From IMG/VR virus record IMGVR_UViG_3300020576_002312, positions 14,187 through 78,186 of that record: DNA of 64,000 nt; one strand, written 5' to 3'. The translations under genes and the position numbers were made by a program. The notes beneath the pieces are model-generated. The model saw only the letters and a program-made list of their open reading frames with translations. It had not been told where the DNA came from and ran no database searches. Shown here piece after piece: positions 1 to 64,000 of the stretch; position 1 is the first letter of the stretch, and every line of letters begins with the position of its first letter. This stretch comes from a virus. Taxonomy: Duplodnaviria > Caudoviricetes.

Positions 1-494
1 CTCATTAATGAACCAAGTCCAATGAGAATGGTGATAATAAATGGTAAGTCATCAAGGTTTTCGTCAGCCGAACTTGTAGGAATATCACTCATTTTTTGGT
101 CGGGAGTAACAAATACCTTATCTCTGTTTACGTGCCTTCTATTTATGTCCGAGAAGGATATTCTCGTGGCTTTAAGTTCCAAACCATAGTCTTTCCCCGA
201 ACCATCCCTCTTAGCGTACTCGTGACCATCCAATTTAAAGTCAATGGTTATCTCGTCTTTAATCTCAAACTCCGCAGGGTCAAATCCTTTCGGGAGAAGA
301 AACTTAACCAAGTTGTACTTTATGGTTGATCTTTCCTTACCTGTTTTGTCATCGTTCCAACGTGTAGGGGTAGGAATATCAAGTATGTAGTATAAAAAAC
401 TTCCGCTTGTTCCTTTGGCCTCACTTGTCCATTTACGGATAGGCTTATCGTAAAGTGTCCCTGAAATAGTAAATTCATTAACTCTCTCTGCCAT
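1..494 (-). CDS. SSB-like OB-fold protein (3' end runs off the window; not in the ORF track)
   Basis: Open frame from ATG at 494 (MAERVNEFTISGTLYDKPIRKW...) to the window edge; beta-rich body followed by acidic ENLDDLPF, typical of SSB tails. Confidence 0.7.
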   Translation of the reverse strand, partial: MAERVNEFTISGTLYDKPIRKWTSEAKGTSGSFLYYILDIPTPTRWNDDKTGKERSTIKYNLVKFLLPKGFDPAEFEIKDEITIDFKLDGHEYAKRDGSGKDYGLELKATRISFSDINRRHVNRDKVFVTPDQKMSDIPTSSADENLDDLPFIITILIGLGSLM

Positions 495-711
495 CGTTAT
501 CTATGTTTTGTTTATTTGATTCTATGATTAAATTGTCCGCTACCTTAAGAAAAGTTTGCTCGGTAAAGTGCTTATCTCCTGTCTTTTCAAGGAGTTCAAA
601 TGCCATCTTATTTTGATCTTTTACTACGTCTAAATATAGCAGTACCGCTAAGTGTTTTCTATCACACTTGGATTCTCTGAGTAAATAGCGGTGGTATGCT
701 GTTAATTCCAT
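478..711 (-). CDS. hypothetical protein, probably leaderless
   Basis: 77-aa ORF; TATATTTG box ends 4 nt before the ATG. Confidence 0.65.
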   Translation of the reverse strand: MELTAYHRYLLRESKCDRKHLAVLLYLDVVKDQNKMAFELLEKTGDKHFTEQTFLKVADNLIIESNKQNIDNDGRES

Positions 712-715
712 TTAG

Positions 716-723
716 CAAATATA
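716..723 (-). promoter_or_regulatory. Bacteroidota -7 promoter box
   Basis: TATATTTG matches TAnnTTTG. Confidence 0.7.
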
Positions 724-774
724 AATAACTATTATCACTTATGCAAACTTTTTCCTGTAAAAATAAAAACTTTA

Positions 775-1131
775 TTATTTTTTCCCATTAGTATTAAGCC
801 TAGGTTTTAAATAACGAATAAGCTCTTTTTCAAGAGAAACATAATTATCTGTTAAGTAATAAACAAAAGTAAAGGATATATCATTATTTCTATGTGCAAA
901 AATATACTTAGTTAGCTTATGCTTGGTTACATATATTCTATGCGCAATATTTTTAGATGACCCAACATAAATAACTGAAGCAACTTCTTTTATTTGGTCA
1001 ATTTCAATACAAAAATAAACTCCGCTTTCATTGGGTAATCCTAATCCTGCACTTGAATCCAATTTAATATTAAATTTATTTTGAATATCAGGATAGAATT
1101 GTTTATAAAAATCTCTTAAAAATATTAGCAT
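775..1131 (-). CDS. GIY-YIG nuclease (putative free-standing homing endonuclease)
   Basis: GVY...IYVGSSKNIAHRI motif; E(K)ELIRYLKPRLN at the C-terminus. Confidence 0.75.
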   Translation of the reverse strand: MLIFLRDFYKQFYPDIQNKFNIKLDSSAGLGLPNESGVYFCIEIDQIKEVASVIYVGSSKNIAHRIYVTKHKLTKYIFAHRNNDISFTFVYYLTDNYVSLEKELIRYLKPRLNTNGKK

Positions 1132-1137
1132 GTGTTT

Positions 1138-1635
1138 TTAGTTTTGTTGTTCATCGAGATACACATCATCAAAGTTATCCTTATCCTTATCTTGATAATT
1201 ATCCTTATCTTTTTCTAGGACTTTATCTTTATCCTTATCTTTATCTTTATCTTTAGGGTCTTCCAAGGGGCTATCAAGGGGCTTATATAGGGTCTTCCAA
1301 AGGTTATGTTTTTTTAACAGTTTAACATACGAAAGTCCCGCCTTATCAGCAGTATGTTCGCTAAGACCTCCATATTGAAAATCACAAAAGTCCGTTACCC
1401 ATAGTTTTACAGGAGAAATTCTTTGTACTCTTGATTCTAGTTTTTGAATAATAGAGTCAGAATCAAGGGTGACTCTCATTACAAAAGAAGCTAATTCCCA
1501 GTCTTCTTCCCAAACACCCACATTATCACAAGTGCCAATGAGATAAAACCAAAATAACTTTGTAGTTGGGTCTAATTCTCTAAACCATTTGTTCTGTGTC
1601 CAAATCTCTGATTTGAAATACCTTTTACCTGCCAT
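1138..1635 (-). CDS. phage replication initiator-like protein
   Basis: N-terminal W..KWFRELDPTTKLFWFYL..CDNVG.W motif typical of phage replisome organisers; low-complexity DKDKDK tail; internal iteron-like repeats. Confidence 0.65.
   Translation of the reverse strand: MAGKRYFKSEIWTQNKWFRELDPTTKLFWFYLIGTCDNVGVWEEDWELASFVMRVTLDSDSIIQKLESRVQRISPVKLWVTDFCDFQYGGLSEHTADKAGLSYVKLLKKHNLWKTLYKPLDSPLEDPKDKDKDKDKDKVLEKDKDNYQDKDKDNFDDVYLDEQQN
1255..1299. repeat. four ~11-bp iteron-like direct repeats inside the initiator gene
   Basis: AGGGTCTTCCA, AGGGGCTATCA, AGGGGCTTATAT, AGGGTCTTCCA. Confidence 0.6.
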
Positions 1636-1789
1636 TTGTAGCTCTTTATTAAATTATAACCCCCACAAAATAAGAAATCCACTAAGGAGAGAGCTACCAG
1701 ACCTTTTGTGGAATTTATTACCTGTGGGGGCGTTTAGTGTTAATTCTGTTTGATTTGCCATGTGTAGCTCTTTACTTAATGCAAATATA
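1631..1789 (-). promoter_or_regulatory. promoter plus structured leader with a duplicated start context and a 35-aa uORF
   Basis: TATATTTG 1782-1789; TAAAGAGCTACA(C/A)ATGGC at 1757-1774 and 1631-1648; complementary GTAGCTCTCT (1688-1697) in the loop of the CCCCCACA/TGTGGGGG hairpin; uORF 1761-1654. Confidence 0.7.
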
Positions 1790-1854
1790 CGTAAAATTTA
1801 TTTAATCAATTTTGAAAGGCAAATATAGAATAAGAAAACAACAATTCCAAATAT

Positions 1855-1882
1855 TGCATGAGTTTTCTGAAAATTTCATGCA
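1855..1882. promoter_or_regulatory. imperfect palindrome between divergent promoters (operator-like)
   Basis: TGCATGA-GTTTTC-T-GAAAAT-T-TCATGCA. Confidence 0.4.
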
Positions 1883-1940
1883 GGGGAAAGTTTAAATCAT
1901 CTTTTCAAGGAAAATATTTGCGTATTAATTTTATTAGTTT

Positions 1941-1948
1941 TATCTTTG
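1941..1948 (+). promoter_or_regulatory. Bacteroidota -7 promoter box of the RNA cluster
   Basis: TATCTTTG. Confidence 0.75.
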
Positions 1949-1961
1949 TATTTCAAACAAG

Positions 1962-1972
1962 AGTTCATTGAA
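1962..1972 (+). promoter_or_regulatory. boxA-like element 1
   Basis: AGTTCATTGAA, repeated exactly at 2187-2197; resembles rRNA/tRNA-leader boxA (GTTCTTTGA). Confidence 0.5.
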
Positions 1973-1981
1973 TAAAAATAC

Positions 1982-2185
1982 TGCGTAGATAGCGAGGTGT
2001 ATGTGGAATAAAACCCCATCCCTCGTTACGCTACGAAGATACAGCAACTGATGATGGTATCCTTGGGTAATTGCAATATCCCTTGTGAAGTCGGGTTGCG
2101 GAAGAGGTTTGTCTTGGTGTACCTTTCCTGATCGCTGTGCACCCTTGGTTTGCCGAGGTTGATAGGGATAAAACGCTGAGGACGG
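1982..2185 (+). ncRNA. unidentified structured RNA
   Basis: GC-richer tract with no credible ORF; stems TAGCGAGG/CCTCGTTA, GCAAC/GTTGC, GGTGTAC/GTGCACC, CCTTGG/CCGAGG, long-range TATCCCT/AGGGATA. Confidence 0.55.
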
Positions 2186-2186
2186 A

Positions 2187-2197
2187 AGTTCATTGAA
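2187..2197 (+). promoter_or_regulatory. boxA-like element 2
   Basis: AGTTCATTGAA, ending 10 nt before the tRNA. Confidence 0.5.
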
Positions 2198-2206
2198 ACA
2201 AAGATA

Positions 2207-2280
2207 TGCGCAGTAGAGAAGTGGTTATCTCGCAAGGCTCATAACCTTGAAATCGTAGGTTCGACTCCTACCTGTCGCTA
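2207..2280 (+). tRNA. tRNA with CAT anticodon, initiator (fMet)-like; CCA not encoded
   Basis: D arm GAGA/TCTC with A11-U24; anticodon arm CAAGG-CTCATAA-CCTTG; T arm GTAGG-TTCGACT-CCTAC; 1:72 mismatch; one extra nt in the acceptor 3' strand. Confidence 0.85.
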
Positions 2281-2282
2281 CA

Positions 2283-2392
2283 AGGCCGTGATGGCTACGC
2301 AGACAATAGGTCTGCACAAGGGGGCATGGTTACGATAGCAAAGAAGTATAACGAAAGTATAACCATTCAGCTTGAGAACCTAAACCCCCTAA
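2283..2392 (+). ncRNA. structured tRNA trailer
   Basis: GCAGAC/GTCTGC, ATGGTTA/TAACCAT and GGGGG/CCCCC stems. Confidence 0.4.
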
Positions 2393-2393
2393 C

Positions 2394-2585
2394 GTGAGAA
2401 TACTTAACACAACATATAGAACAATGACTATGATTAGAGTACAAAACCGAGTAGCGGTAATCATCAAAAATATGGGGGTAGCATGGACGCTTAAATTTCT
2501 TGATAATAAAGAGATCGTTAAGTGCTTTTACCACGGAGAAGAAGAATGGGAAATATTTATACCTGAAAAACAATATAACGCATGA
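2394..2585 (+). CDS. hypothetical protein (real start may be an internal ATG)
   Basis: 63-aa ORF overlapping the next gene by ATGA. Confidence 0.55.
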   Translation: MRILNTTYRTMTMIRVQNRVAVIIKNMGVAWTLKFLDNKEIVKCFYHGEEEWEIFIPEKQYNA

Positions 2586-2782
2586 TAAAAATAGAGCAAA
2601 GCCACGAAAGTACTTCTTACTGGAAACAAGACGGACTATACGACAAGAAAACAAAAGACACACGTAAATTTAAACTCTTTGGTCTTACACTTTGGTCAAG
2701 CAGTTATGATTTTGACTGCGACCTTGTAAAAGAGAAAGACATAGAGGGTGGAACAAAAGTAGGGTTTCAATCAACTAAATAA
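2582..2782 (+). CDS. hypothetical protein
   Basis: 66-aa ORF, translationally coupled to the previous ORF. Confidence 0.65.
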   Translation: MIKIEQSHESTSYWKQDGLYDKKTKDTRKFKLFGLTLWSSSYDFDCDLVKEKDIEGGTKVGFQSTK

Positions 2783-2784
2783 GA

Positions 2785-2960
2785 TATTTTTCATTTCGAG
2801 TAGTTGTATGGAGATGGGTCTCCATGCGGGACGTAGCGAGTTGTTTTTAGAGATTTTTACAACTCTTAAAAGTTCATAGACGCACACTGCTTTCTATACG
2901 TCTAAGTAGTGAAATATGTGGCACTCCTACTAAAAAGAGAATCCGAGAGGGTAAACACAT
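2785..2960 (+). ncRNA. multi-hairpin non-coding tract
   Basis: GTATGGAGA/TCTCCATGC, GAGTTGT/ACAACTC, TAGACG/CGTCTA, ATCC-GAGA-GGGT (GNRA loop). Confidence 0.45.
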
Positions 2961-2979
2961 GACAGCAAATCGAAACAAC

Positions 2980-3010
2980 AAAAAAGCCCCTTAATCGGGG
3001 CTTTCCTTTT
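2980..3010. terminator. bidirectional intrinsic terminator
   Basis: AAAGCCCC-ttaatc-GGGGCTTT with A and T runs, between convergent units. Confidence 0.8.
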
Positions 3011-3927
3011 TATCTCGCAGCAGGCATCATAATTCCCGACTTACATTTCAGGGGTGTATCAACCTTACGGGATCTACATATTGAACCACAATCTTTGCAC
3101 CGGAAAGCTAAATATCTATTCACGGACGTAGAGTAATGTCCACACTCATCAATATTAGTTGAACCACAAGTAGGACACGTAGGCTCGATAGACTCCTGGT
3201 ATATCGCCATATTAGGATGAGATACGATGAAAGGGCGAACCTCGCAATAGTAATCTTCAAGGATAACTACATCAACCTTATTGTATTTCTGCATATAGAG
3301 AAGGGACTTACTATCTCCGTTCATACACTTAATCCATAGGTCAAAGTCTGTCTTTAATTTACCATTACCACTTGTAAGGGATGCGAGGTAGTCTAGTTTG
3401 TTTGATGCGTTTCTGAATCGTTTACGTGCAACCTCGTAGGTATCTATAACCTGATAAGGACTAGGCGGTGCTATCTTATTTCTTACGCACCGAGTATTGA
3501 AATAAGGAATATCAAATTTTTTCCCATTATGTGCGATTATCACATCGGCGGAGTTAATCCAATGCCAGAGACTTTGTATGATACGCTTATCGTCTTTGTT
3601 GATTGCCTCTTCAGGGGTAAGCACATCAGTCATTATCTTAGAGTCGAATAACCACTTAGCACTCCAACAAAGGAGAAATGATTCACCCTGTAAGGCATTG
3701 TGAGGCACAAACTGTTTGTTAGTTCCCCATACAAAAGCGGGGATAGGACTTGTCTCTAGGTCAAATAGTAAGACCTTGGGTTGTTTCGTTTCCCAGAACT
3801 TTCTCTTCCTTTCGTATCGTCTTAATGTTTCGGCAGTAATGCCATAGTGTGCGAGTGTTTCAGTCTCACCATTCTCATTAAGGTAGGTGAGTACCTGTTC
3901 TACGTGTGCTATTGTAGCATTACTCAT
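3010..3927 (-). CDS. RNase H-like (DEDD/DnaQ-type) exonuclease with C-terminal zinc ribbon
   Basis: LLFDLET, IIAHNGKKFD, YNKVDV; CPTC...CKDC. Confidence 0.8.
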   Translation of the reverse strand: MSNATIAHVEQVLTYLNENGETETLAHYGITAETLRRYERKRKFWETKQPKVLLFDLETSPIPAFVWGTNKQFVPHNALQGESFLLCWSAKWLFDSKIMTDVLTPEEAINKDDKRIIQSLWHWINSADVIIAHNGKKFDIPYFNTRCVRNKIAPPSPYQVIDTYEVARKRFRNASNKLDYLASLTSGNGKLKTDFDLWIKCMNGDSKSLLYMQKYNKVDVVILEDYYCEVRPFIVSHPNMAIYQESIEPTCPTCGSTNIDECGHYSTSVNRYLAFRCKDCGSICRSRKVDTPLKCKSGIMMPAAR

Positions 3928-4364
3928 TATTTACTTGTTTGGTTAGTATTACTGCGTTTACGTTGTTGTTCTTTTTGCCAAGCATCGAAAGTAGTTACTG
4001 AACCGTCTTTACATGCTACAAGATCGTCAAGATAAGTAACCCATAGATTGAACTCATCATTTAGGTTCTTCTCTTTCTTCTTCTTCCACCAAGAGAAGTC
4101 CTCTCCCCTGCGTACCCATGCTCGTTCATAGATTACACTTGCAAATTCCGTGAGAGTATTGACATAAATCTCTTTTGTAGGATTCTGTCTATGTAAGACA
4201 TCCGCAACTGAGTATATATATGCGGTAGGTAGTTTATATTCTCTATTTTCTCTCCTGCGAGTGAAACATTTATTGACAGCCCTCACAAAGCTATCCTTGC
4301 TCTTTTTTCCCATATCTAATTGATTTAGTTGCACAAATGTAATAAAGATATATGAGATAACCAA
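3927..4364 (-). CDS. hypothetical protein (likely start MGKKSK)
   Basis: 145-aa ORF; TACATTTG box at 4334-4341. Confidence 0.65.
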   Translation of the reverse strand: MVISYIFITFVQLNQLDMGKKSKDSFVRAVNKCFTRRRENREYKLPTAYIYSVADVLHRQNPTKEIYVNTLTEFASVIYERAWVRRGEDFSWWKKKKEKNLNDEFNLWVTYLDDLVACKDGSVTTFDAWQKEQQRKRSNTNQTSK

Positions 4365-4384
4365 AGAAAGATAAAACTATTTTG

Positions 4385-4447
4385 TGAAAAACATTTACTT
4401 CTTATGAAAATAATTTAAAATATATTTGTTTATATGAAAAACGTTTA
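4385..4447. repeat. three operator-like direct repeats between divergent promoters
   Basis: TGAAAAACATTTA, TGAAAATAATTTA, TGAAAAACGTTTA. Confidence 0.5.
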
Positions 4448-4448
4448 A

Positions 4449-4456
4449 TATCTTTG
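4449..4456 (+). promoter_or_regulatory. -7 promoter box at the start of the + strand block
   Basis: TATCTTTG. Confidence 0.7.
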
Positions 4457-4804
4457 TTACGTAAAACTATATTCATGGAAGAAAATATATCGGTAGTCAC
4501 AGTAGAGATGGATGCGTGGGAGTGGTTCTGTGCTGTAATCCAAAAAGGTAATAAGATACTTGAAAAGGTTAAAGACCACAAATCATTAACAGAGGAAGAC
4601 TATGCGTGGCTTAAACTTTTTTACCGAGCATGGGATAACGGAGAGATACCGTTATATCGTCAGCAAATGGAAGGGAAAACTGACAATTCGACACAAACTG
4701 ATATTTTTGGTCAACTTTTAACAGACGAAACTACCGAAGATGGTGACGGCACGGATATTGACAATACTGTTCTTGAACCAATAAATGAACAGAAAAATGA
4801 GTAG
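4454..4804 (+). CDS. hypothetical protein (likely start MEENI)
   Basis: 116-aa ORF with an acidic tail. Confidence 0.65.
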   Translation: MLRKTIFMEENISVVTVEMDAWEWFCAVIQKGNKILEKVKDHKSLTEEDYAWLKLFYRAWDNGEIPLYRQQMEGKTDNSTQTDIFGQLLTDETTEDGDGTDIDNTVLEPINEQKNE

Positions 4805-5087
4805 AAGATTTTACGTAGGCGAGACATCATCCATGATAAACGACATGTTTTATGGCCTTGATGTGTTATCATCAACATTCCCATTCTCCTTTAAAGGACA
4901 GGTAGTATCCTCCGAGGATTATGATCTTGTGCCTAAAAAATCATACATTGAGAAGCAGTTAAAAGAGAAAGAACAGGCATTACAAGAGTTCAAAGAAAGA
5001 CAGAAGAACCATAAGCGTTGGGCAGACGAGCAGGAGAAAGCACTTGGGATTGAGATAGACCAACTAAAGCAAAAACTTACTCCTTAA
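4785..5087 (+). CDS. coiled-coil hypothetical protein
   Basis: 100-aa ORF with K/E/Q-rich heptads. Confidence 0.65.
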   Translation: MNRKMSRRFYVGETSSMINDMFYGLDVLSSTFPFSFKGQVVSSEDYDLVPKKSYIEKQLKEKEQALQEFKERQKNHKRWADEQEKALGIEIDQLKQKLTP

Positions 5088-5139
5088 AGGAAACAAGGGA
5101 TTCGAGAGCAGAAAGTGACGAAAGGGAAACGTGTGAGCA

Positions 5140-5174
5140 AAGAGAGGTGGAATACAATCTTCCTCTCTTTTTTT
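5140..5174 (+). terminator. intrinsic terminator
   Basis: AGAGAGG/CCTCTCT plus T run. Confidence 0.75.
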
Positions 5175-5264
5175 ATGTCTAAGTTCAAGTTAAAAATAAT
5201 GCGTAACTTCGCAGTCTAAAGTAATTTCATTTTTTTATTTATAAACTTAATACAATAAGTAAAG

Positions 5265-5744
5265 ATGCTCCTTAAGGCAGTAAGCAAAGTTTGGACTGGG
5301 GCGCACAACGAAAAGTTGCGCATAACAGATTCAACAAATGGAACGACATTCCTATTTAACGGAAGTCACATCAATGGTTTAATAGTAAGAGCAAGCACCA
5401 AGTCCTCGTTTATGTATCAGGATAACGTGCATGACTTCAGGGCAAAATGCTCATATGTGGAAACTGAGTCAACTAAAGCTGCTGTTAAAGCTGCTGCTGA
5501 TTTGACTTTCCAATCTACATTTGTAGCCCTACTCGTATATCCGAACAACGACAGTACAGCAACTCCGGTATCAACAGAAATCAACTGCGAAAGCATTGCC
5601 TATGTTTACAAGGATGCTACTGCCCCTGCAACTAAGTCGTGGGTAGTTTACTACGAAGGTTCAAAACGTAGAGAGGTAAAAGTCGCTTACAGTATCAATC
5701 AGATATTGTCATTAGCTGATGATTCAAATTTGACCACGGTGTAA
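5265..5744 (+). CDS. putative virion/capsid accessory protein
   Basis: Ala/Thr/Ser-rich, beta-type composition; own transcription unit. Confidence 0.45.
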   Translation: MLLKAVSKVWTGAHNEKLRITDSTNGTTFLFNGSHINGLIVRASTKSSFMYQDNVHDFRAKCSYVETESTKAAVKAAADLTFQSTFVALLVYPNNDSTATPVSTEINCESIAYVYKDATAPATKSWVVYYEGSKRREVKVAYSINQILSLADDSNLTTV

Positions 5745-5781
5745 ACTCATTGATTTACAGTTAGTTAGTCTTTCATCATTA

Positions 5782-5816
5782 AATTCCGTTATCTCTTGTT
5801 GATGACGGAATTTTTT
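5782..5816 (+). terminator. intrinsic terminator
   Basis: AATTCCGT/ACGGAATT plus T run. Confidence 0.7.
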
Positions 5817-5850
5817 ATTATATTTGCATACTAACTAAAATTAAAAGAAG

Positions 5851-6528
5851 ATGAAAGATTATGCAGGTGTTCAAGTAAAGGGCAGTAAATATATTGTCCA
5901 GTTTAGAGTTAAAAATAAGTGTGTTTGTGGAGGAACTTACAATACTCCCGAAGAAGCTCACGCTGTTTATCTAAAGATGACAGAAGACCGAAATAAAGAG
6001 TATATTCGTCCTGTAGATTTTATAGAGGGCGAAGAGTGGAGAGAGGTGGCGGGATATGATGGTCGTTATTGGGTAAGCAATCTTGGACGTATAAAAAACA
6101 TGAATCAGCGTCATACTGGGTTAGAATCACTAATGCCTCCACATCGGAATAAAGATGGATATTATACAATTCATCTTAGACCCAAAAACCATAAGTTAGC
6201 TGTTTTAATTTGGGTTACTTTTAATGGAGAATATGACAGGAAAAAAAATCAGGTTAATCATAAAGATTTAGATAAGTCTAATAACCGATTAGATAATCTT
6301 GAATGTATTTATGTTCGAGAGAACCAATGCCATTCACAGCAAAAGATACACAATAAGACAATGATGGGTTGTTACTTTGACAATAATAAAAGGAAATGGA
6401 TTGCTTTAATTTCTGAAGGGGGAAAGCAACGGTATTTAGGGGCATTTTCAACACAAGAGGAGGGTCATGATCGTTACTTACAGGAGGTTGAGAAGATTGG
6501 AGAAACTAATAAGTACTCATTCAAATAA
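5851..6528 (+). CDS. NUMOD4-HNH homing endonuclease with AP2-like flanking domains
   Basis: EEWREVAGYDGRYWVSNLGRIK (NUMOD4); VNHKDLDKSNNRLDNLE (HNH); own TATATTTG box at 5819-5826. Confidence 0.85.
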   Translation: MKDYAGVQVKGSKYIVQFRVKNKCVCGGTYNTPEEAHAVYLKMTEDRNKEYIRPVDFIEGEEWREVAGYDGRYWVSNLGRIKNMNQRHTGLESLMPPHRNKDGYYTIHLRPKNHKLAVLIWVTFNGEYDRKKNQVNHKDLDKSNNRLDNLECIYVRENQCHSQQKIHNKTMMGCYFDNNKRKWIALISEGGKQRYLGAFSTQEEGHDRYLQEVEKIGETNKYSFK

Positions 6529-6560
6529 TCGGCAGCAGACTCAATTTAGTGCCAATAATT

Positions 6561-6590
6561 TGTCACGTTTTTGACCGTAAAAACGTGACA
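6561..6590. terminator. perfect 12-bp hairpin between two endonuclease genes
   Basis: TGTCACGTTTTT-gaccgt-AAAAACGTGACA. Confidence 0.55.
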
Positions 6591-6591
6591 T

Positions 6592-7419
6592 TTGTATTTA
6601 TACTATCTTTGTGGTGAACGAAACGAAAGGAACATGATTTCATTAAAGGACATTGATTCATCTAAACTATTACTACAAATATGTAGTACCTGTAAGGAGG
6701 AACTTCCTATTGATCTTTTTACTCTTAGAAAAAATAAAAAAGGTGACCATTATGTAGGAACTGTATGTAAAAAATGTACTTCCTTATATAAAAAGCAGTA
6801 TGCACTTAAACATCAAAGTGAAATTAGTGAATATAAGTCATCGTGGTATCTTAGGGAAAGGGATAGGTATCTAATAAAATTTAAGGAGCGATATTCTAAT
6901 AATATAGTAGATGAAAGACAAAAACATAAAATTTATAGAGACTCCCATAAAGAAGAAAGTGCTTTATTGATGAAAGCGTACTATGATGCGAATAAAGATG
7001 AGTTAAAGGAGAAAAATAAAATATATTATGTTGAAAATAAAGAGAGTATTTTAAATCAGAAAAAGGAATATATTCAATCTAATTTAAGTGCACAGATAGG
7101 ACATAATCTTCGAGGTAGAATATGGTCTGCCTTAAAGGGCGGGCATAAGGGGGATCGTCTTTTTGGGTTAATGGGATGTTCATTTGATTTTTTTAAACAA
7201 TATATGGAAAATTTATTTAAAGATAATATGAGCTGGAATAATTATGGAAAAAATGGATGGCACATAGACCATATACGACCATGCGCTTCTTTCAATCTTA
7301 CCGACCCCGAAGAACAAAAGAAATGTTTTCATTATACCAATCTACAACCAATGTGGTCTTCTGAAAATATCTCTAAGGGAAGTCGATATAATGGAATTAT
7401 TCACAGATTAAAAAAATAA
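6592..7419 (+). CDS. HNH homing endonuclease, family copy 1 (likely start MISLK)
   Basis: N-terminal CxxC..CxxC, long helical linker, WHIDHIRPCASF...CFHYTNLQPMW..EN.SKG; TATCTTTG 6604-6611. Confidence 0.85.
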   Translation: MYLYYLCGERNERNMISLKDIDSSKLLLQICSTCKEELPIDLFTLRKNKKGDHYVGTVCKKCTSLYKKQYALKHQSEISEYKSSWYLRERDRYLIKFKERYSNNIVDERQKHKIYRDSHKEESALLMKAYYDANKDELKEKNKIYYVENKESILNQKKEYIQSNLSAQIGHNLRGRIWSALKGGHKGDRLFGLMGCSFDFFKQYMENLFKDNMSWNNYGKNGWHIDHIRPCASFNLTDPEEQKKCFHYTNLQPMWSSENISKGSRYNGIIHRLKK

Positions 7420-7423
7420 TAAA

Positions 7424-8110
7424 ATGGCTATTCTTAATGAATTAAATACATCAAAAATGTCTTTTGATATTCACTCAAAAACACTATATGATGACATCCT
7501 TAAAAAGATTCCAGAATTTGATGTATATAATGGTAAAATAGATGTTATTAAGGTAAGCAGGTACATAATGCTTATGTACGATATGAACTCTCCCATGCGT
7601 TCAGAGAAGCCCGACCTCTTTCAGCGTAAATACACCGTTGCTATGTATGTGGGGATGCCAAAGAGCAAGAGCAAGTTCACGGGAGAGGTAGAGGCTATTA
7701 TCTTAGGGGAGAATATGGAAGTAAATACCATGACGCTTGCCTATATATCTCAGTATGGATTACCTGCTTACACAGCCCTACTCGCATACACAGCATTGCT
7801 ATCCTTTGAAACGATGAAAGTCTTTGGGGGAAAACAAACAAAGGATAGTCCTAAGTTAATTGACTATGCCGAAGAAAGGATAAGACACCTAACGAGAGAA
7901 GTGTTTAAGTCGGGCGATTATGATGAAAATACCCTTCTTAGACAACTTCTTTATGAAAAGATTGATAAAGAAAGACTAAGGCTTAGACCGGAGCAAATAA
8001 TCGCAGATTTAGAAAAGATGGGTGCGCTCGATCCAAGTTTCTGCCCTTATGGTGAGGAGAACGCAGTAAGAACGGCAGTGAATGAAATGTTCTTTATAGG
8101 AGATAAATAA
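7424..8110 (+). CDS. probable terminase small subunit
   Basis: Helical 228-aa ORF directly upstream of terL; call rests on position only. Confidence 0.4.
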   Translation: MAILNELNTSKMSFDIHSKTLYDDILKKIPEFDVYNGKIDVIKVSRYIMLMYDMNSPMRSEKPDLFQRKYTVAMYVGMPKSKSKFTGEVEAIILGENMEVNTMTLAYISQYGLPAYTALLAYTALLSFETMKVFGGKQTKDSPKLIDYAEERIRHLTREVFKSGDYDENTLLRQLLYEKIDKERLRLRPEQIIADLEKMGALDPSFCPYGEENAVRTAVNEMFFIGDK

Positions 8111-8113
8111 CCT

Positions 8114-10471
8114 ATGAAAGTAAGCGAAGATATTCTCAGTCGGTATAAACAAGCAGATACATCATTTTTAATCAATGACCTTGATAAAGACAGGCGAACA
8201 ATCCGCATATCACTACCAGAACCACCACCAATAGAACTGATTGATGGGTATGGAGAATTGCCCGAAAACCAAGTATTCAAAAGGAAAGAGACACCACATA
8301 GACTTAAACTACTTGAAAACGAAATCTTAAAGGAACTTCAAGACCGAAAGAAGGGTAACTATCAAGAGACTATCACGGGCTATAAGTTGATTGAGATGTT
8401 TTGGGAGAGGCTTGAGGAAAGAGCAGGGGAACTTGAAGATGAGATTGAATTTATAAAAAAGTTGTGGTGGTGGAGGACATACGGATACTGGTTCTTTAAT
8501 GATGGGAAGCCCACCTACATAACAGGCAGACATTTCATGTTTCTCACGTTCTTTTACATGCCTGACGTTAAAGATAACAACGGATACCCTGAGTATAGGG
8601 ATAGACACCGTAGAGAGTTCTTATTCAGGGATTATCTACGAAAAACACATCATACCTTTGCGAAACGAGATGAGAAGGGATGGGCTGTGACTAACGATGA
8701 TGGTACGTATGAAATGACCGATATGAGGATGCGGTTGTTCTATGGCGTGGCACACCCAAAGAGTAGGCGTAATGGATCTACAATCATGTCGCTGAGTAAT
8801 ATGGTAGAGGGAGCAGAGACGGGTTTCGGAAAGTACTCTACTATTGTTTCTAAGGACGGTTCATCTACTGAAGAAGCATATAAACTAAAGTTACTCCCCG
8901 CATGGAACGACAGACCTCTTTACATACGACCTATTTGGGATGGCAGTTTTAGACCTGAAACAATAAAGTACATTCCCCCAAAGAATAGTCTTGGCATAGA
9001 ATCGTTGATGAGTATTGTGGACTATACCGAGAGTGCAGGTACATTCAAAAAAGACGGTAATAAACTCAATGGGGATATTACTATAGACGAACCAGGTAAA
9101 ACACAAAATATCAGCGTTTTAGAAAGACATGATGTTTATAAGAACGCAGCAGCACTTGGAGATGGAACGGTAATACTTGGGTTCTTTGATTACATATCCA
9201 CGGTAGAGGAAATCAATGCAGCAGGAACGGCTTTCTTAGATTTACTTGACTTATCGGACTTCTATCAAAGGGGTAGTAACGGGCAGACCTCATCAGGGCT
9301 TGCGGTAATGATGTTTCCTTCTTATGATGGTCAGGAAGGATTCATTGATAAGTTTGGGGCAAGTGTGATACACGAACCCACGGAGAGACAAAAACAACTA
9401 CGTCCCGATGCTCAGTTTGCACTACTCAATCAGGGTGCGTTCCAATATCAGCAAGAGAAAAGAGATGACTTCTTAAAGAAAGGTACTCCCGCAGCAATGC
9501 AGTCTTATAGGGCGTATGTAAAAAAATATCCTTGGTGCTCAAGTGAACTTAGTATAGGCACAAGTGGCGACATAGGTTTCAATTACGAGGTACTTGACAA
9601 ACGTATAGCTGAACTACGAAAACTCAAATCACTAAACAGACAAGAGGTAAAGATAGGTAACTTTTACAGGCAAAAAGATTCTCAGGGACAAGACGACCCC
9701 GATGGCAGGGTATTTTGGAGAACAGAGGATAACGGTAAGTTTGAAATGAGTTATGAGCCACCACCATCCTTAACCAACCTACGGACAAGGACTATGGGTT
9801 ATGATGTGAATAAAGGGAAGGTAGTACCGCAATGGCGACCTGTATATATGACTAAATTTACTTTAGGGGCGGACAGTGTTGAATATGCCACGCAAAGAAA
9901 AGATACAGGCAGTAGTAGTAGGCAGTCAGATCCTGCAATGTGTATTTTAAGGGAACATGATGCCACCCTTAATCAAGGGCAAGACCCTACCGATTGGATT
10001 ACTCCTGACATAGTATTATTTTATAGATACAGACCTGCATCTCTTGGGGAATACATGGAAGACTGTATAATGGCAATGGAGTTTTATGGAGCAGCGATAT
10101 TCCCCGAAAGAAACAAGACACGACTCTTAGAATATGTTGTTGAGCGTGGTCGTATGGGCTACTTCAAATATTTAATAAACCCGATTACAGGAAGACAAGA
10201 GGCAGAACCTGGGTATTGGGCGAGCAACGAAAGTAAGCAAGACGGACTTGGCTATGCAAAGGATTGGATAGAGTTCCATGCTCATAAATGCAAACATCTT
10301 CGTTTACTGGAAGAAATGCGAAACATACAGAGTATAGACCAACTTACAAAATTTGATGGATTAGCATCATTTCTTGCCTGTATGATAGGTTCAAAAAGTC
10401 CATACGGTCAAATTGCAGATCGCCAAAGCACATCAAAGATTGATTTAAGTGGTGTGAATTGGCTGAGATAA
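8114..10471 (+). CDS. terL: terminase large subunit (crAss-like length and motifs)
   Basis: PKSRRNGS Walker A-like, ITIDE Walker B, LGADSV and KFDGL nuclease motifs; 785 aa; upstream of portal. Confidence 0.9.
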   Translation: MKVSEDILSRYKQADTSFLINDLDKDRRTIRISLPEPPPIELIDGYGELPENQVFKRKETPHRLKLLENEILKELQDRKKGNYQETITGYKLIEMFWERLEERAGELEDEIEFIKKLWWWRTYGYWFFNDGKPTYITGRHFMFLTFFYMPDVKDNNGYPEYRDRHRREFLFRDYLRKTHHTFAKRDEKGWAVTNDDGTYEMTDMRMRLFYGVAHPKSRRNGSTIMSLSNMVEGAETGFGKYSTIVSKDGSSTEEAYKLKLLPAWNDRPLYIRPIWDGSFRPETIKYIPPKNSLGIESLMSIVDYTESAGTFKKDGNKLNGDITIDEPGKTQNISVLERHDVYKNAAALGDGTVILGFFDYISTVEEINAAGTAFLDLLDLSDFYQRGSNGQTSSGLAVMMFPSYDGQEGFIDKFGASVIHEPTERQKQLRPDAQFALLNQGAFQYQQEKRDDFLKKGTPAAMQSYRAYVKKYPWCSSELSIGTSGDIGFNYEVLDKRIAELRKLKSLNRQEVKIGNFYRQKDSQGQDDPDGRVFWRTEDNGKFEMSYEPPPSLTNLRTRTMGYDVNKGKVVPQWRPVYMTKFTLGADSVEYATQRKDTGSSSRQSDPAMCILREHDATLNQGQDPTDWITPDIVLFYRYRPASLGEYMEDCIMAMEFYGAAIFPERNKTRLLEYVVERGRMGYFKYLINPITGRQEAEPGYWASNESKQDGLGYAKDWIEFHAHKCKHLRLLEEMRNIQSIDQLTKFDGLASFLACMIGSKSPYGQIADRQSTSKIDLSGVNWLR

Positions 10472-10532
10472 AATAATTTAATATTTATTTGGAATTGTCA
10501 CTTACGTCATTTATCTTTGAAGAAAAAATCCT

Positions 10533-11627
10533 ATGACAATACAAGAGATAGAACCGTATATAATTTATAAAGTAATTGCGGGTAGTAAGGCGTATGGATT
10601 AGACTTACCCACATCCGATACCGATATTAGAGGAATCTTTATGCTCCCTAATGAATATCTTTTAGGGAATATCAAGTGCGAACAAGTTAACGATACCACA
10701 AATGATATTGTATATTATGAACTTAATCGGTTTATTCATTTATTAAAAGAGAATAACCCTAATATTATAGAAAATCTATTTGTTCCATCAGATAAAATTC
10801 TATTTAATAGCCATAAGATGGACATTCTTTATAATGCAAAAGAAAAGTTTCTAACTACTAAATGTCGCAATACATTTGGGGGTTATTCAATATCACAGAT
10901 TAAAAAGGCGAGAGGACTTAATAAAAAGATTGTAAATCCGGTAGATAAAGAGAAGAAAAGTCCAATAGATTTCTGTTATATCTTTGAGAAAGAAGATGGT
11001 TATACCATGCTCGCAAAACAATGGTTAAAAAAACACGGGAAAAAACAAGAGTTTATTGGATTATCTGAATTACCAAACGGAGAACAGATATATAAGGTCT
11101 ATTATGACTTTCTCGCTGAAACTAAAAACGATAATCCCCGCTATGGGAATATCGAAACACATGGATTTAGGGGTATCGTTGCCGATGACGGACATCAGTT
11201 AAGACACAGTGAGATACCTAAAGGGCACATGCTTGAGGGTTTTTTATATTACAATCTTAATGGATATTCTCAGTACTGTAAAGAGTATAAGGAGTATTGG
11301 GATTGGGTTGGTAAAAGAAATCCCATAAGATATAATGATAATGCCAAACACGGGAAAGGGTATGATGGAAAGAATCTTATGCACTGCTTACGTATGCTTG
11401 ATATAGCTATTGAAGTTGCACAAGGGAAAGGGGTTAATTTAGTTAGACCTAATAGAGAGTGGCTTTTAAGTGTAAGGCGTGGCGAAGCATCTTATGAAGA
11501 GATAATGGGATTAATTGAATCAAAGAGGGAGATAATGGATAGTGCTTTTGCCGAATCCACGCTCCCATCCCATGTAGATGAAAAATTTGTTTTTAAACTT
11601 CTAAATGACATGCGAAAAAATAATTAA
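10533..11627 (+). CDS. Pol-beta superfamily nucleotidyltransferase (RlaP/Nuc-transf-like)
   Basis: GSKAYGL...SDTDIRG; KNLMHCLRML; own promoter 10512-10519 and terminator. Confidence 0.85.
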   Translation: MTIQEIEPYIIYKVIAGSKAYGLDLPTSDTDIRGIFMLPNEYLLGNIKCEQVNDTTNDIVYYELNRFIHLLKENNPNIIENLFVPSDKILFNSHKMDILYNAKEKFLTTKCRNTFGGYSISQIKKARGLNKKIVNPVDKEKKSPIDFCYIFEKEDGYTMLAKQWLKKHGKKQEFIGLSELPNGEQIYKVYYDFLAETKNDNPRYGNIETHGFRGIVADDGHQLRHSEIPKGHMLEGFLYYNLNGYSQYCKEYKEYWDWVGKRNPIRYNDNAKHGKGYDGKNLMHCLRMLDIAIEVAQGKGVNLVRPNREWLLSVRRGEASYEEIMGLIESKREIMDSAFAESTLPSHVDEKFVFKLLNDMRKNN

Positions 11628-11631
11628 GATT

Positions 11632-11655
11632 AAACCTCAGAAATGAGGTTTTTTT
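11632..11655 (+). terminator. intrinsic terminator
   Basis: AAACCTCA-gaaa-TGAGGTTT plus T run. Confidence 0.8.
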
Positions 11656-11693
11656 ATTTATGCCTATCTTTGTGAAAATATATCAAGGGCGAT

Positions 11694-14030
11694 ATGATTC
11701 AAAGCAATAAGTACGCAACGGGTGAATTTAATCCACCTTCACGTGAAATTGATCCGTTAAAAAAGAATGATGATTACTTTCGTGCGTGGAGTGAATACAT
11801 CTTCTCTTTATGGTCTAAAAGCGAAACCGCTTGGGGTTACGACCAAATGGATTACTTCACAACCATGCGTCAATATGCTGACGGGAAACAGGACTCGAAT
11901 CAATATCGTCCACACGTGATTCAAGCAACTGATGAGGATGACGACACATCGGTAACATCAATCTTCGACAACAACAACTTCACAAGACAGGCAAAACGTA
12001 CAGGTTACGACAATGTGATATGGCAGAACCTGTCTCCAAGCGTGAAGATCATGTCGAGCCTTCACGGAATGTTAGATAAGTTCGACTTTGACATTTACGC
12101 TGACATGATTGATGCCGACAGTAAAGGGTTGGTGGAGTTCATCAAGTATAAGAAGTTTCACGAGGCAAAGGACTTTAAATTTCAATCAGAATATAAGGCT
12201 AAAGCGGGTATTCCCTTTGACCAAGAGGTTACATTTCCAAAGACCAAAGAAGAACTTGAATCTTTCGAGGCGAGAGAAGGCTTTAAACTGAATATAGCAA
12301 AGAGTATGCAGAAGCTCTTACGCTACTCATTCCATTTAAGTCAGTGGGATAGTAATGTAAGAAAGAAGGTACTTGATGATTTTATCTCAGTAGGCTATGG
12401 AGCAACAAGAGATTATTTCGATAGTGAAGATAACAAGTTCAAAGTAAAATGGAATGATCCCGCAAGAGTAGTTATTCAATTCTCTCATGAGTATGACTAT
12501 AATGATGCTGAGTATGCAGGGTACTTTACCGAGTGGACAATATCTAACATAAGGTCTAAACGACCCGACATCCCCGAAGAAGAACTACTTAAACTTGCTA
12601 AAGCTAATACAGGCAGATGGAACAACCCTAAGAGATGGGCAGATAGATATAGTAAACTCGATGGCAAGACAGGTGCATACGGCTACGATAACTTTGATGT
12701 GTGTGTCTTCGAGGCATTGTTCTTAGATACCGATTTCTATAAGAGAAAATACTACAAAGATCAGTGGGGCAAGGATAGAATAAGAGATACCGCTTATAAT
12801 AAAGAGTTATCCGCAGATAGCATACGCAGAGGTAGTAAGGTTGTTAAGGGCGGAACAAGAAACTGGAAGCAGTGCTTTTGGATTGTCGATACTGACTATG
12901 TGTTCGATTGCGGGTTAGTAACCATGAGTCCACGACCAAACGGGACTAAGCCTAAGTGCCCAATTCACGTAGAACAGTTACTTCAGACATCAATCATTTA
13001 TAGGTTACGTCCGATACTCGATCAGATAGCTATCACATGGCTTAGATTCCAAAACTCTATGGCTAACATGGTAGAGAGGGGCTATGCAGTGAACATGGGT
13101 AAGCTGATGGGGATTGTCCTTAACGGAAAAGAGTTAGATCCCGCAAGTGTAATAAACCTATGGAAGCGTAAAGGTCTATTGCCTTATATGGACTCTATGA
13201 CGGGTCAGTACCAGGGGGGCGCAGCTATCCCCGTGACACCTATTGACGGTGGACTCGGACAGAGGGTAATGGAAACACAGACAGTGTTCGATATGCTCTA
13301 TGCAAAGATTGAGTCCGAGATAGGGCTTAACCCATTATCTTTAGGAAGTACTCCTAATCCTAATGCACCTGTGGCAACATCAGAGGCAGCGTTGAGAGCA
13401 ACATCAAACGTACTTAAACCGATAATGGATTCACTCTTTGAACTTAAAGAGAGTATTGCCGAAAGCATGGCGTTAAGGATTCAGATTGGGTTGAGAGTCA
13501 ATGAAGATATTAGACAAGCATACGCAGGGGTCATCACCCCAACCGATATAAGGGCAATGGTCATGGCAGAGAGTTCATCGGTGCAGTATGGTATTATGCT
13601 CAAATCAAGACCTGACGAACAGCAGAGAGCAGACATCAAGCGTTACATGGAGCTTGGAATACAGGCAGGACTTATTACACCACCCGATGCAATGTACTTC
13701 TCGGAAAGGCTGATCTCAGGTTCAGACTTAATTGAGATACGTCAGGAGATAGCCTACTCAATACAGAAAGAGTACGAAAGAAAGCAGAAAGAACAACAGG
13801 CTAACATCGACAGACAGAATCAAGGCTTGATGGCTATGGAACAGCAGAAAGCACAGAATACACAACAGCAGACCATGATGGACACACAGGTTGACATGGC
13901 GAAGAAGAAAGCCGATATTGACGGGAAAGCATACCTGATGAAACTCGAACAGAATTATAATCTACTTAATCAGACCTTACAGGATATGATGGTAGAGGAT
14001 GGATTAGCACAACCAAACGTACCTAAGTAA
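11694..14030 (+). CDS. portal protein
   Basis: 778 aa between terL and scaffold/MCP; Q-rich coiled C-terminus; TATCTTTG 11665-11672. Confidence 0.85.
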   Translation: MIQSNKYATGEFNPPSREIDPLKKNDDYFRAWSEYIFSLWSKSETAWGYDQMDYFTTMRQYADGKQDSNQYRPHVIQATDEDDDTSVTSIFDNNNFTRQAKRTGYDNVIWQNLSPSVKIMSSLHGMLDKFDFDIYADMIDADSKGLVEFIKYKKFHEAKDFKFQSEYKAKAGIPFDQEVTFPKTKEELESFEAREGFKLNIAKSMQKLLRYSFHLSQWDSNVRKKVLDDFISVGYGATRDYFDSEDNKFKVKWNDPARVVIQFSHEYDYNDAEYAGYFTEWTISNIRSKRPDIPEEELLKLAKANTGRWNNPKRWADRYSKLDGKTGAYGYDNFDVCVFEALFLDTDFYKRKYYKDQWGKDRIRDTAYNKELSADSIRRGSKVVKGGTRNWKQCFWIVDTDYVFDCGLVTMSPRPNGTKPKCPIHVEQLLQTSIIYRLRPILDQIAITWLRFQNSMANMVERGYAVNMGKLMGIVLNGKELDPASVINLWKRKGLLPYMDSMTGQYQGGAAIPVTPIDGGLGQRVMETQTVFDMLYAKIESEIGLNPLSLGSTPNPNAPVATSEAALRATSNVLKPIMDSLFELKESIAESMALRIQIGLRVNEDIRQAYAGVITPTDIRAMVMAESSSVQYGIMLKSRPDEQQRADIKRYMELGIQAGLITPPDAMYFSERLISGSDLIEIRQEIAYSIQKEYERKQKEQQANIDRQNQGLMAMEQQKAQNTQQQTMMDTQVDMAKKKADIDGKAYLMKLEQNYNLLNQTLQDMMVEDGLAQPNVPK

Positions 14031-14047
14031 AAAAATACATATAAGAT

Positions 14048-14335
14048 ATGGCATCAGCTAAAGACAGGTGGGCAATCCTAAATAACATAATCGCTAAAGC
14101 AGGGGGCATAGAAAACGTGAACCTGCATAGTGAACTTGCAAAAAGCGAGGCAGTACTTAACATGCACAAGGCAAATACCGATATGAGTGCCTTGCAGAGT
14201 TCAACTCCCCCACTAAGTTCCACACCAACTCCCCCACAATCGCAAAATTCACTCGGAGATACTGCAAATCCATTGTCAACTCAACCGATGTCTCCTGAGA
14301 TGGGACAAAGTACCAACGGACAACCACCAATGTAA
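14048..14335 (+). CDS. hypothetical protein with a Pro/Ser/Gln-rich tail
   Basis: 95-aa ORF following portal. Confidence 0.65.
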   Translation: MASAKDRWAILNNIIAKAGGIENVNLHSELAKSEAVLNMHKANTDMSALQSSTPPLSSTPTPPQSQNSLGDTANPLSTQPMSPEMGQSTNGQPPM

Positions 14336-14361
14336 AAACAAGCTGTTTTCATTATAAATTC

Positions 14362-14403
14362 TACGATATAGGTACTCACACTACTTATATCGTATTTTTT
14401 TTT
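14362..14403 (+). terminator. intrinsic terminator
   Basis: TACGATATA/TATATCGTA plus T9. Confidence 0.8.
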
Positions 14404-14448
14404 GATGAAATATTTGGAAATGTCAAATGGGTGATTTATCTTTGCTGC

Positions 14449-14637
14449 ATGAAAAAATCAAAACTTAAAAAAGAGAATCAATATTTAAGGGATACAATTA
14501 GTGTTCTCCGTAAAGAAATAGATACTCTCTGTGGAGATGATGAATACGCCAAAAGCGTTATTAAACTTGAAAGGCAGATTAACCAAGACCTTGCTGATGC
14601 GCTATGGTCGGTTGCTTTCTCTCATGGGCGATACTAA
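14449..14637 (+). CDS. small coiled-coil protein, probably leaderless
   Basis: ATG 4 nt after TATCTTTG (14437-14444). Confidence 0.6.
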   Translation: MKKSKLKKENQYLRDTISVLRKEIDTLCGDDEYAKSVIKLERQINQDLADALWSVAFSHGRY

Positions 14638-14670
14638 AGCGATTTAAAAAATAATACTTATCTTTGTTAC

Positions 14671-15060
14671 GTTAAAAGAATAACGTGGCAAGATTCCAAA
14701 GACATAATTCAAAAGTACTGAACCTCGTAGATGGTTGTAGAACTTCCGCTTTCCACGGTATTCTTTTAACCAACCTAATACGGGGTTCTTCTATAACTTA
14801 TCTTGACTCCCTGCTGATTATATCGAGCAAAATTGAAGACGTACTATTTGTAGCAGGGGGAATAAAAATAATCTGTGCAACGTCCGACAGCCTGACGACA
14901 TAGTGGGTAATCTCCTTTAAAGGATAAAACAATCCCCCCCAATTAAACTATTGGATTAAACTAACAAGTAGAGTGCAAAGATGCAAAGTGGGTAAGATTA
15001 CCCTATAAAGGCTCTTATACCCTTGACTGAACGACACCTGAAAATGGGTATCGTTTTTTT
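14671..15060 (+). ncRNA. stand-alone ~390-nt structured RNA of unknown family
   Basis: Own promoter 14659-14666 and terminator ~15028-15060; several long perfect stems; only a weak 72-aa ORF. Confidence 0.65.
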
Positions 15061-15103
15061 TATGTACCTTTGCAAAAGGAAACTTAACGAAAAGAACAGA
15101 AAT

Positions 15104-16228
15104 ATGGCAGGACTTGGAGATATTTTAGGCAAGGGAACGGCAACGCCCCCTGTAGAACCAACAGAACCGACAACACCGGTTACTCCCGCAGGTGAACCAA
15201 CAACACCAACGACACCTCCGGTAGAACCGAAAAAAGATACAACTCATCCACCCGCAACGACAACATCGTGGGTTGATGAGATTAACAAGGCGTACAAAAC
15301 AGAGTTTAAGACTCCCGAAGATTTTGGTAAGTACTTTGAAAGATCAAAGAAGGTCGATGAGTATGAAAGTAAATCTAAGGAGTTTGAGACAAAAGAAAAG
15401 CAGTATAAAGAGCAAGTTGAAACCTTGCAGAGTTCATTGAATCCATTGAGCTATTTTTCAACACCAGAGGCTTACGTAGCCGAGCAGCTAAGAAGGCAAT
15501 ACCCCGATAAGAGTCCTTCTGTATTACAGGAGATTGTAATCAGAGACACAAAAGGAGTAGCCGACATAGAAGTGCTTGTAAAAAACAAACTACTTGAGAC
15601 TCCTGACCTCATAGGCGGGGAAGCGGGAGCGAGAGAATTAGTTTACAGCGAACTTGGTATAGACGGGGACACTTTAGAGACAGAGTGGACAAACCTGACT
15701 AAGAACAAGATCAAAACACAAGCCAAAGATATACGTAAGTCGTGGGATGAACTTAAATCTAAAGTCGAGTTACCGAAGGTACAGACCGCAGAGGAGATTG
15801 CCCTTTCACGGACAAACGCACTTCAAGCAAAACTTGAATCAGCAAAACCCCTGATAGAGCAGTATTCAAAGTTCGATCACTTTACAGAAGAAATTGAAGA
15901 CGGTAAAACATTCGATTTTATAGTGCCGGATGAGTATAAACAATCACTACCTGAAATGATAAAGGCAGCGATTGAGGCAGGGATAGAACCAACCGCAGAG
16001 AACATGGCTGTACTCCATGAGCAGAAAGAGGCTTTACTCCTTCGTAGGAACTTCAAGCAGATATATAAAAGTATCGAGGCTGATGTCGAGACGAGGTTGA
16101 AAGCTGAAGAAGATAAACGAAACGGTAACATTCCACCCGCTAATACTACAAAGGCTACGGAGTCAGAGTTAGAACGTCAGAAATTCAGTAAAGAACATGG
16201 TATTGGAAAATTGCTTGACAAAAAATAA
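15104..16228 (+). CDS. capsid scaffolding protein
   Basis: P/T/E-rich N-terminus, coiled coils, directly before MCP; TACCTTTG 15065-15072 supports ATG 15104. Confidence 0.7.
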   Translation: MAGLGDILGKGTATPPVEPTEPTTPVTPAGEPTTPTTPPVEPKKDTTHPPATTTSWVDEINKAYKTEFKTPEDFGKYFERSKKVDEYESKSKEFETKEKQYKEQVETLQSSLNPLSYFSTPEAYVAEQLRRQYPDKSPSVLQEIVIRDTKGVADIEVLVKNKLLETPDLIGGEAGARELVYSELGIDGDTLETEWTNLTKNKIKTQAKDIRKSWDELKSKVELPKVQTAEEIALSRTNALQAKLESAKPLIEQYSKFDHFTEEIEDGKTFDFIVPDEYKQSLPEMIKAAIEAGIEPTAENMAVLHEQKEALLLRRNFKQIYKSIEADVETRLKAEEDKRNGNIPPANTTKATESELERQKFSKEHGIGKLLDKK

Positions 16229-16263
16229 ATATAATTTGTTAAACAATTTTAATATAAAATAAG

Positions 16264-17706
16264 ATGTCACTTTCCAATCAGGCAATTACAAACAACACCT
16301 TTCAGGGATCTCACGATTCCGCATGGGCGAGTCTTTATAGTCTCGTCAATCTTCCACAGGTATATCCTAATCTCGTACAGCGTTACGGTGCAGGATTTTC
16401 CAGAGAATTTTTCGAGTTCCTTACCATCGCAGGACAGGTAGGTACTTGTAAAGCACAGACAGAAACAACTTTTGAGAAGGGTTCTCCTGAAAAGGCAATT
16501 ACTCTTTCCGCAGCTATCACAGTTGTTGGCGCAGGCGCAACAATCGCTGTATCAATCAACGAGTGGAACGGTGCAGGTCAGTCTTACCTTTCAATAGGAC
16601 AGAAGATACTTATCCCACCTGCCTATATCACAAAGAGTGGTGTAAAACCCGTAGTAGGTCACTGGTATCAGGTAACTTCAATGGGCGCAGTTCAAGCACC
16701 GGAAGCTAACACTGTATTCACATGTACCCCTCTTGATGCACTGACAGTTCTCGCAGTACAAGTTCCATCGGGAACAAGTCTGATGGTAACAGGAGGTAAC
16801 TTTGCTCCTGGTTCACTTGGCGCAAAACCTAAAACAAGCGGATGGTACTCACGTACATTCACAACTGCTATCAAACGTGCTGCTTTCGCTATCGAGGGTT
16901 CACAGCAGTCCACAGAGAGATACACCGACCACCTTATAGGAGGAAGTCAGGGTGTATTCAGTGAGGCTTCAATTCAGGGTGAGTTCGATCTCGATCAGTC
17001 AATAAATTACGAAATCCTTCTTGGTGGAGTAGCAAACAACCTGACCATGACTAACGAGGATAGTGTTGCTAACTCAGTACGTGGTACACTCGGATTCCTT
17101 CCACAGCTTGAATCAAGAGCTTGCAGACAGTATTACACATCTGCTTATAGCGTTCCTGATGTTGATGATATCAAAAAAGCATGGATTTCACAGGGTGTTA
17201 CCGAAACCAATGGTACACTGATTGCGGGGAATGATTTCCTTCAGGGATTAGAGAACAACGCTCTTGACTTCATTAAAGAGTTCTCAGGTGGAACAGACCT
17301 TATGACAGCAATGAACGAGATGAAAGTTGACTTCAAAGTGCTGAAAAAAGGACTCATCACACTGACACTTCACGAGATGAAATCTTTCACCAACCCTAAC
17401 ACCCTTGGTAACTACGACTTCGGCAAGTACGCAGTTGTATTCCCAAGCACACAGGTAACAGTGAGAGAAGGTGCAGGTGCAACCGAGATTAAGATTCCAA
17501 ACGTAAGGCTCGCCTATAAGAACTATAATGGTGAAGACAGAACACGTTGCTTCGGGACTATCAACGGTATCAATGGATTTTCAGGTGGAAATCAGAACAT
17601 TGCTGACGCAAGGGACAGAAAAAAAGTTGAGATATTAAGTGAGTTCATGCTTCAGGTTCATGCAGCCAACCAAATGCTCCTTATAATGCCGTCAACGGTT
17701 TTATAA
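16264..17706 (+). CDS. major capsid protein
   Basis: 480 aa; position; highly biased codon usage; strong terminator after it. Confidence 0.85.
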   Translation: MSLSNQAITNNTFQGSHDSAWASLYSLVNLPQVYPNLVQRYGAGFSREFFEFLTIAGQVGTCKAQTETTFEKGSPEKAITLSAAITVVGAGATIAVSINEWNGAGQSYLSIGQKILIPPAYITKSGVKPVVGHWYQVTSMGAVQAPEANTVFTCTPLDALTVLAVQVPSGTSLMVTGGNFAPGSLGAKPKTSGWYSRTFTTAIKRAAFAIEGSQQSTERYTDHLIGGSQGVFSEASIQGEFDLDQSINYEILLGGVANNLTMTNEDSVANSVRGTLGFLPQLESRACRQYYTSAYSVPDVDDIKKAWISQGVTETNGTLIAGNDFLQGLENNALDFIKEFSGGTDLMTAMNEMKVDFKVLKKGLITLTLHEMKSFTNPNTLGNYDFGKYAVVFPSTQVTVREGAGATEIKIPNVRLAYKNYNGEDRTRCFGTINGINGFSGGNQNIADARDRKKVEILSEFMLQVHAANQMLLIMPSTVL

Positions 17707-17726
17707 TCAGTATAATACTAAACACT

Positions 17727-17757
17727 AAGGGGAATATTTGTTTATTCCCCTTTTTTT
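17727..17757 (+). terminator. intrinsic terminator
   Basis: AAGGGGAATA/TATTCCCCTT plus T run. Confidence 0.85.
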
Positions 17758-17760
17758 ATT

Positions 17761-17861
17761 TATCTTTGTAGTGGAGATAGTCGAGGGTAATTGCTCGATG
17801 ATAAGGGGCAGCCAACAACCCTTCTCCACTTTTGTTGGCATCACTAAATTGTTGGATAATG
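17761..17861 (+). promoter_or_regulatory. promoter plus pseudoknot leader, copy A
   Basis: AGTGGAGA/TCTCCACT, TCGAG/CTCGA, AGGG/CCCT; loop GCCAACAA pairs with TTGTTGGC (17832) or TTGTTGG (17849). Confidence 0.7.
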
Positions 17862-18671
17862 AATAAGATATGTACTGTATGTGGGCAAGAGAAAGAGATT
17901 GATCTCTTTGTAAAGAAGGCTAAAAGTCCAGACGGACACGCATCTGAATGTAAAGATTGCCATAATAAGCACAATAAGGATGTTTATTATAGAGATATAG
18001 AAAAAAGTAGAGAAAAAGGACGGACAACATCTGCTTCTTATAAAAAAAGGCATCCAGATAGGGTTAAGGAAAATGCTAAGAAGGAACATGTAAAAAATAA
18101 AGACAAATATGATAGCCGTATTATTATATATAGGAGTACACATAAGGATGAAATAAATACATCCAAGCGAGAGTACGCTAAAAAACATCCTGAAAAGGTA
18201 AAAAAATGGCACGATAATGCAGTTAAGAAAAATGGGGATAAATATAAGGATACTAATAAAAGATATAAAAAAGAAAATAAAGAACGTCTTAATAAACTTG
18301 AGGTTGAAAGACGTAACAAGAATCCACAATTAAAGATTGCGCATAGTCTTAGAAATAGCATAGGTAAATCGTTAAAATCCAAGAGTGAACTTGGAAGAAC
18401 TCCATCTCTTATAGGATGCTCTATTGATTCTTTTTGTAAATATCTTGAATCTTTGTTTACAGATGGGATGACATGGAAAAACTATGGACAGGGAAATGAT
18501 AAATGGACGATTGACCATACAATTCCCCTTGTGACGTTTGACCTTGAAAACGAAGAACAACAAAAGATAGCGTTTCATTGGAGCAATATGAAACCTATGT
18601 GGCAAAGAGAAAATTTTTCTAAAGGGAGTTTGCATAATGGGGTTAGACATCACCGAAAGAAGGCATCTTAA
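17859..18671 (+). CDS. HNH homing endonuclease, family copy 2
   Basis: CTVC..CKDC; WTIDHTIPL..FDL...FHWSNMKPMW..ENFSKG. Confidence 0.85.
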   Translation: MNKICTVCGQEKEIDLFVKKAKSPDGHASECKDCHNKHNKDVYYRDIEKSREKGRTTSASYKKRHPDRVKENAKKEHVKNKDKYDSRIIIYRSTHKDEINTSKREYAKKHPEKVKKWHDNAVKKNGDKYKDTNKRYKKENKERLNKLEVERRNKNPQLKIAHSLRNSIGKSLKSKSELGRTPSLIGCSIDSFCKYLESLFTDGMTWKNYGQGNDKWTIDHTIPLVTFDLENEEQQKIAFHWSNMKPMWQRENFSKGSLHNGVRHHRKKAS

Positions 18672-18735
18672 TTCCATCTCAAAAATATTGTCTATCTTTG
18701 CAAGTGAAACGAGTATTAATTAAAACAGAAAAGCA

Positions 18736-19749
18736 ATGTTAATTGTTAACGGCAGTGTCCTTCCGGCAAACGCCAATAAAGACCATGAATTATTTCCTAT
18801 GGTCGATGAATATCAAAGGTCAATAAAGAAACTTAAAGCGGATTATCCTAAAGGAGAGATTACTCTCATGCGCATAGGCTATCCGCAGACTAACCCTACG
18901 GGGCTTGCAGAGGATGTTCCCCCTATCTACTTCCCCATGCAGATATCAGACGGCAATGGTGTGTCGTGGGCATACTGCAAGGGCAGACCCGTCATACACC
19001 CTAACGGACTGAGAGAACTACCGAAAGAGGATAGGAGTGAAGCCTTGGGTGATCTTATCTTGCTGGATATAAATAAGAAAGAGGACTACACCTTCTACAT
19101 GATGTTTAAGAGTGGTATTCTCAATAACATATACCGAGTATTCGATCCCGATGGTGACAGACTCAAAGAACTTAGACTTCGCAATGAGAGGCGTGAGGTT
19201 GAGTATGCTATCAGCAAAGGTATGGACGAGAGTAAACTACGCAACGTAGCAGCAGCATGGGGCGTAGAGAAGGCATACGAGAAAGATGTACTACTTGTGC
19301 AGGCAGACCTTGAGACAAAGGTATTCGCTCTCGATGATATTAAAAAGAAAAACCCTACTAACCTTCAGTTGAAAGGTATCACTGAGTTTCTTACCGAGAT
19401 TAAGGCAGACGACTATCTGATGCCCAAGGCACTCGTGCAGAAAGCCATTGACTACAAAAAACTGGTAAAGGATAAGCAGGATCAGAAATATTACTTAGGG
19501 GACGTAGAGATATGTTATATTCCCGTAAATAAGAGGGACGATGAAGTGGACTTCATTGCGGGATATTTAAGACACCCCGATAATAAGGAGAAATGGGATC
19601 AGCTCCTAACGGAAATGATAGACGAAGAATTTATTACAAGCGGAGATAAATATTCGGTGCGTTGGCTGGCAGTTCAGGTAGGAATACCCGTCAATCAGCA
19701 GGCCGAAGCAATCCGCAAAGCTCTACTCGACAAATTCGTGTCGAAGTAG
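18736..19749 (+). CDS. conserved virion protein following MCP (crAss gene-75-like position)
   Basis: 337 aa; position; TATCTTTG 18693-18700. Confidence 0.5.
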   Translation: MLIVNGSVLPANANKDHELFPMVDEYQRSIKKLKADYPKGEITLMRIGYPQTNPTGLAEDVPPIYFPMQISDGNGVSWAYCKGRPVIHPNGLRELPKEDRSEALGDLILLDINKKEDYTFYMMFKSGILNNIYRVFDPDGDRLKELRLRNERREVEYAISKGMDESKLRNVAAAWGVEKAYEKDVLLVQADLETKVFALDDIKKKNPTNLQLKGITEFLTEIKADDYLMPKALVQKAIDYKKLVKDKQDQKYYLGDVEICYIPVNKRDDEVDFIAGYLRHPDNKEKWDQLLTEMIDEEFITSGDKYSVRWLAVQVGIPVNQQAEAIRKALLDKFVSK

Positions 19750-19775
19750 TTTCTGTTCCTCGTTTCCTTTCTTTG

Positions 19776-19807
19776 GGTCTCTGTCACGAGTTGGCGGAGA
19801 CCTTTTT
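19776..19807 (+). terminator. intrinsic terminator
   Basis: GGTCTCT/GGAGACC plus T5. Confidence 0.7.
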
Positions 19808-19862
19808 GATTTTAAGGGTGTCGCAAAAATCAACTATCTTTGTAACTAAATAAGATTAAGAT

Positions 19863-20612
19863 ATGCTATCATCCCTTGTGTATTCCACGCTACTCACTTT
19901 ATTGAGGAAAGATGCCAGAGGTAACTCGGTTAGCGTTGAAGAATATAACCGATTAGCCTCGATAGTCAACACCAAATTATATCAGAAGTATTTTGAGTCA
20001 GAGTCGAGTGACGATTCTCTTTCTGCGTTTAGGGTAATGCAATCGCCAATAAACTTAGTGGTAGGTGGTAACTCAGCAATGCCTTATGCAAAAGGATTCG
20101 CACCGAGTAACTTCTATTGGATGTCGGGAAAGCCTTTTTGTAATGACAATGGCACTGCAAGGTTTCTCGATCAGGTAACACCTCCTGAGATAGCATATAG
20201 GTATGCTGATTTTCTTACACAGCCGACTATTGAGAATCCACTATATCAGATTACAACCGCAGATGGCAATCCAAATTCATCCTATGCTTTTCTGTGTTAT
20301 CCGAGTACGATAAGCACGATATACCTTGATTATTACAGGATAGCAAACACACCTGTTCTTGATTACTACATGAATAATACCACCTTCCAAAAGACATATC
20401 TTGATGAAGGTGTTACTTATGTTATACCCGTGGGAAGTACTTATAGCGATGGGAGTACAAGCGGAAGCAAGGTATCTAAGACTATTGATTGGGAATGGGC
20501 AGAGGCAGACCTACCTATTATTATGGCAATGATGCTCCAGGAAGCGGGAATAACCTTACCCGATCAGTTATTGCTTGAGGTGGGGATTAATAACGAAAAA
20601 GACTTACTGTAA
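19863..20612 (+). CDS. tail ring/adaptor protein
   Basis: IYLDYYRIANTPVLDY...IDWEW...IIMAMML pattern typical of crAss-type ring proteins; TATCTTTG 19835-19842. Confidence 0.6.
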   Translation: MLSSLVYSTLLTLLRKDARGNSVSVEEYNRLASIVNTKLYQKYFESESSDDSLSAFRVMQSPINLVVGGNSAMPYAKGFAPSNFYWMSGKPFCNDNGTARFLDQVTPPEIAYRYADFLTQPTIENPLYQITTADGNPNSSYAFLCYPSTISTIYLDYYRIANTPVLDYYMNNTTFQKTYLDEGVTYVIPVGSTYSDGSTSGSKVSKTIDWEWAEADLPIIMAMMLQEAGITLPDQLLLEVGINNEKDLL

Positions 20613-21259
20613 TGCAGAAAAATGAAATCAGGAGTTTAATCAAAAACTTACTACCACGTATAGATAAAGAATCGGTCTTCCACAATAGACTAATTGATGC
20701 CTCGGTGGAGAAGGTACTTGCAGAGATGTACGTTGAGTTATGGGGTGCAGACCCACGTTCAGTTGATGCTTATACAAAATCTTATACTAACATTACGATA
20801 GTTCAAGAACCATCTACAAGTATTTATTATAGTGTTCTTCCTGAAAGGATAATACCTATCCCCGACAATAGTTCAGGCGTAAGACATATATATCCTTTAG
20901 TGGCAAATACACCTGAGTTTAAACCCATGAGTGCTTTTGATATAAATAGGGTATATGATACAGATTTAGCGGTAGTAACAACTAAGGTTGGTTTTAGAGT
21001 TAAGCAACAGGGCAGTACTATATATCCGAGAGTTGACTATTGGAATACCACACCTACGATAGTTAATGCGGGAGTGAGAATGGAGCTTCTTATACCCTTC
21101 AGTGCTTATGCAGATACCGATATAGTGTTAGTGCCTGAGTTGAAGAATAAAGCGGGAGAATCCTTTACGGATAGGGTAATTAGATTACTTTCAGTTATAC
21201 CCCCGATAGATACTGCCGATAATAATAAGAATAAGTACGCACAACCTTCTAAGCAATAA
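20612..21259 (+). CDS. tail ring/adaptor protein
   Basis: 215 aa, coupled to its neighbour; YYSVLPE.IIP.P motif. Confidence 0.55.
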   Translation: MQKNEIRSLIKNLLPRIDKESVFHNRLIDASVEKVLAEMYVELWGADPRSVDAYTKSYTNITIVQEPSTSIYYSVLPERIIPIPDNSSGVRHIYPLVANTPEFKPMSAFDINRVYDTDLAVVTTKVGFRVKQQGSTIYPRVDYWNTTPTIVNAGVRMELLIPFSAYADTDIVLVPELKNKAGESFTDRVIRLLSVIPPIDTADNNKNKYAQPSKQ

Positions 21260-21268
21260 TAAAAGTAT

Positions 21269-21982
21269 ATGGCGCAGACTAGTGGATTTCGTGAGATTGG
21301 GTTGGTGGTCGATAACTTCTTGGCAAAGAATAAACTCACCAACGATGACTACTTTACGTACCTCATCCATGCCTGTGATGCGTACAGAGAGATAAGTTTA
21401 AGACATAGCAATGCCATAGTAACGGCAAAGGTTAGTATATCATCTTTAGGGATAATAGATATGCCAGCTGATATGGTAGGGTTCTCTAACTTATTTATTC
21501 CTATAAATGGTGAGTTTTGGAGTTTTACAGACTTACCGAGGAAAGTAAATACTACAACAACGACTAATAATGTAGAGGGACAGGATGCGACACAGGGCGA
21601 GGGCGTTGATGTAAAGAAAGAGTTCTTCTATGGCATTGGTGGTGTAGGTGGGGTGAACGACTACGGGCGTAAGATAGACTGGAAAGCACGAAGGATATTC
21701 TGTGACGGGATTAAGTCTGATACCGCAGTATTGGTTTACACAAGCAATGGGTTAGAGGTTGGAGCGAGTACATATATCCCCTCTCAGTGTGAGATTTGTA
21801 TTGACAGGTATCTTATGTGGAAACAATCAGAGTTCGATAACGAGTCAATGAATAAGGTCGTCTATAACGAGGAAAAGTGGAAGGAAGAAGTGTTAAAACT
21901 CAGAGTGTTTAATTTCCTTCCAAACCGTGATGAACTTGAAGATGCTTGGAATAAGTCAGTAACTCAAAGTTATCAAAGGTAG
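21269..21982 (+). CDS. tail tubular/ring protein
   Basis: 237 aa in the tail operon. Confidence 0.55.
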   Translation: MAQTSGFREIGLVVDNFLAKNKLTNDDYFTYLIHACDAYREISLRHSNAIVTAKVSISSLGIIDMPADMVGFSNLFIPINGEFWSFTDLPRKVNTTTTTNNVEGQDATQGEGVDVKKEFFYGIGGVGGVNDYGRKIDWKARRIFCDGIKSDTAVLVYTSNGLEVGASTYIPSQCEICIDRYLMWKQSEFDNESMNKVVYNEEKWKEEVLKLRVFNFLPNRDELEDAWNKSVTQSYQR

Positions 21983-21985
21983 GAA

Positions 21986-24900
21986 ATGAGTGATATAAAA
22001 CAGGATATTACCTTTATCGGGTCGGGACTCGATTCTGATACGTCAAATAAGCTAATGGCATTGGGCGATAGCCCTGTTAGGTTACACGTAGCTGTGACCG
22101 ATGATAGTCTTCAGGGAGAACTTGTAACCATGCTTGGTACAAAACTTGTATCATACCAAGGTGGTCTTGCGTTATCGAGGGCTTACTTCGCACATGGGGG
22201 TTACTACAACGAGTTACAGAGGACGGTGTATTATTTCATCTTCAGCCAGCCATTTTTAGATACAAGCGTTCCTTCCCCGACTGAATATATCTACGACAAC
22301 AGGGTACTTGCATACAGGGAAGATACAGGGGTAATTGATACGATATTCATTGATAGAAAAAACTATCTTGAGTTAGATCCCGAAAAACCACTCATACGGC
22401 CATGTATGATTAAGGATTGGCTGTTTATCAATCCGGTGACGAGTCAACCAAAAATGATTGATGTTACAAGGGCTTATAACTATACTAACTTTCCGGCATG
22501 GGATTCCACAAAAGGAGATTATGTTTACGGTGATAGAGTAACTTTCTTTGGCGGTCTATTTGTAGTTATTGCCACGCCAACAGCAGGGCAGTCGCCATCA
22601 ACGCACCCTACTAAATGGAGAAGAATAGGGGATAGTTATCAGAGTGAGTCGAGTACTATTGGCGATGAGCTTTCCGTGGCTTTTAACATGATTAAAACTC
22701 CCCCGATAGACGTTATTAAAACTGCCTTCGGGAGCGACCCAAGCGTAAGTTCAAATCAGGTTAAGGGTAGGGTATTTAGGTTTTGTCACAGGTATCAGTA
22801 TTTTGATGATTCATATTCGGTTTACTCTGCTTATACGGGACTTAGTTTACCCGTGGACGATGAATTATATTCGGGAGAGGTTATATACTCGACTACATTC
22901 AATAACTATATAGCACTCACCTTTAGTCTTTACTCGGCATCCCTTGTAAAGAACATAGAGTTATTCTTTCAGGAGTTAGATGGTTCATGGTATAGGTTAG
23001 CAGTCATAAAAAGACAAGATCAGACCTTGCTTAATGATGTAAACTATACACATAATTTCTACAATAACGAGTCGTATATTGCAGTTCCAAATAGTGAGGT
23101 AGTTAAAGTTCAGGATGCAGTACCAAGGGAAGCAGGGTCACTTGAGATAATCAATGAGAATATTCTTACACTAGGGAAATGCACAGAGGGATTTGATAAC
23201 CTTGAAAAAGATGTTATTGATGTTACTCTTACCCCTGAGATAAAAGATATAAAGCAGTTCACACAAGAAGATACCTTTAAAAGAAACAATATTCCTGGTG
23301 ATTTAAGTTATAGTAACTCTTATGATGAACAACTTGGAGTAAATTTTTACTATACCATACTTGACGTAGGAACATGGTTTGCAGGGAGTGGTATAATAGC
23401 AACAGATGTTTATAAGGCTACTCTTGATGGGTTAACCCAATATAAAACACTCGGAGCAGGAGATGTTGATACGGCTGAACATTTAGCTAATGCAATAGCA
23501 TCGTTATTTCAGAACGCAACGGTATATAATGGTGGTGGGGGGATAGTTAATGTACAAATACTTGACTATTATAAGTTTCCTGAACTAACGCTATCGAGAT
23601 TCTATTCTCCCGATGCGCTTGTTACAGGCACGACAACACTTACTAAGTTCAAGGGGGTAAAAGAGGGTGCGTATCATCCATATTGTCTATTCTATTATGA
23701 CGGACAAATGAGGCGTAGTTCAGCGCAGGTAAATAGCGATATGGTTACTTACGTGCCATCCGTAAATGAGTACTCACCTCCCGTTACCACAACTAACCAT
23801 AAGTGGGATATTAATTGGGCAGTCAATCACGAGCCTCCAACATGGGCTAAATATTGGAAATGGGGTTATGCAGGGAATAGAAGATGTTCTTATTTCGTTC
23901 AGTATATTATTAGTAAGGTAGAATTATCTGTCGTAGCACCCGATACGCCCGATGTAAATAATACGGTTAAGGTTAATATCACTCCATTACAGACGCTACG
24001 CACAACATCAGAGGTTGGGTGGAACTGTTTCCCAAATTCTATTATTCCTCAATATCAATTTACCGAGGGTGATAGGATAAGGTTTATAACAGAACTTACA
24101 GACCCAACACTCGCAGGCACTCTCTTAGGGGATGTTCTTAATGGTATATACGATTTTGAGATACTAAAATTCGATGAGACCACGAATATGCTCTATGTTC
24201 AGTCTTTTGACTTTGGGACGGCAAACATAGGGGTAAATAGCCTCGTAGAGATTTATACTCCAAGGAAAACGACAGAAGTAGAGTTCTATTATGAGTTCAG
24301 TGACCTTTTACCTATCGTGACTGATATTAATGGCAAAAGTGCTCATGGGGCAGTTAATTCAGCCAATAATCAGGTAGTAGGTGTATCTCCCGCAACAGGT
24401 GTATTTGAGAGTGGGGATATTTATCATATCTATCGTACGCCAAGTAAGCCATTATCCGAGGATATAAGTGAAACCTTTATGGGGGCTTTCCACGAGTCAA
24501 TGTGGTGGAGTGATTTTTACAAGAGTGACGATTGGAATAGAGGCAAGATAGGTATTGAGAATCCCATAGGCGAGGTAACGACAAACCTCGTGAGGTATTC
24601 AAATCCTTATTTTCAAGGGACACAGATAAACGGACTCACAACTTTTGAAGAAGAAAGTAAGAAAGAGATAAACGATGTATTTGGTGACATACAGGCACTC
24701 GTAGAGGTAGGTGATACATTAAAAGTATATCAGACTAAGAAAGCAAGTGCAATACTCATAGGTAAGACAGAGTACACAGATTCATCGGGACAACAGACAA
24801 CGCCCGAACTTACTACAAGGACATTGGGATCTATTCGTTACCCTGAAAGTAACTATGGTACGATATTCCCTGAGTCTATTGTAAAAAATAACAGGTACGT

Positions 24901-26821
24901 TTACGGCTTTGACGTTCATAATGGCGTGGTGTGGAGAGATTCCCCTTCAGGGATATTCCCAATAAGCGGTAGATATGCAGAGGCAGGGGGTGATGTAGAT
25001 TACAAGATGCAGACCTATTTCAAGAATAAGTCAAAGGCATTAATGGAGTCGGGCGTTGACCATATCAAGTGTATAGGTGTTTGGGACGGGGAGAATAAGA
25101 TGTACGTTCTGTCTATCAAAGATACCGTCAATGAGGAGAATAATGATACTATCATGTTCCACGAGCCAAGTAACAGGTGGATTACATACGCTGACTTCAC
25201 TAAGACACCGACAGGGGGATATAACCAACTACTTGAACTTACATGGGAAGTTGTTAAGGGTTTTGAGAATGGCATAGGTCTTTCGTTTGATTATACAACA
25301 AGATTTGCGGTGTTTGATATAGGTAGCGGGCTTGGTACGTCAGCCAACGCATCGGTAGTACCGCCAAGTGACGGGTTGGGATTAAGAACCTATATTCCGC
25401 TTCCGACAATCACTTGCACAGCAGGGGTAACACCCGATGAGATACCTATGGTGATGACGATACCTGACCCTGTAATACATATATCATCCTTATCGGTAAG
25501 CGAAGATACAATGCTTTGGGATGCAGATCAGAGTGGTGTGGGTGATAAGATAACTACGATGCTATCTAGTATCAATAATCCTTATATAGCAGCTACCTTT
25601 ATCCTTGAAAGTAAGCCTTCGTGGATTACGATACTTGAAGAAGGCAGAGCTATCTTTATCAATAACGGAGATACCGTATCACTTACCACTAATCTTTGGG
25701 TTTATCCGACACTTGACAATACGGGAGCACAGAGAGCAGGACAGATTATCTTTAAGGATAGTTTCGGTAACAGAGCAGTAGTCTATTGCACACAGCAAAT
25801 AGCACTTGTTAATCCGATAGTTATTCTCGCAATTAATCCCGCAGACACATCAGACCTTGGTATTGGCATGGGAAGTAGTGGTAGTAATTCGGTGGGTACA
25901 ACAAGAGTGAACCTAACTGACTTAAATCTCTACAATCCTGGTCGGGCAAATGGAGCAACCTTTGAAGTATTCTACGCAATAACAAGGGATGGGGTTAATG
26001 ATGCTTCGGGTTCATTCGATTATAGAAATGGTGTTATAACAACTACATTCGTTTTACTTAACTCAATATCAACTTCGGGTGAGCAAATTATAGTGTATTT
26101 TAGCAGTGCATCACACTCAATACCTATTGATCCTGTAAATGCGAGTGTTCTCGCTGACCCGATAAATATGGTTATCACTATTCCAAAACCGACAATCGTT
26201 GTGTCGTGGATTAGCTTTACCAATACCACGATGACATGGCCTGCAAGTAATAATTCTTACGCAAGCAAGCAGAGTGCGGTAGCCACGTTCCATTCAACCG
26301 TGAGTGCGTTCTTACAATCATTTCCTTCGTGGATTACTATAATAAATGAATCACACGGGGGTACAATGTTTGTAGGTGACTTAGTAAGAGATGGCGATAC
26401 TTTGAGTATATACCCAAATACTACCAATGCTCTCTATGTTCCCAAGGTGGGTACTATCAACTTCAATGACTCGGTGGGTAATATAACTCATATCAACGTC
26501 ACTCACCAAGCTACATTACTACCGCCAAGCGTTACCATACAGATGCACCCAAGCGATAGGTCAGGTACTACACTCTCACTTATCTCAGGAACGGGCAGTG
26601 CAGGCAGTAGTAATATTAGTATTACCTTTACACCGAACTACCCGCATGTAGCTTACGGCAGACCGATAGATTTCAATTATGAGATATGGAAAGACGGAGT
26701 GCCTGTTGGTAGTGGTAGTATGTTTAGTCTGTTAAATCAGAGGGCAAATACAAGAGCATTGACGATGACAAGTCCCGCAGAGGCAGGGCAAACGATAATA
26801 ATATATTTACAAGAACCTTAA
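21986..26821 (+). CDS. tail muzzle/stabilisation protein N-part fused to two tandem BACON/Ig-like units
   Basis: First ~1075 aa resemble crAss/P22-gp10-type stabilisation proteins and end at RWITYADF; then two ~250-aa repeats with PSWITI...G.I.F.D..GN...V...Q. Confidence 0.75.
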   Translation: MSDIKQDITFIGSGLDSDTSNKLMALGDSPVRLHVAVTDDSLQGELVTMLGTKLVSYQGGLALSRAYFAHGGYYNELQRTVYYFIFSQPFLDTSVPSPTEYIYDNRVLAYREDTGVIDTIFIDRKNYLELDPEKPLIRPCMIKDWLFINPVTSQPKMIDVTRAYNYTNFPAWDSTKGDYVYGDRVTFFGGLFVVIATPTAGQSPSTHPTKWRRIGDSYQSESSTIGDELSVAFNMIKTPPIDVIKTAFGSDPSVSSNQVKGRVFRFCHRYQYFDDSYSVYSAYTGLSLPVDDELYSGEVIYSTTFNNYIALTFSLYSASLVKNIELFFQELDGSWYRLAVIKRQDQTLLNDVNYTHNFYNNESYIAVPNSEVVKVQDAVPREAGSLEIINENILTLGKCTEGFDNLEKDVIDVTLTPEIKDIKQFTQEDTFKRNNIPGDLSYSNSYDEQLGVNFYYTILDVGTWFAGSGIIATDVYKATLDGLTQYKTLGAGDVDTAEHLANAIASLFQNATVYNGGGGIVNVQILDYYKFPELTLSRFYSPDALVTGTTTLTKFKGVKEGAYHPYCLFYYDGQMRRSSAQVNSDMVTYVPSVNEYSPPVTTTNHKWDINWAVNHEPPTWAKYWKWGYAGNRRCSYFVQYIISKVELSVVAPDTPDVNNTVKVNITPLQTLRTTSEVGWNCFPNSIIPQYQFTEGDRIRFITELTDPTLAGTLLGDVLNGIYDFEILKFDETTNMLYVQSFDFGTANIGVNSLVEIYTPRKTTEVEFYYEFSDLLPIVTDINGKSAHGAVNSANNQVVGVSPATGVFESGDIYHIYRTPSKPLSEDISETFMGAFHESMWWSDFYKSDDWNRGKIGIENPIGEVTTNLVRYSNPYFQGTQINGLTTFEEESKKEINDVFGDIQALVEVGDTLKVYQTKKASAILIGKTEYTDSSGQQTTPELTTRTLGSIRYPESNYGTIFPESIVKNNRYVYGFDVHNGVVWRDSPSGIFPISGRYAEAGGDVDYKMQTYFKNKSKALMESGVDHIKCIGVWDGENKMYVLSIKDTVNEENNDTIMFHEPSNRWITYADFTKTPTGGYNQLLELTWEVVKGFENGIGLSFDYTTRFAVFDIGSGLGTSANASVVPPSDGLGLRTYIPLPTITCTAGVTPDEIPMVMTIPDPVIHISSLSVSEDTMLWDADQSGVGDKITTMLSSINNPYIAATFILESKPSWITILEEGRAIFINNGDTVSLTTNLWVYPTLDNTGAQRAGQIIFKDSFGNRAVVYCTQQIALVNPIVILAINPADTSDLGIGMGSSGSNSVGTTRVNLTDLNLYNPGRANGATFEVFYAITRDGVNDASGSFDYRNGVITTTFVLLNSISTSGEQIIVYFSSASHSIPIDPVNASVLADPINMVITIPKPTIVVSWISFTNTTMTWPASNNSYASKQSAVATFHSTVSAFLQSFPSWITIINESHGGTMFVGDLVRDGDTLSIYPNTTNALYVPKVGTINFNDSVGNITHINVTHQATLLPPSVTIQMHPSDRSGTTLSLISGTGSAGSSNISITFTPNYPHVAYGRPIDFNYEIWKDGVPVGSGSMFSLLNQRANTRALTMTSPAEAGQTIIIYLQEP

Positions 26822-26836
26822 TAAATTTAAAATACA

Positions 26837-27253
26837 ATGGCAAGTTCAATTCCAAGGGCAAGAAGAAAAGAGTATGCAGATACGCTTGTGGCGAAAGCAC
26901 TCAAGGTAGCGTTCTTTACTAACCTTACGGGGTATGATCCTTTAACAGCAACTACTTACGCAGCGTTAGCGGGGACAGCAAGTGAGGTTTCCAACGCAGG
27001 GACAGGCTACACTACGGGAGGATATTCTCTTACAGGAAAATCATCATCTAATCTTGCTACTAATGGGGCAATAATGACAGCCGATGCAACAGTACTTGGT
27101 TCAGCAACCTTTACTGCTCAGTATGGTGTTATCTACGACTCTGCAACGGGAAAGATTGAGGGTGTATCTGATTGGTTAACTCCTTATAGCGTAACCAACG
27201 GAACGATCACAATAACTTGGGATACAGTAGCGGGTTTGTTTAACGTACAGTAG
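26837..27253 (+). CDS. small structural/tail-associated protein
   Basis: LKVAFFT...EVSNAGTGYTTGG...AQYGVIYD pattern common in phage tail modules. Confidence 0.6.
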   Translation: MASSIPRARRKEYADTLVAKALKVAFFTNLTGYDPLTATTYAALAGTASEVSNAGTGYTTGGYSLTGKSSSNLATNGAIMTADATVLGSATFTAQYGVIYDSATGKIEGVSDWLTPYSVTNGTITITWDTVAGLFNVQ

Positions 27254-27262
27254 TAAAGGGTT

Positions 27263-28774
27263 ATGGATAAGCCGAATGTCCTTAAAAGTTCACCGTTTTA
27301 CATGTCACAAGGCGATGTATTATACCTACTTTTCGTAGATGAAAACGGGGATACACCTACCTTTACTTTGAACTCAGAGAACGATGAACTTAGTCCACCT
27401 ACTGCACCCGTAGCTACCGATGCAACGTCTGTTACGTCAAGTAGTTTTGTTGCCAACTGGAACTTCACAGAGAACGCAACAGAGTATTTCCTTGATGTAG
27501 CAACCGATAGTGCGTTCACGAGTTTAGTTGCGGGGTATGATAATAAATCAGTGGGTAATGTGACTTCGGCAAGCGTGGTGGGGCTAACAGATGCTTATAC
27601 ATATTATTATAGGACAAGAGGTGGTAACTATAACGGAATAGGAAATAACTCAAATACGATAGACTTAACCACAGCGATAGAGAACGTAGTTGATGCAGAT
27701 GGTAATGTTTATACTTATGTAACCATAGGCACTCAGCAATGGATGGTAGAGAACTTAAAGACCACTAAGTATGCTGATGGAACTCCAATACCAAATGTTG
27801 CAACTTCATTTAGTGATTGGTTCTTACCATCTAAGGATGAATTAAATGCCATGTATCAAGAATTAGAGGTGCATGGAGTGGGAGGATTTAGTGATGATAT
27901 GGGAAGTTATTCTACATCAATATATTTAACATCATCAGAAGCGGCTGCTATTCCGGCAGGGCTTGTATGCGTGCAATCTTTTGCTGATGGTGTTCAATAT
28001 GAAAATATATTTAAAAATGAGGATCATAATGTAAGACCATGTAGGGCATTTACATCTATATCGCCATCATATTCATTGAGAGACATAGGCCCAGCGGGGG
28101 GATATATCTTTTGGAAATCGGGCAACAATTATCTTGAAGCTATGGCTTATGATATCGGTAGTTACGATTGGAGTAATATTACAGGTCTACAGGTAGGCAC
28201 GGCTACAGCAATAGGAACAGGTCAGGCTAATACCACTGCTATTATAGGTCAAGTAGGGCACACCGTTAGTGCTGCCAAATATTGTGATGATTTCATTTTA
28301 ACAAGCGATTTATTTTGGGTTAATGATACTAATGGCGCATACTGTTGGTACAACAACGACATAGCAAACAAGACACCTTACGGAGCACTCTATAATTGGT
28401 ACGCAGTAGATAACGCACATGGACTTGCACCTACGGGGTGGAGAGTGCCAAGCGATGCTGATTTTACTACGTTGATAACTTATATAGGTGGAGACGCAGT
28501 TGCGGGTGGAAAATTAAAAGAGCAGGGAATTACTCATTGGATAACACCAAATACGGGCGCAACTGATGATTATGGGTTTGCGCATCGTGGCGGGGGGCGA
28601 AGATATTTAGGATTATTTGATACTCTAATGCAGACAGGCTATTTAAGAAGTTCTTCTATTTGGGCAACATCGTCTGTTTTTTTTACAGGACATACTATTA
28701 CTAATATGAATATTGGGTATTATGACAAAACAGATGGCTATTCAATTAGGTGTATGCGTGACGTGACTCCTTAA
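27263..28774 (+). CDS. adhesin: FN3 + FISUMP (Fib_succ_major) domain with a nested permuted DUF1566-like domain
   Basis: FN3 motif; TIGTQQWMVENL...YGALYNWYAV...WRVPS...SIRCMRD; insert with SDWFLPSKDELN and GPAGGYIF. Confidence 0.8.
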   Translation: MDKPNVLKSSPFYMSQGDVLYLLFVDENGDTPTFTLNSENDELSPPTAPVATDATSVTSSSFVANWNFTENATEYFLDVATDSAFTSLVAGYDNKSVGNVTSASVVGLTDAYTYYYRTRGGNYNGIGNNSNTIDLTTAIENVVDADGNVYTYVTIGTQQWMVENLKTTKYADGTPIPNVATSFSDWFLPSKDELNAMYQELEVHGVGGFSDDMGSYSTSIYLTSSEAAAIPAGLVCVQSFADGVQYENIFKNEDHNVRPCRAFTSISPSYSLRDIGPAGGYIFWKSGNNYLEAMAYDIGSYDWSNITGLQVGTATAIGTGQANTTAIIGQVGHTVSAAKYCDDFILTSDLFWVNDTNGAYCWYNNDIANKTPYGALYNWYAVDNAHGLAPTGWRVPSDADFTTLITYIGGDAVAGGKLKEQGITHWITPNTGATDDYGFAHRGGGRRYLGLFDTLMQTGYLRSSSIWATSSVFFTGHTITNMNIGYYDKTDGYSIRCMRDVTP

Positions 28775-28786
28775 CAGATAAAAGCT

Positions 28787-29383
28787 ATGGCAGAAAGAAT
28801 AGTAGAAATAATGAGTGATAGTGACGGACGAAAGCACCTTGAGCTTGGTCTTGATGCTGAATCCTTGTCATCGTTCCGTTTACAGATGTGGATTCATAAA
28901 AACGGGAAACGTGCAGTGGATTGGATGAATAACCTGTCGCTTAGTTATATTTCCTTTATCAATGGAGATTTATACGTACACAACTCACATGAAGTGCCGA
29001 GATTGTTCTTATTCGGAGAGCAGAAAGAAGCTAAGATAGGTCTTGTAGCAAACCAAGAACCACAGGAGATAAAACTACTTGACTCACTTATGCTCGACAC
29101 AGATGGGGCATGGGAGGTTGAATCGGTAGTCATTCCCCCGTCAATGAACTATCCTGACGGACACTATTCACAGATACCCGCAAGTATGTTTGTCAAAAGA
29201 GAGGGCATTTACGAGTCGGAGTTCCTTAGAAATATGAAGACAAGCAGTTCAACTATCAATCCTATTGAGGCGTTGACAGGAGAACCACTTCGAGGTAATG
29301 AAGCGTTGATAACACTACGTACGACAAGCGGGGATAGGGTTAGGCTCTTTCGTTGTCAGATAAACATGACCAAAAGTAGATAA
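28787..29383 (+). CDS. C-terminal part of the muzzle/stabilisation protein
   Basis: DWMNNL...SFINGDLYVHN...LFG.Q...N..P...K.L...KREG.Y...G..LRG. Confidence 0.7.
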   Translation: MAERIVEIMSDSDGRKHLELGLDAESLSSFRLQMWIHKNGKRAVDWMNNLSLSYISFINGDLYVHNSHEVPRLFLFGEQKEAKIGLVANQEPQEIKLLDSLMLDTDGAWEVESVVIPPSMNYPDGHYSQIPASMFVKREGIYESEFLRNMKTSSSTINPIEALTGEPLRGNEALITLRTTSGDRVRLFRCQINMTKSR

Positions 29384-29422
29384 GATAAAAGTTGATTACC
29401 TTTGTAACTAAATCACAATAGT

Positions 29423-30130
29423 ATGAGTTTTACACCTTGGGGTATAGCAGCGAACACGGCACTTGGATTAACCAAGGGGGTGCTAGGTATTTTTCAGGCA
29501 GCCAAAGCAAGCAAAGGTTTACGTAACTTACAACAGCCACAATATCAGACACCCGAATCACTTACACAGATGGGAAACTTGGCAAGGCAGATGGCAAGTG
29601 CTACGGAAATGCCAGGTCAAAGACAGGTTGAAGATAAGTTAGGACAGACACAGGCAGAGGGCGTGAGTAATGCGATGAAGTTTGCTACGAGTGCTCTTGC
29701 AGGACAGAACGCAGCAGAGAACCTTGCATCGAAGAAGATGCAGGCAATACAAGACTTGGGTGGTATGTTCGCAGAGTATAAGTCTAAAAGACAACAGGAT
29801 TTGATGAACGTGATGGGACAAGAGGCTCAAGACCAACAGACCAAGTGGAACTTAAACGAATATCAGCCATATCAGATTAAAAAGAATGAGTTGACCGACC
29901 AAAGACAGCAGGGATGGAATAATATGTTTGGAGGTGTTGATAGTGCGTTGTCGGGGATTACCAACTTAGCGGGCACAAATGACTATTTAAAAGTACTTAA
30001 GGGGATGCAACCGCAGTTTGGTAACACGGGGAATGCTCAAGCTAATACTTCTTTAGGGAATAATAATCAGTGGGCTAATTGGGCAAATCCAAATTTTCAG
30101 ATGCCACAATATAATTATAAACCGTACTAA
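29423..30130 (+). CDS. DNA ejection/internal virion protein
   Basis: G/A/Q/N/M-rich 235 aa; TACCTTTG 29397-29404. Confidence 0.6.
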   Translation: MSFTPWGIAANTALGLTKGVLGIFQAAKASKGLRNLQQPQYQTPESLTQMGNLARQMASATEMPGQRQVEDKLGQTQAEGVSNAMKFATSALAGQNAAENLASKKMQAIQDLGGMFAEYKSKRQQDLMNVMGQEAQDQQTKWNLNEYQPYQIKKNELTDQRQQGWNNMFGGVDSALSGITNLAGTNDYLKVLKGMQPQFGNTGNAQANTSLGNNNQWANWANPNFQMPQYNYKPY

Positions 30131-31479
30131 TGGCAGAGTTTTCAACAATTTACGATGGCAAAAATAGTGCAGTAAGACTACCTGATTTAGATAAGACCGA
30201 GAAAGCATTATCTCGCTCTGCGGATTTGCAGATTCGTGGAGAAGAAATGAAGCTCGATAAATCTTTAAAGGATAAAGAACGCCTTCTTGATACAATGAAG
30301 ACAGTTCCATTGTCATTTCATAATGAGATGCTGATGACTCGTCAGGCGTATGAACTTGAAAAGTATAAAAATTTAGGTGCATCGCTTTACGCAAAATACG
30401 GAACAGACTTACCTATAACAAAACAGATTGAACTTGGTAACGCTAAGTCTGCGTTAGAACAAAAGCAAAAGACATGGCAGGCAGAGTCAGAAACTGCTCA
30501 AAGAATAATGGATATTTTATCTAAAGATAACGGGCATTATTATGACCATGATTTAGGGATAACTGCTTATAAAAAATGGCTTAAAGATCCCGAAAACAAT
30601 AGGTTTGATGAGTCCGCATTAAGTGTTGCACCACAGAGCATGGGTGGGTGGTTAAGAACGCAAGCGAAGAATATGCCTGCATCAACAAATCCCGTTCTTA
30701 TCAATGGGAGATGGGTTGACCAAAGAATAGTCTCTGACGATATGAAAAAAGAGGTGATATTTGAGGGGTTAAAAGATGAGGCTAAGCTTAAAGGGGTTAT
30801 CGCTGATTTCGATGAATGGACACGCACAGCACCACAACATGAGGTGATTGCCTTATTGGACAAAAACGGTGACGGAGTAGTATCACCCGAAGAAAGAACT
30901 GTTGCTAATAGCGGAGCAAGATTTAAAGATAGTCCTATCGTACAGTGGGCAATGAGCAATCCTAATTATCTCAAGCAGATGGATCAGGACGAGGGCGTAT
31001 CAAAGAATATACAAAGAACAAGCATAGGTAGTGGTAGTAACGACAGTTCATGGGCATCACTGAAGATAGGTAACGGCAAGGCTATTAATTATCAACCATC
31101 GGATAGAATGTCTGTTACTTTAGGGAGTTCAGATTACAGCACATATCATGTCATACCTGAATGGCCTACCATGACTATTCCTACAACTAACGTAGAGATA
31201 CAAACACCACAGGGCAACAAAGAAAAGACCACAGTAAGAAGTATTGCAGTACAGCCTACGGGTTATGATGAGGATAAGGATGAATTTACATTCATTGCCA
31301 AGTCTAACTACAAGGGTGGGGGCACAATGGGTACAGGTGATCAGATAGCCATAAAGAGACAGTATGTTCCTCGTGAGTTCGATAACTTTGAGATACTTGT
31401 CAATGGACAGAGGATAAAAATCAAAGACCTAAAGAGAGAGCAACCACAGAAGAAAACAGGGGCACTCGACAATCTGTAA
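30130..31479 (+). CDS. internal virion/ejection protein
   Basis: 449 aa between a pilot-like gene and the giant gene. Confidence 0.5.
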   Translation: MAEFSTIYDGKNSAVRLPDLDKTEKALSRSADLQIRGEEMKLDKSLKDKERLLDTMKTVPLSFHNEMLMTRQAYELEKYKNLGASLYAKYGTDLPITKQIELGNAKSALEQKQKTWQAESETAQRIMDILSKDNGHYYDHDLGITAYKKWLKDPENNRFDESALSVAPQSMGGWLRTQAKNMPASTNPVLINGRWVDQRIVSDDMKKEVIFEGLKDEAKLKGVIADFDEWTRTAPQHEVIALLDKNGDGVVSPEERTVANSGARFKDSPIVQWAMSNPNYLKQMDQDEGVSKNIQRTSIGSGSNDSSWASLKIGNGKAINYQPSDRMSVTLGSSDYSTYHVIPEWPTMTIPTTNVEIQTPQGNKEKTTVRSIAVQPTGYDEDKDEFTFIAKSNYKGGGTMGTGDQIAIKRQYVPREFDNFEILVNGQRIKIKDLKREQPQKKTGALDNL

Positions 31480-31566
31480 AATAATTCCAAATAAATTTGC
31501 ATAAGTCATTTCTTTGGTTTACATTTGTCAGAAATATAGTATAAAAAACTGACAGAATTAAAGACA

Positions 31567-31779
31567 ATGACCCGCACAAAGTTCCTTATATGGCTAACAA
31601 TAGTAGTTCTTATCGCTATCTCGGTGATAGATGCTTTCTGGGGTGGTGCAATAATCTTTGACCAACTTCAACGATACACCTTTCTGTTTGTAGCACTGCT
31701 ATGCGTGGGTTGTATTGTGTGGTACTTTGTTAAGGATGTGCTGATGCAAAAACCTGTGAAAAAACGAAGTCAAAAATAA
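31567..31779 (+). CDS. small two-TM membrane protein
   Basis: Two hydrophobic helices and a basic tail; own TACATTTG 31520-31527. Confidence 0.7.
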   Translation: MTRTKFLIWLTIVVLIAISVIDAFWGGAIIFDQLQRYTFLFVALLCVGCIVWYFVKDVLMQKPVKKRSQK

Positions 31780-31783
31780 TGCT

Positions 31784-31985
31784 TATCTTTGTGCTGATTT
31801 AACTGACAGTTATAGTCGTAGGTTAGCAAAAGAAATATTTAAGCAGAATAAAGATTGCCCCGAAAGAGGTGGTGTTAATTTGTCCGATAACTACGAACCA
31901 TTAACTGTCAGCCCATCCTCTTAGGGGTTTCTCTTTTTAGATGGGGGATATTGGTTCAGCAACCATAAATCATCATAACTGAAAC
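31784..31985 (+). promoter_or_regulatory. promoter plus structured leader/sRNA
   Basis: CTGACAGTTA (31803) and TCGTAG (31816) are complementary to TAACTGTCAG (31902) and CTACGA (31891) inside a CCCC..AAGAGG/CCTCTT..GGGG hairpin. Confidence 0.6.
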
Positions 31986-32093
31986 ATGATAGCTAATAAC
32001 ATGTCAAAAGTATTAATAGCATTGCCGATCAAAGGCAACAGGGAGTGTGACCTGTATAAACATTACACGCCAAAACAAAACAAAATAAAATAA
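31986..32093 (+). CDS. 35-aa ORF
   Basis: MIANNMSKVLIALPIKGNRECDLYKHYTPKQNKIK, downstream of the leader. Confidence 0.35.
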   Translation: MIANNMSKVLIALPIKGNRECDLYKHYTPKQNKIK

Positions 32094-32094
32094 A

Positions 32095-32210
32095 GCGAAA
32101 CGAAATGAAACGAGCGAAATGACGGGGTAGTATCTCTCATGCGATTAAGCATGGGGGGTAGGGGGGCATACTACCCCTGAATGAGCGAGTGAGTGAGTGA
32201 GCGAGCAAGT
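32095..32210. repeat. CGAAA-like repeats, G-rich hairpin and (GAGY)6 array
   Basis: GGGGTAGTA/TACTACCCC stem 32124-32177; GAGC GAGT GAGT GAGT GAGC GAGC at 32183-32206. Confidence 0.7.
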
Positions 32211-32384
32211 GTGAATCTTTTCTCCCTGAAAAGTAATGATTATCAAAACTAAAGTTGATTAAGTTAAACCTTGTAAAGTTATAATACTTATTCTCTTTTA
32301 GGACTAAGACTACAATGGGGTGCTATGGAGTAAAGTGACTTGTCCTTAAAAAGCACTATCTTTGTAAGGTAAATCAGTTCTCTC

Positions 32385-35300
32385 ATGGAAGATAAGACAA
32401 AATTACTTTACGATAAACTATCCGAGCAGGGGTTATATACTAAATCCTTTGACGAGTTCACTACTCAGTTCAGCGACCCAAGTAAGAGAGAACTACTGCA
32501 TAGTGCGTTAGGGAAGCAGGGATTGTACACCAAGACCTTTGATGAGTTCAACGCACAGTTCTTCCCTGTTGAAAAAAAAAAAGACACTTCGGAAAGCGAT
32601 GGACTTCCTTCTTCGGATATTCCATCAAAGATAGGGCAAGAAGTATCAAAGAAGCCACTCGAAGATTTTACAACTCAACCATCACAGTCAACATCGACTG
32701 AACAGCCGTCTGTCTTAGGGGAATTAGGTCTTACTCTTGAGACACCAAAGCCTACCGGATTCCATGAAGAAAATATCGGGACAAGAGGATTGCAATATCT
32801 TTCAGGGCAAACACCTGATGTTATCGGCAATGAATTAACAAGAAAACAAAAGCAGTTAGAGAACATTCCGAGTACTGAATTAAAAAACTCAGACGGAACT
32901 ATTAAACTTGCAACACCCAAATCACTTGTAGAAGATTACTTTAATTTCAAGTCCATTCCACGAGATAATTCCCAGGCAAATACCGCAGGTGAGGCTGTTA
33001 TGTCCGTACCAAAAGAGTTAAGCAATGCCTTTGGACGTATGTTTGATGATATGGCAACCGCAGGACGAGCAGTAGAGAAGGGATTTGCACAGATATTCTT
33101 AGGCAAAAAAGGTTCGGATGCCTACATGAAAGCCAAAGATGCGGGTACATTTTCTGCACCTAACTCTATGTCTGCACGACCCGCAGAGAGTTTATCTACT
33201 TTCTTATCGGAATCAACTAAGAATCTCAAGTACATGCCCGAAGGACTTGGGGGCAGTGTTGCAAAAGGGATGATTGATATTGTTCCTGATATCGCAGCCA
33301 CGTTGATATTTCCCGAAGGTAAAGTATTCTCTATCGCACCAAAGATAGGGCTTAACCTTGGTAAGTTCGGGATGGAACAAGCCATACGAGGCTATGCACA
33401 AGGTATAGGTGAGAGTAATGGTCAGTTTGGTTTGCAGTTAAAGATGCCCGTTGTTAGAGCGATAGAAAAGGGTGCAATGGGATGGATGTACGAAACAGCA
33501 GGAGGATTAAATCAGAAATTTGCGGGTAACATAGCAAATAGACTATTCCCTAACGCTAGCACCGTTTCAGAATCTATAAATAAGTCTTTATTAGAGCACG
33601 GGACGGTATCTACCCTTGATGGACTTACATTTGGGGGGCTTGGTTCGCTTGATGAGTTATTACGCACGGGAAAGATTACAAGCAAAACATTCCTTGAAGG
33701 CTTTGGTATGGGCGTGGGATTCCATGCTGTAAATGGCTTTCAGTTACTTGGAGCGAGAGCATACACTACTCTTTTAGGGATGCCATCAGAAGGTATCACA
33801 AGACTTGCTACAAGTGGTACAAGTGCTGAAGAACTAAATAAGCAGGCAGACGAAAAGATAAACCTTATTGAGACAAAACAGTCACAGAACCCCGAAGGTG
33901 ATGCGGTGATGGCGTTCATGCTTAAAAAGACTGCACAGGCGAAAGCAATGGCAGAGGAAGTCCTTACTAATAAAGATGAGGTCATTGCCGATATAAAAGC
34001 TAACGTAACTGATAAGAAGGCACAAGAAGTCCTTACTGATAAAATCAACGAGGTAGATGCCGACAATGACCCAAAGGTACAGGCAACAAAAGAAATCAAC
34101 GACAAGATTGCAAAGATAGACGAACAACTTGAAACAATCAAGTCAAATAAATCATGGGATGATGCGAGGAAAGAGGTAGAGTCTGCACCATTGAAAGAGC
34201 AGAAGCAGGCGTTGAAAGACGAGGCTATCGCCACTCTTAACAAACCCATCGAAACCGAGTTTAAACTTGGGGATAAATCTTTCAAGACAGAGAAGGAACT
34301 CACCGACTGGCTTGATAAAAACTACAACGAAGAAGATAGATTCACATCGGTTAACGAGGATGGTTATCTTGAACCCAATACCATGAAGGTATTCAATAAA
34401 TGGTATAAAGAAAATAAGCCAAGACTCGCACAGGAACACCTTGATAAGATTGAGCAGTCAAGACCTCCGAAAGACGTTACTTTTATAGGGAAACAAGAAG
34501 GGGAAACACCCGAAGAAAGCCTTGACCTTTATAATGTAAAAGTAGGCGGCCAAGAAGCTACCTTTGCAGTACCAAGTGGCAGTGGAAGGGATGTTATCGA
34601 AGCGAAGAAACAAGCGACCATTGATAAGTTCAAACCCGCAGAGAGCAAAGAATCTATTCCTTTAGTAGAAGAAAAGACTGATGGCTCTACGGGGGATAAG
34701 GTATCTTATTTAACAGATGAACAAGCAACTCGTATAGGTGAAAAATTAGGACTTACCAAAGAACAAGTATTAGCGGATTCTCCGTCTAATATAGATTTCG
34801 TTTATGATCCCAAAAATAAAGTGTACCCTATTGTAAAAGCAATAATAGATGAAATAGGGAAAAAACCAAAGTCATCCTTAGAGGAGAGTAAACCAATCCT
34901 TGAAGAGAATAATAACTCTAGCGGGGATAGCAAACCATCACTTACTGATAATAAAGTAGAAGAAGTACTTTCCAAGGGTGACGAGATAAAAGCCAAGCAA
35001 GAAGTGGTCAAGGGGAAGATAGCCGACAACCTCGACAATCTAATGAGTGCTATCGGGGGAATCAAGAATATCACGGGCGATCAAAGAGTGAAGGTGCTTA
35101 GTGAATTAGCAGACCTCGCAAAGAATATAGCTGAATTAACTTCTCTTAAAGGAGAACAACTTTGGAATGAAGTAAAGAAATATCTTGACGAGAGAAAGAT
35201 TACCCTGCCTGACGATTTGATTTCTGAGTCAAAAACAAGCATTATTGATACATACAAAGAAAAAACTACTGAGAAGGGTAGTGAAGTATCAGCCGAGGAG

Positions 35301-38300
35301 AAAATAAGCGAAAAGTCGTCAGGGGATAAGAAAAACGCTAATAATCCCGATGTTCGTCAAATGGAGGTTGCTCGTAAAGCCGTTGATGAATCAATGTTGC
35401 TTTCTGATGACACGAAACAAGACCTCCGAGATCAAGGGATAGAGTATGCGGTACAGAAAGACTCAGCACTTGATTCTGAGGTTGAGGAGATGGTTAAGAT
35501 ATATGGCAAGGACGTTGCGGGACTTGACCAAATGCAAGCACTGATAACCAAAGAAGACAATAAGTTAAGCGGGGATAGACGTAACTGGCTTACTGCATTG
35601 CTTATCAAGGAACGTGCAAAACAGATTGAGATAGCACCCGACTTTGCAAGTAAAGTAGCGGAGAAGAAAAAACTTACTGACCTTATCATATTCGCATCAA
35701 ACAAGGGTGTGTTCTCAGGACGGGAAACAAGGTCATTCAAAAAGATAGGTGAGGCACTTGAACTTTATCCCGAAGCAATAAAAGCATCGGTCATCGCTAA
35801 GATAGACCAAAAGAACAAAGAGTTTTTTGACGGCAATGGTCTTGAGAAGATGATTAAAGAGGAAGTAGCTAATTTCTTTAAGGATAAACCACAGAGTAAA
35901 CCACAAGAGGATATTCCTGATATAGATGTTTCAAAAGCTAAGTTAGCAAGAGTACAGGCAGATAGAAAAGAGATACTTGCAAAACTTAAAGAGAGTTTTA
36001 AGAAACCAAGTGGTACATTATCGTCAAGCGTAATCCCCCTAAGTGCAGAACAGGTAGAGTTAGTTGTTAAACTTGTAGGGAACTATATTGAGGAAGGTGC
36101 TTTAAGAACCGAAAAGGTAGTAAGAAAATTACGCAAGGATTGGGAAGAAATCACAGGCGAAAAGATTACAGATGAGGATGCGTTAAAACTACTCCCTAAA
36201 GAGGTGAATGGAAGGACTATCGAGCAGTGGGATGCCGAGGGTAGAAAACCAAGAGTAGAAAAACAGGGTAAGCCCCCACGTAAACTGAGTACTAAGTCTA
36301 AACCGACACCCACAGAAGAAGAACTTACCAATAGGCTTTTAAAGAAAGCGGGGAAGATAGCAACAAAGAAACAACTTGAAAACTTTGTAAAGAAATACCT
36401 TACTGAGATAGCCAACAAAGGATTACTTACTGACCAAGAGTTCAGGAGTGTACTAGCAGAGGCACTTGGAAAAGATTATGTTTCAGGACAATCAGAAGGT
36501 AAGATAGACGAGGCAGCGAAGGCAGTTAGCAAATCAAATGAGAAACTTGGTTTACTGCAAAAAGCGTTTGACGATTGGAAGACCGAATATAATAACGACC
36601 CCAAATCACCTAAATTAGCAGACTTACGTAAGGCACTTGACAGTGCTATTAAGGATGCCGATAATGCAATGTCTGATGCCAAAAGAAAGTATCAGTTTGT
36701 TCAGAGTATGTTACAGGAAGAACCCGACTTTGTATCTAAATTAGGAACAATGATACAGGGGGGATTGCTTATCCCGTCATCACAGGTCGCAAATATTCTT
36801 GGTAACGTGGCATTGTTACCTGAGACTGGCCCTGCTTACATGCTATCAGGTGCATTTGATGCACTGACAGCTAAAACGGGCGAGGGTATGCAACAATTAA
36901 TTTCTAAAGTAGATCCCGTTAAACATCCTTGGTTATACAGAAAACTTAACGCATGGACACCGAGCGATAAGAGAACCATTCTTCCAGGAGAATATGCCAA
37001 AGGATATGCAAGGGGATTTGGTCATAACTTTCTTGAGGGGGTAAAACAAACATTCTCAGTAGAAGGGCCAGTAGGCACAGAGTTAATGAAAGGCAGTGTT
37101 CAAAGAGGCGTACATCCGATTGATGCTTTTATGCACCTTTATAAAACAGCAACAAAGGAAGAACAGCGAACACTACAACAACTTGCAGGTGATTTAATGG
37201 AAGCATTGCCCGCAGGATATATGGCTAATGCCCAGTTTAGGGGATTGAATATGTTTGACCTTCCATTCAGGGGTGCGGGTGAATCGGGTATTCTCTATGA
37301 AGCATTTGGAATAAAACGCAGAGAACAGATTAAACAAGCCAATCAAATAACGGATAAAGCCGAGAGAGAAAAGAAACTTAAATATTTAGAGGACACAGAG
37401 GATGTCGCAAGAGAAGAGTTCTATCGCAATCCCGACAAAACAACGCTTGAACTTGCAAAGAGACAGGGTGCAAAGGGTACGTTCTCTCAGAATACAGCAT
37501 TAAGTAATGCAATAAATAGTTTTGAGAGGTTTGCTAAAGATCAAAGCGGTTCGGTAGCAGAGACGGCAGTAAATACCGGATTAAGGATGCTTAAAATGCT
37601 TAACATGCCTTATGTGACCGTTCCTATAAATATCATGGGTAAGTCCCTTGAAATGTCTATACCGATCTTTCCTGCGTATAAAATGATAAACCATATTGCT
37701 AAAGCGGGGATGGCAAAAGAGAAAGGGCATTATGCCGTTGCTGACTCATATAGGCGTATGGCAATGGAAGATTTCGGTAATGCGATAGTAGCGGGTGCGG
37801 TAACAACACTTGCCACTTCACTTGCAATGGCAGGGGTAATAAGAGGTAATAGTGATGATAAGGACGTTAAGGCAGCGCAACAGGATATAGGCAAGGAAGG
37901 ATTAAGGTTTAATGCCGATGCTTTCCGTAGGTGGAGAAATGGGGAAGACCCAACATGGCAGGATGGCGATGATACTTATTCTTTAAGGAGACTTGGTGTA
38001 TTCTCAGTTCAACTTGGGGCTATTGCACAGGCGATAGGGGAAAAGACACCCGAAGAACTTGAGAAGATGAAGAACCTTGGATTGATAGAGAAACAAGCGC
38101 AGATTGGGGCTAATATGTTGAAATACGCACCAACGATAGCACTTGAGCAGTCTATTATGACAGGGGTTAATAATATGGTTCAGGGATTAATGGGTAGTGA
38201 GGCTGAGAAAGATAAGTGGGTAGTAGGCATGGCAGGTGCATTATCAAGTGCAGTCTATCCGAATACAATGGGGAATATCAGTCAGTCCCTTGATGGTTAT

Positions 38301-39134
38301 TATCGTGAGACGAGAGATTTGAGTAAGGATGAGAGTAAGATAACCGCACAGTTAAAAAACACTTTCAAGGATAGAATGTTCGGTAGTGATAAGCTCCCAA
38401 CAAAAGTATCTATATGGGGTCAAAAGATACGTAGAATCCCCGAAGGTGAGAATCCTGTTCTTTACGGAATACTCGGCATAGCAAAACATAAAGAATATCA
38501 ACAATACTCATTCGGTGCTGAGTTATACGACTTCTACGAGAAGATGAAAGAGACTAACCCTGATGATGCAAAGAACTTATTTCCTACATTACCAACAGCC
38601 CGCACAGAGGTTGGATGGGATGATGCTAAGATGAGTCCCGAACAGGTACAGCAATATCAAGAGAGAGTAGGTCAGTTAAGGGCGCAAGAAGCAGAAACAT
38701 ATTTTAACTCTAAAGAGTGGGATGAGGCAGATGACGAGGATAAAATAGCACAACTCACAAGGATATATAGTAAGGCACGTAAGACAGCCGAGGCAGAGTT
38801 GTTTTCATGGTTAGGAATGAAGCAGTCTAAGCCAGATGATTGGAAGATACTTGTGGACAATGAGGCATTACCAATCCCCGTAGTGACCAAAAAACTCGGA
38901 GAGCATAAACTAAATAACAATGACATTAAGCAGTATAATGATATTGCTCTTCAGTTCTACGCAGATGAGGTAGTACCTATGTTGAAGGACATGACTCCCG
39001 ATGATATTAAAGAAATGAAAACACCTGATCCCGAAACAGGTATATCACCTTGGACTATTACAATGAATAAACTATGGTCGGCATCAATAAGAGGGGCGAA
39101 GGGCGTATATCTTGAATCCTTGAGTGAGAAATAG
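32385..39134 (+). CDS. giant internal virion/ejection (large polyvalent-type) protein
   Basis: 2249 aa, helical; N-terminal tandem QGLYTK.FDEF repeats; no RNAP DxDGD/DFDID motif seen; TATCTTTG 32357-32364. Confidence 0.7.
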   Translation: MEDKTKLLYDKLSEQGLYTKSFDEFTTQFSDPSKRELLHSALGKQGLYTKTFDEFNAQFFPVEKKKDTSESDGLPSSDIPSKIGQEVSKKPLEDFTTQPSQSTSTEQPSVLGELGLTLETPKPTGFHEENIGTRGLQYLSGQTPDVIGNELTRKQKQLENIPSTELKNSDGTIKLATPKSLVEDYFNFKSIPRDNSQANTAGEAVMSVPKELSNAFGRMFDDMATAGRAVEKGFAQIFLGKKGSDAYMKAKDAGTFSAPNSMSARPAESLSTFLSESTKNLKYMPEGLGGSVAKGMIDIVPDIAATLIFPEGKVFSIAPKIGLNLGKFGMEQAIRGYAQGIGESNGQFGLQLKMPVVRAIEKGAMGWMYETAGGLNQKFAGNIANRLFPNASTVSESINKSLLEHGTVSTLDGLTFGGLGSLDELLRTGKITSKTFLEGFGMGVGFHAVNGFQLLGARAYTTLLGMPSEGITRLATSGTSAEELNKQADEKINLIETKQSQNPEGDAVMAFMLKKTAQAKAMAEEVLTNKDEVIADIKANVTDKKAQEVLTDKINEVDADNDPKVQATKEINDKIAKIDEQLETIKSNKSWDDARKEVESAPLKEQKQALKDEAIATLNKPIETEFKLGDKSFKTEKELTDWLDKNYNEEDRFTSVNEDGYLEPNTMKVFNKWYKENKPRLAQEHLDKIEQSRPPKDVTFIGKQEGETPEESLDLYNVKVGGQEATFAVPSGSGRDVIEAKKQATIDKFKPAESKESIPLVEEKTDGSTGDKVSYLTDEQATRIGEKLGLTKEQVLADSPSNIDFVYDPKNKVYPIVKAIIDEIGKKPKSSLEESKPILEENNNSSGDSKPSLTDNKVEEVLSKGDEIKAKQEVVKGKIADNLDNLMSAIGGIKNITGDQRVKVLSELADLAKNIAELTSLKGEQLWNEVKKYLDERKITLPDDLISESKTSIIDTYKEKTTEKGSEVSAEEKISEKSSGDKKNANNPDVRQMEVARKAVDESMLLSDDTKQDLRDQGIEYAVQKDSALDSEVEEMVKIYGKDVAGLDQMQALITKEDNKLSGDRRNWLTALLIKERAKQIEIAPDFASKVAEKKKLTDLIIFASNKGVFSGRETRSFKKIGEALELYPEAIKASVIAKIDQKNKEFFDGNGLEKMIKEEVANFFKDKPQSKPQEDIPDIDVSKAKLARVQADRKEILAKLKESFKKPSGTLSSSVIPLSAEQVELVVKLVGNYIEEGALRTEKVVRKLRKDWEEITGEKITDEDALKLLPKEVNGRTIEQWDAEGRKPRVEKQGKPPRKLSTKSKPTPTEEELTNRLLKKAGKIATKKQLENFVKKYLTEIANKGLLTDQEFRSVLAEALGKDYVSGQSEGKIDEAAKAVSKSNEKLGLLQKAFDDWKTEYNNDPKSPKLADLRKALDSAIKDADNAMSDAKRKYQFVQSMLQEEPDFVSKLGTMIQGGLLIPSSQVANILGNVALLPETGPAYMLSGAFDALTAKTGEGMQQLISKVDPVKHPWLYRKLNAWTPSDKRTILPGEYAKGYARGFGHNFLEGVKQTFSVEGPVGTELMKGSVQRGVHPIDAFMHLYKTATKEEQRTLQQLAGDLMEALPAGYMANAQFRGLNMFDLPFRGAGESGILYEAFGIKRREQIKQANQITDKAEREKKLKYLEDTEDVAREEFYRNPDKTTLELAKRQGAKGTFSQNTALSNAINSFERFAKDQSGSVAETAVNTGLRMLKMLNMPYVTVPINIMGKSLEMSIPIFPAYKMINHIAKAGMAKEKGHYAVADSYRRMAMEDFGNAIVAGAVTTLATSLAMAGVIRGNSDDKDVKAAQQDIGKEGLRFNADAFRRWRNGEDPTWQDGDDTYSLRRLGVFSVQLGAIAQAIGEKTPEELEKMKNLGLIEKQAQIGANMLKYAPTIALEQSIMTGVNNMVQGLMGSEAEKDKWVVGMAGALSSAVYPNTMGNISQSLDGYYRETRDLSKDESKITAQLKNTFKDRMFGSDKLPTKVSIWGQKIRRIPEGENPVLYGILGIAKHKEYQQYSFGAELYDFYEKMKETNPDDAKNLFPTLPTARTEVGWDDAKMSPEQVQQYQERVGQLRAQEAETYFNSKEWDEADDEDKIAQLTRIYSKARKTAEAELFSWLGMKQSKPDDWKILVDNEALPIPVVTKKLGEHKLNNNDIKQYNDIALQFYADEVVPMLKDMTPDDIKEMKTPDPETGISPWTITMNKLWSASIRGAKGVYLESLSEK

Positions 39135-39182
39135 ACAAAAGAAAGAATAATCGTATCTTTGTAATCTAAAATACAAGTAAAA

Positions 39183-39512
39183 ATGAGCAAACTTACAGAT
39201 CAGGAGGGTAGAAGTTTAGAACTAATCCTCGATAACTTCAAATATGTTTCTATCGCAGCAGCTAACTTCGCACCCACGGGTATCTATCTTGAGAAAGGGT
39301 TCTATGTGATGCCTCACTCTGACGGCACTATCTACGGCATTACATGGCGTGACTATAGGGCAAACAACAATAGCTTTACGGGGCTTACTCCGAGTATTTA
39401 CAAGGGGCTTGATGCACAATGGATACCTGTTAGATTTGTTCGTATCTACGCAAGTAACGATGGCACATACCCAAGTATTCCTACGACTATAAATTACAGC
39501 GTGCCTTTATAG
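39183..39512 (+). CDS. small virion protein
   Basis: 109 aa; WIPVRFVRIYA motif; TATCTTTG 39154-39161. Confidence 0.55.
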   Translation: MSKLTDQEGRSLELILDNFKYVSIAAANFAPTGIYLEKGFYVMPHSDGTIYGITWRDYRANNNSFTGLTPSIYKGLDAQWIPVRFVRIYASNDGTYPSIPTTINYSVPL

Positions 39513-39580
39513 GTTAGTGCCTTGGAAAGTTCAAATCTTCTTTTAAAGGAAAATAGGTTTATTAAAGAAAAACAAAGACT

Positions 39581-41986
39581 ATGCCAAGTATAGGTATCGG
39601 AATAGGGACACATAAATCTTCTGGCGTTTCAAAGTGGACGCCACTAAAGCCATTAGGGGGCGAGACTCCTAATCTTTGGCTGACATCCCGAAGCGGTCTT
39701 TCAATGGTTGATGCTATCGGGGGAAATAATGCTACAATAACACTGCCTACATTACAGCAATCGAATAACCCTTTGATATGTGTAGATAACGGCGGTTTAG
39801 ATATTGGTGCTTCGGCTGGTGATTTTACTTTCGCAGTGAGATGTAAAAGCAATTCTACGCTAAAAACATCTTATCCCACAATAGGCGGGAAGGGAGTTAA
39901 CGGTTCTGTGAATGGTATGTATTACTTCTATCAGAACATAACTACGGGCAAAATTCACTGGGTAATAAAACCGACAGGGACAGCAAAAGATACTGAAATA
40001 AATCTTGACTTCACGGGGGCAGGATGGGTTCTTCTTTTGCTTGAAATAGACAAGACAGGTTCTGTTGGCAGGTGTTTTATTAATGGAGTTCAACAGGGAG
40101 CGGATGTAGCATATACTGGTACATGGTCAACAATGGCTAATCAATTTGAGTTCCTATTAGGGAAGGCTAATAATAATGCTGGAAGCGGATATGATTATGA
40201 TATAGATTGTATTTATTCAGAGGCATGGGTTTATAATAGGAAATTCACTTCTACTGAAAAGACAACAATAACAAATTTCGGGCATATAACAGACTTAACG
40301 GGAGAACGGGCGCACTGGATATGCGATAATATTAACCCTAGAGATTTAAGCGGGAATGGTTATCATTTGAATACTCTTGACGGCACTTCGGCAAATACAA
40401 GCAGACTTTATTCAAGCCAGGGTTCTCGTTATCTTTTGGATAAAGGGTATTCACGATATGGTTTTTCTGGAAGTTCAATTAAGGAAGATAAGTATGTAGG
40501 TTATAAGGGGGATGGAACTGCATTAGTTTCTTCGGGACTTATTGCTGGATATTCTAAAATTACAGATCATACAGGTAATATGGGTCAGCACAATCTCGCA
40601 GATAGTTACTTGACTTTTGTTGGTGCTAATTGGAGTAGGGATAATACTACTATCTTCGGAGAGATGGCACGACAAACGGCAGCGATGACAGGGGAAAGAA
40701 GCTGGTATTTGTCAGGTACTCCGAAGTTATGGCACTCATCAGAATTTAATAGGGTTAAACTTAATTCGTATTTCAATTCTTCTTATAAGGGTATTGCTTT
40801 TCCGAGAGTAGTCGGGGGTAACTCGGTTGATAATAGAGTCGGTTATCTTGAAATACTTGGTTATGCCTCAAATAAAACGGGGGCAGATTATAACAAAGCA
40901 TTAACATATACAGGAGATAGGGGCCATTCATGGGATATTTCCTACTTCTTTAGTGATACTCATTACTGTACAACAAGGGGAAATAAAATACTCGCTTATG
41001 ATGGTACGACAACATTCTCATTAAGTAATGACAAAGGAGCAACTTTCCCCATTACAAAGTCAGTTGCAGGGTATAGCGGTGGATCATGTCAAATGGCATG
41101 GATAACCGCATCAGGGAATATTTATTTCGGAAGTAAAACGAAGATGTATTATTCTTTTGATAGTCTTACTACTGTTACGGAAATGACAGTTCAGTCAGTT
41201 GGTGGCGGTGCTTTCGCTCCGGGGTCAAATGCAAACTTTACAAGGGTAAACCCTTCATCTTATATGACATTCGGTGGTTCGGAGGCTCTTATATGGGGTA
41301 ACTATTCAATCACAACGGGGTCAGATTATACGAATGCTAATGTCTGGCAGTTAAAGGACGGTGCTACTGTTCTAAGAAGTATCTATAATTATACTGGCCC
41401 GTCAAAACTAGCAAGGCATACCGAGAATATCTTTCAGGCAGCCGATGAATCTGTTTATATACAGACAGGAGATGGTAATGGGTATATAAATATCTTAAAG
41501 GGTATTTGTAATAACCTCAATACATACGACTGGACGTTCTCTTCAATCAGTCCGTCTAATACAAACGAGGGATTCTGGCATTGGGCTGGAGGGTCTTATT
41601 ATAACGGGTATCTATACGCAGGGGTCGAGCTTACTCCAAATCAAGGAATATGGAGAGCTTTATATTCAGATGATTTAACAAATACAGCATCATACAAGAG
41701 ACTGAATACATTACCATTGATGGTTATAAATATGATTGGTAATGGGAAAACACTTATTGCGTCAGACGGACAGGCTAAGAACTTGGCGATAAGTAATAAC
41801 GGACTTGATTGCTATATGTTCAGAATTGTCGGTGGTGCTGATCTTGCAGGGTTCGAGGGGGGGTATTTTGGTTTTGATCCCCCAAATAGTGACGGGTATT
41901 TTATGGGTCAAATACTCGCAAATGGAGAAACTTGGGAAGATCCGACAACAGGTCAAGTAATAATGTTAAAGATAGTAGACGAATAA
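39581..41986 (+). CDS. tail fibre/spike with LamG-like and BNR/sialidase-like propeller regions
   Basis: MPSIGIGIG N-terminus; YSEAWVYNRKFT (LamG); LSNDKGATF Asp-box. Confidence 0.7.
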   Translation: MPSIGIGIGTHKSSGVSKWTPLKPLGGETPNLWLTSRSGLSMVDAIGGNNATITLPTLQQSNNPLICVDNGGLDIGASAGDFTFAVRCKSNSTLKTSYPTIGGKGVNGSVNGMYYFYQNITTGKIHWVIKPTGTAKDTEINLDFTGAGWVLLLLEIDKTGSVGRCFINGVQQGADVAYTGTWSTMANQFEFLLGKANNNAGSGYDYDIDCIYSEAWVYNRKFTSTEKTTITNFGHITDLTGERAHWICDNINPRDLSGNGYHLNTLDGTSANTSRLYSSQGSRYLLDKGYSRYGFSGSSIKEDKYVGYKGDGTALVSSGLIAGYSKITDHTGNMGQHNLADSYLTFVGANWSRDNTTIFGEMARQTAAMTGERSWYLSGTPKLWHSSEFNRVKLNSYFNSSYKGIAFPRVVGGNSVDNRVGYLEILGYASNKTGADYNKALTYTGDRGHSWDISYFFSDTHYCTTRGNKILAYDGTTTFSLSNDKGATFPITKSVAGYSGGSCQMAWITASGNIYFGSKTKMYYSFDSLTTVTEMTVQSVGGGAFAPGSNANFTRVNPSSYMTFGGSEALIWGNYSITTGSDYTNANVWQLKDGATVLRSIYNYTGPSKLARHTENIFQAADESVYIQTGDGNGYINILKGICNNLNTYDWTFSSISPSNTNEGFWHWAGGSYYNGYLYAGVELTPNQGIWRALYSDDLTNTASYKRLNTLPLMVINMIGNGKTLIASDGQAKNLAISNNGLDCYMFRIVGGADLAGFEGGYFGFDPPNSDGYFMGQILANGETWEDPTTGQVIMLKIVDE

Positions 41987-42005
41987 CCGATTAATATAAC
42001 ACACA

Positions 42006-42458
42006 ATGTCAGAACATGAGAGTACCTTCATAGCACAACTGCAAGATGAGTTTAAGTCCTTTAAAGACGACATAGACAAGAGATATTCTCGTATGCAGGG
42101 ATTTCTTATAAGTATAATAGTGGTACTTATTGGTTCAAGTATCGCTGTCGGGTTTACCCACTTTACGAGGGATGGTGAGACACGCACAACCGTGGCTGAC
42201 AATACGAAGAAGATCGAGTATATAATGGATAACGCAATGTCACAAAAGGCTATCTCTGATATTCTGATGACATACGATAATAACACAAAGGCGATGGAGA
42301 AGTTTCTCCCTAACGACATACAGGGTTACGTCAAAGCCACGGAAGAGGCTAATCGCAATATGAGAACATATATAATGATGTTTCAGGGAGGACTTAACAT
42401 GAGAGGGGGAACGACTGACGATCAAACTAAAGGTAATGGAGGAGGAGTTGACCAATGA
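42006..42458 (+). CDS. single-TM lysis-cassette protein
   Basis: TM segment GFLISIIVVLIGSSIAVGF; position. Confidence 0.55.
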   Translation: MSEHESTFIAQLQDEFKSFKDDIDKRYSRMQGFLISIIVVLIGSSIAVGFTHFTRDGETRTTVADNTKKIEYIMDNAMSQKAISDILMTYDNNTKAMEKFLPNDIQGYVKATEEANRNMRTYIMMFQGGLNMRGGTTDDQTKGNGGGVDQ

Positions 42459-42649
42459 AAAAAGTATTAGCAGTAATTAAGAAAATCGGCAAAGGAATCA
42501 TCGCAATTCTAAAATGGGAAGAGTTCACATACGCATTCCCTTTGGGGATATTTGCATTAATAGCTTTTGTTAAATGGAGTCTATTGTTTGTAATCATTAC
42601 AGCAATATGGTCTGCTCATATAATCCTTAAAACAAATGAAGAGAAGTGA
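42455..42649 (+). CDS. small membrane protein
   Basis: Hydrophobic C-terminal half. Confidence 0.55.
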   Translation: MKKVLAVIKKIGKGIIAILKWEEFTYAFPLGIFALIAFVKWSLLFVIITAIWSAHIILKTNEEK

Positions 42650-42827
42650 GTCAGACTATCCTTATAAAGAATGCGAGTCCTGTAAGACAATAGCCGACTG
42701 TCCCCATCCAGACTGCGATAACGATATGTTGGGGTCGCCAATGCCACCTGAAATATGCTTAAGACCTATCGAGGTGATGAACGAGACTCTGAAATCAAGA
42801 AAGAAACGTAATGGTCGAAAAGATTAG
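42636..42827 (+). CDS. Cys-rich hypothetical protein
   Basis: CESC...CPHPDC...C. Confidence 0.55.
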   Translation: MKRSESDYPYKECESCKTIADCPHPDCDNDMLGSPMPPEICLRPIEVMNETLKSRKKRNGRKD

Positions 42828-43083
42828 CATCACCACATGGATAATTCTCTTATGTACTTATCTTATATTCGATTCGCTATATGTACTCTATATACAGGCT
42901 GTAAACGAATATAAAGCACTAAAGGCATCCTTTCTCGGAGTATTTATGTATCTGCTCACCGCTTATGGCACTATCGAATATATTTCTAACTTTGTGAACA
43001 TCATTCCTATCATATTAGGAAGTGGACTTGGAACTTTTATTACTATAAAATATCTTTCGGTTAAAAATGAGGAAAAAATGTAA
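42811..43083 (+). CDS. three-TM membrane protein (holin-like)
   Basis: Three hydrophobic segments and a charged tail. Confidence 0.6.
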   Translation: MVEKISITTWIILLCTYLIFDSLYVLYIQAVNEYKALKASFLGVFMYLLTAYGTIEYISNFVNIIPIILGSGLGTFITIKYLSVKNEEKM

Positions 43084-43993
43084 TAAATGTGGTAAAAGAA
43101 AAGATGTTTTTCTTATGGGTAAAAACCGTAATAGAAAGGACGGCATTGCATCTACCTGTATAGAATGTCGTACAGGTAGCAGTGATAAAAAAAGGATCCA
43201 ATTAAAAAAAGAGAAAGACGCGGGGGTAAAGACATGTATTAAGTGTGGGAAAATTAAAAGTATATCATGTTTTTGGAAAGGCATAAAAAACAGAAAAGGG
43301 GGGTACTCTTATCTTGAAGTGAATACTGCGTGTAAGGAATGTAGTTCTAAGAAAAGCAAAAAAAAGAAGGAAAGTGAATTAGAAAAAATATTATTATTTA
43401 AAAAAGGACTTGGCAGATGTACTAAATGTAATATTGTTTATTCTATTAGTTCATTTGTAAAGTCAACAGGTCAATACGGGGTTATCTTTACGTGTAATAT
43501 GTGTAAAAACAAAAGGACAAGAGAGCTGAGAAGTACACCCGAAGGTAAATTAAGAATGAAAGAAAGTAATAAAAAAACAGATAGGAGTAAATATAAAGAT
43601 ACAATTCGTAAATGGATGGAATCAAATAGGGATTATCTTAATAAACAGGAGAATTTAAGATTACATAATGATACTGCATTTAGAATTAAAAAATATCTAA
43701 GAAGAGATATAAATACTGCTCTTAAAAAACAAAAAATAGCTAAGACACATAAATTTTTAAATATAATAGGGTGTACCGTAGATGAATTAATCAAACATAT
43801 TGAATCTCGATTTACAGAAGGGATGACATGGGAAAATCATGGGCAGTTTGGATGGCATATTGATCATATTATCCCGTGTGCATCGTTTGATCTTACTAAT
43901 GAAGAAGAACAGTGTAAGTGTTTCCATTACACGAATCTTCAACCTTTATGGTGGATAGATAATCTTAAAAAAGGTGCTAAAATTTTATCTTAA
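43067..43993 (+). CDS. HNH homing endonuclease, family copy 3
   Basis: Three CxxC..CxxC ribbons; WHIDHIIPCASFDL...CFHYTNLQPLW..DN.KKG. Confidence 0.85.
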   Translation: MRKKCNKCGKRKDVFLMGKNRNRKDGIASTCIECRTGSSDKKRIQLKKEKDAGVKTCIKCGKIKSISCFWKGIKNRKGGYSYLEVNTACKECSSKKSKKKKESELEKILLFKKGLGRCTKCNIVYSISSFVKSTGQYGVIFTCNMCKNKRTRELRSTPEGKLRMKESNKKTDRSKYKDTIRKWMESNRDYLNKQENLRLHNDTAFRIKKYLRRDINTALKKQKIAKTHKFLNIIGCTVDELIKHIESRFTEGMTWENHGQFGWHIDHIIPCASFDLTNEEEQCKCFHYTNLQPLWWIDNLKKGAKILS

Positions 43994-43995
43994 TT

Positions 43996-44043
43996 TTTGT
44001 TACACTTAAATACGGAAAACGAAGCAGTGAAAAAGATAGTTAA
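43996..44043 (+). pseudogene. relic original 3' end of the 42811 membrane gene
   Basis: FVTLKYGKRSSEKDS* parallels FITIKYLSVKNEEKM*, same length. Confidence 0.55.
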
Positions 44044-44140
44044 GGAGGAAGGAGAACCTCCTGCGGTACGAAGGTTGATAAGTTTATTACTTGATAGGAA
44101 GTTTTATAAGTATAAGCAGTTTAAATACGGGAAGGCATGA
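44027..44140 (+). CDS. 37-aa basic ORF
   Basis: GTG start; ATGA overlap with the endolysin gene. Confidence 0.4.
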   Translation: MKKIVKEEGEPPAVRRLISLLLDRKFYKYKQFKYGKA

Positions 44141-44565
44141 CAGAAATATTACTTGAGTTTTTAAAACTCTACGGATTAAAAGAGGTAGCGGGAAGTGAGA
44201 ATAACCCACAGATAGTCGCCATGTTTAAGGAGATAGGGTTTGAGTCCGTGAAAGACGATGAAACGGCATGGTGTAGTGCGTCTCTCAATTATATCTGTAA
44301 AAAACTTGGATACGAAAGGAGTGGTAAGCTCGATGCACGTTCATGGCTTGCAATGCCTATACGTGTTTTACAACCGACACTTGGTGATATAGTAGTACTT
44401 TGGCGTGAATCACCTACCTCATGGAAAGGTCACGTAGGTTTGTTTATTAATCAGGATATAAATAATGTGTGGGTTTTGGCGGGAAATCAAGGTGATATGA
44501 TTTCGATCACATCGTTTCCCCGTGACAGAGTGTTAGGATATAGACAGGTACATAAATTAAAATAA
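44137..44565 (+). CDS. endolysin (TIGR02594-like NlpC/P60/CHAP peptidase)
   Basis: DDETAWCSA catalytic Cys; GHVG; VLAGNQG. Confidence 0.85.
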   Translation: MTEILLEFLKLYGLKEVAGSENNPQIVAMFKEIGFESVKDDETAWCSASLNYICKKLGYERSGKLDARSWLAMPIRVLQPTLGDIVVLWRESPTSWKGHVGLFINQDINNVWVLAGNQGDMISITSFPRDRVLGYRQVHKLK

Positions 44566-44571
44566 AAAAAT

Positions 44572-44811
44572 ATGCAACTCAGCTTAGACAACATTAATAA
44601 ACCTTCCCATAGAAAGTGGAAGAAGATAGCAGACTACTTGTTATATACGGTTCTCCCTGCTATAAACGTATTTTTGGTAGGCGTTCAGCCCGTCAGCCCT
44701 GAGTTTACTATATGGGCGATGGGGGTGAGTAACCTTCTTATAGCGCTCTTTAAAGGAGCATCAAAACTATCTGCCGAAGAAATACCCGATGAGTATGAAG
44801 ATAAAATTTAA
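44572..44811 (+). CDS. holin-like protein
   Basis: Two TM segments, directly after the endolysin. Confidence 0.6.
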   Translation: MQLSLDNINKPSHRKWKKIADYLLYTVLPAINVFLVGVQPVSPEFTIWAMGVSNLLIALFKGASKLSAEEIPDEYEDKI

Positions 44812-45535
44812 GTATATTATTTTAGCTGTATTCTTATTGATAGGATTAATTTTCTATCTTGGGTGGCACTTCGGTACGTCCAAGCAGAGATCGTTGCAAA
44901 CTATCAGCGAAAATGCCTATAAAAAGGAGTTAAAACGCCTTACAATCACTCTCGATAACAAGACAGCGTTTCTGACTACTACAGAACAGGTTTTAGAAAC
45001 CGAAAGACAGGCAAGGAAAGCGGGGGATATTGAGAGGAAAGAATTAAAGGCATTAAATATCAAACAGGCGAATGAAATTAATAGGCTCAAACTAAGGGTT
45101 GATACTTTAATTGAAGATGTAAATCATAATGGACAGATTATTGATATTCTCAATTCGCAAATCACGAACTTTGACAATAACTTGGATACAGTGTCTAGGT
45201 TTAAAGCAATAAAACTACCTTTTGAATTTAAAAAAGACGATACATGGCTATCCCTTAAAGGGAACTTCAACAGTCAAGGAAAACTTGACATATCGTTGGG
45301 CTTAGACTTCAGTGCCGACCTGATTGCCGGAATAGACAAAACGACTAAGCAGAACACCGTAATACTAAAAACTGATTGCCCTTACATAAAAACAGTAACC
45401 TTCAAGTCAATAAAACTTGATAGCCCGAAAGATAAAAAATATGGCATAGGCATTCAGTTTGGTTATGGCATTACTCGGAGTGGGTTATCTCCATTTGTCG
45501 GAGTGGGACTGCAATACTCTCTAATAAAGTTCTAA
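44789..45535 (+). CDS. spanin-like membrane protein
   Basis: N-terminal TM, coiled coil, C-terminal beta-hairpin GIGIQFGYG...GVGLQYSLIKF. Confidence 0.6.
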   Translation: MSMKIKFKYIILAVFLLIGLIFYLGWHFGTSKQRSLQTISENAYKKELKRLTITLDNKTAFLTTTEQVLETERQARKAGDIERKELKALNIKQANEINRLKLRVDTLIEDVNHNGQIIDILNSQITNFDNNLDTVSRFKAIKLPFEFKKDDTWLSLKGNFNSQGKLDISLGLDFSADLIAGIDKTTKQNTVILKTDCPYIKTVTFKSIKLDSPKDKKYGIGIQFGYGITRSGLSPFVGVGLQYSLIKF

Positions 45536-45557
45536 TAAAATCTCTAATATTCTCTAA

Positions 45558-45590
45558 TAAAAAAGCCTCCCTAAATGAGAGGCTTTACTG
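45558..45590. terminator. bidirectional intrinsic terminator
   Basis: AAAGCCTC/GAGGCTTT with A and T runs. Confidence 0.8.
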
Positions 45591-45611
45591 TTTTAATTTA
45601 ATCTTTGAGTC

Positions 45612-45653
45612 TTAGCAGCCTTTGCCGCCTTTGCCTGGTTTCTTCTTTCCCAT
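45612..45653 (-). CDS. 13-aa basic peptide MGKKKPGKGGKGC
   Basis: Own TATCTTTG (45691-45698) with upstream TTTG, A/T-rich leader and terminator. Confidence 0.55.
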   Translation of the reverse strand: MGKKKPGKGGKGC

Positions 45654-45726
45654 TACTTTAAATATTTAAGTTAACTTATAAGAGTAGCCACAAAGATAAA
45701 AACTATTTTTGAGACTACCAAATAAA

Positions 45727-46482
45727 TTATAATAAAGCAGGAATCAATTTAGCCTTTTCAAGAACATTCCCTGCCTGTGAACCTGTTCTTCCCGACACCT
45801 CTGCATCCCATACCGCTTCAGCTAGTGCGTTGTAATCGACACCACCTGATGCTGCGCTATTGAGTTTAGCACCCATTGTGCCACTTTTATTAAATTCTGT
45901 TGCCAATGCGTTCCATACTGCTGCGCCTACGTTAGCCGTGTTGAGTCCTGTTCCTGTAACTATGATATCAACACTCATATCTGCTACTCCCGCAGGCAAC
46001 CCCGATAATCCGCCTGACCCAAGAAGATTAGCTACCATGTCTCCAAATGCAGTAATATTAGCAGAGATATTCCCTTGCCCTATCATATCACAAACCATCC
46101 CTAACTGAGTAATCAGTGACCCCTCTATAGATAGAGTACAACTACCAGTCATATTGGCAATGATATTACCTAATCCTATTAGGATATTGGTAGTAATATC
46201 ACCACTACCTGTCATTGTTATGTTAGCGGAATAGATAGTCATCGAGCCTGATCCCGATGTGCGTAGAGCCATACCTCCTGCCTTTAAGGGAGGAAACCAT
46301 GCTCCTGCACCTGTTGTATATCCTTCGGGAATTGCAGATTTTTTGGATAAAGAGAGAAAGCGTAAAAGGTGGCTACTTGAATTTATACCGAGTAGGCTTC
46401 TTTCCGCACAACCATTATAGCAGTTGTAACGAATAGGGTATTGCGCTATCTGTGTTATGTTGCCAATTAGCATTATTTCCAA
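45727..46482 (-). CDS. structural protein (Gly/Ala/Thr-rich)
   Basis: AIPEGY...WFPPLKAGGM and AAVWNALA...GTMG motifs seen in phage tail cassettes. Confidence 0.6.
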   Translation of the reverse strand: MEIMLIGNITQIAQYPIRYNCYNGCAERSLLGINSSSHLLRFLSLSKKSAIPEGYTTGAGAWFPPLKAGGMALRTSGSGSMTIYSANITMTGSGDITTNILIGLGNIIANMTGSCTLSIEGSLITQLGMVCDMIGQGNISANITAFGDMVANLLGSGGLSGLPAGVADMSVDIIVTGTGLNTANVGAAVWNALATEFNKSGTMGAKLNSAASGGVDYNALAEAVWDAEVSGRTGSQAGNVLEKAKLIPALL

Positions 46483-48077
46483 ACACTAGTTAAATAACCC
46501 TGATACATACAAGGGTTAGGTATTACTGCTCCTGCGAAGATTAAAAATCCTAAACAAGCACCGTCTTTTATCTGTGGTAAAGATGGTAATTGATTAAGTA
46601 AATCTCTTTCTGAGGCGTAGAATGCAGCCGTTAACGGAATTGTAGCAAGTGGTTTACAAAGCACAACATTAACAAAGCCTGCACTAGCCGATGCTGCTGA
46701 GAATAACGCTGAGTCCACTTCTGCTACACCCGCATCCCCTTGTGCTAATGGAAGGAATGGGCCGAAGTTACCCGCAGCAACCCCTGAATGGCTAAGATGT
46801 GATTGAATTGCTGATGCTGTATTCGCTACTACTGCTCCGAGGTTTCTTGCACTAAGCCCCTGAGTACCACTATAGGTCATTGAAAAGTTCTGAGCGTTTG
46901 CACCGTTACTGGTATCAATAACATAATATGCCATAACACCCTTACCATCTCCGTAACGAGCGCAACCAATACCGACTGATACGTTGTCAATAGTTATTCT
47001 GATAGCATCTGATGGGGTTATTGAGAATGTCGCTGTTGATGATACGGCAGTGAACGTCTCAATATAAGATCCCGTCCCTGTTATCGTACGAGCCGAACCT
47101 GTTACACCGCCACAAGCAACCTGAAGAGTTCCTGTTGTAGTGAATGAAGTAATATCATATTCCACGGTATATGTTTTGCCAATAACAGTAGAATAGGTCA
47201 TTGTTTGTGTAAGGGTATTAGTCCCTGCTCCGTTTTTAAGGACGTTGTTAGTTCCATAAGCCCATCCCGCATTAACTGTCCATCCTGTAGTTCCACCTGT
47301 GAATGTGCCGTTATTAATATGCTCTTGATTATCGAGTACCTGAGATGTGTTTAAATCGGTTCTTATTTTCGGATAACAGCCAAGCATATCAACAATCATA
47401 AGCACTGATGGTGCTCCCGCAGCTACGTTAGTCCACGCACCACCATTGATAAGAGACTTAACGGCTGATGATACATTGCCTCCATTATATACATTGAGAT
47501 CCTGTCCTGCTGCATTATAAGGATAGATAGTTGTATCTGCCGAATAAGGGGTGAATGATCTTAATTTCCTTACGATAATAACGTCAATAGTTACGGCTGT
47601 GATGGTTGTAGCACAAGAGATAAGAAATACGTTTGTAGCCCCTGCCGTTACTGTCTCTGTGAATGTTCCGTTAGCTGCACGTGTTACGGCTGTACCACCA
47701 CCAATAGACATTGATAGGTTTCCTGACCCTGCGTAAGAACCCACAGTCCAAATTACTTCATAAGCAAAACCGCTCATACACTCTATATTCTGTTGAAGTG
47801 TCTCAACCGATCCTGAGTTCGCTTTGGTCATCAAGTGAGTTGCTGCCGTCCAAGAGAACCCCGCAGAGAATGTCCAGTTAGAAGCACCCGCAAGGAAATC
47901 ATAGTTTGAAACTAGATTACCATGAAGATAGGCAGGAGGAGTACCCCCAAAGTAAGTAAGGTCATACCATCTTCCGGCTACAACTGTACCCCCCGTATAA
48001 GTCTTCATAAAATCACTACGCCACTGTTGTCCTGCACTCAGCGAGCCTATTATGTCATCAAATGTCTGTATTGCCAT
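46473..48077 (-). CDS. structural protein with two inserted CBM-like domains
   Basis: Paralog of 48082-48948; inserts start LVSNYDF..GASNW and INNGTFTGGTTGW. Confidence 0.65.
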   Translation of the reverse strand: MAIQTFDDIIGSLSAGQQWRSDFMKTYTGGTVVAGRWYDLTYFGGTPPAYLHGNLVSNYDFLAGASNWTFSAGFSWTAATHLMTKANSGSVETLQQNIECMSGFAYEVIWTVGSYAGSGNLSMSIGGGTAVTRAANGTFTETVTAGATNVFLISCATTITAVTIDVIIVRKLRSFTPYSADTTIYPYNAAGQDLNVYNGGNVSSAVKSLINGGAWTNVAAGAPSVLMIVDMLGCYPKIRTDLNTSQVLDNQEHINNGTFTGGTTGWTVNAGWAYGTNNVLKNGAGTNTLTQTMTYSTVIGKTYTVEYDITSFTTTGTLQVACGGVTGSARTITGTGSYIETFTAVSSTATFSITPSDAIRITIDNVSVGIGCARYGDGKGVMAYYVIDTSNGANAQNFSMTYSGTQGLSARNLGAVVANTASAIQSHLSHSGVAAGNFGPFLPLAQGDAGVAEVDSALFSAASASAGFVNVVLCKPLATIPLTAAFYASERDLLNQLPSLPQIKDGACLGFLIFAGAVIPNPCMYQGYLTSVWK

Positions 48078-48081
48078 ATTC

Positions 48082-48948
48082 TTAATTGTAAACTGTTTCT
48101 ACTAAGCCTGTAAATATTTGTCCTGCTACGTTACCGTTGACCTGCCCGATAAAATTAACATAAGCCCCATCGTAAATAATAGGCATCTCTCCTTTCATCA
48201 AAAGGAAATCCCACTCTGCGGGAGTTGTTGTTTCCCTTATAAAGCCCTGAGATAATACCCGACAAAGAACAAGGGCAGCCAAGCCTCCATTGGGGTTCAT
48301 AAATTGGATTGATTCTACCGATCTTATACCCTCGTCATTTGGTGTATCTATAAATGTACCTGAAAGCCCTGCCGAAACACCTGAATGAACAATTGTTCCT
48401 ATATAAGTGTTGGTGTTAGTTGTAATTAATCTTGATGTTCTTCCACTTACTCCCTTATCATTTGTATAATTTATCGAAAACGTAGCCCCACCCACATAGG
48501 GATTTGTTGCTACCAAGAAAGCCATTACTCGTGAACCGTCTGTATAACGGGGCAAAGAAGGGACAAGAGGGTCGTCAATATGATTTGTGAATGGTTGAGG
48601 GTCGGTATTATCCATATCTATTAAAGGATAAAACATCAGATAATCAAGAATGAATAATTCCATAGGGACTATTCCTGAGTTGACAGCCATCATTGTTAGC
48701 TTCCTTAATATCTTTGTTGCGGGTGTCTGATCTCCACCTGTCCAAATACCATAGCGACTTGTGAAAAGAGTTGCCTCAAGTGCGTTTCCGGTGTAAAAAT
48801 TAGGGCGTGGATTACCAGGACTCATTGAGAAGTCTACGACAGAACCCCGAACGGAAGCAATAGCAGGGACTTTCCTAAAAGAGACAGTAGTACTTTGTCC
48901 GTTAGTATAACAATTCTCTACAAGGTCTTTTAGTTTTGTGTATGCCAT
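48082..48948 (-). CDS. structural protein
   Basis: RYTDG..VMAF, GI.SVESI and LVLC motifs shared with its neighbour. Confidence 0.6.
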   Translation of the reverse strand: MAYTKLKDLVENCYTNGQSTTVSFRKVPAIASVRGSVVDFSMSPGNPRPNFYTGNALEATLFTSRYGIWTGGDQTPATKILRKLTMMAVNSGIVPMELFILDYLMFYPLIDMDNTDPQPFTNHIDDPLVPSLPRYTDGSRVMAFLVATNPYVGGATFSINYTNDKGVSGRTSRLITTNTNTYIGTIVHSGVSAGLSGTFIDTPNDEGIRSVESIQFMNPNGGLAALVLCRVLSQGFIRETTTPAEWDFLLMKGEMPIIYDGAYVNFIGQVNGNVAGQIFTGLVETVYN

Positions 48949-48949
48949 T

Positions 48950-49204
48950 TTAAATGCTTCTTCCTGTTATCATTGATAGTAATTGTCTTACCGTCATGGT
49001 GATTTTAATCGTTGTCTCCTGTAAAGGATTAAGATTTCCCTTCCCCCGTAAAGTTACCTTCCTTTTAGCGTAAATAGGTACATTTCTATGTTCACATTTA
49101 TAATCATACTCAGGCTCATTACCTTCTCCTTTGGGGATTACACCAACACTCTTTCCGCAGACAGAGCATTCATATAAAGAAGGGAATTTCTCTGCTAATG
49201 TCAT
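48950..49204 (-). CDS. small zinc-finger-like protein
   Basis: CSVC...CEH. Confidence 0.55.
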   Translation of the reverse strand: MTLAEKFPSLYECSVCGKSVGVIPKGEGNEPEYDYKCEHRNVPIYAKRKVTLRGKGNLNPLQETTIKITMTVRQLLSMITGRSI

Positions 49205-49205
49205 A

Positions 49206-49634
49206 TTATGATTCTGTGATTGTTATCGAACCTATGGTAAATACCGGAGTAATCAAATTACTTACGATAATCGGGGCATTAAGATCACCATAATGCCACA
49301 CATCAACTGCACCAGACCCCACGCCTGTCTTTGCAGCTACAATAGTGTTTCCTGAAGCCCCACACTGATCGAAAGTAACCTGTGCAGTATTTGACACACT
49401 TCTTGTTCCGAGTGTCCAACCCGCTGCTGATCTTGCTACCGTCTTAGCTACATAATTAGTGTAATCAGCTTTGTTAGTTGACATTGTATCTCCTACCGCA
49501 CCTGTAACTTTTGCAAGGGCGAGTGTTACTGTTGTTAATGGAGATGATGATGCGTTGTCGGCTACATTAGCCCATGGGGTAGCAATATACATTAACCCTA
49601 AGATGTTATTGCAACAGACTGTGCTCTTTGGCAT
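49206..49634 (-). CDS. tail-associated structural protein
   Basis: ANVADNASSSPL...YTNY....VARSAAGWT...VSN...F; TATCTTTG 49661-49668. Confidence 0.7.
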   Translation of the reverse strand: MPKSTVCCNNILGLMYIATPWANVADNASSSPLTTVTLALAKVTGAVGDTMSTNKADYTNYVAKTVARSAAGWTLGTRSVSNTAQVTFDQCGASGNTIVAAKTGVGSGAVDVWHYGDLNAPIIVSNLITPVFTIGSITITES

Positions 49635-49691
49635 ATCTTTATGATTTTATTATTATTTTACAAAGATAAGCACAAAAAAGTTATGGGATTT

Positions 49692-50129
49692 TTACGAGTA
49701 TGTAACGCTTGTGAGGTCTGTTCCTGTATAATGTAAGGTCTTAGTTAGTTCTATACCTGATGGTGTTGCTCCTGAAAGGACTATGCTCGTCAGCACTCCG
49801 AGAGTGTAGTTTAATGTCTTGACGATGTTTCCACTGGGTGTGGTATATGTTATCGTGCTTAACCCGTCAACGCCATAGACGAGCGAGTAGGGGTAGTTTT
49901 TTAAGTTCTTTGATACTGTTTCAAATTCTTCGGCAAGGGATGATACGCTGTTGATGAGATCAACGAGTCCCCAATAACCGCTAGGCACAGACTGAGCCAC
50001 GGTTCCTATGGCATCCTTATCGGGGGTATCGGCTAGAATGTATGCTTTCTTATCGGAAGGCGATGACTTAACAATCTGACCCACGAGAGATATTCTGCCT
50101 GTTGCGTTTTTAAGACGTATCTGATTCAT
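49692..50129 (-). CDS. structural/hypothetical protein, probably leaderless
   Basis: FETVSKNL..Y..L.Y motif; TAACTTTG ends 4 nt before the ATG. Confidence 0.6.
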   Translation of the reverse strand: MNQIRLKNATGRISLVGQIVKSSPSDKKAYILADTPDKDAIGTVAQSVPSGYWGLVDLINSVSSLAEEFETVSKNLKNYPYSLVYGVDGLSTITYTTPSGNIVKTLNYTLGVLTSIVLSGATPSGIELTKTLHYTGTDLTSVTYS

Positions 50130-50269
50130 TCTGCAAAGTTACTAAAAAATAAAACCCTGCTTTCTCAGGGCAGGGCATTGGTCGTAATGCTTGAAAAACA
50201 TGGTGGTCGTTCATCTCATAGGCAGTGTCTCGTAATTAAATGGTTTATAAATAAAAATTAACTTGATTA

Positions 50270-50587
50270 TTATTTCTTCTTCTTCCACCACTTCCCTTTC
50301 GATGTATCTACCCTTAATCCGCCTTCGGAGAACTGAGGGATTGCTGTTACTGGAATATTTATTACATCATCAAGTTTTCCCTCGTATAATATCTTCCCGA
50401 ACTTATCTCCTACAACTAAATAATCAACAGTTATCCCGTTTTCATTGCATCTTGGAAATTGTATTCGGCTTGTGTTTTCAAGAAGGTAATTTGATGTTAA
50501 TGACAGACTCATTTTAGTAGGACGATATCCCCGATAAGATAATTCACGTCCCTTATAAAATAGCCTTAAATACGCCTTGATTTTCAT
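50270..50587 (-). CDS. protein resembling the C-terminal half of 49206-49634
   Basis: IQFPRC...VDYL...GKILYEGKL...IP.F..G.L. Confidence 0.5.
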   Translation of the reverse strand: MKIKAYLRLFYKGRELSYRGYRPTKMSLSLTSNYLLENTSRIQFPRCNENGITVDYLVVGDKFGKILYEGKLDDVINIPVTAIPQFSEGGLRVDTSKGKWWKKKK

Positions 50588-50666
50588 TTCTTTTATTATT
50601 AATAATATAAATACTCGTCCGGTAAAAGATAATCTAAACTATCTATGTTTTTACACTATAAACTGA

Positions 50667-50927
50667 CTAAGATTTTGATTCTCGTGCTACTTTTAATCTC
50701 TCTCCTGCTTCAGCACGTTGTTCTTCGGTCATTATTCTCTTTTCTCCCTCGAAGTTTATATAACCACGAAAGGGGTATAAGGGACAGGTGGTAACAATAC
50801 ATTCTTTGACATCAGTACGATTCCCTGCGGAACAGTCTGTGCAGTACGCCTTGATAGCCACTGACCTTATCTTTTTGAGAGTAGTGGGCTTATTGCAGAT
50901 TTTGGGTGTGTAGGTTGGTGTTGTCAT
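50667..50927 (-). CDS. Cys-rich conserved phage protein
   Basis: AIKAYCTDCS...C....CPLYPFR. Confidence 0.65.
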   Translation of the reverse strand: MTTPTYTPKICNKPTTLKKIRSVAIKAYCTDCSAGNRTDVKECIVTTCPLYPFRGYINFEGEKRIMTEEQRAEAGERLKVARESKS

Positions 50928-50929
50928 AA

Positions 50930-51655
50930 TTATATAGTTTTAGTTGTTGGTTGTGGTGGATGATTCTTTCTATGCGCTCTATTCCAAATCTCGTTGATAC
51001 GCTTATTGAACTCATTGGTGACGGTCTTATATCCTGTAACTTCGCCCACTGACTCGTAGTTCTCAAGATTGATGCTCTCGGTGAGTAGTTCGATATAATC
51101 CTTATAGTCAATAGTTCCTTCCCCGTTGATATGGCTTTTATAGACCGTGGAAAGCATAACCTTCATATCCTCTATCATCTGTTTTGTGTAGAGTAGATAT
51201 ACAGTACCATTACTCACTTTGGTTTGCAAGTCCTCGATAGCCTCGTTGACCTCTGCATGGGTGTCTTGGTAGTAGAAATATAGTTGATCGACATTATACC
51301 CTGCGTAGGTGTGAACATAGTACCTATTCTCTGCTTTGGCGTAAATGAGATACTGAAGGTCGGGGATAGGTATAAGATTATTCTTTTCAAGGGATGCCAA
51401 AGACTTAATCTCAAGTATTCCCCATTTCTTCTTCCCTAAAGCCAATGCCTGTGCATCACTAAGCGTAACCTTATCCCATGACTTTCTTAATTCCTGTGCG
51501 TAATCCTTTGCTTTCTGTAACAACTCAGGACTTGCCTTGCCTCGTAGTTGAAAAAACTGCAAGAGACTAAAGACATGTATCTCCCTAAACTCAGGACGTA
51601 CCGATTCAAGAGATTCGTAATACTTAAAGCCTTCGGGTGTTTCGAGTGGGGTCAT
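50930..51655 (-). CDS. hypothetical protein
   Basis: 241-aa ORF in the operon. Confidence 0.7.
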   Translation of the reverse strand: MTPLETPEGFKYYESLESVRPEFREIHVFSLLQFFQLRGKASPELLQKAKDYAQELRKSWDKVTLSDAQALALGKKKWGILEIKSLASLEKNNLIPIPDLQYLIYAKAENRYYVHTYAGYNVDQLYFYYQDTHAEVNEAIEDLQTKVSNGTVYLLYTKQMIEDMKVMLSTVYKSHINGEGTIDYKDYIELLTESINLENYESVGEVTGYKTVTNEFNKRINEIWNRAHRKNHPPQPTTKTI

Positions 51656-52674
51656 AGTCCTTTAGGGAGTAATTGTTGTTCTGCATATTCCTGATAAGAA
51701 AGCATCTTAAAGTCGTTACTATCTTTAAACTCTCCGTGGATTAAGATACTACCCTTTGGCTTATTTAGTCCTTTGGCTACGATAAGATTCCAGTACGCAT
51801 CCCATGTACTCAAAAGATCATCGGTGATAACGTGTTCTTTGAACGTCACACTTGGGTTTGTACGCCATGCGTTAGGTGACAGATTGAAAATACCATCAAC
51901 CTTAATCCCGAAGTTCTGCCATACTGCCTTTGCTCCTCCGATGAGTTGCATGATGTGTGTTTCGTAGTAACTCTTATCTTCCTTCTCAAAGAAATTGCTT
52001 TTGAGATCCCCTAAGAGAATACGTTCTTTCCTTACCTCGGTCTTAACAATAACCATCTTTGGCTGACCTTTGTTCTCGCCCCTCTGCCAAACACCGTCCT
52101 GTACCTCGGACTTGACAATCTCGGTGGTGGTCACTTTGGCGAGCAGGTCAATAGTCATGCAAAGCCATTCATCACGTTCCTCGTCATGGTAGGTAAGCTG
52201 TGCCTCAACGAGCAGGGGAGTGATCTCATAATCCTCATTGAACTTCATTAAAGCCAAAGTATCTTTTACAGGCATATCCGCAGACTGATTGTTCTCTGAT
52301 GCGAGTTTAGTCATCTTAGCAAGTAAGTCTTTATTGACTCCCTGTTTTAGTGTTATTCCCGCAAAGATAAGGTGTAATGCTGTGCCATACTCGGAACTAA
52401 CATCAAGAAGGTGTCTCCAATTTGGGTACTTCTCTTTCCATCTGTTGATTGCATCTCTCTCGGTGCTTACCATGCCGAAAGCAGAGGTTATGCCCGATGC
52501 TATGACTGCCTTGTCCCCGCAAAGAAACATATAGAAACGATTACCATTTCTATCGTCAAATCGTTGAACGACATATTTGGGTTTAAGGTCGTCTGCGGAA
52601 TACTCTGCCCATGTTGGTTGATTGAGTATCTTCGCAAGTTTCTTACTCTTGCGTGGGGTTGTTTTCTTTGTCAT
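51652..52674 (-). CDS. PD-(D/E)XK exonuclease
   Basis: GTALH, E..L, TIDL, LGDLKS, QL motifs. Confidence 0.7.
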   Translation of the reverse strand: MTKKTTPRKSKKLAKILNQPTWAEYSADDLKPKYVVQRFDDRNGNRFYMFLCGDKAVIASGITSAFGMVSTERDAINRWKEKYPNWRHLLDVSSEYGTALHLIFAGITLKQGVNKDLLAKMTKLASENNQSADMPVKDTLALMKFNEDYEITPLLVEAQLTYHDEERDEWLCMTIDLLAKVTTTEIVKSEVQDGVWQRGENKGQPKMVIVKTEVRKERILLGDLKSNFFEKEDKSYYETHIMQLIGGAKAVWQNFGIKVDGIFNLSPNAWRTNPSVTFKEHVITDDLLSTWDAYWNLIVAKGLNKPKGSILIHGEFKDSNDFKMLSYQEYAEQQLLPKGL

Positions 52675-53015
52675 TATTCTGTTGCTTTTTTAATTACTGA
52701 TTCTGCTTTCTCAACTGCATCATACCATTGCTTTGATGTGGGTTGCCCCGAAAGCAATCCTTCTTGTTCGCACCCGTGAAGGAAAACTAATTCACTGAGG
52801 GCTTCCAAGAGGAGTGGTGCAGACTGAATGAGTCTAGCGTTAGCCCTTGCTTCTTCAACGGTCACTTCTTCCATTAACGGTTCGTGTCCATTCTCATCCT
52901 TGTCGTTAGAACAGATGGCACATACAGTCTTTTCCCCTTCCCCTGCAAATACAAAGTGGGGCTTTGCGTGTAAACAGCATGACCACCATTCTCCTTTACT
53001 GAATTTTGTTTCCAT
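52674..53015 (-). CDS. hypothetical protein
   Basis: ANARLI..AP.LLEAL pattern common in phages. Confidence 0.65.
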   Translation of the reverse strand: METKFSKGEWWSCCLHAKPHFVFAGEGEKTVCAICSNDKDENGHEPLMEEVTVEEARANARLIQSAPLLLEALSELVFLHGCEQEGLLSGQPTSKQWYDAVEKAESVIKKATE

Positions 53016-53020
53016 GATTA

Positions 53021-53371
53021 TTAATTTATAATTAATTCTTCACCAATAAGGGCAAAGTATAGATTTTGAAGTTCGTGAACATAATGAATATAAACTGCAT
53101 GATGTGCAATATACCATTTATTTTCTTTGTAATTAATCCTAATGGTTTTTCTCCAATAATAAGGATAAAATGAATCTGTATCTGGGGGGTGGGGTACAAA
53201 CCCAAACTTCAAGAGCCATTCTTCAGTAATGGGGATGGGCTTTACGCTATCACCATATAGGTGTGAATTATGGTCGTTATACCAATCGTAGAAGTCAGAT
53301 AATTCAAATGGATAGACATATCCACTTTCGCCCTCTACGTAATTTCCGATTCTTAGTTCATTTGCTTTCAT
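53021..53371 (-). CDS. conserved Bacteroidota-phage hypothetical protein
   Basis: MKANELRIGNYV...PIPITEEWLLKFGF...VHELQNLYFAL; TACATTTG 53388-53395. Confidence 0.7.
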   Translation of the reverse strand: MKANELRIGNYVEGESGYVYPFELSDFYDWYNDHNSHLYGDSVKPIPITEEWLLKFGFVPHPPDTDSFYPYYWRKTIRINYKENKWYIAHHAVYIHYVHELQNLYFALIGEELIIN

Positions 53372-53410
53372 AGATATTTATTTTTGTCAAATGTAAACTA
53401 TCTAAATCAA

Positions 53411-54304
53411 TTATGCAAATAATTTATGAAGTTTTTTTGTAGAGATTGCGATAAGGAACTTATTAAAGTCTTTATAGTCCTTATAAATATATCGCTTGTC
53501 AATGATTGTTATGCCCTCTGACCTTAACCGTCTGTAAGATTTCTCAGCAGAGCGATCAGTTTGTCCGTAATAAATGACTACCTTTCCCTGTAGCATAGGT
53601 ATTATCGCACCGAGGAACGACAGGCTATTGAGTACAATGGTCGGATGAGGCGGGGAGTCAAGTTTGTAGTAAGTGAGGTAACTTAGATAGTCGGGATTGC
53701 CTTCAAACAAAAGTATTGCCCCGTCATTCCCACTTTTGATCGTGGTGATATTTTTTGGAGACGAGGAAACTTTAAGGAAATTATTGCGGAACTCGTAACC
53801 ACCACTATCATTTTTAAATGCGAGGGATAGATATTCTCTTGTAGGATTCTTACCATAAGGAAACCTAATCGTTGCCTGGGATAGCCACTTAACAGCAACC
53901 TCTCTACTTATCTTTCGTGAGTCAATATAATCCAATAACCGAGTATTACTAAGTAGTTCAACACCGAGTATCTCTATTGCATCTTTTTCTCGTACTTCGG
54001 GCTTGTAAGATTCAACATCAAGTGATTGTTCTCCTATAAGAAAGTCTATCGCATCGTGAAAAGATAATTGTTTATAAGCCATTACAAAATCTACTACGTC
54101 ACCCTTATTGTTGTTCCCCCTATCAGTCCATCGCCCTGTCTTCTTGTTGATGTCAAAACTACCGTTACCCTCGATACGTAGGGGAGAGAGACAGCGATAG
54201 TAAGAACCTGTATCATGTATTTCGTACCCGTCTTTTTTAAGTAGGTCAACGAGGCTCTTGTCCTTTGCCTTACGCAATCTTTCTTTTGATAGTTCGGAAA
54301 CCAT
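53411..54304 (-). CDS. primase-like protein (CHC2-like + Toprim)
   Basis: SPLR.E...SF...W.D.G...GDVVDFV; LFEGNPDYLS; YKDFN. Confidence 0.75.
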   Translation of the reverse strand: MVSELSKERLRKAKDKSLVDLLKKDGYEIHDTGSYYRCLSPLRIEGNGSFDINKKTGRWTDRGNNNKGDVVDFVMAYKQLSFHDAIDFLIGEQSLDVESYKPEVREKDAIEILGVELLSNTRLLDYIDSRKISREVAVKWLSQATIRFPYGKNPTREYLSLAFKNDSGGYEFRNNFLKVSSSPKNITTIKSGNDGAILLFEGNPDYLSYLTYYKLDSPPHPTIVLNSLSFLGAIIPMLQGKVVIYYGQTDRSAEKSYRRLRSEGITIIDKRYIYKDYKDFNKFLIAISTKKLHKLFA

Positions 54305-54307
54305 AAG

Positions 54308-55483
54308 TTAATCTTTCATAATTTGGTCAAGGTAAACATTAGTCAACTGGCGACCTTTGCTCATAACACACCATAAGTTATCCCCTCCTTTTTCAACAAT
54401 ATCCATTTCTTCTACCTTCCCAAATATTCCAAAATTATCGCATAAGTCAACAATCATAGCCTTCTCTTTTGTGGGATGTATTCGCAAAACACGCCCAATG
54501 GCTTGATAATATAGGCGTAATGATCTTGTTGGTCTAGCCATAACTACCACTTGTAATTCAGGGTAGTCAAAACCCACTAAGTAGATACCTACATTACACA
54601 TCACCTTAATACTCCCATCTTTAAACCCCCGTGACCGCCTATCTCTTTCCTTTCCTTCCATGTCAGCATGAACAAAACTAGCAACATCCCCAAGTGCGTT
54701 AGCTAGAGCCTCTGCCTCTCTTGTAAATTTAACAAATACGAGTATGCGAGTCTTGCCTATTTCTAATAATCTTCTGACTACCTTGATTAACTTTTGGTCA
54801 AATGACGACTTATCATAGTATTGTCTTTCGCTTGGTTCGTCATAGTCAGCTCCGGTTGAATTGAGCTTTATCTCTGATCTATTAAACCCGTTTATCTGAA
54901 AATATTCTGTTGGAGACAAGTAACCTTGATTAGCCAAATCCCGTGTCTGCGTAACATGGATTACACGGCTAAATATTCGGGGGTTAGTTCTTGTGATAAA
55001 TTTAAGCATAGTCCCCCCATAGCCGTCAACGCTCATGCGGTATGGGCTTGCCGTGACACCTAGAATTTTCTCTCCAACAACATCAATAAATGTTTTATAC
55101 ATTCCTCCTTTCGGTGATGCAACATCACATTCGTCTATAAGAACGTATTTAAACTGCTTAAAAAATTCAGGATGTTTATATACAGATCCGATAGTCGCAA
55201 GTGTTATATTCCCGATATTTTTCTGTTTCATAGATGCAGAATAAATACAAACACCCTGTATTTGATAATCCATCATCTTATTATAATTCTGCATTAGTAT
55301 CTCTCGACTCGGTTGAAAAACAATGAGTGGAGCATCAACGGTACGTGCCATCTCTGCTAAGATTAAGCTTTTCCCAGCCGAAGTAGGAAGAATCATTAAG
55401 ACAGGTTTTTTTTGATTCTTATCCCTGAAATAAGCTACACCTGCATTTACGGCTTGTTGTTGATATTCTCGAAGGATATACAT
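54308..55483 (-). CDS. superfamily 2 helicase (ResIII/RadD-like)
   Basis: LREYQ, PTSAGKS, IDECD, TASP, GFDYP, QAIGRVLR. Confidence 0.9.
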   Translation of the reverse strand: MYILREYQQQAVNAGVAYFRDKNQKKPVLMILPTSAGKSLILAEMARTVDAPLIVFQPSREILMQNYNKMMDYQIQGVCIYSASMKQKNIGNITLATIGSVYKHPEFFKQFKYVLIDECDVASPKGGMYKTFIDVVGEKILGVTASPYRMSVDGYGGTMLKFITRTNPRIFSRVIHVTQTRDLANQGYLSPTEYFQINGFNRSEIKLNSTGADYDEPSERQYYDKSSFDQKLIKVVRRLLEIGKTRILVFVKFTREAEALANALGDVASFVHADMEGKERDRRSRGFKDGSIKVMCNVGIYLVGFDYPELQVVVMARPTRSLRLYYQAIGRVLRIHPTKEKAMIVDLCDNFGIFGKVEEMDIVEKGGDNLWCVMSKGRQLTNVYLDQIMKD

Positions 55484-55956
55484 TAGTCCTTGAAATTTAG
55501 GTTTGCAAATTCCCCATGAAATATACGAGCTGCGTCATCATAAGCCCTTGCTGCTTCTTCTTCTATCTTGAATGCGCCAAGATAAATTCTTTCCCCAAAA
55601 ACACGAATTTTAGCGTGAAAACTACCACACTTCCTTACCTCAACGCCTAAATACTTTGACCTACCCCATCCTTTTATGTTGACTGCGTTTTCTCTCCTAT
55701 TACATATTCTTAGATTACTCCGTTGATTATTCAGTTTATTTAAATCCTTATGATCTACCTCAAGGTCAACTGGACAATCCATAATTTGTCGGTGCATTAA
55801 TACTAATTTACGCCCCTTATGTGGCCCATGAGGCTGTCTCGCTGCATAAAAACTATCCCTATGTTTAGTGGCTAACCACTTCCATTGGCTTAACCAGTCA
55901 AAGTCGCTATCATCAACTAATGCTACCTGTCCTTGTGTTAATGGAATCTCTTTCAT
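55483..55956 (-). CDS. HNH-AP2 homing endonuclease, copy 1
   Basis: VDHKDLNKLNNQRSNLR; YLG.F..EEEAARAYD.AA...GEFA.LNF. Confidence 0.9.
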   Translation of the reverse strand: MKEIPLTQGQVALVDDSDFDWLSQWKWLATKHRDSFYAARQPHGPHKGRKLVLMHRQIMDCPVDLEVDHKDLNKLNNQRSNLRICNRRENAVNIKGWGRSKYLGVEVRKCGSFHAKIRVFGERIYLGAFKIEEEAARAYDDAARIFHGEFANLNFKD

Positions 55957-56060
55957 TTTATTGTGTCGTATTAGATATGTGTCGAAAAATGTGAGGGAAA
56001 GAACTCGACACTCGTCCGTATCATCGGGTAGCTATATCCGACTATTCCCTCACAAATATA
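55957..56060 (-). promoter_or_regulatory. promoter plus pseudoknot leader, copy B
   Basis: GTGAGGGAA/TTCCCTCAC, TCGG/CCGA, GGAC/GTTC; loop GTGTCGA pairs with TCGACAC or CGACAC near the ATG. Confidence 0.7.
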
Positions 56061-56089
56061 TATAATTTAAAATTAATTTCCAAATCTTT

Positions 56090-56578
56090 TTATATATCTG
56101 ATTTCCTTCTTAGATATTCAGCCATTAAAATTCCATCTCCATCACCGTGCTTCCGTATAATGGATTCATGTTGAGGAAATAAATCTATAGCTATTTCCAT
56201 AGAGGCTTTCTTCATCCCGTCCTTCCCTATGACAGCAGATGATATAAATTCCTGTTGCCATTCCTTAGAATCAATGAAGGTATATGGCACTCCTATTATT
56301 TCAAGGGCAATCATGGTAGCTTCCATTGCTCTTAATGCTGATTCTGTTGCTAAAAAAGCATATTTATTTACCATAGGTCTTTCAATAACGGCTACTCCTT
56401 CTTTGGGGATATACATAAACAAAGCCTTCACATCTATTCGATGTACGTTACGCCCTTTCTTTACGTAGTCTCGTACTTTTATCACAGGAGTCTCTCTAAA
56501 CCATGTTTCCCCATTAGAACAAATAATCCCAAGTGAACCGGTCACACCATTATCGAAAGCTATCCAATAATCTTTCAT
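56090..56578 (-). CDS. RuvC-like Holliday junction resolvase
   Basis: IAFDNG, VIERP, DGDGILMAEY. Confidence 0.75.
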   Translation of the reverse strand: MKDYWIAFDNGVTGSLGIICSNGETWFRETPVIKVRDYVKKGRNVHRIDVKALFMYIPKEGVAVIERPMVNKYAFLATESALRAMEATMIALEIIGVPYTFIDSKEWQQEFISSAVIGKDGMKKASMEIAIDLFPQHESIIRKHGDGDGILMAEYLRRKSDI

Positions 56579-56916
56579 AGCCCCATTGATTTAAGTACGT
56601 TATTATATTCTTTGCGTAAGAGGACATCGCAGTCGTATCTACTCTCAAGTTTTTCTGTTACTCTTTGGTGAATAGTCCAGATGGTTTCTTCGGATTTGTT
56701 ATTGTAAAGGTGTTTTATGTCCTTAAAAGAGCAATCCGCAATATCTCTAAGTATCTTAACCACGAAAGACTTTCTCTTATACCTTTCCGGTGTCCGTGCT
56801 TTCTTAAGCAACTCAGTCCTATCTATTCCGTAATGGGTTTCAACCCCTGAAAGGATGTATTCTATCCTGTCTTTCTTAAGGATGACAACCTTGGGCTGTG
56901 TGTTAAAATCCTTCAT
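56575..56916 (-). CDS. HTH protein (DnaA C-terminal/TrpR-like)
   Basis: V..HYGI....L....R......R....I...SFKDI... Confidence 0.5.
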   Translation of the reverse strand: MKDFNTQPKVVILKKDRIEYILSGVETHYGIDRTELLKKARTPERYKRKSFVVKILRDIADCSFKDIKHLYNNKSEETIWTIHQRVTEKLESRYDCDVLLRKEYNNVLKSMGL

Positions 56917-57280
56917 AGTGATCTCTTATATGTAAGTTACTTTTGTTTTCTTGTTTAAGGTAATCCTCAATGTGATAAATATCCTTATGCTTAAACTCTC
57001 TCCATGTACTAAGTTCGCTCTTGGCAACGCCATAGACAAATTCCATGAAATCTTTGGCGTTTGAATTTTCCCATGACCTTGATCCCGACAATATCTTCTC
57101 AATCACATTCATAGAGAAATCGTGTGCCTCAAGTCCCTGGAAGCACTTTTGCCGTGAAGTACTTAGCCTATTGAGATAATACTTATTAAGTCGCCTGACA
57201 ACATATATTGTATTCCATGCTTCAAGTTCTTCCCTTACCGATGTTGTTTTCAACTTAGCCTTCTTAGGGATAGTGGTCAT
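56903..57280 (-). CDS. sigma region-2-like protein lacking region 4
   Basis: EAHDF....IEKILSG.RSW....F..FVYGVAKSELS. Confidence 0.45.
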   Translation of the reverse strand: MTTIPKKAKLKTTSVREELEAWNTIYVVRRLNKYYLNRLSTSRQKCFQGLEAHDFSMNVIEKILSGSRSWENSNAKDFMEFVYGVAKSELSTWREFKHKDIYHIEDYLKQENKSNLHIRDHYEGF

Positions 57281-57285
57281 AATGG

Positions 57286-57561
57286 TTATAGTTCTATTGT
57301 TAGTTGATTTTTAATTGGTCGTTTAATCTTTACCTTGCATGCTCTGTAGTCCACGAAAGAAGTACAAGTAGCTTTCCCCTCTTTATAAATCCATTGCTTT
57401 ATCGGAAAACCCTCTACAAGCGATTTAGTAAGTATCGGGCAATATGTCTTACCTTCTCTTGATCTAAGACTTGTAGCTTTACGGCAGTTAGCACACCACT
57501 TATCAGTGAAGTAGTCGCCTTCAGTGCCGTTGCTTGGGAAATATAACTTAGGAGTGTCCAT
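57286..57561 (-). CDS. Cys-rich hypothetical protein
   Basis: PSNGTEG..F...WC..C...CPI...CT.F. Confidence 0.65.
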   Translation of the reverse strand: MDTPKLYFPSNGTEGDYFTDKWCANCRKATSLRSREGKTYCPILTKSLVEGFPIKQWIYKEGKATCTSFVDYRACKVKIKRPIKNQLTIEL

Positions 57562-57944
57562 TATTTATTACTATTTAAGAACTTATCCGGTAATTCCTTA
57601 TCAAGAGCATAATGCAAATCAATTTCATATTCGAGAAAATCAAAGAACTTCACAAGCAACTCCCTGTCATCCTTCTTCATGCGTTCTATTGCCCATTTAG
57701 CACCCTCTTGTTTAAACTTATTACATCTCTGAACATAAAATAAATCCGTCCACATTTCATTCTTTAAGATCGTATCTCTGTCAAGAGGAAACTCTTTCTC
57801 AATCTCTTCCTCTGTAATAGGTTGTGTGAACTGAGCGTGGTAATTCTTGAATGCCGTTAAACAATCGTTATAACAAACATCAAAACTGCCATATTCCTCA
57901 TTTGGGAATCTCATTGGCTTTAATATCTCCTCAAATGTCTTCAT
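57561..57944 (-). CDS. hypothetical protein
   Basis: 127-aa ORF. Confidence 0.65.
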   Translation of the reverse strand: MKTFEEILKPMRFPNEEYGSFDVCYNDCLTAFKNYHAQFTQPITEEEIEKEFPLDRDTILKNEMWTDLFYVQRCNKFKQEGAKWAIERMKKDDRELLVKFFDFLEYEIDLHYALDKELPDKFLNSNK

Positions 57945-57946
57945 AG

Positions 57947-58186
57947 CTAAAATATTTTATTGGAATAAATTACCTGATACTCAAATTCAATCATCTTGTC
58001 GAGTTCGCTTTGTCCTTTAAGATAGTTATCGGGAGATAAAGCCCATTCGAGAGCTTTCTGTCCGCTTCTTAATTTTAATAGGTCAAACCAAAAGCAGTCA
58101 TCACGTTCCTCAGTCCTTGCAAGCATATCATCAATCCACTTTTGATGCTCTTGAATTTTTGACAGTATCTCTTCTTTTGTCTTCAT
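57947..58186 (-). CDS. hypothetical protein
   Basis: 79-aa ORF. Confidence 0.6.
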   Translation of the reverse strand: MKTKEEILSKIQEHQKWIDDMLARTEERDDCFWFDLLKLRSGQKALEWALSPDNYLKGQSELDKMIEFEYQVIYSNKIF

Positions 58187-58193
58187 AGGTTAG

Positions 58194-58298
58194 TTATTTA
58201 AATGCCATATAAAATACAAATCCTACTATTCCCATCCATGCTAACCATAAAATTATACGGATTAAGAAAAGTCTATTGTCAGTTAAAAATGCTTTCAT
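58194..58298 (-). CDS. 34-aa single-TM peptide
   Basis: MKAFLTDNRLFLIRIILWLAWMGIVGFVFYMAFK. Confidence 0.55.
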   Translation of the reverse strand: MKAFLTDNRLFLIRIILWLAWMGIVGFVFYMAFK

Positions 58299-58309
58299 AT
58301 CCCTCTCTT

Positions 58310-58474
58310 TTAAATTAAACCTTGATGTCTCATCATCCGTAAATAGTCATTCTCAGTCATTACAGGAGTTCTCTTTTGATTGCGAGCCTTTTCCCTTGCT
58401 TTCTTTTTATGAGAATTAGCCTTTCTTATCTCAGCTTGATGCGCCTTGTTTTTCTTTTTATTTTTGTAATCCAT
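58310..58474 (-). CDS. 54-aa basic protein
   Basis: MDYKNKKKNKAHQAEIRK...; shares a TAATTTAAAAGA leader with its neighbours. Confidence 0.55.
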   Translation of the reverse strand: MDYKNKKKNKAHQAEIRKANSHKKKAREKARNQKRTPVMTENDYLRMMRHQGLI

Positions 58475-58486
58475 ATCTCTTTTAAA

Positions 58487-58699
58487 TTAACATGCTTTTG
58501 TAAATATCTCAGCGTTCTCAGGAGTTAATATTATCCCTGATCTACCTGCCCGATTTAACTTGCTTCTAATCCTCTCTGACCGCTTCCAGTATTGATCTGA
58601 GTTACCTGAGTAACATTCTTCAATATGATTCATTGCTATCAGATTGAGTAAATGGTCAATCTCTGATTTAGTTAGCTTTATTTCGTGTTGCTTTGCCAT
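58487..58699 (-). CDS. hypothetical protein
   Basis: 70-aa ORF. Confidence 0.6.
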   Translation of the reverse strand: MAKQHEIKLTKSEIDHLLNLIAMNHIEECYSGNSDQYWKRSERIRSKLNRAGRSGIILTPENAEIFTKAC

Positions 58700-58716
58700 G
58701 TCTTTTAAATTACTCG

Positions 58717-59037
58717 CTACACATTATTTACACATGATTCACATGTATCGTAACCATTTTCAGCATCAACTATATTTTTATGACAGACTGAACAGTAATA
58801 GACTTTCGGTTCTTTCTCCTTATCCTCGATGGGAGGAATAATATCAAATCCCTGTTCAAATAACCACTTACAAACAGTTTCAACATCTTCTGCATTTATA
58901 AGGTGGTTAAACTTATGAAGTTTAGATTGCAACTCACAACTATCTTTAAATCCTAATGCTCTTGGCATAGAGTTCATCTGAGAATATCCGTTAATAAGTT
59001 TAGATGTTTCTTTATATCGTTCTTTACATGTCTTCAT
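58717..59037 (-). CDS. hypothetical protein with C-terminal zinc ribbon
   Basis: CSVC...CESC. Confidence 0.6.
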   Translation of the reverse strand: MKTCKERYKETSKLINGYSQMNSMPRALGFKDSCELQSKLHKFNHLINAEDVETVCKWLFEQGFDIIPPIEDKEKEPKVYYCSVCHKNIVDAENGYDTCESCVNNV

Positions 59038-59039
59038 CG

Positions 59040-59552
59040 TTACTCTGTTTTAGGGTTAATCTTTCCGTCACGCATTGCTGGAAAATTCAAATGTGCATAT
59101 TCTCCAAATAATTCTATTGCTTTTTTATCATAAGCTATTGCGGCTTCCTCTTCAGTTTTAAACGAGCCTAAATGAATTAAAACGCCATTATGTGTAATCC
59201 TTGCATTTATATATTTTCCACTACTTCCCCAGCTCACACCAAGATATTTTGACCTACCTACTGCTACTCTATTTAACCTGTTATTTTGCTCAGTGCAGTT
59301 CCGTAGATTAAATCTTTGATTATTTAATCCATTATTATCTCTATGGTCTGTTTCTAATTCAGGAGGGGTATTCATTATTAAGCGGTGCATTAGGATTGTT
59401 TTCCTTCCGCCTTCAGAATTTTTTGGAGTTTTACGTATAGCATATTCGTGACCATTTGTTTTTGACAAATACCACTTCCATTGATTAAGCCAATTAAAAT
59501 CGCTATCATCAACTAATGTATTTTTCCCCTGTGATAAACTTATTTCTTTCAT
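59040..59552 (-). CDS. HNH-AP2 homing endonuclease, copy 2
   Basis: TDHRDNNGLNNQRFNLR; HLGSFKTEEEAAIAYD; close paralog of 55483-55956. Confidence 0.9.
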   Translation of the reverse strand: MKEISLSQGKNTLVDDSDFNWLNQWKWYLSKTNGHEYAIRKTPKNSEGGRKTILMHRLIMNTPPELETDHRDNNGLNNQRFNLRNCTEQNNRLNRVAVGRSKYLGVSWGSSGKYINARITHNGVLIHLGSFKTEEEAAIAYDKKAIELFGEYAHLNFPAMRDGKINPKTE

Positions 59553-60193
59553 ATCTTTTTAATTAATCCATCTCTGTATGCTTTTGCACCTTCAATATAT
59601 CCATTATAAAAAGATACTCTTTGTCCCTTACCTTTTACCTCAAGTTCTCTTGCTCGATTAAATGCGTTATCTTGTAGTTCATCATCCGTCACACTCTTTG
59701 GGAGTTGAGAAGCGTATTTATTTAGAATTAAAAGCAGTTCAGATATTTCAAGTGCCTCAGAAAGTTCCATACCTGACACTACTTTCCCCTCAAGATAATC
59801 CATTACTCTGTTGATGTCTGAATTTCCTACTCCCTCTGATGGTTGAACCTCTTGCTGAATAGGTTGGAGATACCAAACTACTTTATTAATCCACCATACT
59901 TTACCTGTTGTAGCATATTGATCAGAACTATCATACGTTGCTCGACCTAAAGTATAGTCGTTAAAGTAGCATTCATATACACCGCTTTTCGGCAAATCAT
60001 CAACTGAGTTGATATATACTTTCTTAAATAGTTCATCGTTTTCCTGATGTCGGGAAGATGATAACTCTTGAGATTTGAGTGCGGAGATTTTATTCGCAAT
60101 AGATTCAAAATAATCAGAATGTATATAAGTCATATTCTCTGACTGTCTATGATCTGAAAATTCTTTAAGTACTTTTAATATTAGTTCTTCCAT
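59549..60193 (-). CDS. hypothetical protein
   Basis: 214-aa ORF ending EGAKAYRDGLIKKI. Confidence 0.65.
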   Translation of the reverse strand: MEELILKVLKEFSDHRQSENMTYIHSDYFESIANKISALKSQELSSSRHQENDELFKKVYINSVDDLPKSGVYECYFNDYTLGRATYDSSDQYATTGKVWWINKVVWYLQPIQQEVQPSEGVGNSDINRVMDYLEGKVVSGMELSEALEISELLLILNKYASQLPKSVTDDELQDNAFNRARELEVKGKGQRVSFYNGYIEGAKAYRDGLIKKI

Positions 60194-60204
60194 GTTATTC
60201 GGGT

Positions 60205-60441
60205 TTAAAATTTACTCGTGTATTGTTCAAATAATCTATCCTGCACAAACTGAATAGGGCAATTGTCTTTTAGCCACATATCAATTTTGTATGAGAAATT
60301 CGCAATCGGCCTTTCTTCTCCTAGCATCCAACCATCTCTCATGTACATATATCGAATTGCATAAGGCTTGTTTGTCTTTAGCCAGTTAAACAATTCATCG
60401 TATTGCTCCTGCGTTCCGTAGATTTTATCAATAGCTGCCAT
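60205..60441 (-). CDS. hypothetical protein
   Basis: 78-aa ORF. Confidence 0.6.
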   Translation of the reverse strand: MAAIDKIYGTQEQYDELFNWLKTNKPYAIRYMYMRDGWMLGEERPIANFSYKIDMWLKDNCPIQFVQDRLFEQYTSKF

Positions 60442-60445
60442 TGTC

Positions 60446-60706
60446 TTATTTGAAATTTAGCATTTTTATTGCAACTGACCTTATCTGTGATGCGGAATAA
60501 TAGAACTCACCTTTAAAATCAATCAAGTCATCTAAGGACTTAATCTTTTTTAGCCGTCCGTCCTTATCTTCAATGAACGGGATCTCGTGTACGGCAAAAT
60601 CAAAGAGTGTCTGTGACGGGTCAAATTCTTTCAGGATAAGGTACACAGGTACTCTGACCTGTATTGACGTAGGAAATTGCTCTATTAAATTATCTCTTAT
60701 AACCAT
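60446..60706 (-). CDS. hypothetical protein
   Basis: 86-aa ORF. Confidence 0.6.
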   Translation of the reverse strand: MVIRDNLIEQFPTSIQVRVPVYLILKEFDPSQTLFDFAVHEIPFIEDKDGRLKKIKSLDDLIDFKGEFYYSASQIRSVAIKMLNFK

Positions 60707-60710
60707 CGTC

Positions 60711-60896
60711 TTATTTACTCTGCTTGGTTAGTAATGATAGTGCCTTTAAGATATGAGTAGGAACAAAGGATCTTTCCTCGGCTTTGTCAGGTTCATCTAC
60801 GACAAGTACGTACCCCTCGCCCTCGATAGGCTTTGCTTTTATCAGACTGTACTTTATGCCACTAAGACATAGGCTTGATTCGGTTGGTAGGTTCAT
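60711..60896 (-). CDS. hypothetical protein
   Basis: 61-aa ORF. Confidence 0.55.
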   Translation of the reverse strand: MNLPTESSLCLSGIKYSLIKAKPIEGEGYVLVVDEPDKAEERSFVPTHILKALSLLTKQSK

Positions 60897-60898
60897 AG

Positions 60899-61510
60899 TT
60901 ATGCGTTTTTTATTCGTTCACTGAATATCTGATTTTCTCGTATGTTTAGTCCACGCTTTGAAATTACGTCATCTGCGGTAGCTTTGATCTTCTCAATACT
61001 ATCTCCTGCAATGATAAGATAGTCTCTCTTTCCCCCGATGGTGAAATAAACCTTAAATAACATCTCAGTAGTGTGTGTGGGAGCGACTTTGGCGATTATC
61101 TCTGTCGGGCGGTAGGTTTCGTTGTACTTATCCCCTAAAAGTGATTTTAACTTCTCTGAGATATATTTCTTGTTCTCTTTTGATACTTTGAATGTCTCTG
61201 TGCTATCCCCATGATTGACCTCAAGGTATCCGAGGTTATTGAAGTAAGCGTTTTTAACCATCTGTAGGTTGAACATCTTACTGCGGGGTGAGAACGTGAT
61301 GGGGTAGTCAAAGGTATCCCCGATAAAGGTTAAATCTTCTTTAAAACCTATCTCTCTTTCGATGGTGTGCTTCCCGTTTTTAAGGATAACTTTTACATCG
61401 CCTTTTTTTGATGCACACTCAAGAGATAAGTCCCATTTCTCAAGCTGTGGTAATACCGAGTACTCACTTAGTATCTCGTTTATTCTTGATTCTATTGTCT
61501 GCTCGTCCAT
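60899..61510 (-). CDS. hypothetical protein
   Basis: 203-aa ORF. Confidence 0.65.
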   Translation of the reverse strand: MDEQTIESRINEILSEYSVLPQLEKWDLSLECASKKGDVKVILKNGKHTIEREIGFKEDLTFIGDTFDYPITFSPRSKMFNLQMVKNAYFNNLGYLEVNHGDSTETFKVSKENKKYISEKLKSLLGDKYNETYRPTEIIAKVAPTHTTEMLFKVYFTIGGKRDYLIIAGDSIEKIKATADDVISKRGLNIRENQIFSERIKNA

Positions 61511-61522
61511 AGTTTTAATAAT

Positions 61523-61846
61523 TTAGAGAATTTTCCATATTTCTTTGAGGGGGCGGTCTTCCATGCCTATTTCGTGCTTACGTGATGATCTGACGAAAAT
61601 CCCCCTCTCTGCCCAAAATACTGTAACTGAAAAGATAAATAAAGAGAGTGCGTCCTGACTAAGTCCTGAGATAGATTTGTGTCCGAATATACGCTTGTGA
61701 AATTCATGTAGTATCTCCTTATTCTTTTTATTAGAGTCAAAACCTAACTTGTATAATACGTCCCTAAGAATTAAACTATAATAGAGTCTATACAAGATAT
61801 GGTCTGCGAGTTCATTTTTCTGCATAGATTTCATCAATATCGGCAA
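61523..61846 (-). CDS. NinB-like protein
   Basis: LHEFHKR.F...SISGLS...LS.FI..V..FWAE.GI. Confidence 0.5.
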   Translation of the reverse strand: MPILMKSMQKNELADHILYRLYYSLILRDVLYKLGFDSNKKNKEILHEFHKRIFGHKSISGLSQDALSLFIFSVTVFWAERGIFVRSSRKHEIGMEDRPLKEIWKIL

Positions 61847-62258
61847 AGAGAATGTTAGTACACTCCTTCTGTTTGGTGGCTACCTCAGTCCACTGAATTT
61901 TATCAGCATTATAAGCATCAATGACAAAGCCAAGTGCCTTAATGGATGCCTCAACCTTATGGCTCTTTATCTCACTGCCGGAAAGAGGAACTTTAGTGGG
62001 GGCTGATGACTGATGGCTCGGCTGTGATTGTGATTGTGGCTGACTGCCTGCATTGTTTTGTACAAGCCTTGCAGAGATTTTCTTATAAGACTTACCTTCA
62101 GGGGTAACGGTTGTGTAGTTGACGCTATCGCCATCCCTTAATCCCTTATCGGAGTTCTTCTCATCAAGATAACCCCATGTGCCGTCAGCGAGATTGATCT
62201 TCCACCCGCTTGCCTTACCTTCTTTGAATTGTTGTTCGATCTTTGTGATTGTTGTCAT
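61812..62258 (-). CDS. putative ssDNA-binding protein
   Basis: Beta-rich N-domain, Q/S/P linker; TACATTTG 62298-62305. Confidence 0.45.
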   Translation of the reverse strand: MTTITKIEQQFKEGKASGWKINLADGTWGYLDEKNSDKGLRDGDSVNYTTVTPEGKSYKKISARLVQNNAGSQPQSQSQPSHQSSAPTKVPLSGSEIKSHKVEASIKALGFVIDAYNADKIQWTEVATKQKECTNILFADIDEIYAEK

Positions 62259-62340
62259 TTCCTTCTTGTTTTAATTATTTACTTGTTGATTGAGTTCCAA
62301 ATGTAGAATTTAATTTTGACTTAAACAAATTTATTTTTAA

Positions 62341-62880
62341 TTATTCTTCTTCGTCCTTAAAGAGAATTGTTTTCTCTCCCCTGCGCATCTCTTTATTATA
62401 CGCCTCGATAGATTTACTTTTTAAGCGGATAAGAAAGCCCTGATACCATTCTTTTGCCATGAGTTGTTCAAGCGTTGCTCTGTGGTAGAATAAATGACCG
62501 TCATTCTCATCGTTTTCTGCGGGTACAAGTAGGTCTTTATCAAGATAGTAGTCGCCCGATCTGCCGAGTAAATGATGCCACGTAACGAATCCTTTTATCT
62601 CACGCCCTGTAAAGAAATCACATATCCTTCCCCCATTTGCATCACGCAATTCCTGTTCAAGTAATTTACATCCCTCGGAATAATGGATATGCTCTTCTCT
62701 ACGTTTTTTAGACTCTCGTGGAATACGTGTCTGCTTCTTCGGTAGCTTCATCGGTAACTTATCCGTTCTTTTTTGATAAAGATCGCCACCTTTCATGCGC
62801 CTCATATAGCCATGATACTGACAAAAACCGTGAGAGAACACATTATTTTTACAGGAATCAGCAGAACAAGTACGTGGCAT
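62341..62880 (-). CDS. HNH/NinG-like protein with N-terminal zinc finger
   Basis: CSADSC...GFCQYH; CDFFTG...WHHLLGR. Confidence 0.5.
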   Translation of the reverse strand: MPRTCSADSCKNNVFSHGFCQYHGYMRRMKGGDLYQKRTDKLPMKLPKKQTRIPRESKKRREEHIHYSEGCKLLEQELRDANGGRICDFFTGREIKGFVTWHHLLGRSGDYYLDKDLLVPAENDENDGHLFYHRATLEQLMAKEWYQGFLIRLKSKSIEAYNKEMRRGEKTILFKDEEE

Positions 62881-62882
62881 TG

Positions 62883-63053
62883 CTATTTAATTAAGTGAAT
62901 AATACTCTTCCCAAGATAATAAAAGAAAGTAACTACTGAACAGCCTACTATTATCGAGGCAATCCATATTACGAGTACCGCTCCTGTATGAGCAATGTAG
63001 TCCTGTATCATCTGCCGTGTTAAGGCATCCTTATTTTGACTGTTATTCTCCAT
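62883..63053 (-). CDS. 56-aa single-TM protein
   Basis: MENNSQNKDALTRQMIQDYIAHTGAVLVIWIASIIVGCSVVTFFYYLGKSIIHLIK. Confidence 0.55.
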   Translation of the reverse strand: MENNSQNKDALTRQMIQDYIAHTGAVLVIWIASIIVGCSVVTFFYYLGKSIIHLIK

Positions 63054-63282
63054 CGTTTGAAGTATAAGTTGTTTCTGAAATTACTTTTTCGTTAGTATCG
63101 TCCTCGAAAGGAATGGTCTTTAGCAGACGATAACCAAGCATCTCAAGTTCATTTGCTATTTCATCGGCTTTTTGATTGTAGGTCAATCTCTCATCCCATA
63201 GGTTTATTCCACGAGGGATATTCTTGCAGTACCGCAAAGCACAGTTAGTGATTGCGAGTAAGATGATTTGGTGTGTGGTCAT
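63043..63282 (-). CDS. hypothetical protein
   Basis: 79-aa ORF. Confidence 0.55.
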   Translation of the reverse strand: MTTHQIILLAITNCALRYCKNIPRGINLWDERLTYNQKADEIANELEMLGYRLLKTIPFEDDTNEKVISETTYTSNDGE

Positions 63283-63284
63283 GG

Positions 63285-64000
63285 TTATAATACTTTAATG
63301 CCAGTGATTGATTCAAAAACATCTGCATCCCAGTTTGGGAGTGCTTTAAGAAGTTTAATATCATCTTTTGATGCGCCTTTATATGCCTCTGCCCATGCCT
63401 CCTTGTAGCCAAGTGTTTTGAGATAGCCTTCGCAAACAAAAGCATTTTTATTATCAATCTTTTCCTTGTCTGTCATTTCTGTCCACGAGATCCATCTATT
63501 AAGAACTACATTGTAGATAAAGTCGGGCTTTCTTGCGTTATCCCAAACCGATGTTTTGCAGGGTTTGTTAAAACAGTTGATAGTTTCGGGTGTTGTGCTA
63601 TTAAAATCCCCGCTATTCCTGTCCCCGCTATTACTGTCCCCGCTATTCCTGTACCCGCTATTCCTGTTCCCGCTATTACTGTCCCCGCTATTACTGTTCC
63701 CGCTATTACTGTTCCCGCTATTACTGTACCCGCTATTACTGTTCCCGCTATTCCTGTCCCCGCTATTCCTGTCCCCGCTATTACTGTACCCGCTATTACT
63801 GTACCCGCTATTACTGTCCCCGCTATTACTGTCCCCGCTATTCCTGTCCCCGCTATTCCTGTCCCCGCTATTACTGTTCCCGCTATTACTGTTCCCGCTA
63901 TTCCTGTACCCGCTATTACTGTACCCGCTATTCCTGTACCCGCTATTACTGTACCCGCTATTACTGTCCCCGCTATTACTGTCCCCGCTATTACTGTTCC
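63285..64000 (-). CDS. pentapeptide (x-x-N-S-G) repeat protein; 5' end outside the window
   Basis: Open frame from the edge through the repeats into ...MTDKEK...GYLKTL.YKEAW...LPNWDADVFESITGI. Confidence 0.8.
   Translation of the reverse strand, partial: NSNSGDSNSGDSNSGYSNSGYRNSGYSNSGYRNSGNSNSGNSNSGDRNSGDRNSGDSNSGDSNSGYSNSGYSNSGDRNSGDRNSGNSNSGYSNSGNSNSGNSNSGDSNSGNRNSGYRNSGDSNSGDRNSGDFNSTTPETINCFNKPCKTSVWDNARKPDFIYNVVLNRWISWTEMTDKEKIDNKNAFVCEGYLKTLGYKEAWAEAYKGASKDDIKLLKALPNWDADVFESITGIKVL
63609..63998. repeat. 26 tandem 15-bp units
   Basis: CCCGCTATT(C/A)CTGT(C/A/T); only two positions vary. Confidence 0.95.

Follow-up and report, generated by a model that had tools for sequence, protein, structure and literature searches.

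A candidate modular RNA gene with a pseudoknotted fold at the portal-scaffold junction of an uncultured crAss-like phage

The portal-scaffold interval and its transcription signals

We analyzed a window of 64,000 nucleotides (the whole stretch of DNA under study), which belongs to a 78-kb virus record of IMG/VR and derives from an uncultured crAss-like phage. The genes of interest encode the large terminase, a nucleotidyltransferase and a P22-type portal, a scaffold-like protein and the capsid protein (Table 1). The portal is only ~21% identical to those of the nearest cultured phages (phages of Cellulophaga, Maribacter and Tenacibaculum), whose hosts are Flavobacteriia. The neighboring genes are tightly packed when read with the standard code, and a gap of ~470 nt, which follows two small ORFs downstream of the portal gene, therefore stands out. 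This gap holds the RNA gene described below. The sequencing runs in which the RNA stretch was found are DNA runs only, and they come from wastewater, rivers, freshwater and activated sludge. We also searched the entire genome for a reverse transcriptase, as would be associated with retron- or DGR-type RNAs, and none was found. Finally, a 13-bp hairpin followed by a T9 run (14362-14403, after a 95-aa gene) forms a clean terminator between the portal and scaffold genes, which indicates that several separate transcription units make up this interval.

An earlier note on this DNA had proposed that the RNA is a unit with its own promoter box (TATCTTTG at 14659), its own terminator up to ~15060 and a new promoter from which the scaffold gene restarts. 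All of these signals were recovered. The -7 box is located at 14659-14666 and the promoter of the RNA is of the Bacteroidota type; its extended motif was also found before other genes of the phage structural region. A terminator-like hairpin and a U8 run are present at ~15030-15061 in the window only. The hairpin is absent from the other members of the family and, because the terminator is restricted to the window, the RNA may be read through into the next gene in other phages. The scaffold-like gene is directly preceded by a box of the form TAnnTTTG, and such a second box was found directly before the next gene in all nine members for which the 3′ flank is available (9/9). The RNA unit is flanked by these two promoter boxes, which are 385-420 nt apart. 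Based on these motifs, we infer that the RNA gene extends on the plus strand from position 14667 of the window to ~15020-15060, which corresponds to a length of ~350-390 nt.

The small ORFs upstream provide some information on where transcription is initiated. One of them, 62 codons long, has its ATG (14449) 4 nt after its own -7 box TATCTTTG (14437-14444). Given this short distance, its mRNA is probably leaderless, which hints that transcription starts ~5 nt after the -7 box. In addition, the conserved stretch that precedes the box of the RNA (14620-14658 in the window, 2940-2975 in contig L078 and 170-205 in contig L071) contains the stop codon of the upstream gene. The cassette seems to bring along the end of the preceding ORF.

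Table 1. Genes, signals and predicted RNA elements of the window and of related contigs (window coordinates unless a contig is named).
Feature	Position	Strand	Remarks
Large terminase	8114-10471		
Nucleotidyltransferase and P22-type portal	11694-14030		
Two small ORFs			between portal and gap
Gap with RNA gene	14638-15103		
RNA cassette promoter	14620..14666	+	~45-nt conserved upstream stretch and -7 box TATCTTTG (14659-14666)
P0 inverted repeat/hairpin	14663..14692	+	TTTG of the -7 box and next bases with GTG-containing segment
P1, pseudoknot 1	14671..14770	+	5′ tail 14671-14691 with P2 loop 14750-14770
72-codon ORF, GTG start	14685..14903	+	open in relatives, without protein-level selection
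P2a	14720-14728 / 14780-14788	+	
P2b	14732-14737 / 14771-14776	+	
Near-invariant linker	14789-14800	+	
P3o	14801-14805 / 14835-14839	+	encloses P3 hairpin 14812-14829
3′-module frame	14844..14971	+	P10a/b 14844-14854 / 14960-14971; P4 14856-14860 / 14934-14938
P5; P7; P8	14873-14903; 14913-14924; 14939-14954	+	enclosed by P10 and P4
P6, pseudoknot 2	14905-14912 / 14996-15003	+	crosses P4 and P10
PK2, pseudoknot 3	14888..15014	+	P5 loop 14888-14893 with 3′ tail 15009-15014
P9 hairpin	14974-14985	+	inside P6
Terminator-like hairpin and U8 run	15030..15061	+	window only
-7 box of scaffold-like gene	15065..15072	+	TACCTTTG
Scaffold-like gene	15104-16228		
Capsid gene	16264-17706		
Second structured RNA	31784-32340	+	promoter-driven, before 2249-aa gene; L045:8645-9165
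Homing-endonuclease genes	17832-18671; L054:2715-3518; L045:4447-4956	L054: -	

Homologues and conservation of the fold

The search with the portal returned 209 proteins, all of which present at most 58% identity. In IMG/VR, a single-sequence portal search yielded no match and a profile scan with the portal identified 41 loci, two of which (L016 and L033) match the gap at the DNA level. The RNA stretch is the only part of these two loci that can be aligned as DNA, with a nucleotide identity of ~70-80%; their portals are 44-47% identical and their scaffold proteins present an amino-acid identity of 30-37%. The high nucleotide identity of the cassette relative to its flanks could partly reflect recent exchange. 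A word-based search with the peptide of the ORF that overlaps the RNA gave a single match, leading to L049, and a metagenome scan for the invariant motif of the P3 hairpin added nine further members as well as the distant L052. Using a profile of the ORF translations solely as a handle on gene calls, we found 14 more small "proteins", eight of which were traced to contigs (L071-L079). Overall, at least 19 distinct homologues were found in phage contigs from freshwater and wastewater, and a covariance model of the 5′ module (R1) matches 19 distinct sequences with E-values ranging from 1e-7 to 1e-32.

Other collections did not extend this list. No copy of the RNA was found at the DNA level in GenBank phages. 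In 185,000 species genomes, the P3 motif was matched only by chance, within coding regions, and an IMG/VR scan with a motif of the 3′ module likewise gave nothing beyond chance matches. Rfam 15 yielded no match to the window RNA, whether at the gathering threshold or with E-values allowed up to 10, and searching Rfam with seven further members (E up to 0.1) returned tRNAs only, along with one chance match far below threshold. The earlier note had suggested a comparison with the known families of large RNAs: none of the covariance models of ROOL, GOLLD, HEARO, OLE, raiA and the other Rfam 15 families matched, in agreement with its view that the RNA is new. Published work on crAss-like phages and non-coding RNAs was searched as well and no description of this RNA was found.

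The minimum free energy of the RNA stretch has a z-score of -2.99. We aligned 10 sequences with plain MAFFT (alignment A4) and used them to evaluate a structural model of 14 helices and 86 pairs. In this alignment, 92.0% of the cells are paired, as opposed to 36-45% when the partners are slid, and 41 of the 86 pairs have changed on both sides, compared to 7-16 in the slid controls. Not one of 500 shuffles reached the 14-helix model on any measure. We then counted 46 G-U pairs versus 13 A-C pairs, an excess which fits an RNA that is read from the plus strand. These results point to a genuine structured non-coding RNA gene on the plus strand, whose predicted helices are kept by compensating changes above the level of the controls. 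Since no helix joins columns 1-190 of the alignment to columns 195-380, the RNA is composed of two structural modules, which are predicted to fold independently of each other.

The 5′ module (P1-P3) is ~170 nt long and is common to all relatives. Across 19 sequences, 95.1% of its cells are paired and 18 of 27 pairs have changed on both sides, although this alignment was fitted to the model and hence leans towards the structure. P2 forms a long hairpin with the 3′ strand of P1 within its loop (95-96% paired; in the 19 sequences, 11 of its 15 pairs carry changes on both sides). The sequence of P1 is wholly different between members, and this helix was therefore tested without alignment. The mean duplex energy of cognate strands is -21.2 kcal/mol, versus -11.2 kcal/mol for non-cognate strands (sd 4.1), and the cognate partner was the best one in 14 of 17 members. 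P1 corresponds to an 18-bp stem (14671-14688 / 14753-14770) that had been singled out before; it forms 17 of the 18 pairs, 12 of them in a perfect run, and is the best-supported helix of the RNA. The order of the strands (P1-5′, P2-5′, P1-3′, P2-3′) makes this arrangement a true pseudoknot: the 5′ tail reaches into a long hairpin and pairs with its loop. The large pseudoknot, which the earlier note had offered as one of two readings, is real in this sense, but the crossing helix is P2 (14720-14737 / 14771-14788) and not the helices named there.

Three additional helices had been suggested from the window: CAAGAT/ATCTTG, GTTGTAGAA/TTCTATAAC and CCCTGCT/AGCAGGG. These sequences can pair in the window but not in the relatives; with 68% of cells paired, they equal the shuffles and show no excess of covariation, and we did not retain them.

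Downstream of P2, the near-invariant linker leads to P3o and to the P3 hairpin, whose sequence (CUGAU-UAU-AUCGAG) is invariant; the hairpin is optional and is missing in three members. At the opposite end of the module, P0 is an alternative to P1, as the 5′ strand of P1 takes its 3′ part from one of the P0 segments. P0 was found at the same place in 11 relatives. Its energy ranges from -9.5 to -12 kcal/mol in 10 of the 12 folded sequences (it is weaker in L016 and L055), and that of shuffled sequences from -1.5 to -3.6 kcal/mol. The arms of P0 differ between phages, which suggests selection for pairing. If transcription indeed starts ~5 nt after the -7 box, the 5′ arm of P0 would be situated outside the RNA, and the hairpin would then form only in read-through transcripts or in DNA. 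Transient 5′ hairpins are known from the co-transcriptional folding of other RNAs, and it is conceivable that P0 might protect the P1 strand as long as the partner of this strand has not been synthesized.

The 3′ module (P4-P10 and PK2) is ~180 nt long and adopts a compact multi-helix fold that is locked by the pseudoknots P6 and PK2. We aligned this module for 13 sequences with plain MAFFT (alignment A9) and 94.7% of the cells were found to be paired, versus 33-43% with slid partners; 26 of the 42 pairs have changed on both sides. Taken individually, P6 is 94% paired (4/8 pairs changed on both sides) and PK2 is 96% paired (4/6 pairs). P7 is a variable hairpin, which carries a GNRA tetraloop in four relatives. 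Several pairings of this module had been anticipated and hold with covariation: the GGGTAATC/GATTACCC helix is P6, the short hairpin at 14913-14924 is P7, and the pairing of GGGGG with a C-run is P4. Together with the 5′ module, covariation and duplex energies show three predicted pseudoknot contacts in this RNA: P1 across P2, P6 and PK2.

Exchangeable 3′ modules and genomic contexts

The 5′ module was found in combination with at least four different 3′ modules, of which at least three are unrelated to the type-1 module of the window. In L075, the type-1 3′ module was kept and P3 was lost. A second 3′ module is common to L076 and L078, a third is present in L077 and a fourth in L052. The R1 model also matches members that possess these other 3′ domains. 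This association of one constant 5′ domain with at least four different 3′ domains is an unusual modular design.

The RNA occupies two genomic contexts. In the window and in eight contigs (L016, L033, L049, L050, L059, L073, L076 and L077), it is located before the scaffold and capsid genes. In L051, L055, L058, L075 and L078, it follows genes of glycan synthesis, including a glycosyltransferase, and it is followed by a homologue of window 5265-5744 and a lectin-like gene. The ~45 nt upstream of the -7 box accompany the RNA in both contexts, whatever the upstream gene. Most relatives do not have the RNA, and ~20 of those with the same portal-scaffold layout carry only small ORFs at this place.

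The closest relative of the window phage (L045, 57% portal identity) presents a 583-nt gap at the portal-scaffold junction that does not contain this RNA. The gap is homologous to a second structured RNA of the window (Table 1), with compensating changes in the 5′ helices. This second RNA is pseudoknotted and has the same 5′ layout, with a tail that pairs to a hairpin loop. It did not match Rfam, the R1 model matched neither the window copy nor that of L045, and an IMG/VR scan with a motif derived from the second RNA gave no match. A single junction thus carries this RNA in one phage, a different RNA in another and none in most relatives. At the level of sequence comparison, we consider it shown that promoter and RNA behave as a movable accessory cassette.

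Candidate roles of the RNA

We think it reasonably probable that the locus is a stand-alone modular non-coding RNA gene, carried as a mobile accessory cassette, whose folded RNA product works in trans, by itself or within a ribonucleoprotein. Under this reading, folding, stability or partner binding would depend on the constant 5′ module as a common handle, and the work itself would be done by the variable 3′ module. The patchy, moron-like distribution argues for an accessory role, perhaps in host takeover or counter-defence, more than for a core function in head assembly. The trans-acting accessory role is read from distribution and architecture only. A more specific version is put forward tentatively, and we regard it as rather doubtful: the RNA would represent a new class in which the 5′ pseudoknot handle recruits a common partner or self-assembles and the interchangeable 3′ domains confer different specificities; the molecule would be an exchangeable effector of phage-host conflict, passed between phages together with its promoter.

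ROOL and GOLLD are large ornate RNAs of phages and prophages whose function is unknown and which were found to form multimers by cryo-EM (PMC12286853). Like these RNAs, the RNA of the window is large and phage-borne, contains many helices and pseudoknots, has its own predicted promoter and a patchy distribution, and yields no protein product. Unlike them, it is smaller (~370 nt), is not located beside tRNA genes in the window and combines a constant 5′ domain with exchangeable 3′ domains; it shares no sequence or model similarity with either family. It is a new RNA family, absent from Rfam and from the literature that we searched, with three well-supported pseudoknot contacts. To our knowledge, large RNAs that fold intricately and whose function is unknown are rare, and every such discovery has so far brought new biochemistry. 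With ~370 nt and clear domain boundaries, this RNA is tractable for chemical probing and cryo-EM, and the covariation-based model is directly testable.

Alternatively, the RNA could be a cis-acting leader similar to a riboswitch or an antitermination element, with the 5′ module as sensor and the variable 3′ part as expression platform. Such a leader would account for several features: the RNA always precedes a gene directly and on the same strand, a terminator is missing in most members, and a constant 5′ part joined to a variable 3′ part resembles an aptamer and its platform. However, wherever a 3′ flank is available, the RNA is separated from the next gene by a full promoter motif, and the downstream genes are different, being either the scaffold gene or an unrelated gene of 159-177 aa. 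The intervening promoter and the two different downstream genes make a cis-acting leader unlikely. Moreover, the type-1 3′ module is a conserved pseudoknotted fold without a terminator/antiterminator alternative, and the window RNA possesses its own terminator.

We give little credence to the possibility that the RNA is a ribozyme, which might for instance process its own 3′ end or act on host RNA. The core combines several pseudoknots with GNRA loops and with purine-rich joiners that are unpaired and invariant, which would be in keeping with catalysis, and the lack of a terminator in most members implies that their 3′ end is made in some other way. Yet no Rfam ribozyme family was matched, no cleavage site could be inferred, and invariant bases are found in both modules, although the 3′ module is replaceable.

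Another alternative, to which we give very little credence, is that a fast-evolving peptide of 64-104 aa is translated from the RNA, which would be an mRNA or have a dual function; the structure would then control translation through a start buried in P1 or P0. The 72-codon ORF of the window does begin at a GTG inside the first stem, as the earlier note had observed. An open frame of 64-104 codons with an aligned ATG or GTG start is present in all members scored (17/17); the ORF of L078 is known only from the protein search, and the distant L052 has no ORF there. Gene callers predict the ORF in many metagenomes and, in L033, it is kept open through compensating indels. One shuffled sequence gives a frame of at least 70 codons ~10% of the time, and the ORF is open more often than expected for a purely non-coding RNA; part of this count is biased by the way in which several members were found, through called ORFs.

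The substitution patterns, in contrast, argue against a conserved peptide. Differences in the ORF are distributed over the three codon positions as 0.27, 0.31 and 0.25, without third-position bias or periodicity. The pN/pS ratio in the ORF frame is 0.87 (10 pairs) or 0.98 (15 sequences), the two other frames being no higher, and amino-acid identity is lower than nucleotide identity. The most conserved bases, those of the linker and P3, are read in another frame in L033, L052 and L075-L077 due to 1-2-nt indels. GTG accounts for about one quarter of the starts. At the first position of the start codon, both A and G occur, and the P1 partner of this base changes along with it in two members. No match to the ORF was found in Pfam or PHROG. 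The earlier note had recognized that the 72-aa ORF might turn out to be the conserved product, which pN/pS, periodicity and frame shifts all speak against. We conclude that the product of the RNA gene is not a conserved protein; the translation of a sequence-indifferent peptide is compatible with these patterns. The proposal of a new large phage non-coding RNA is sustained, with strong covariation across 14 helices, no Rfam match and no protein-level selection on the ORF.

An RNA of the phi29 pRNA kind would be expected to be an obligatory part of the packaging motor and to be fixed in all relatives; the phi29 pRNA is ~120-174 nt long and contains a three-way junction along with two loops through which separate copies pair. 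The RNA described here is also a structured RNA encoded by phages, and most members are located within the block of head and structural genes, just before the scaffold and capsid genes and with the same type of promoter as the scaffold gene; unlike pRNA, it is ~350-390 nt long (2-3 times larger), comprises 14 helices and does not match the pRNA covariance model. A pRNA-like role in head assembly or packaging at the portal or procapsid, which the earlier note had raised from the position of the RNA, deserves hardly any credence, because this position is not fixed (other phages carry it at a different junction), close relatives can do without the RNA (~20 relatives have the same portal-scaffold-capsid module but lack it, and another RNA takes its place in L045) and an ordinary large terminase is present.

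The surroundings of the cassette contain other elements. Homing-endonuclease genes of the GIY-YIG/HNH types were observed near the RNA in several phages (Table 1), and in L075 at least eight tRNA genes are arrayed (5301-6195) ~2 kb downstream of the RNA.

Follow-up and report, generated by a model that had tools for sequence, protein, structure and literature searches.

The locus considered here raises the question of why, within a single phage genome, two nuclease genes lying on opposite strands should both be preceded by the same folded leader, and of what such a leader does for the genes that stand behind it. The window, that is, the whole stretch of DNA that was analysed, comprises 64,000 nucleotides (positions 14,187 to 78,186 of the IMG/VR record IMGVR_UViG_3300020576_002312) and carries tailed-phage PHROG matches to a large terminase (phrog_6681), a portal (phrog_6547) and virion proteins (phrog_13704 and phrog_14478). 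DNA near-identical to it is found in wastewater and river metagenomes, a search for runs that contain the phage gave no RNA data set, and its capsid-region protein has no tblastn match among isolate phages. A tRNA gene at 2208-2279 on the plus strand (54 bits) is its sole Rfam match at the gathering score.

Both leaders are present where the sequence-only reading had located them, and all the pairings that it described hold in the sequence of the two copies. They share a layout in which a -33 TTTG and a -7 box of the form TAnnTTTG are followed, 1-2 nt further on, by the helix P1, then by UA, the helix P2, GAUA, the helix P3 and the 3' strand of P1; downstream, both copies continue with a short U-rich linker, a first target (T1), an A-rich spacer of 9-10 nt, a second target (T2) and the ATG, the whole measuring about 60 nt plus a 35-nt tail. 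In copy A, on the plus strand, the -7 box, of the Bacteroidota sigma-A type, lies at 17761..17768 and ends 1 nt before P1, and the three-way junction as a whole occupies 17770..17830 (73.3 bits with covariance model R2 and 69.4 bits with R3). Read from the sequence, P1 is formed by 17770-17777 with 17823-17830, UA lies at 17778-17779, P2 pairs 17780-17785 with 17794-17799 around a loop (17786-17793) that contains AAUU, GAUA lies at 17800-17803, and P3 pairs 17804-17807 with 17819-17822. The P3 loop (17808-17818) contains an anti-element (17811-17818) with which T1, the putative decoy site (17832..17839), can form 8/8 Watson-Crick pairs and to which T2 (17849..17855) is complementary at 7/7 positions. 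T2 ends 3 nt before the ATG and is flanked by A-rich positions, -13 to -11 on one side and -3 on the other. The gene that follows (17859..18671, plus strand) encodes a nuclease of 270 aa with zinc-finger and endonuclease-VII-like character, which matches phrog_1035 (1.6e-14) and has no Pfam match. Upstream, the -33 TTTG of this cassette promoter (17737-17740, plus strand) sits in the loop of a strong intrinsic terminator of the preceding structural gene (17729..17757, plus strand, recognised from the sequence and from terminator-like alignments), terminator and promoter overlapping here.

Copy B lies on the minus strand, with its -7 box at 56053..56060 and its three-way junction, supported by sequence, fold and covariance models, at 55992..56052. 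P1 pairs 56052-56045 with 55999-55992, and P2 pairs 56042-56038 with 56027-56023 with a 6-nt palindrome in the loop between the two strands (56037-56028). The anti-element (56011-56005) lies within the P3 loop (56013-56005); T1, the putative decoy site, recognised by its complementarity to this loop, lies at 55979..55985, and T2 (55963..55968) ends 6 nt before the ATG at 55956. The nuclease encoded behind it (55483..55956, minus strand) has 157 aa, an HNH_3 domain, a weak AP2 match and a match to phrog_99; the two proteins belong to different families, in agreement with the earlier claim that they are unrelated.

The pattern formed by the two conserved boxes occurs twice in the window, where 0.02 occurrences are expected, and scanning the whole 78-kb record with the pattern and with model R3 yields two copies in all, none beyond A and B. 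A third hit of the first model at 47019-47064 on the plus strand (15.5 bits, E 0.07) lies antisense within an ORF of 534 aa (46473-48077), is not found by R3 and is probably due to chance. Since MAFFT failed to bring P1 and P3 of the leaders into register, model R1 was seeded from copy A alone, while R2 was built from five and R3 from 19 sequences. The covariance-model search that the sequence-only reading had proposed recovers the same fold in many other phages, and pattern scans together with models R1-R3 give 22 instances parsed as distinct. Over IMG/VR the exact two-box pattern returned nearly only chance matches in coding DNA; tightened with the promoter box or with AGGG, it returned the first true relatives, and a stricter scan added three more leaders with the same plan and different helices. 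The leader-bearing phages come from gut and freshwater and are of Bacteroidota type, and in one related group 24 of 32 records carry one to three leader copies. A pattern scan of the bacterial genome collection gave no true match, R3 gave nothing among the top candidates scored per genome in 151 sampled Bacteroidota genomes, and the isolate phage collection contained no DNA match to leader A and, for leader B, AT-rich promoter-like stretches only. In the literature, no such leader was found for homing endonucleases or for crAss-like phages.

That the element is a structured RNA follows from how it varies. A three-way junction is the predicted fold of the core in both copies (z about -2.6), and across the 18 distinct rows of alignment A7, from which the covariation counts are taken, P1, P2 and P3 all covary, 93% of the cells being paired and 13 of the 18 pairs showing double changes. 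None of 500 shuffles matches the observed covariation, a comparison that overstates independence, the instances being partly related; in control structures whose 3' partners were slid by 1-3 columns, pairing drops to 43-60%. Scored on the sense strand the element reaches 73 bits, against 8 bits on the antisense strand, and G-U pairs are frequent in the helices, from which it follows that the element is an RNA read on the strand of its gene. The earlier description of a covarying, strand-specific three-helix leader with a loop-to-tail pseudoknot is thus supported. Not so the "identical cores" TAGTCG and CGATGATA that it had singled out: these are largely P2 stem, and in relatives they are replaced by other complementary pairs. 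The only conserved junction letters are UAG, GA-N-AAG and the junction-closing pairs; kept in detail are the A-U pair that closes P1, the UA, the G that opens P2, GA-N-AA and one or more U between P3 and P1. The outermost two pairs of P1 are the least kept, pairs 1 and 2 being unpaired in 4/18 and 7/18 sequences, respectively, and the outer pairs 1-3 still covary in part. A leader peptide starting at an AUG inside the conserved box of A and B was also considered and rejected, the AUG being missing in many relatives.

The second regularity concerns the P3 loop and the two sites that it can reach. A second strong site for the loop is present in its own tail in 86% of the 22 instances, against 4.5% when the loop is matched with the tails of other instances. 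The distance from P1 to T1 is 1-12 nt and that from T2 to the ATG 1-6 nt; in leaders of the L271 type the second site overlaps the AUG itself, and in L313 it is just 4 nt long. The mean duplex energies, -10.0 kcal/mol for T1 and -9.5 kcal/mol for T2, are consistent with the earlier proposal that the loop could pair with either a decoy or the start region, both complementarities being present. In gut phages, alleles X and Y have loop, T1 and T2 changed together. Where T1 and T2 differ within their paired part (L118, L173, L264, L274 and allele Y), all the differences are wobble-compatible with the loop, C or U standing opposite G, or G or A opposite U, with both pairings surviving, which is not something that a DNA operator would require. 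Around T2, position -13 is A in 20 of the 22 instances, and -12, -11, -3 and -2 are A-rich too. Such A-rich positions are reported to drive initiation in Bacteroidetes, which lack Shine-Dalgarno sequences, and those around T2 match this signal (PMC7366714). As hosts of this type do not use a Shine-Dalgarno, loop and targets would be free to drift as long as their complementarity is kept, a pattern that argues for translational occlusion.

Comparison of empty and occupied insertion sites confirms that the leader belongs to a mobile unit, as the sequence-only reading had suspected. After a tape-measure-like gene, the empty state of one site is a gap of 11-58 nt before the next conserved gene, and in the occupied state the same site holds an insert of 800-1280 nt consisting of promoter, leader and one gene. 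That gene codes either for an AntA/KilAC antirepressor or for an HNH nuclease, the latter assigned to phrog_559 or phrog_953. At other sites the genes behind the leader encode NUMOD4-HNH_3 nucleases, an HTH_36/DnaD_N protein and a T5orf172 protein. The leader is not restricted to HNH genes, but it always precedes small accessory genes for DNA-binding or DNA-cutting proteins. A single leader allele is found before Ant proteins with differing N-terminal parts, and the leader is missing where unrelated phages carry relatives of nuclease A or B. This variety of genes behind the leader, together with its absence from those nuclease relatives, marks it as a portable module that does not follow a protein family. 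Partial loss is also seen: in L210 (4622-4740) and L213, from gut phages, promoter, three-way junction and T1 are kept, T2 and the Ant gene are gone through a deletion at a short TAAA repeat, and the leader now fronts the next backbone gene.

Around copy A itself, two runs (contigs over window 16500-19800) contain two coexisting strains that differ by about 12% in the flanks. The nuclease-A region (17337-18705) is covered by one contig only, whose depth is roughly half of that of the flanks taken together, and a contig of the same lineage as the window joins 17505 to 18693; coverage and junction together are a weak hint of a variant without nuclease gene A in the lineage of the window. In a third run, the leader-A region is diverged and its P2 loop is longer by one nucleotide, inserted at 17791. 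One of the IMG/VR contigs with a leader (L139:5790-5846) terminates in an Illumina adapter within the nuclease gene, an assembly artefact. At the other locus, the stop codon of gene B shares 1 nt with the start codon of the helicase gene (55483, minus strand), and in L127 (2620-2623) and L212 the stop codon of the nuclease gene likewise overlaps the start codon of the next backbone gene, there one of the tail region; such an overlap makes the insertion of the cassette seamless and may allow translational coupling to the next gene. Three leader copies are present in the cultured Bacteroides phage C3_41T2LP (OR296439.1, host B. uniformis), before genes for an antirepressor, an I-HmuI-like endonuclease and an HTH protein, respectively. 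In the same record, the ORF after the HTH gene (51993-52841) is annotated as "preneck appendage protein"; in related records the HTH gene and the following ORF form one 273-aa replication-initiator-like protein (phrog_678), which suggests that the gene of OR296439.1 is either split or mis-annotated.

Is this a known RNA? In the window, the Rfam scan gives no leader match at the gathering threshold, and copies A and B match no family, RF02996 included, at E up to 10. The closest entry is nevertheless RF02996, int-alpA, against which the best of 16 leaders, L284, scores 20.3 bits (gathering score 35.8) and aligns to the consensus with the same order of parts and the same junction letters. The family, which is typed "Gene; sRNA" in Rfam, reportedly stems from a survey of 224 motifs, and its name places it between the integrase and alpA genes of proteobacterial integrative elements. 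It is not discussed in the main text of the 2017 survey (PMC5737381), and in the publications that name it we found no function given and none tested. For comparison, 151 Gammaproteobacteria were searched, of which 11 genomes exceeded the cut-off, and 14 copies were fetched (L325-L338). In every one of them the P3 loop carries an anti-Shine-Dalgarno resembling CCUU; the position of T1, 5-10 nt after P1, is taken by a Shine-Dalgarno look-alike, and the real Shine-Dalgarno lies about 13 nt beyond it, 5-9 nt before the start codon, in the position of T2. In these copies a -10-like box lies about 7 nt ahead of P1, which places the helix at the 5' end of the RNA. R3 gave no match at 13 of the 14 loci, and L336 is the single bridging sequence, with 33.6 bits against RF02996 (just below the cut-off) and 26.8 bits (E 1.3e-5) against R3. 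The assumption that the motif was no characterised Rfam family therefore stands insofar as no family reaches its threshold, but it fails insofar as the leader appears to be a divergent relative of one already catalogued. Because both the RF02996 score threshold and the genomic setting speak against membership, we do not file the element in the family; rather, it can be read as a divergent, AT-rich, Shine-Dalgarno-free branch of the int-alpA class in phages of Bacteroidota. Conversely, the fetched copies argue that the Rfam "sRNA" int-alpA would itself be a cis-acting leader.

These observations lead to the reading that we consider likely, namely that a three-way-junction leader of the int-alpA class gates the translation of the cassette gene by directing its P3 loop either to the decoy T1 or to T2 in the start region. 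The strongest argument for translational control comes from the cross-phylum comparison: in hosts that use a Shine-Dalgarno, T2 is the Shine-Dalgarno, and in the others T2 may be any word of the landing region, with the loop following it. The cassette would be self-contained, with a promoter of the host type, the leader and the gene. RNA synthesis would start at or within P1, and the junction, through UA, GA-N-AA and the closing A-U pairs, would present the P3 loop. When the loop is on T1, directly after P1, a pseudoknot would form on the decoy and the start would be free; when it is on T2, in the region where the ribosome lands, initiation would be blocked, and the amount of a potentially harmful DNA-binding or DNA-cutting protein would in this way be set or gated. 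T1 is as strong as T2 and is transcribed first, so that the design looks like a two-state switch. We infer the effect on translation from this arrangement, and the equal energies of the two sites mean that the default, on or off, is not readable from sequence alone. Candidate triggers are a slow change of fold once the RNA has been made, a factor that acts on the conserved junction, the transcript's 5' end, and dimerisation.

The Bacteroidota sigma-A -7 box, with the consensus TAnnTTTG (PMC7366714, PMC9723704), occupies positions -12 to -5 (PMC9723704), which places the predicted start near P1 position 4 and leaves 5-6 inner pairs; the outermost P1 pairs may therefore precede the start of the transcript. 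From this one could derive a gating by promoter position, by analogy with phage T4, in which read-through RNA with a full P1 would be silent and RNA from the cassette promoter, without the outer P1 strand, would be translated. In all instances no more than 0-2 nt separate the box from P1, and the outer pairs 1-3 covary in part, as this scheme would have it, but five or six inner pairs of P1 would be left, pairs 1 and 2 are themselves unpaired in the 4/18 and 7/18 sequences mentioned above, copies A and L139 stand behind a terminator with little read-through to be expected, and P1 of int-alpA likewise sits at the 5' end of its transcript; we regard it as quite unlikely. A molecule acting at the junction, whether a small metabolite or a phage or host protein that would stabilise the T1 pseudoknot and free T2, is only slightly easier to accept, and still unlikely. 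The conservation of some twelve junction nucleotides in two phyla speaks for it, and the isoenergetic design of T1 and T2 would suit a switch of this kind, but the conserved junction may do no more than point P3 towards the 3' tail, no binding partner is evident and the downstream genes have no common metabolic or transport theme. The sequence-only reading had also allowed for ligand sensing or catalysis, and nothing points to either. A self-cleaving ribozyme or another catalytic RNA, for which a small junction with conserved unpaired nucleotides in phage DNA might be a reminder, is the hardest of all to credit: no ribozyme family of Rfam is matched at E up to 10 (hammerhead, twister, twister-sister, pistol, hatchet and HDV-like), the junction strands are unlike the hammerhead core and no conserved context of a cleavage site was seen. 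Hardly more credible is control at the level of DNA, in which the variable word, present twice in direct and once in inverted orientation, would be an operator bound by the encoded protein for autorepression. All the downstream products bind or cut DNA and the words differ from cassette to cassette, in keeping with such an operator; against it, G-U is tolerated and C-A is not, the signal is strand-specific (73 vs 8 bits), one leader allele serves Ant proteins with different N-terminal domains, the inverted copy is always in the P3 loop of a covarying fold, and the proteobacterial word is simply the Shine-Dalgarno.

Dimerisation deserves a more detailed discussion in view of the P2 loops. A palindrome of at least 4 nt is present in 17 of 18 distinct P2 loops and one of at least 6 nt in 10 of 18, where 2000 shuffles give a mean of 1.9 and a maximum of 7; a palindrome of at least 6 nt is found in only 1 of 21 P3 loops. 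There are at least seven different P2 hexamers, of the form U-NNNN-A and differing by symmetric double changes; within the 8-nt loop two residues precede the hexamer, which cannot pair inside the loop. Leaders L314 (G038:42725-42785) and L316 (G019:14519-14580) are identical in P1, the P2 stem, P3, T1 and T2 and have the palindromic P2 loop swapped; their nucleases diverge after about residue 30. These varying palindromes suggest homodimers that would meet tip to tip through kissing loops. An explanation in terms of RNA dosage, which we hold to be possible though on balance improbable, would have the P2 loops of two leaders kiss, the P3 loop of one molecule silencing T2 of its partner while each molecule's own loop rests on T1. 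The partners could be two like leaders, or a full mRNA together with a short leader RNA produced by attenuation, and translation would fall as transcript accumulates during replication of the phage DNA. The excess of palindromes over shuffles with symmetric changes of the hexamers, the loop swapped between L314 and L316 in otherwise identical leaders, the usually different palindromes of copies within one genome, the two targets available to each loop and the U-rich tract directly after P1 are all in its favour. On the other hand, the P2 loops of allele Y and of most proteobacterial int-alpA copies are short and not palindromic, two leaders of one genome (G022, G023) have the same loop, and a terminator after P1 would cut off the downstream tail genes too. 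More doubtful still is the extended form of this idea, a programmable, Shine-Dalgarno-independent and self-recognising switch in which private P2 palindromes would pair like leaders, the P3 loop would close the start of the partner and T1 would park the leader's own loop. If it were true, each cassette would measure the dosage of its own transcript and cap a toxic product, with no cross-talk within the genome.

For the gating of translation through T1 and T2, which remains our preferred reading, the wider meaning lies in the freedom of the words involved. Loop and target words that are arbitrary and yet co-vary would constitute natural evidence for occlusion of the ribosome landing site by RNA-RNA pairing, as opposed to recognition of a ribosome-binding motif. 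The design of an orphan Rfam entry appears here in phages of hosts that lack Shine-Dalgarno sequences, in a leader that is small, portable and reprogrammable and that heads selfish nuclease, antirepressor and HTH genes in many Bacteroidota phages. It could become a translation-control part for Bacteroides engineering, and the three copies of C3_41T2LP, in a cultured pair with B. uniformis, make the model directly testable.

Several known systems help to place this leader. In phage T4, homing endonuclease genes (I-TevI, seg/mob) are controlled by translational hairpins over the Shine-Dalgarno, with a promoter adjoining or within the structure. The likeness is that a selfish nuclease would be kept down by a leader RNA that hides the ribosome-binding region, with the promoter next to or inside the structure; the T4 hairpins, however, are simple, without a conserved three-way junction, a decoy, a loop-to-tail pseudoknot or a portable family that extends across unrelated genes. 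In the preQ1-II, SAM-II and guanidine-III riboswitches, a pseudoknot hides or frees the ribosome-binding site, and there too a loop-to-tail pseudoknot decides the access to the initiation region; unlike the phage leader, for which no ligand is indicated, they bind a metabolite, head metabolic or transport genes and have no competing decoy target. The P2 loops recall the dimerisation initiation site of HIV-1, the kissing loop of the retroviral genome, in having a 6-nt self-complementary word in a loop of 8-9 nt, two mostly purine residues before it and a sequence that varies among lineages and is still palindromic; here, in contrast, the loop is part of a phage mRNA leader, dimerisation is a conjecture and some members of the family have no palindrome. 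The closest likeness is to int-alpA, with which the leader shares the order of P1 (8 bp), UA, a P2 starting with G, GA-N-AA, P3, 1-2 pyrimidines, the 3' strand of P1 and a U-rich tail, and, to judge from the 14 copies rather than from the literature, a P3 loop whose complement occurs twice, immediately downstream of P1 and in the ribosome-binding region. Some P2 loops are common to both, among them the pair of short loops seen in alleles X and Y as well as one 6-nt palindrome, and both have P1 close behind a promoter box and reside in mobile DNA. They differ in that the phage leaders are AT-rich, with P2 loops mostly of 8 nt that contain a palindrome, and, in phage records that look lytic, stand before genes for nucleases and for Ant, T5orf172 and HTH proteins; moreover, loop and targets are CCUU and GGAGG in int-alpA, whereas in the phages, whose hosts are of the Bacteroidota type without a Shine-Dalgarno, they are free words that co-vary.
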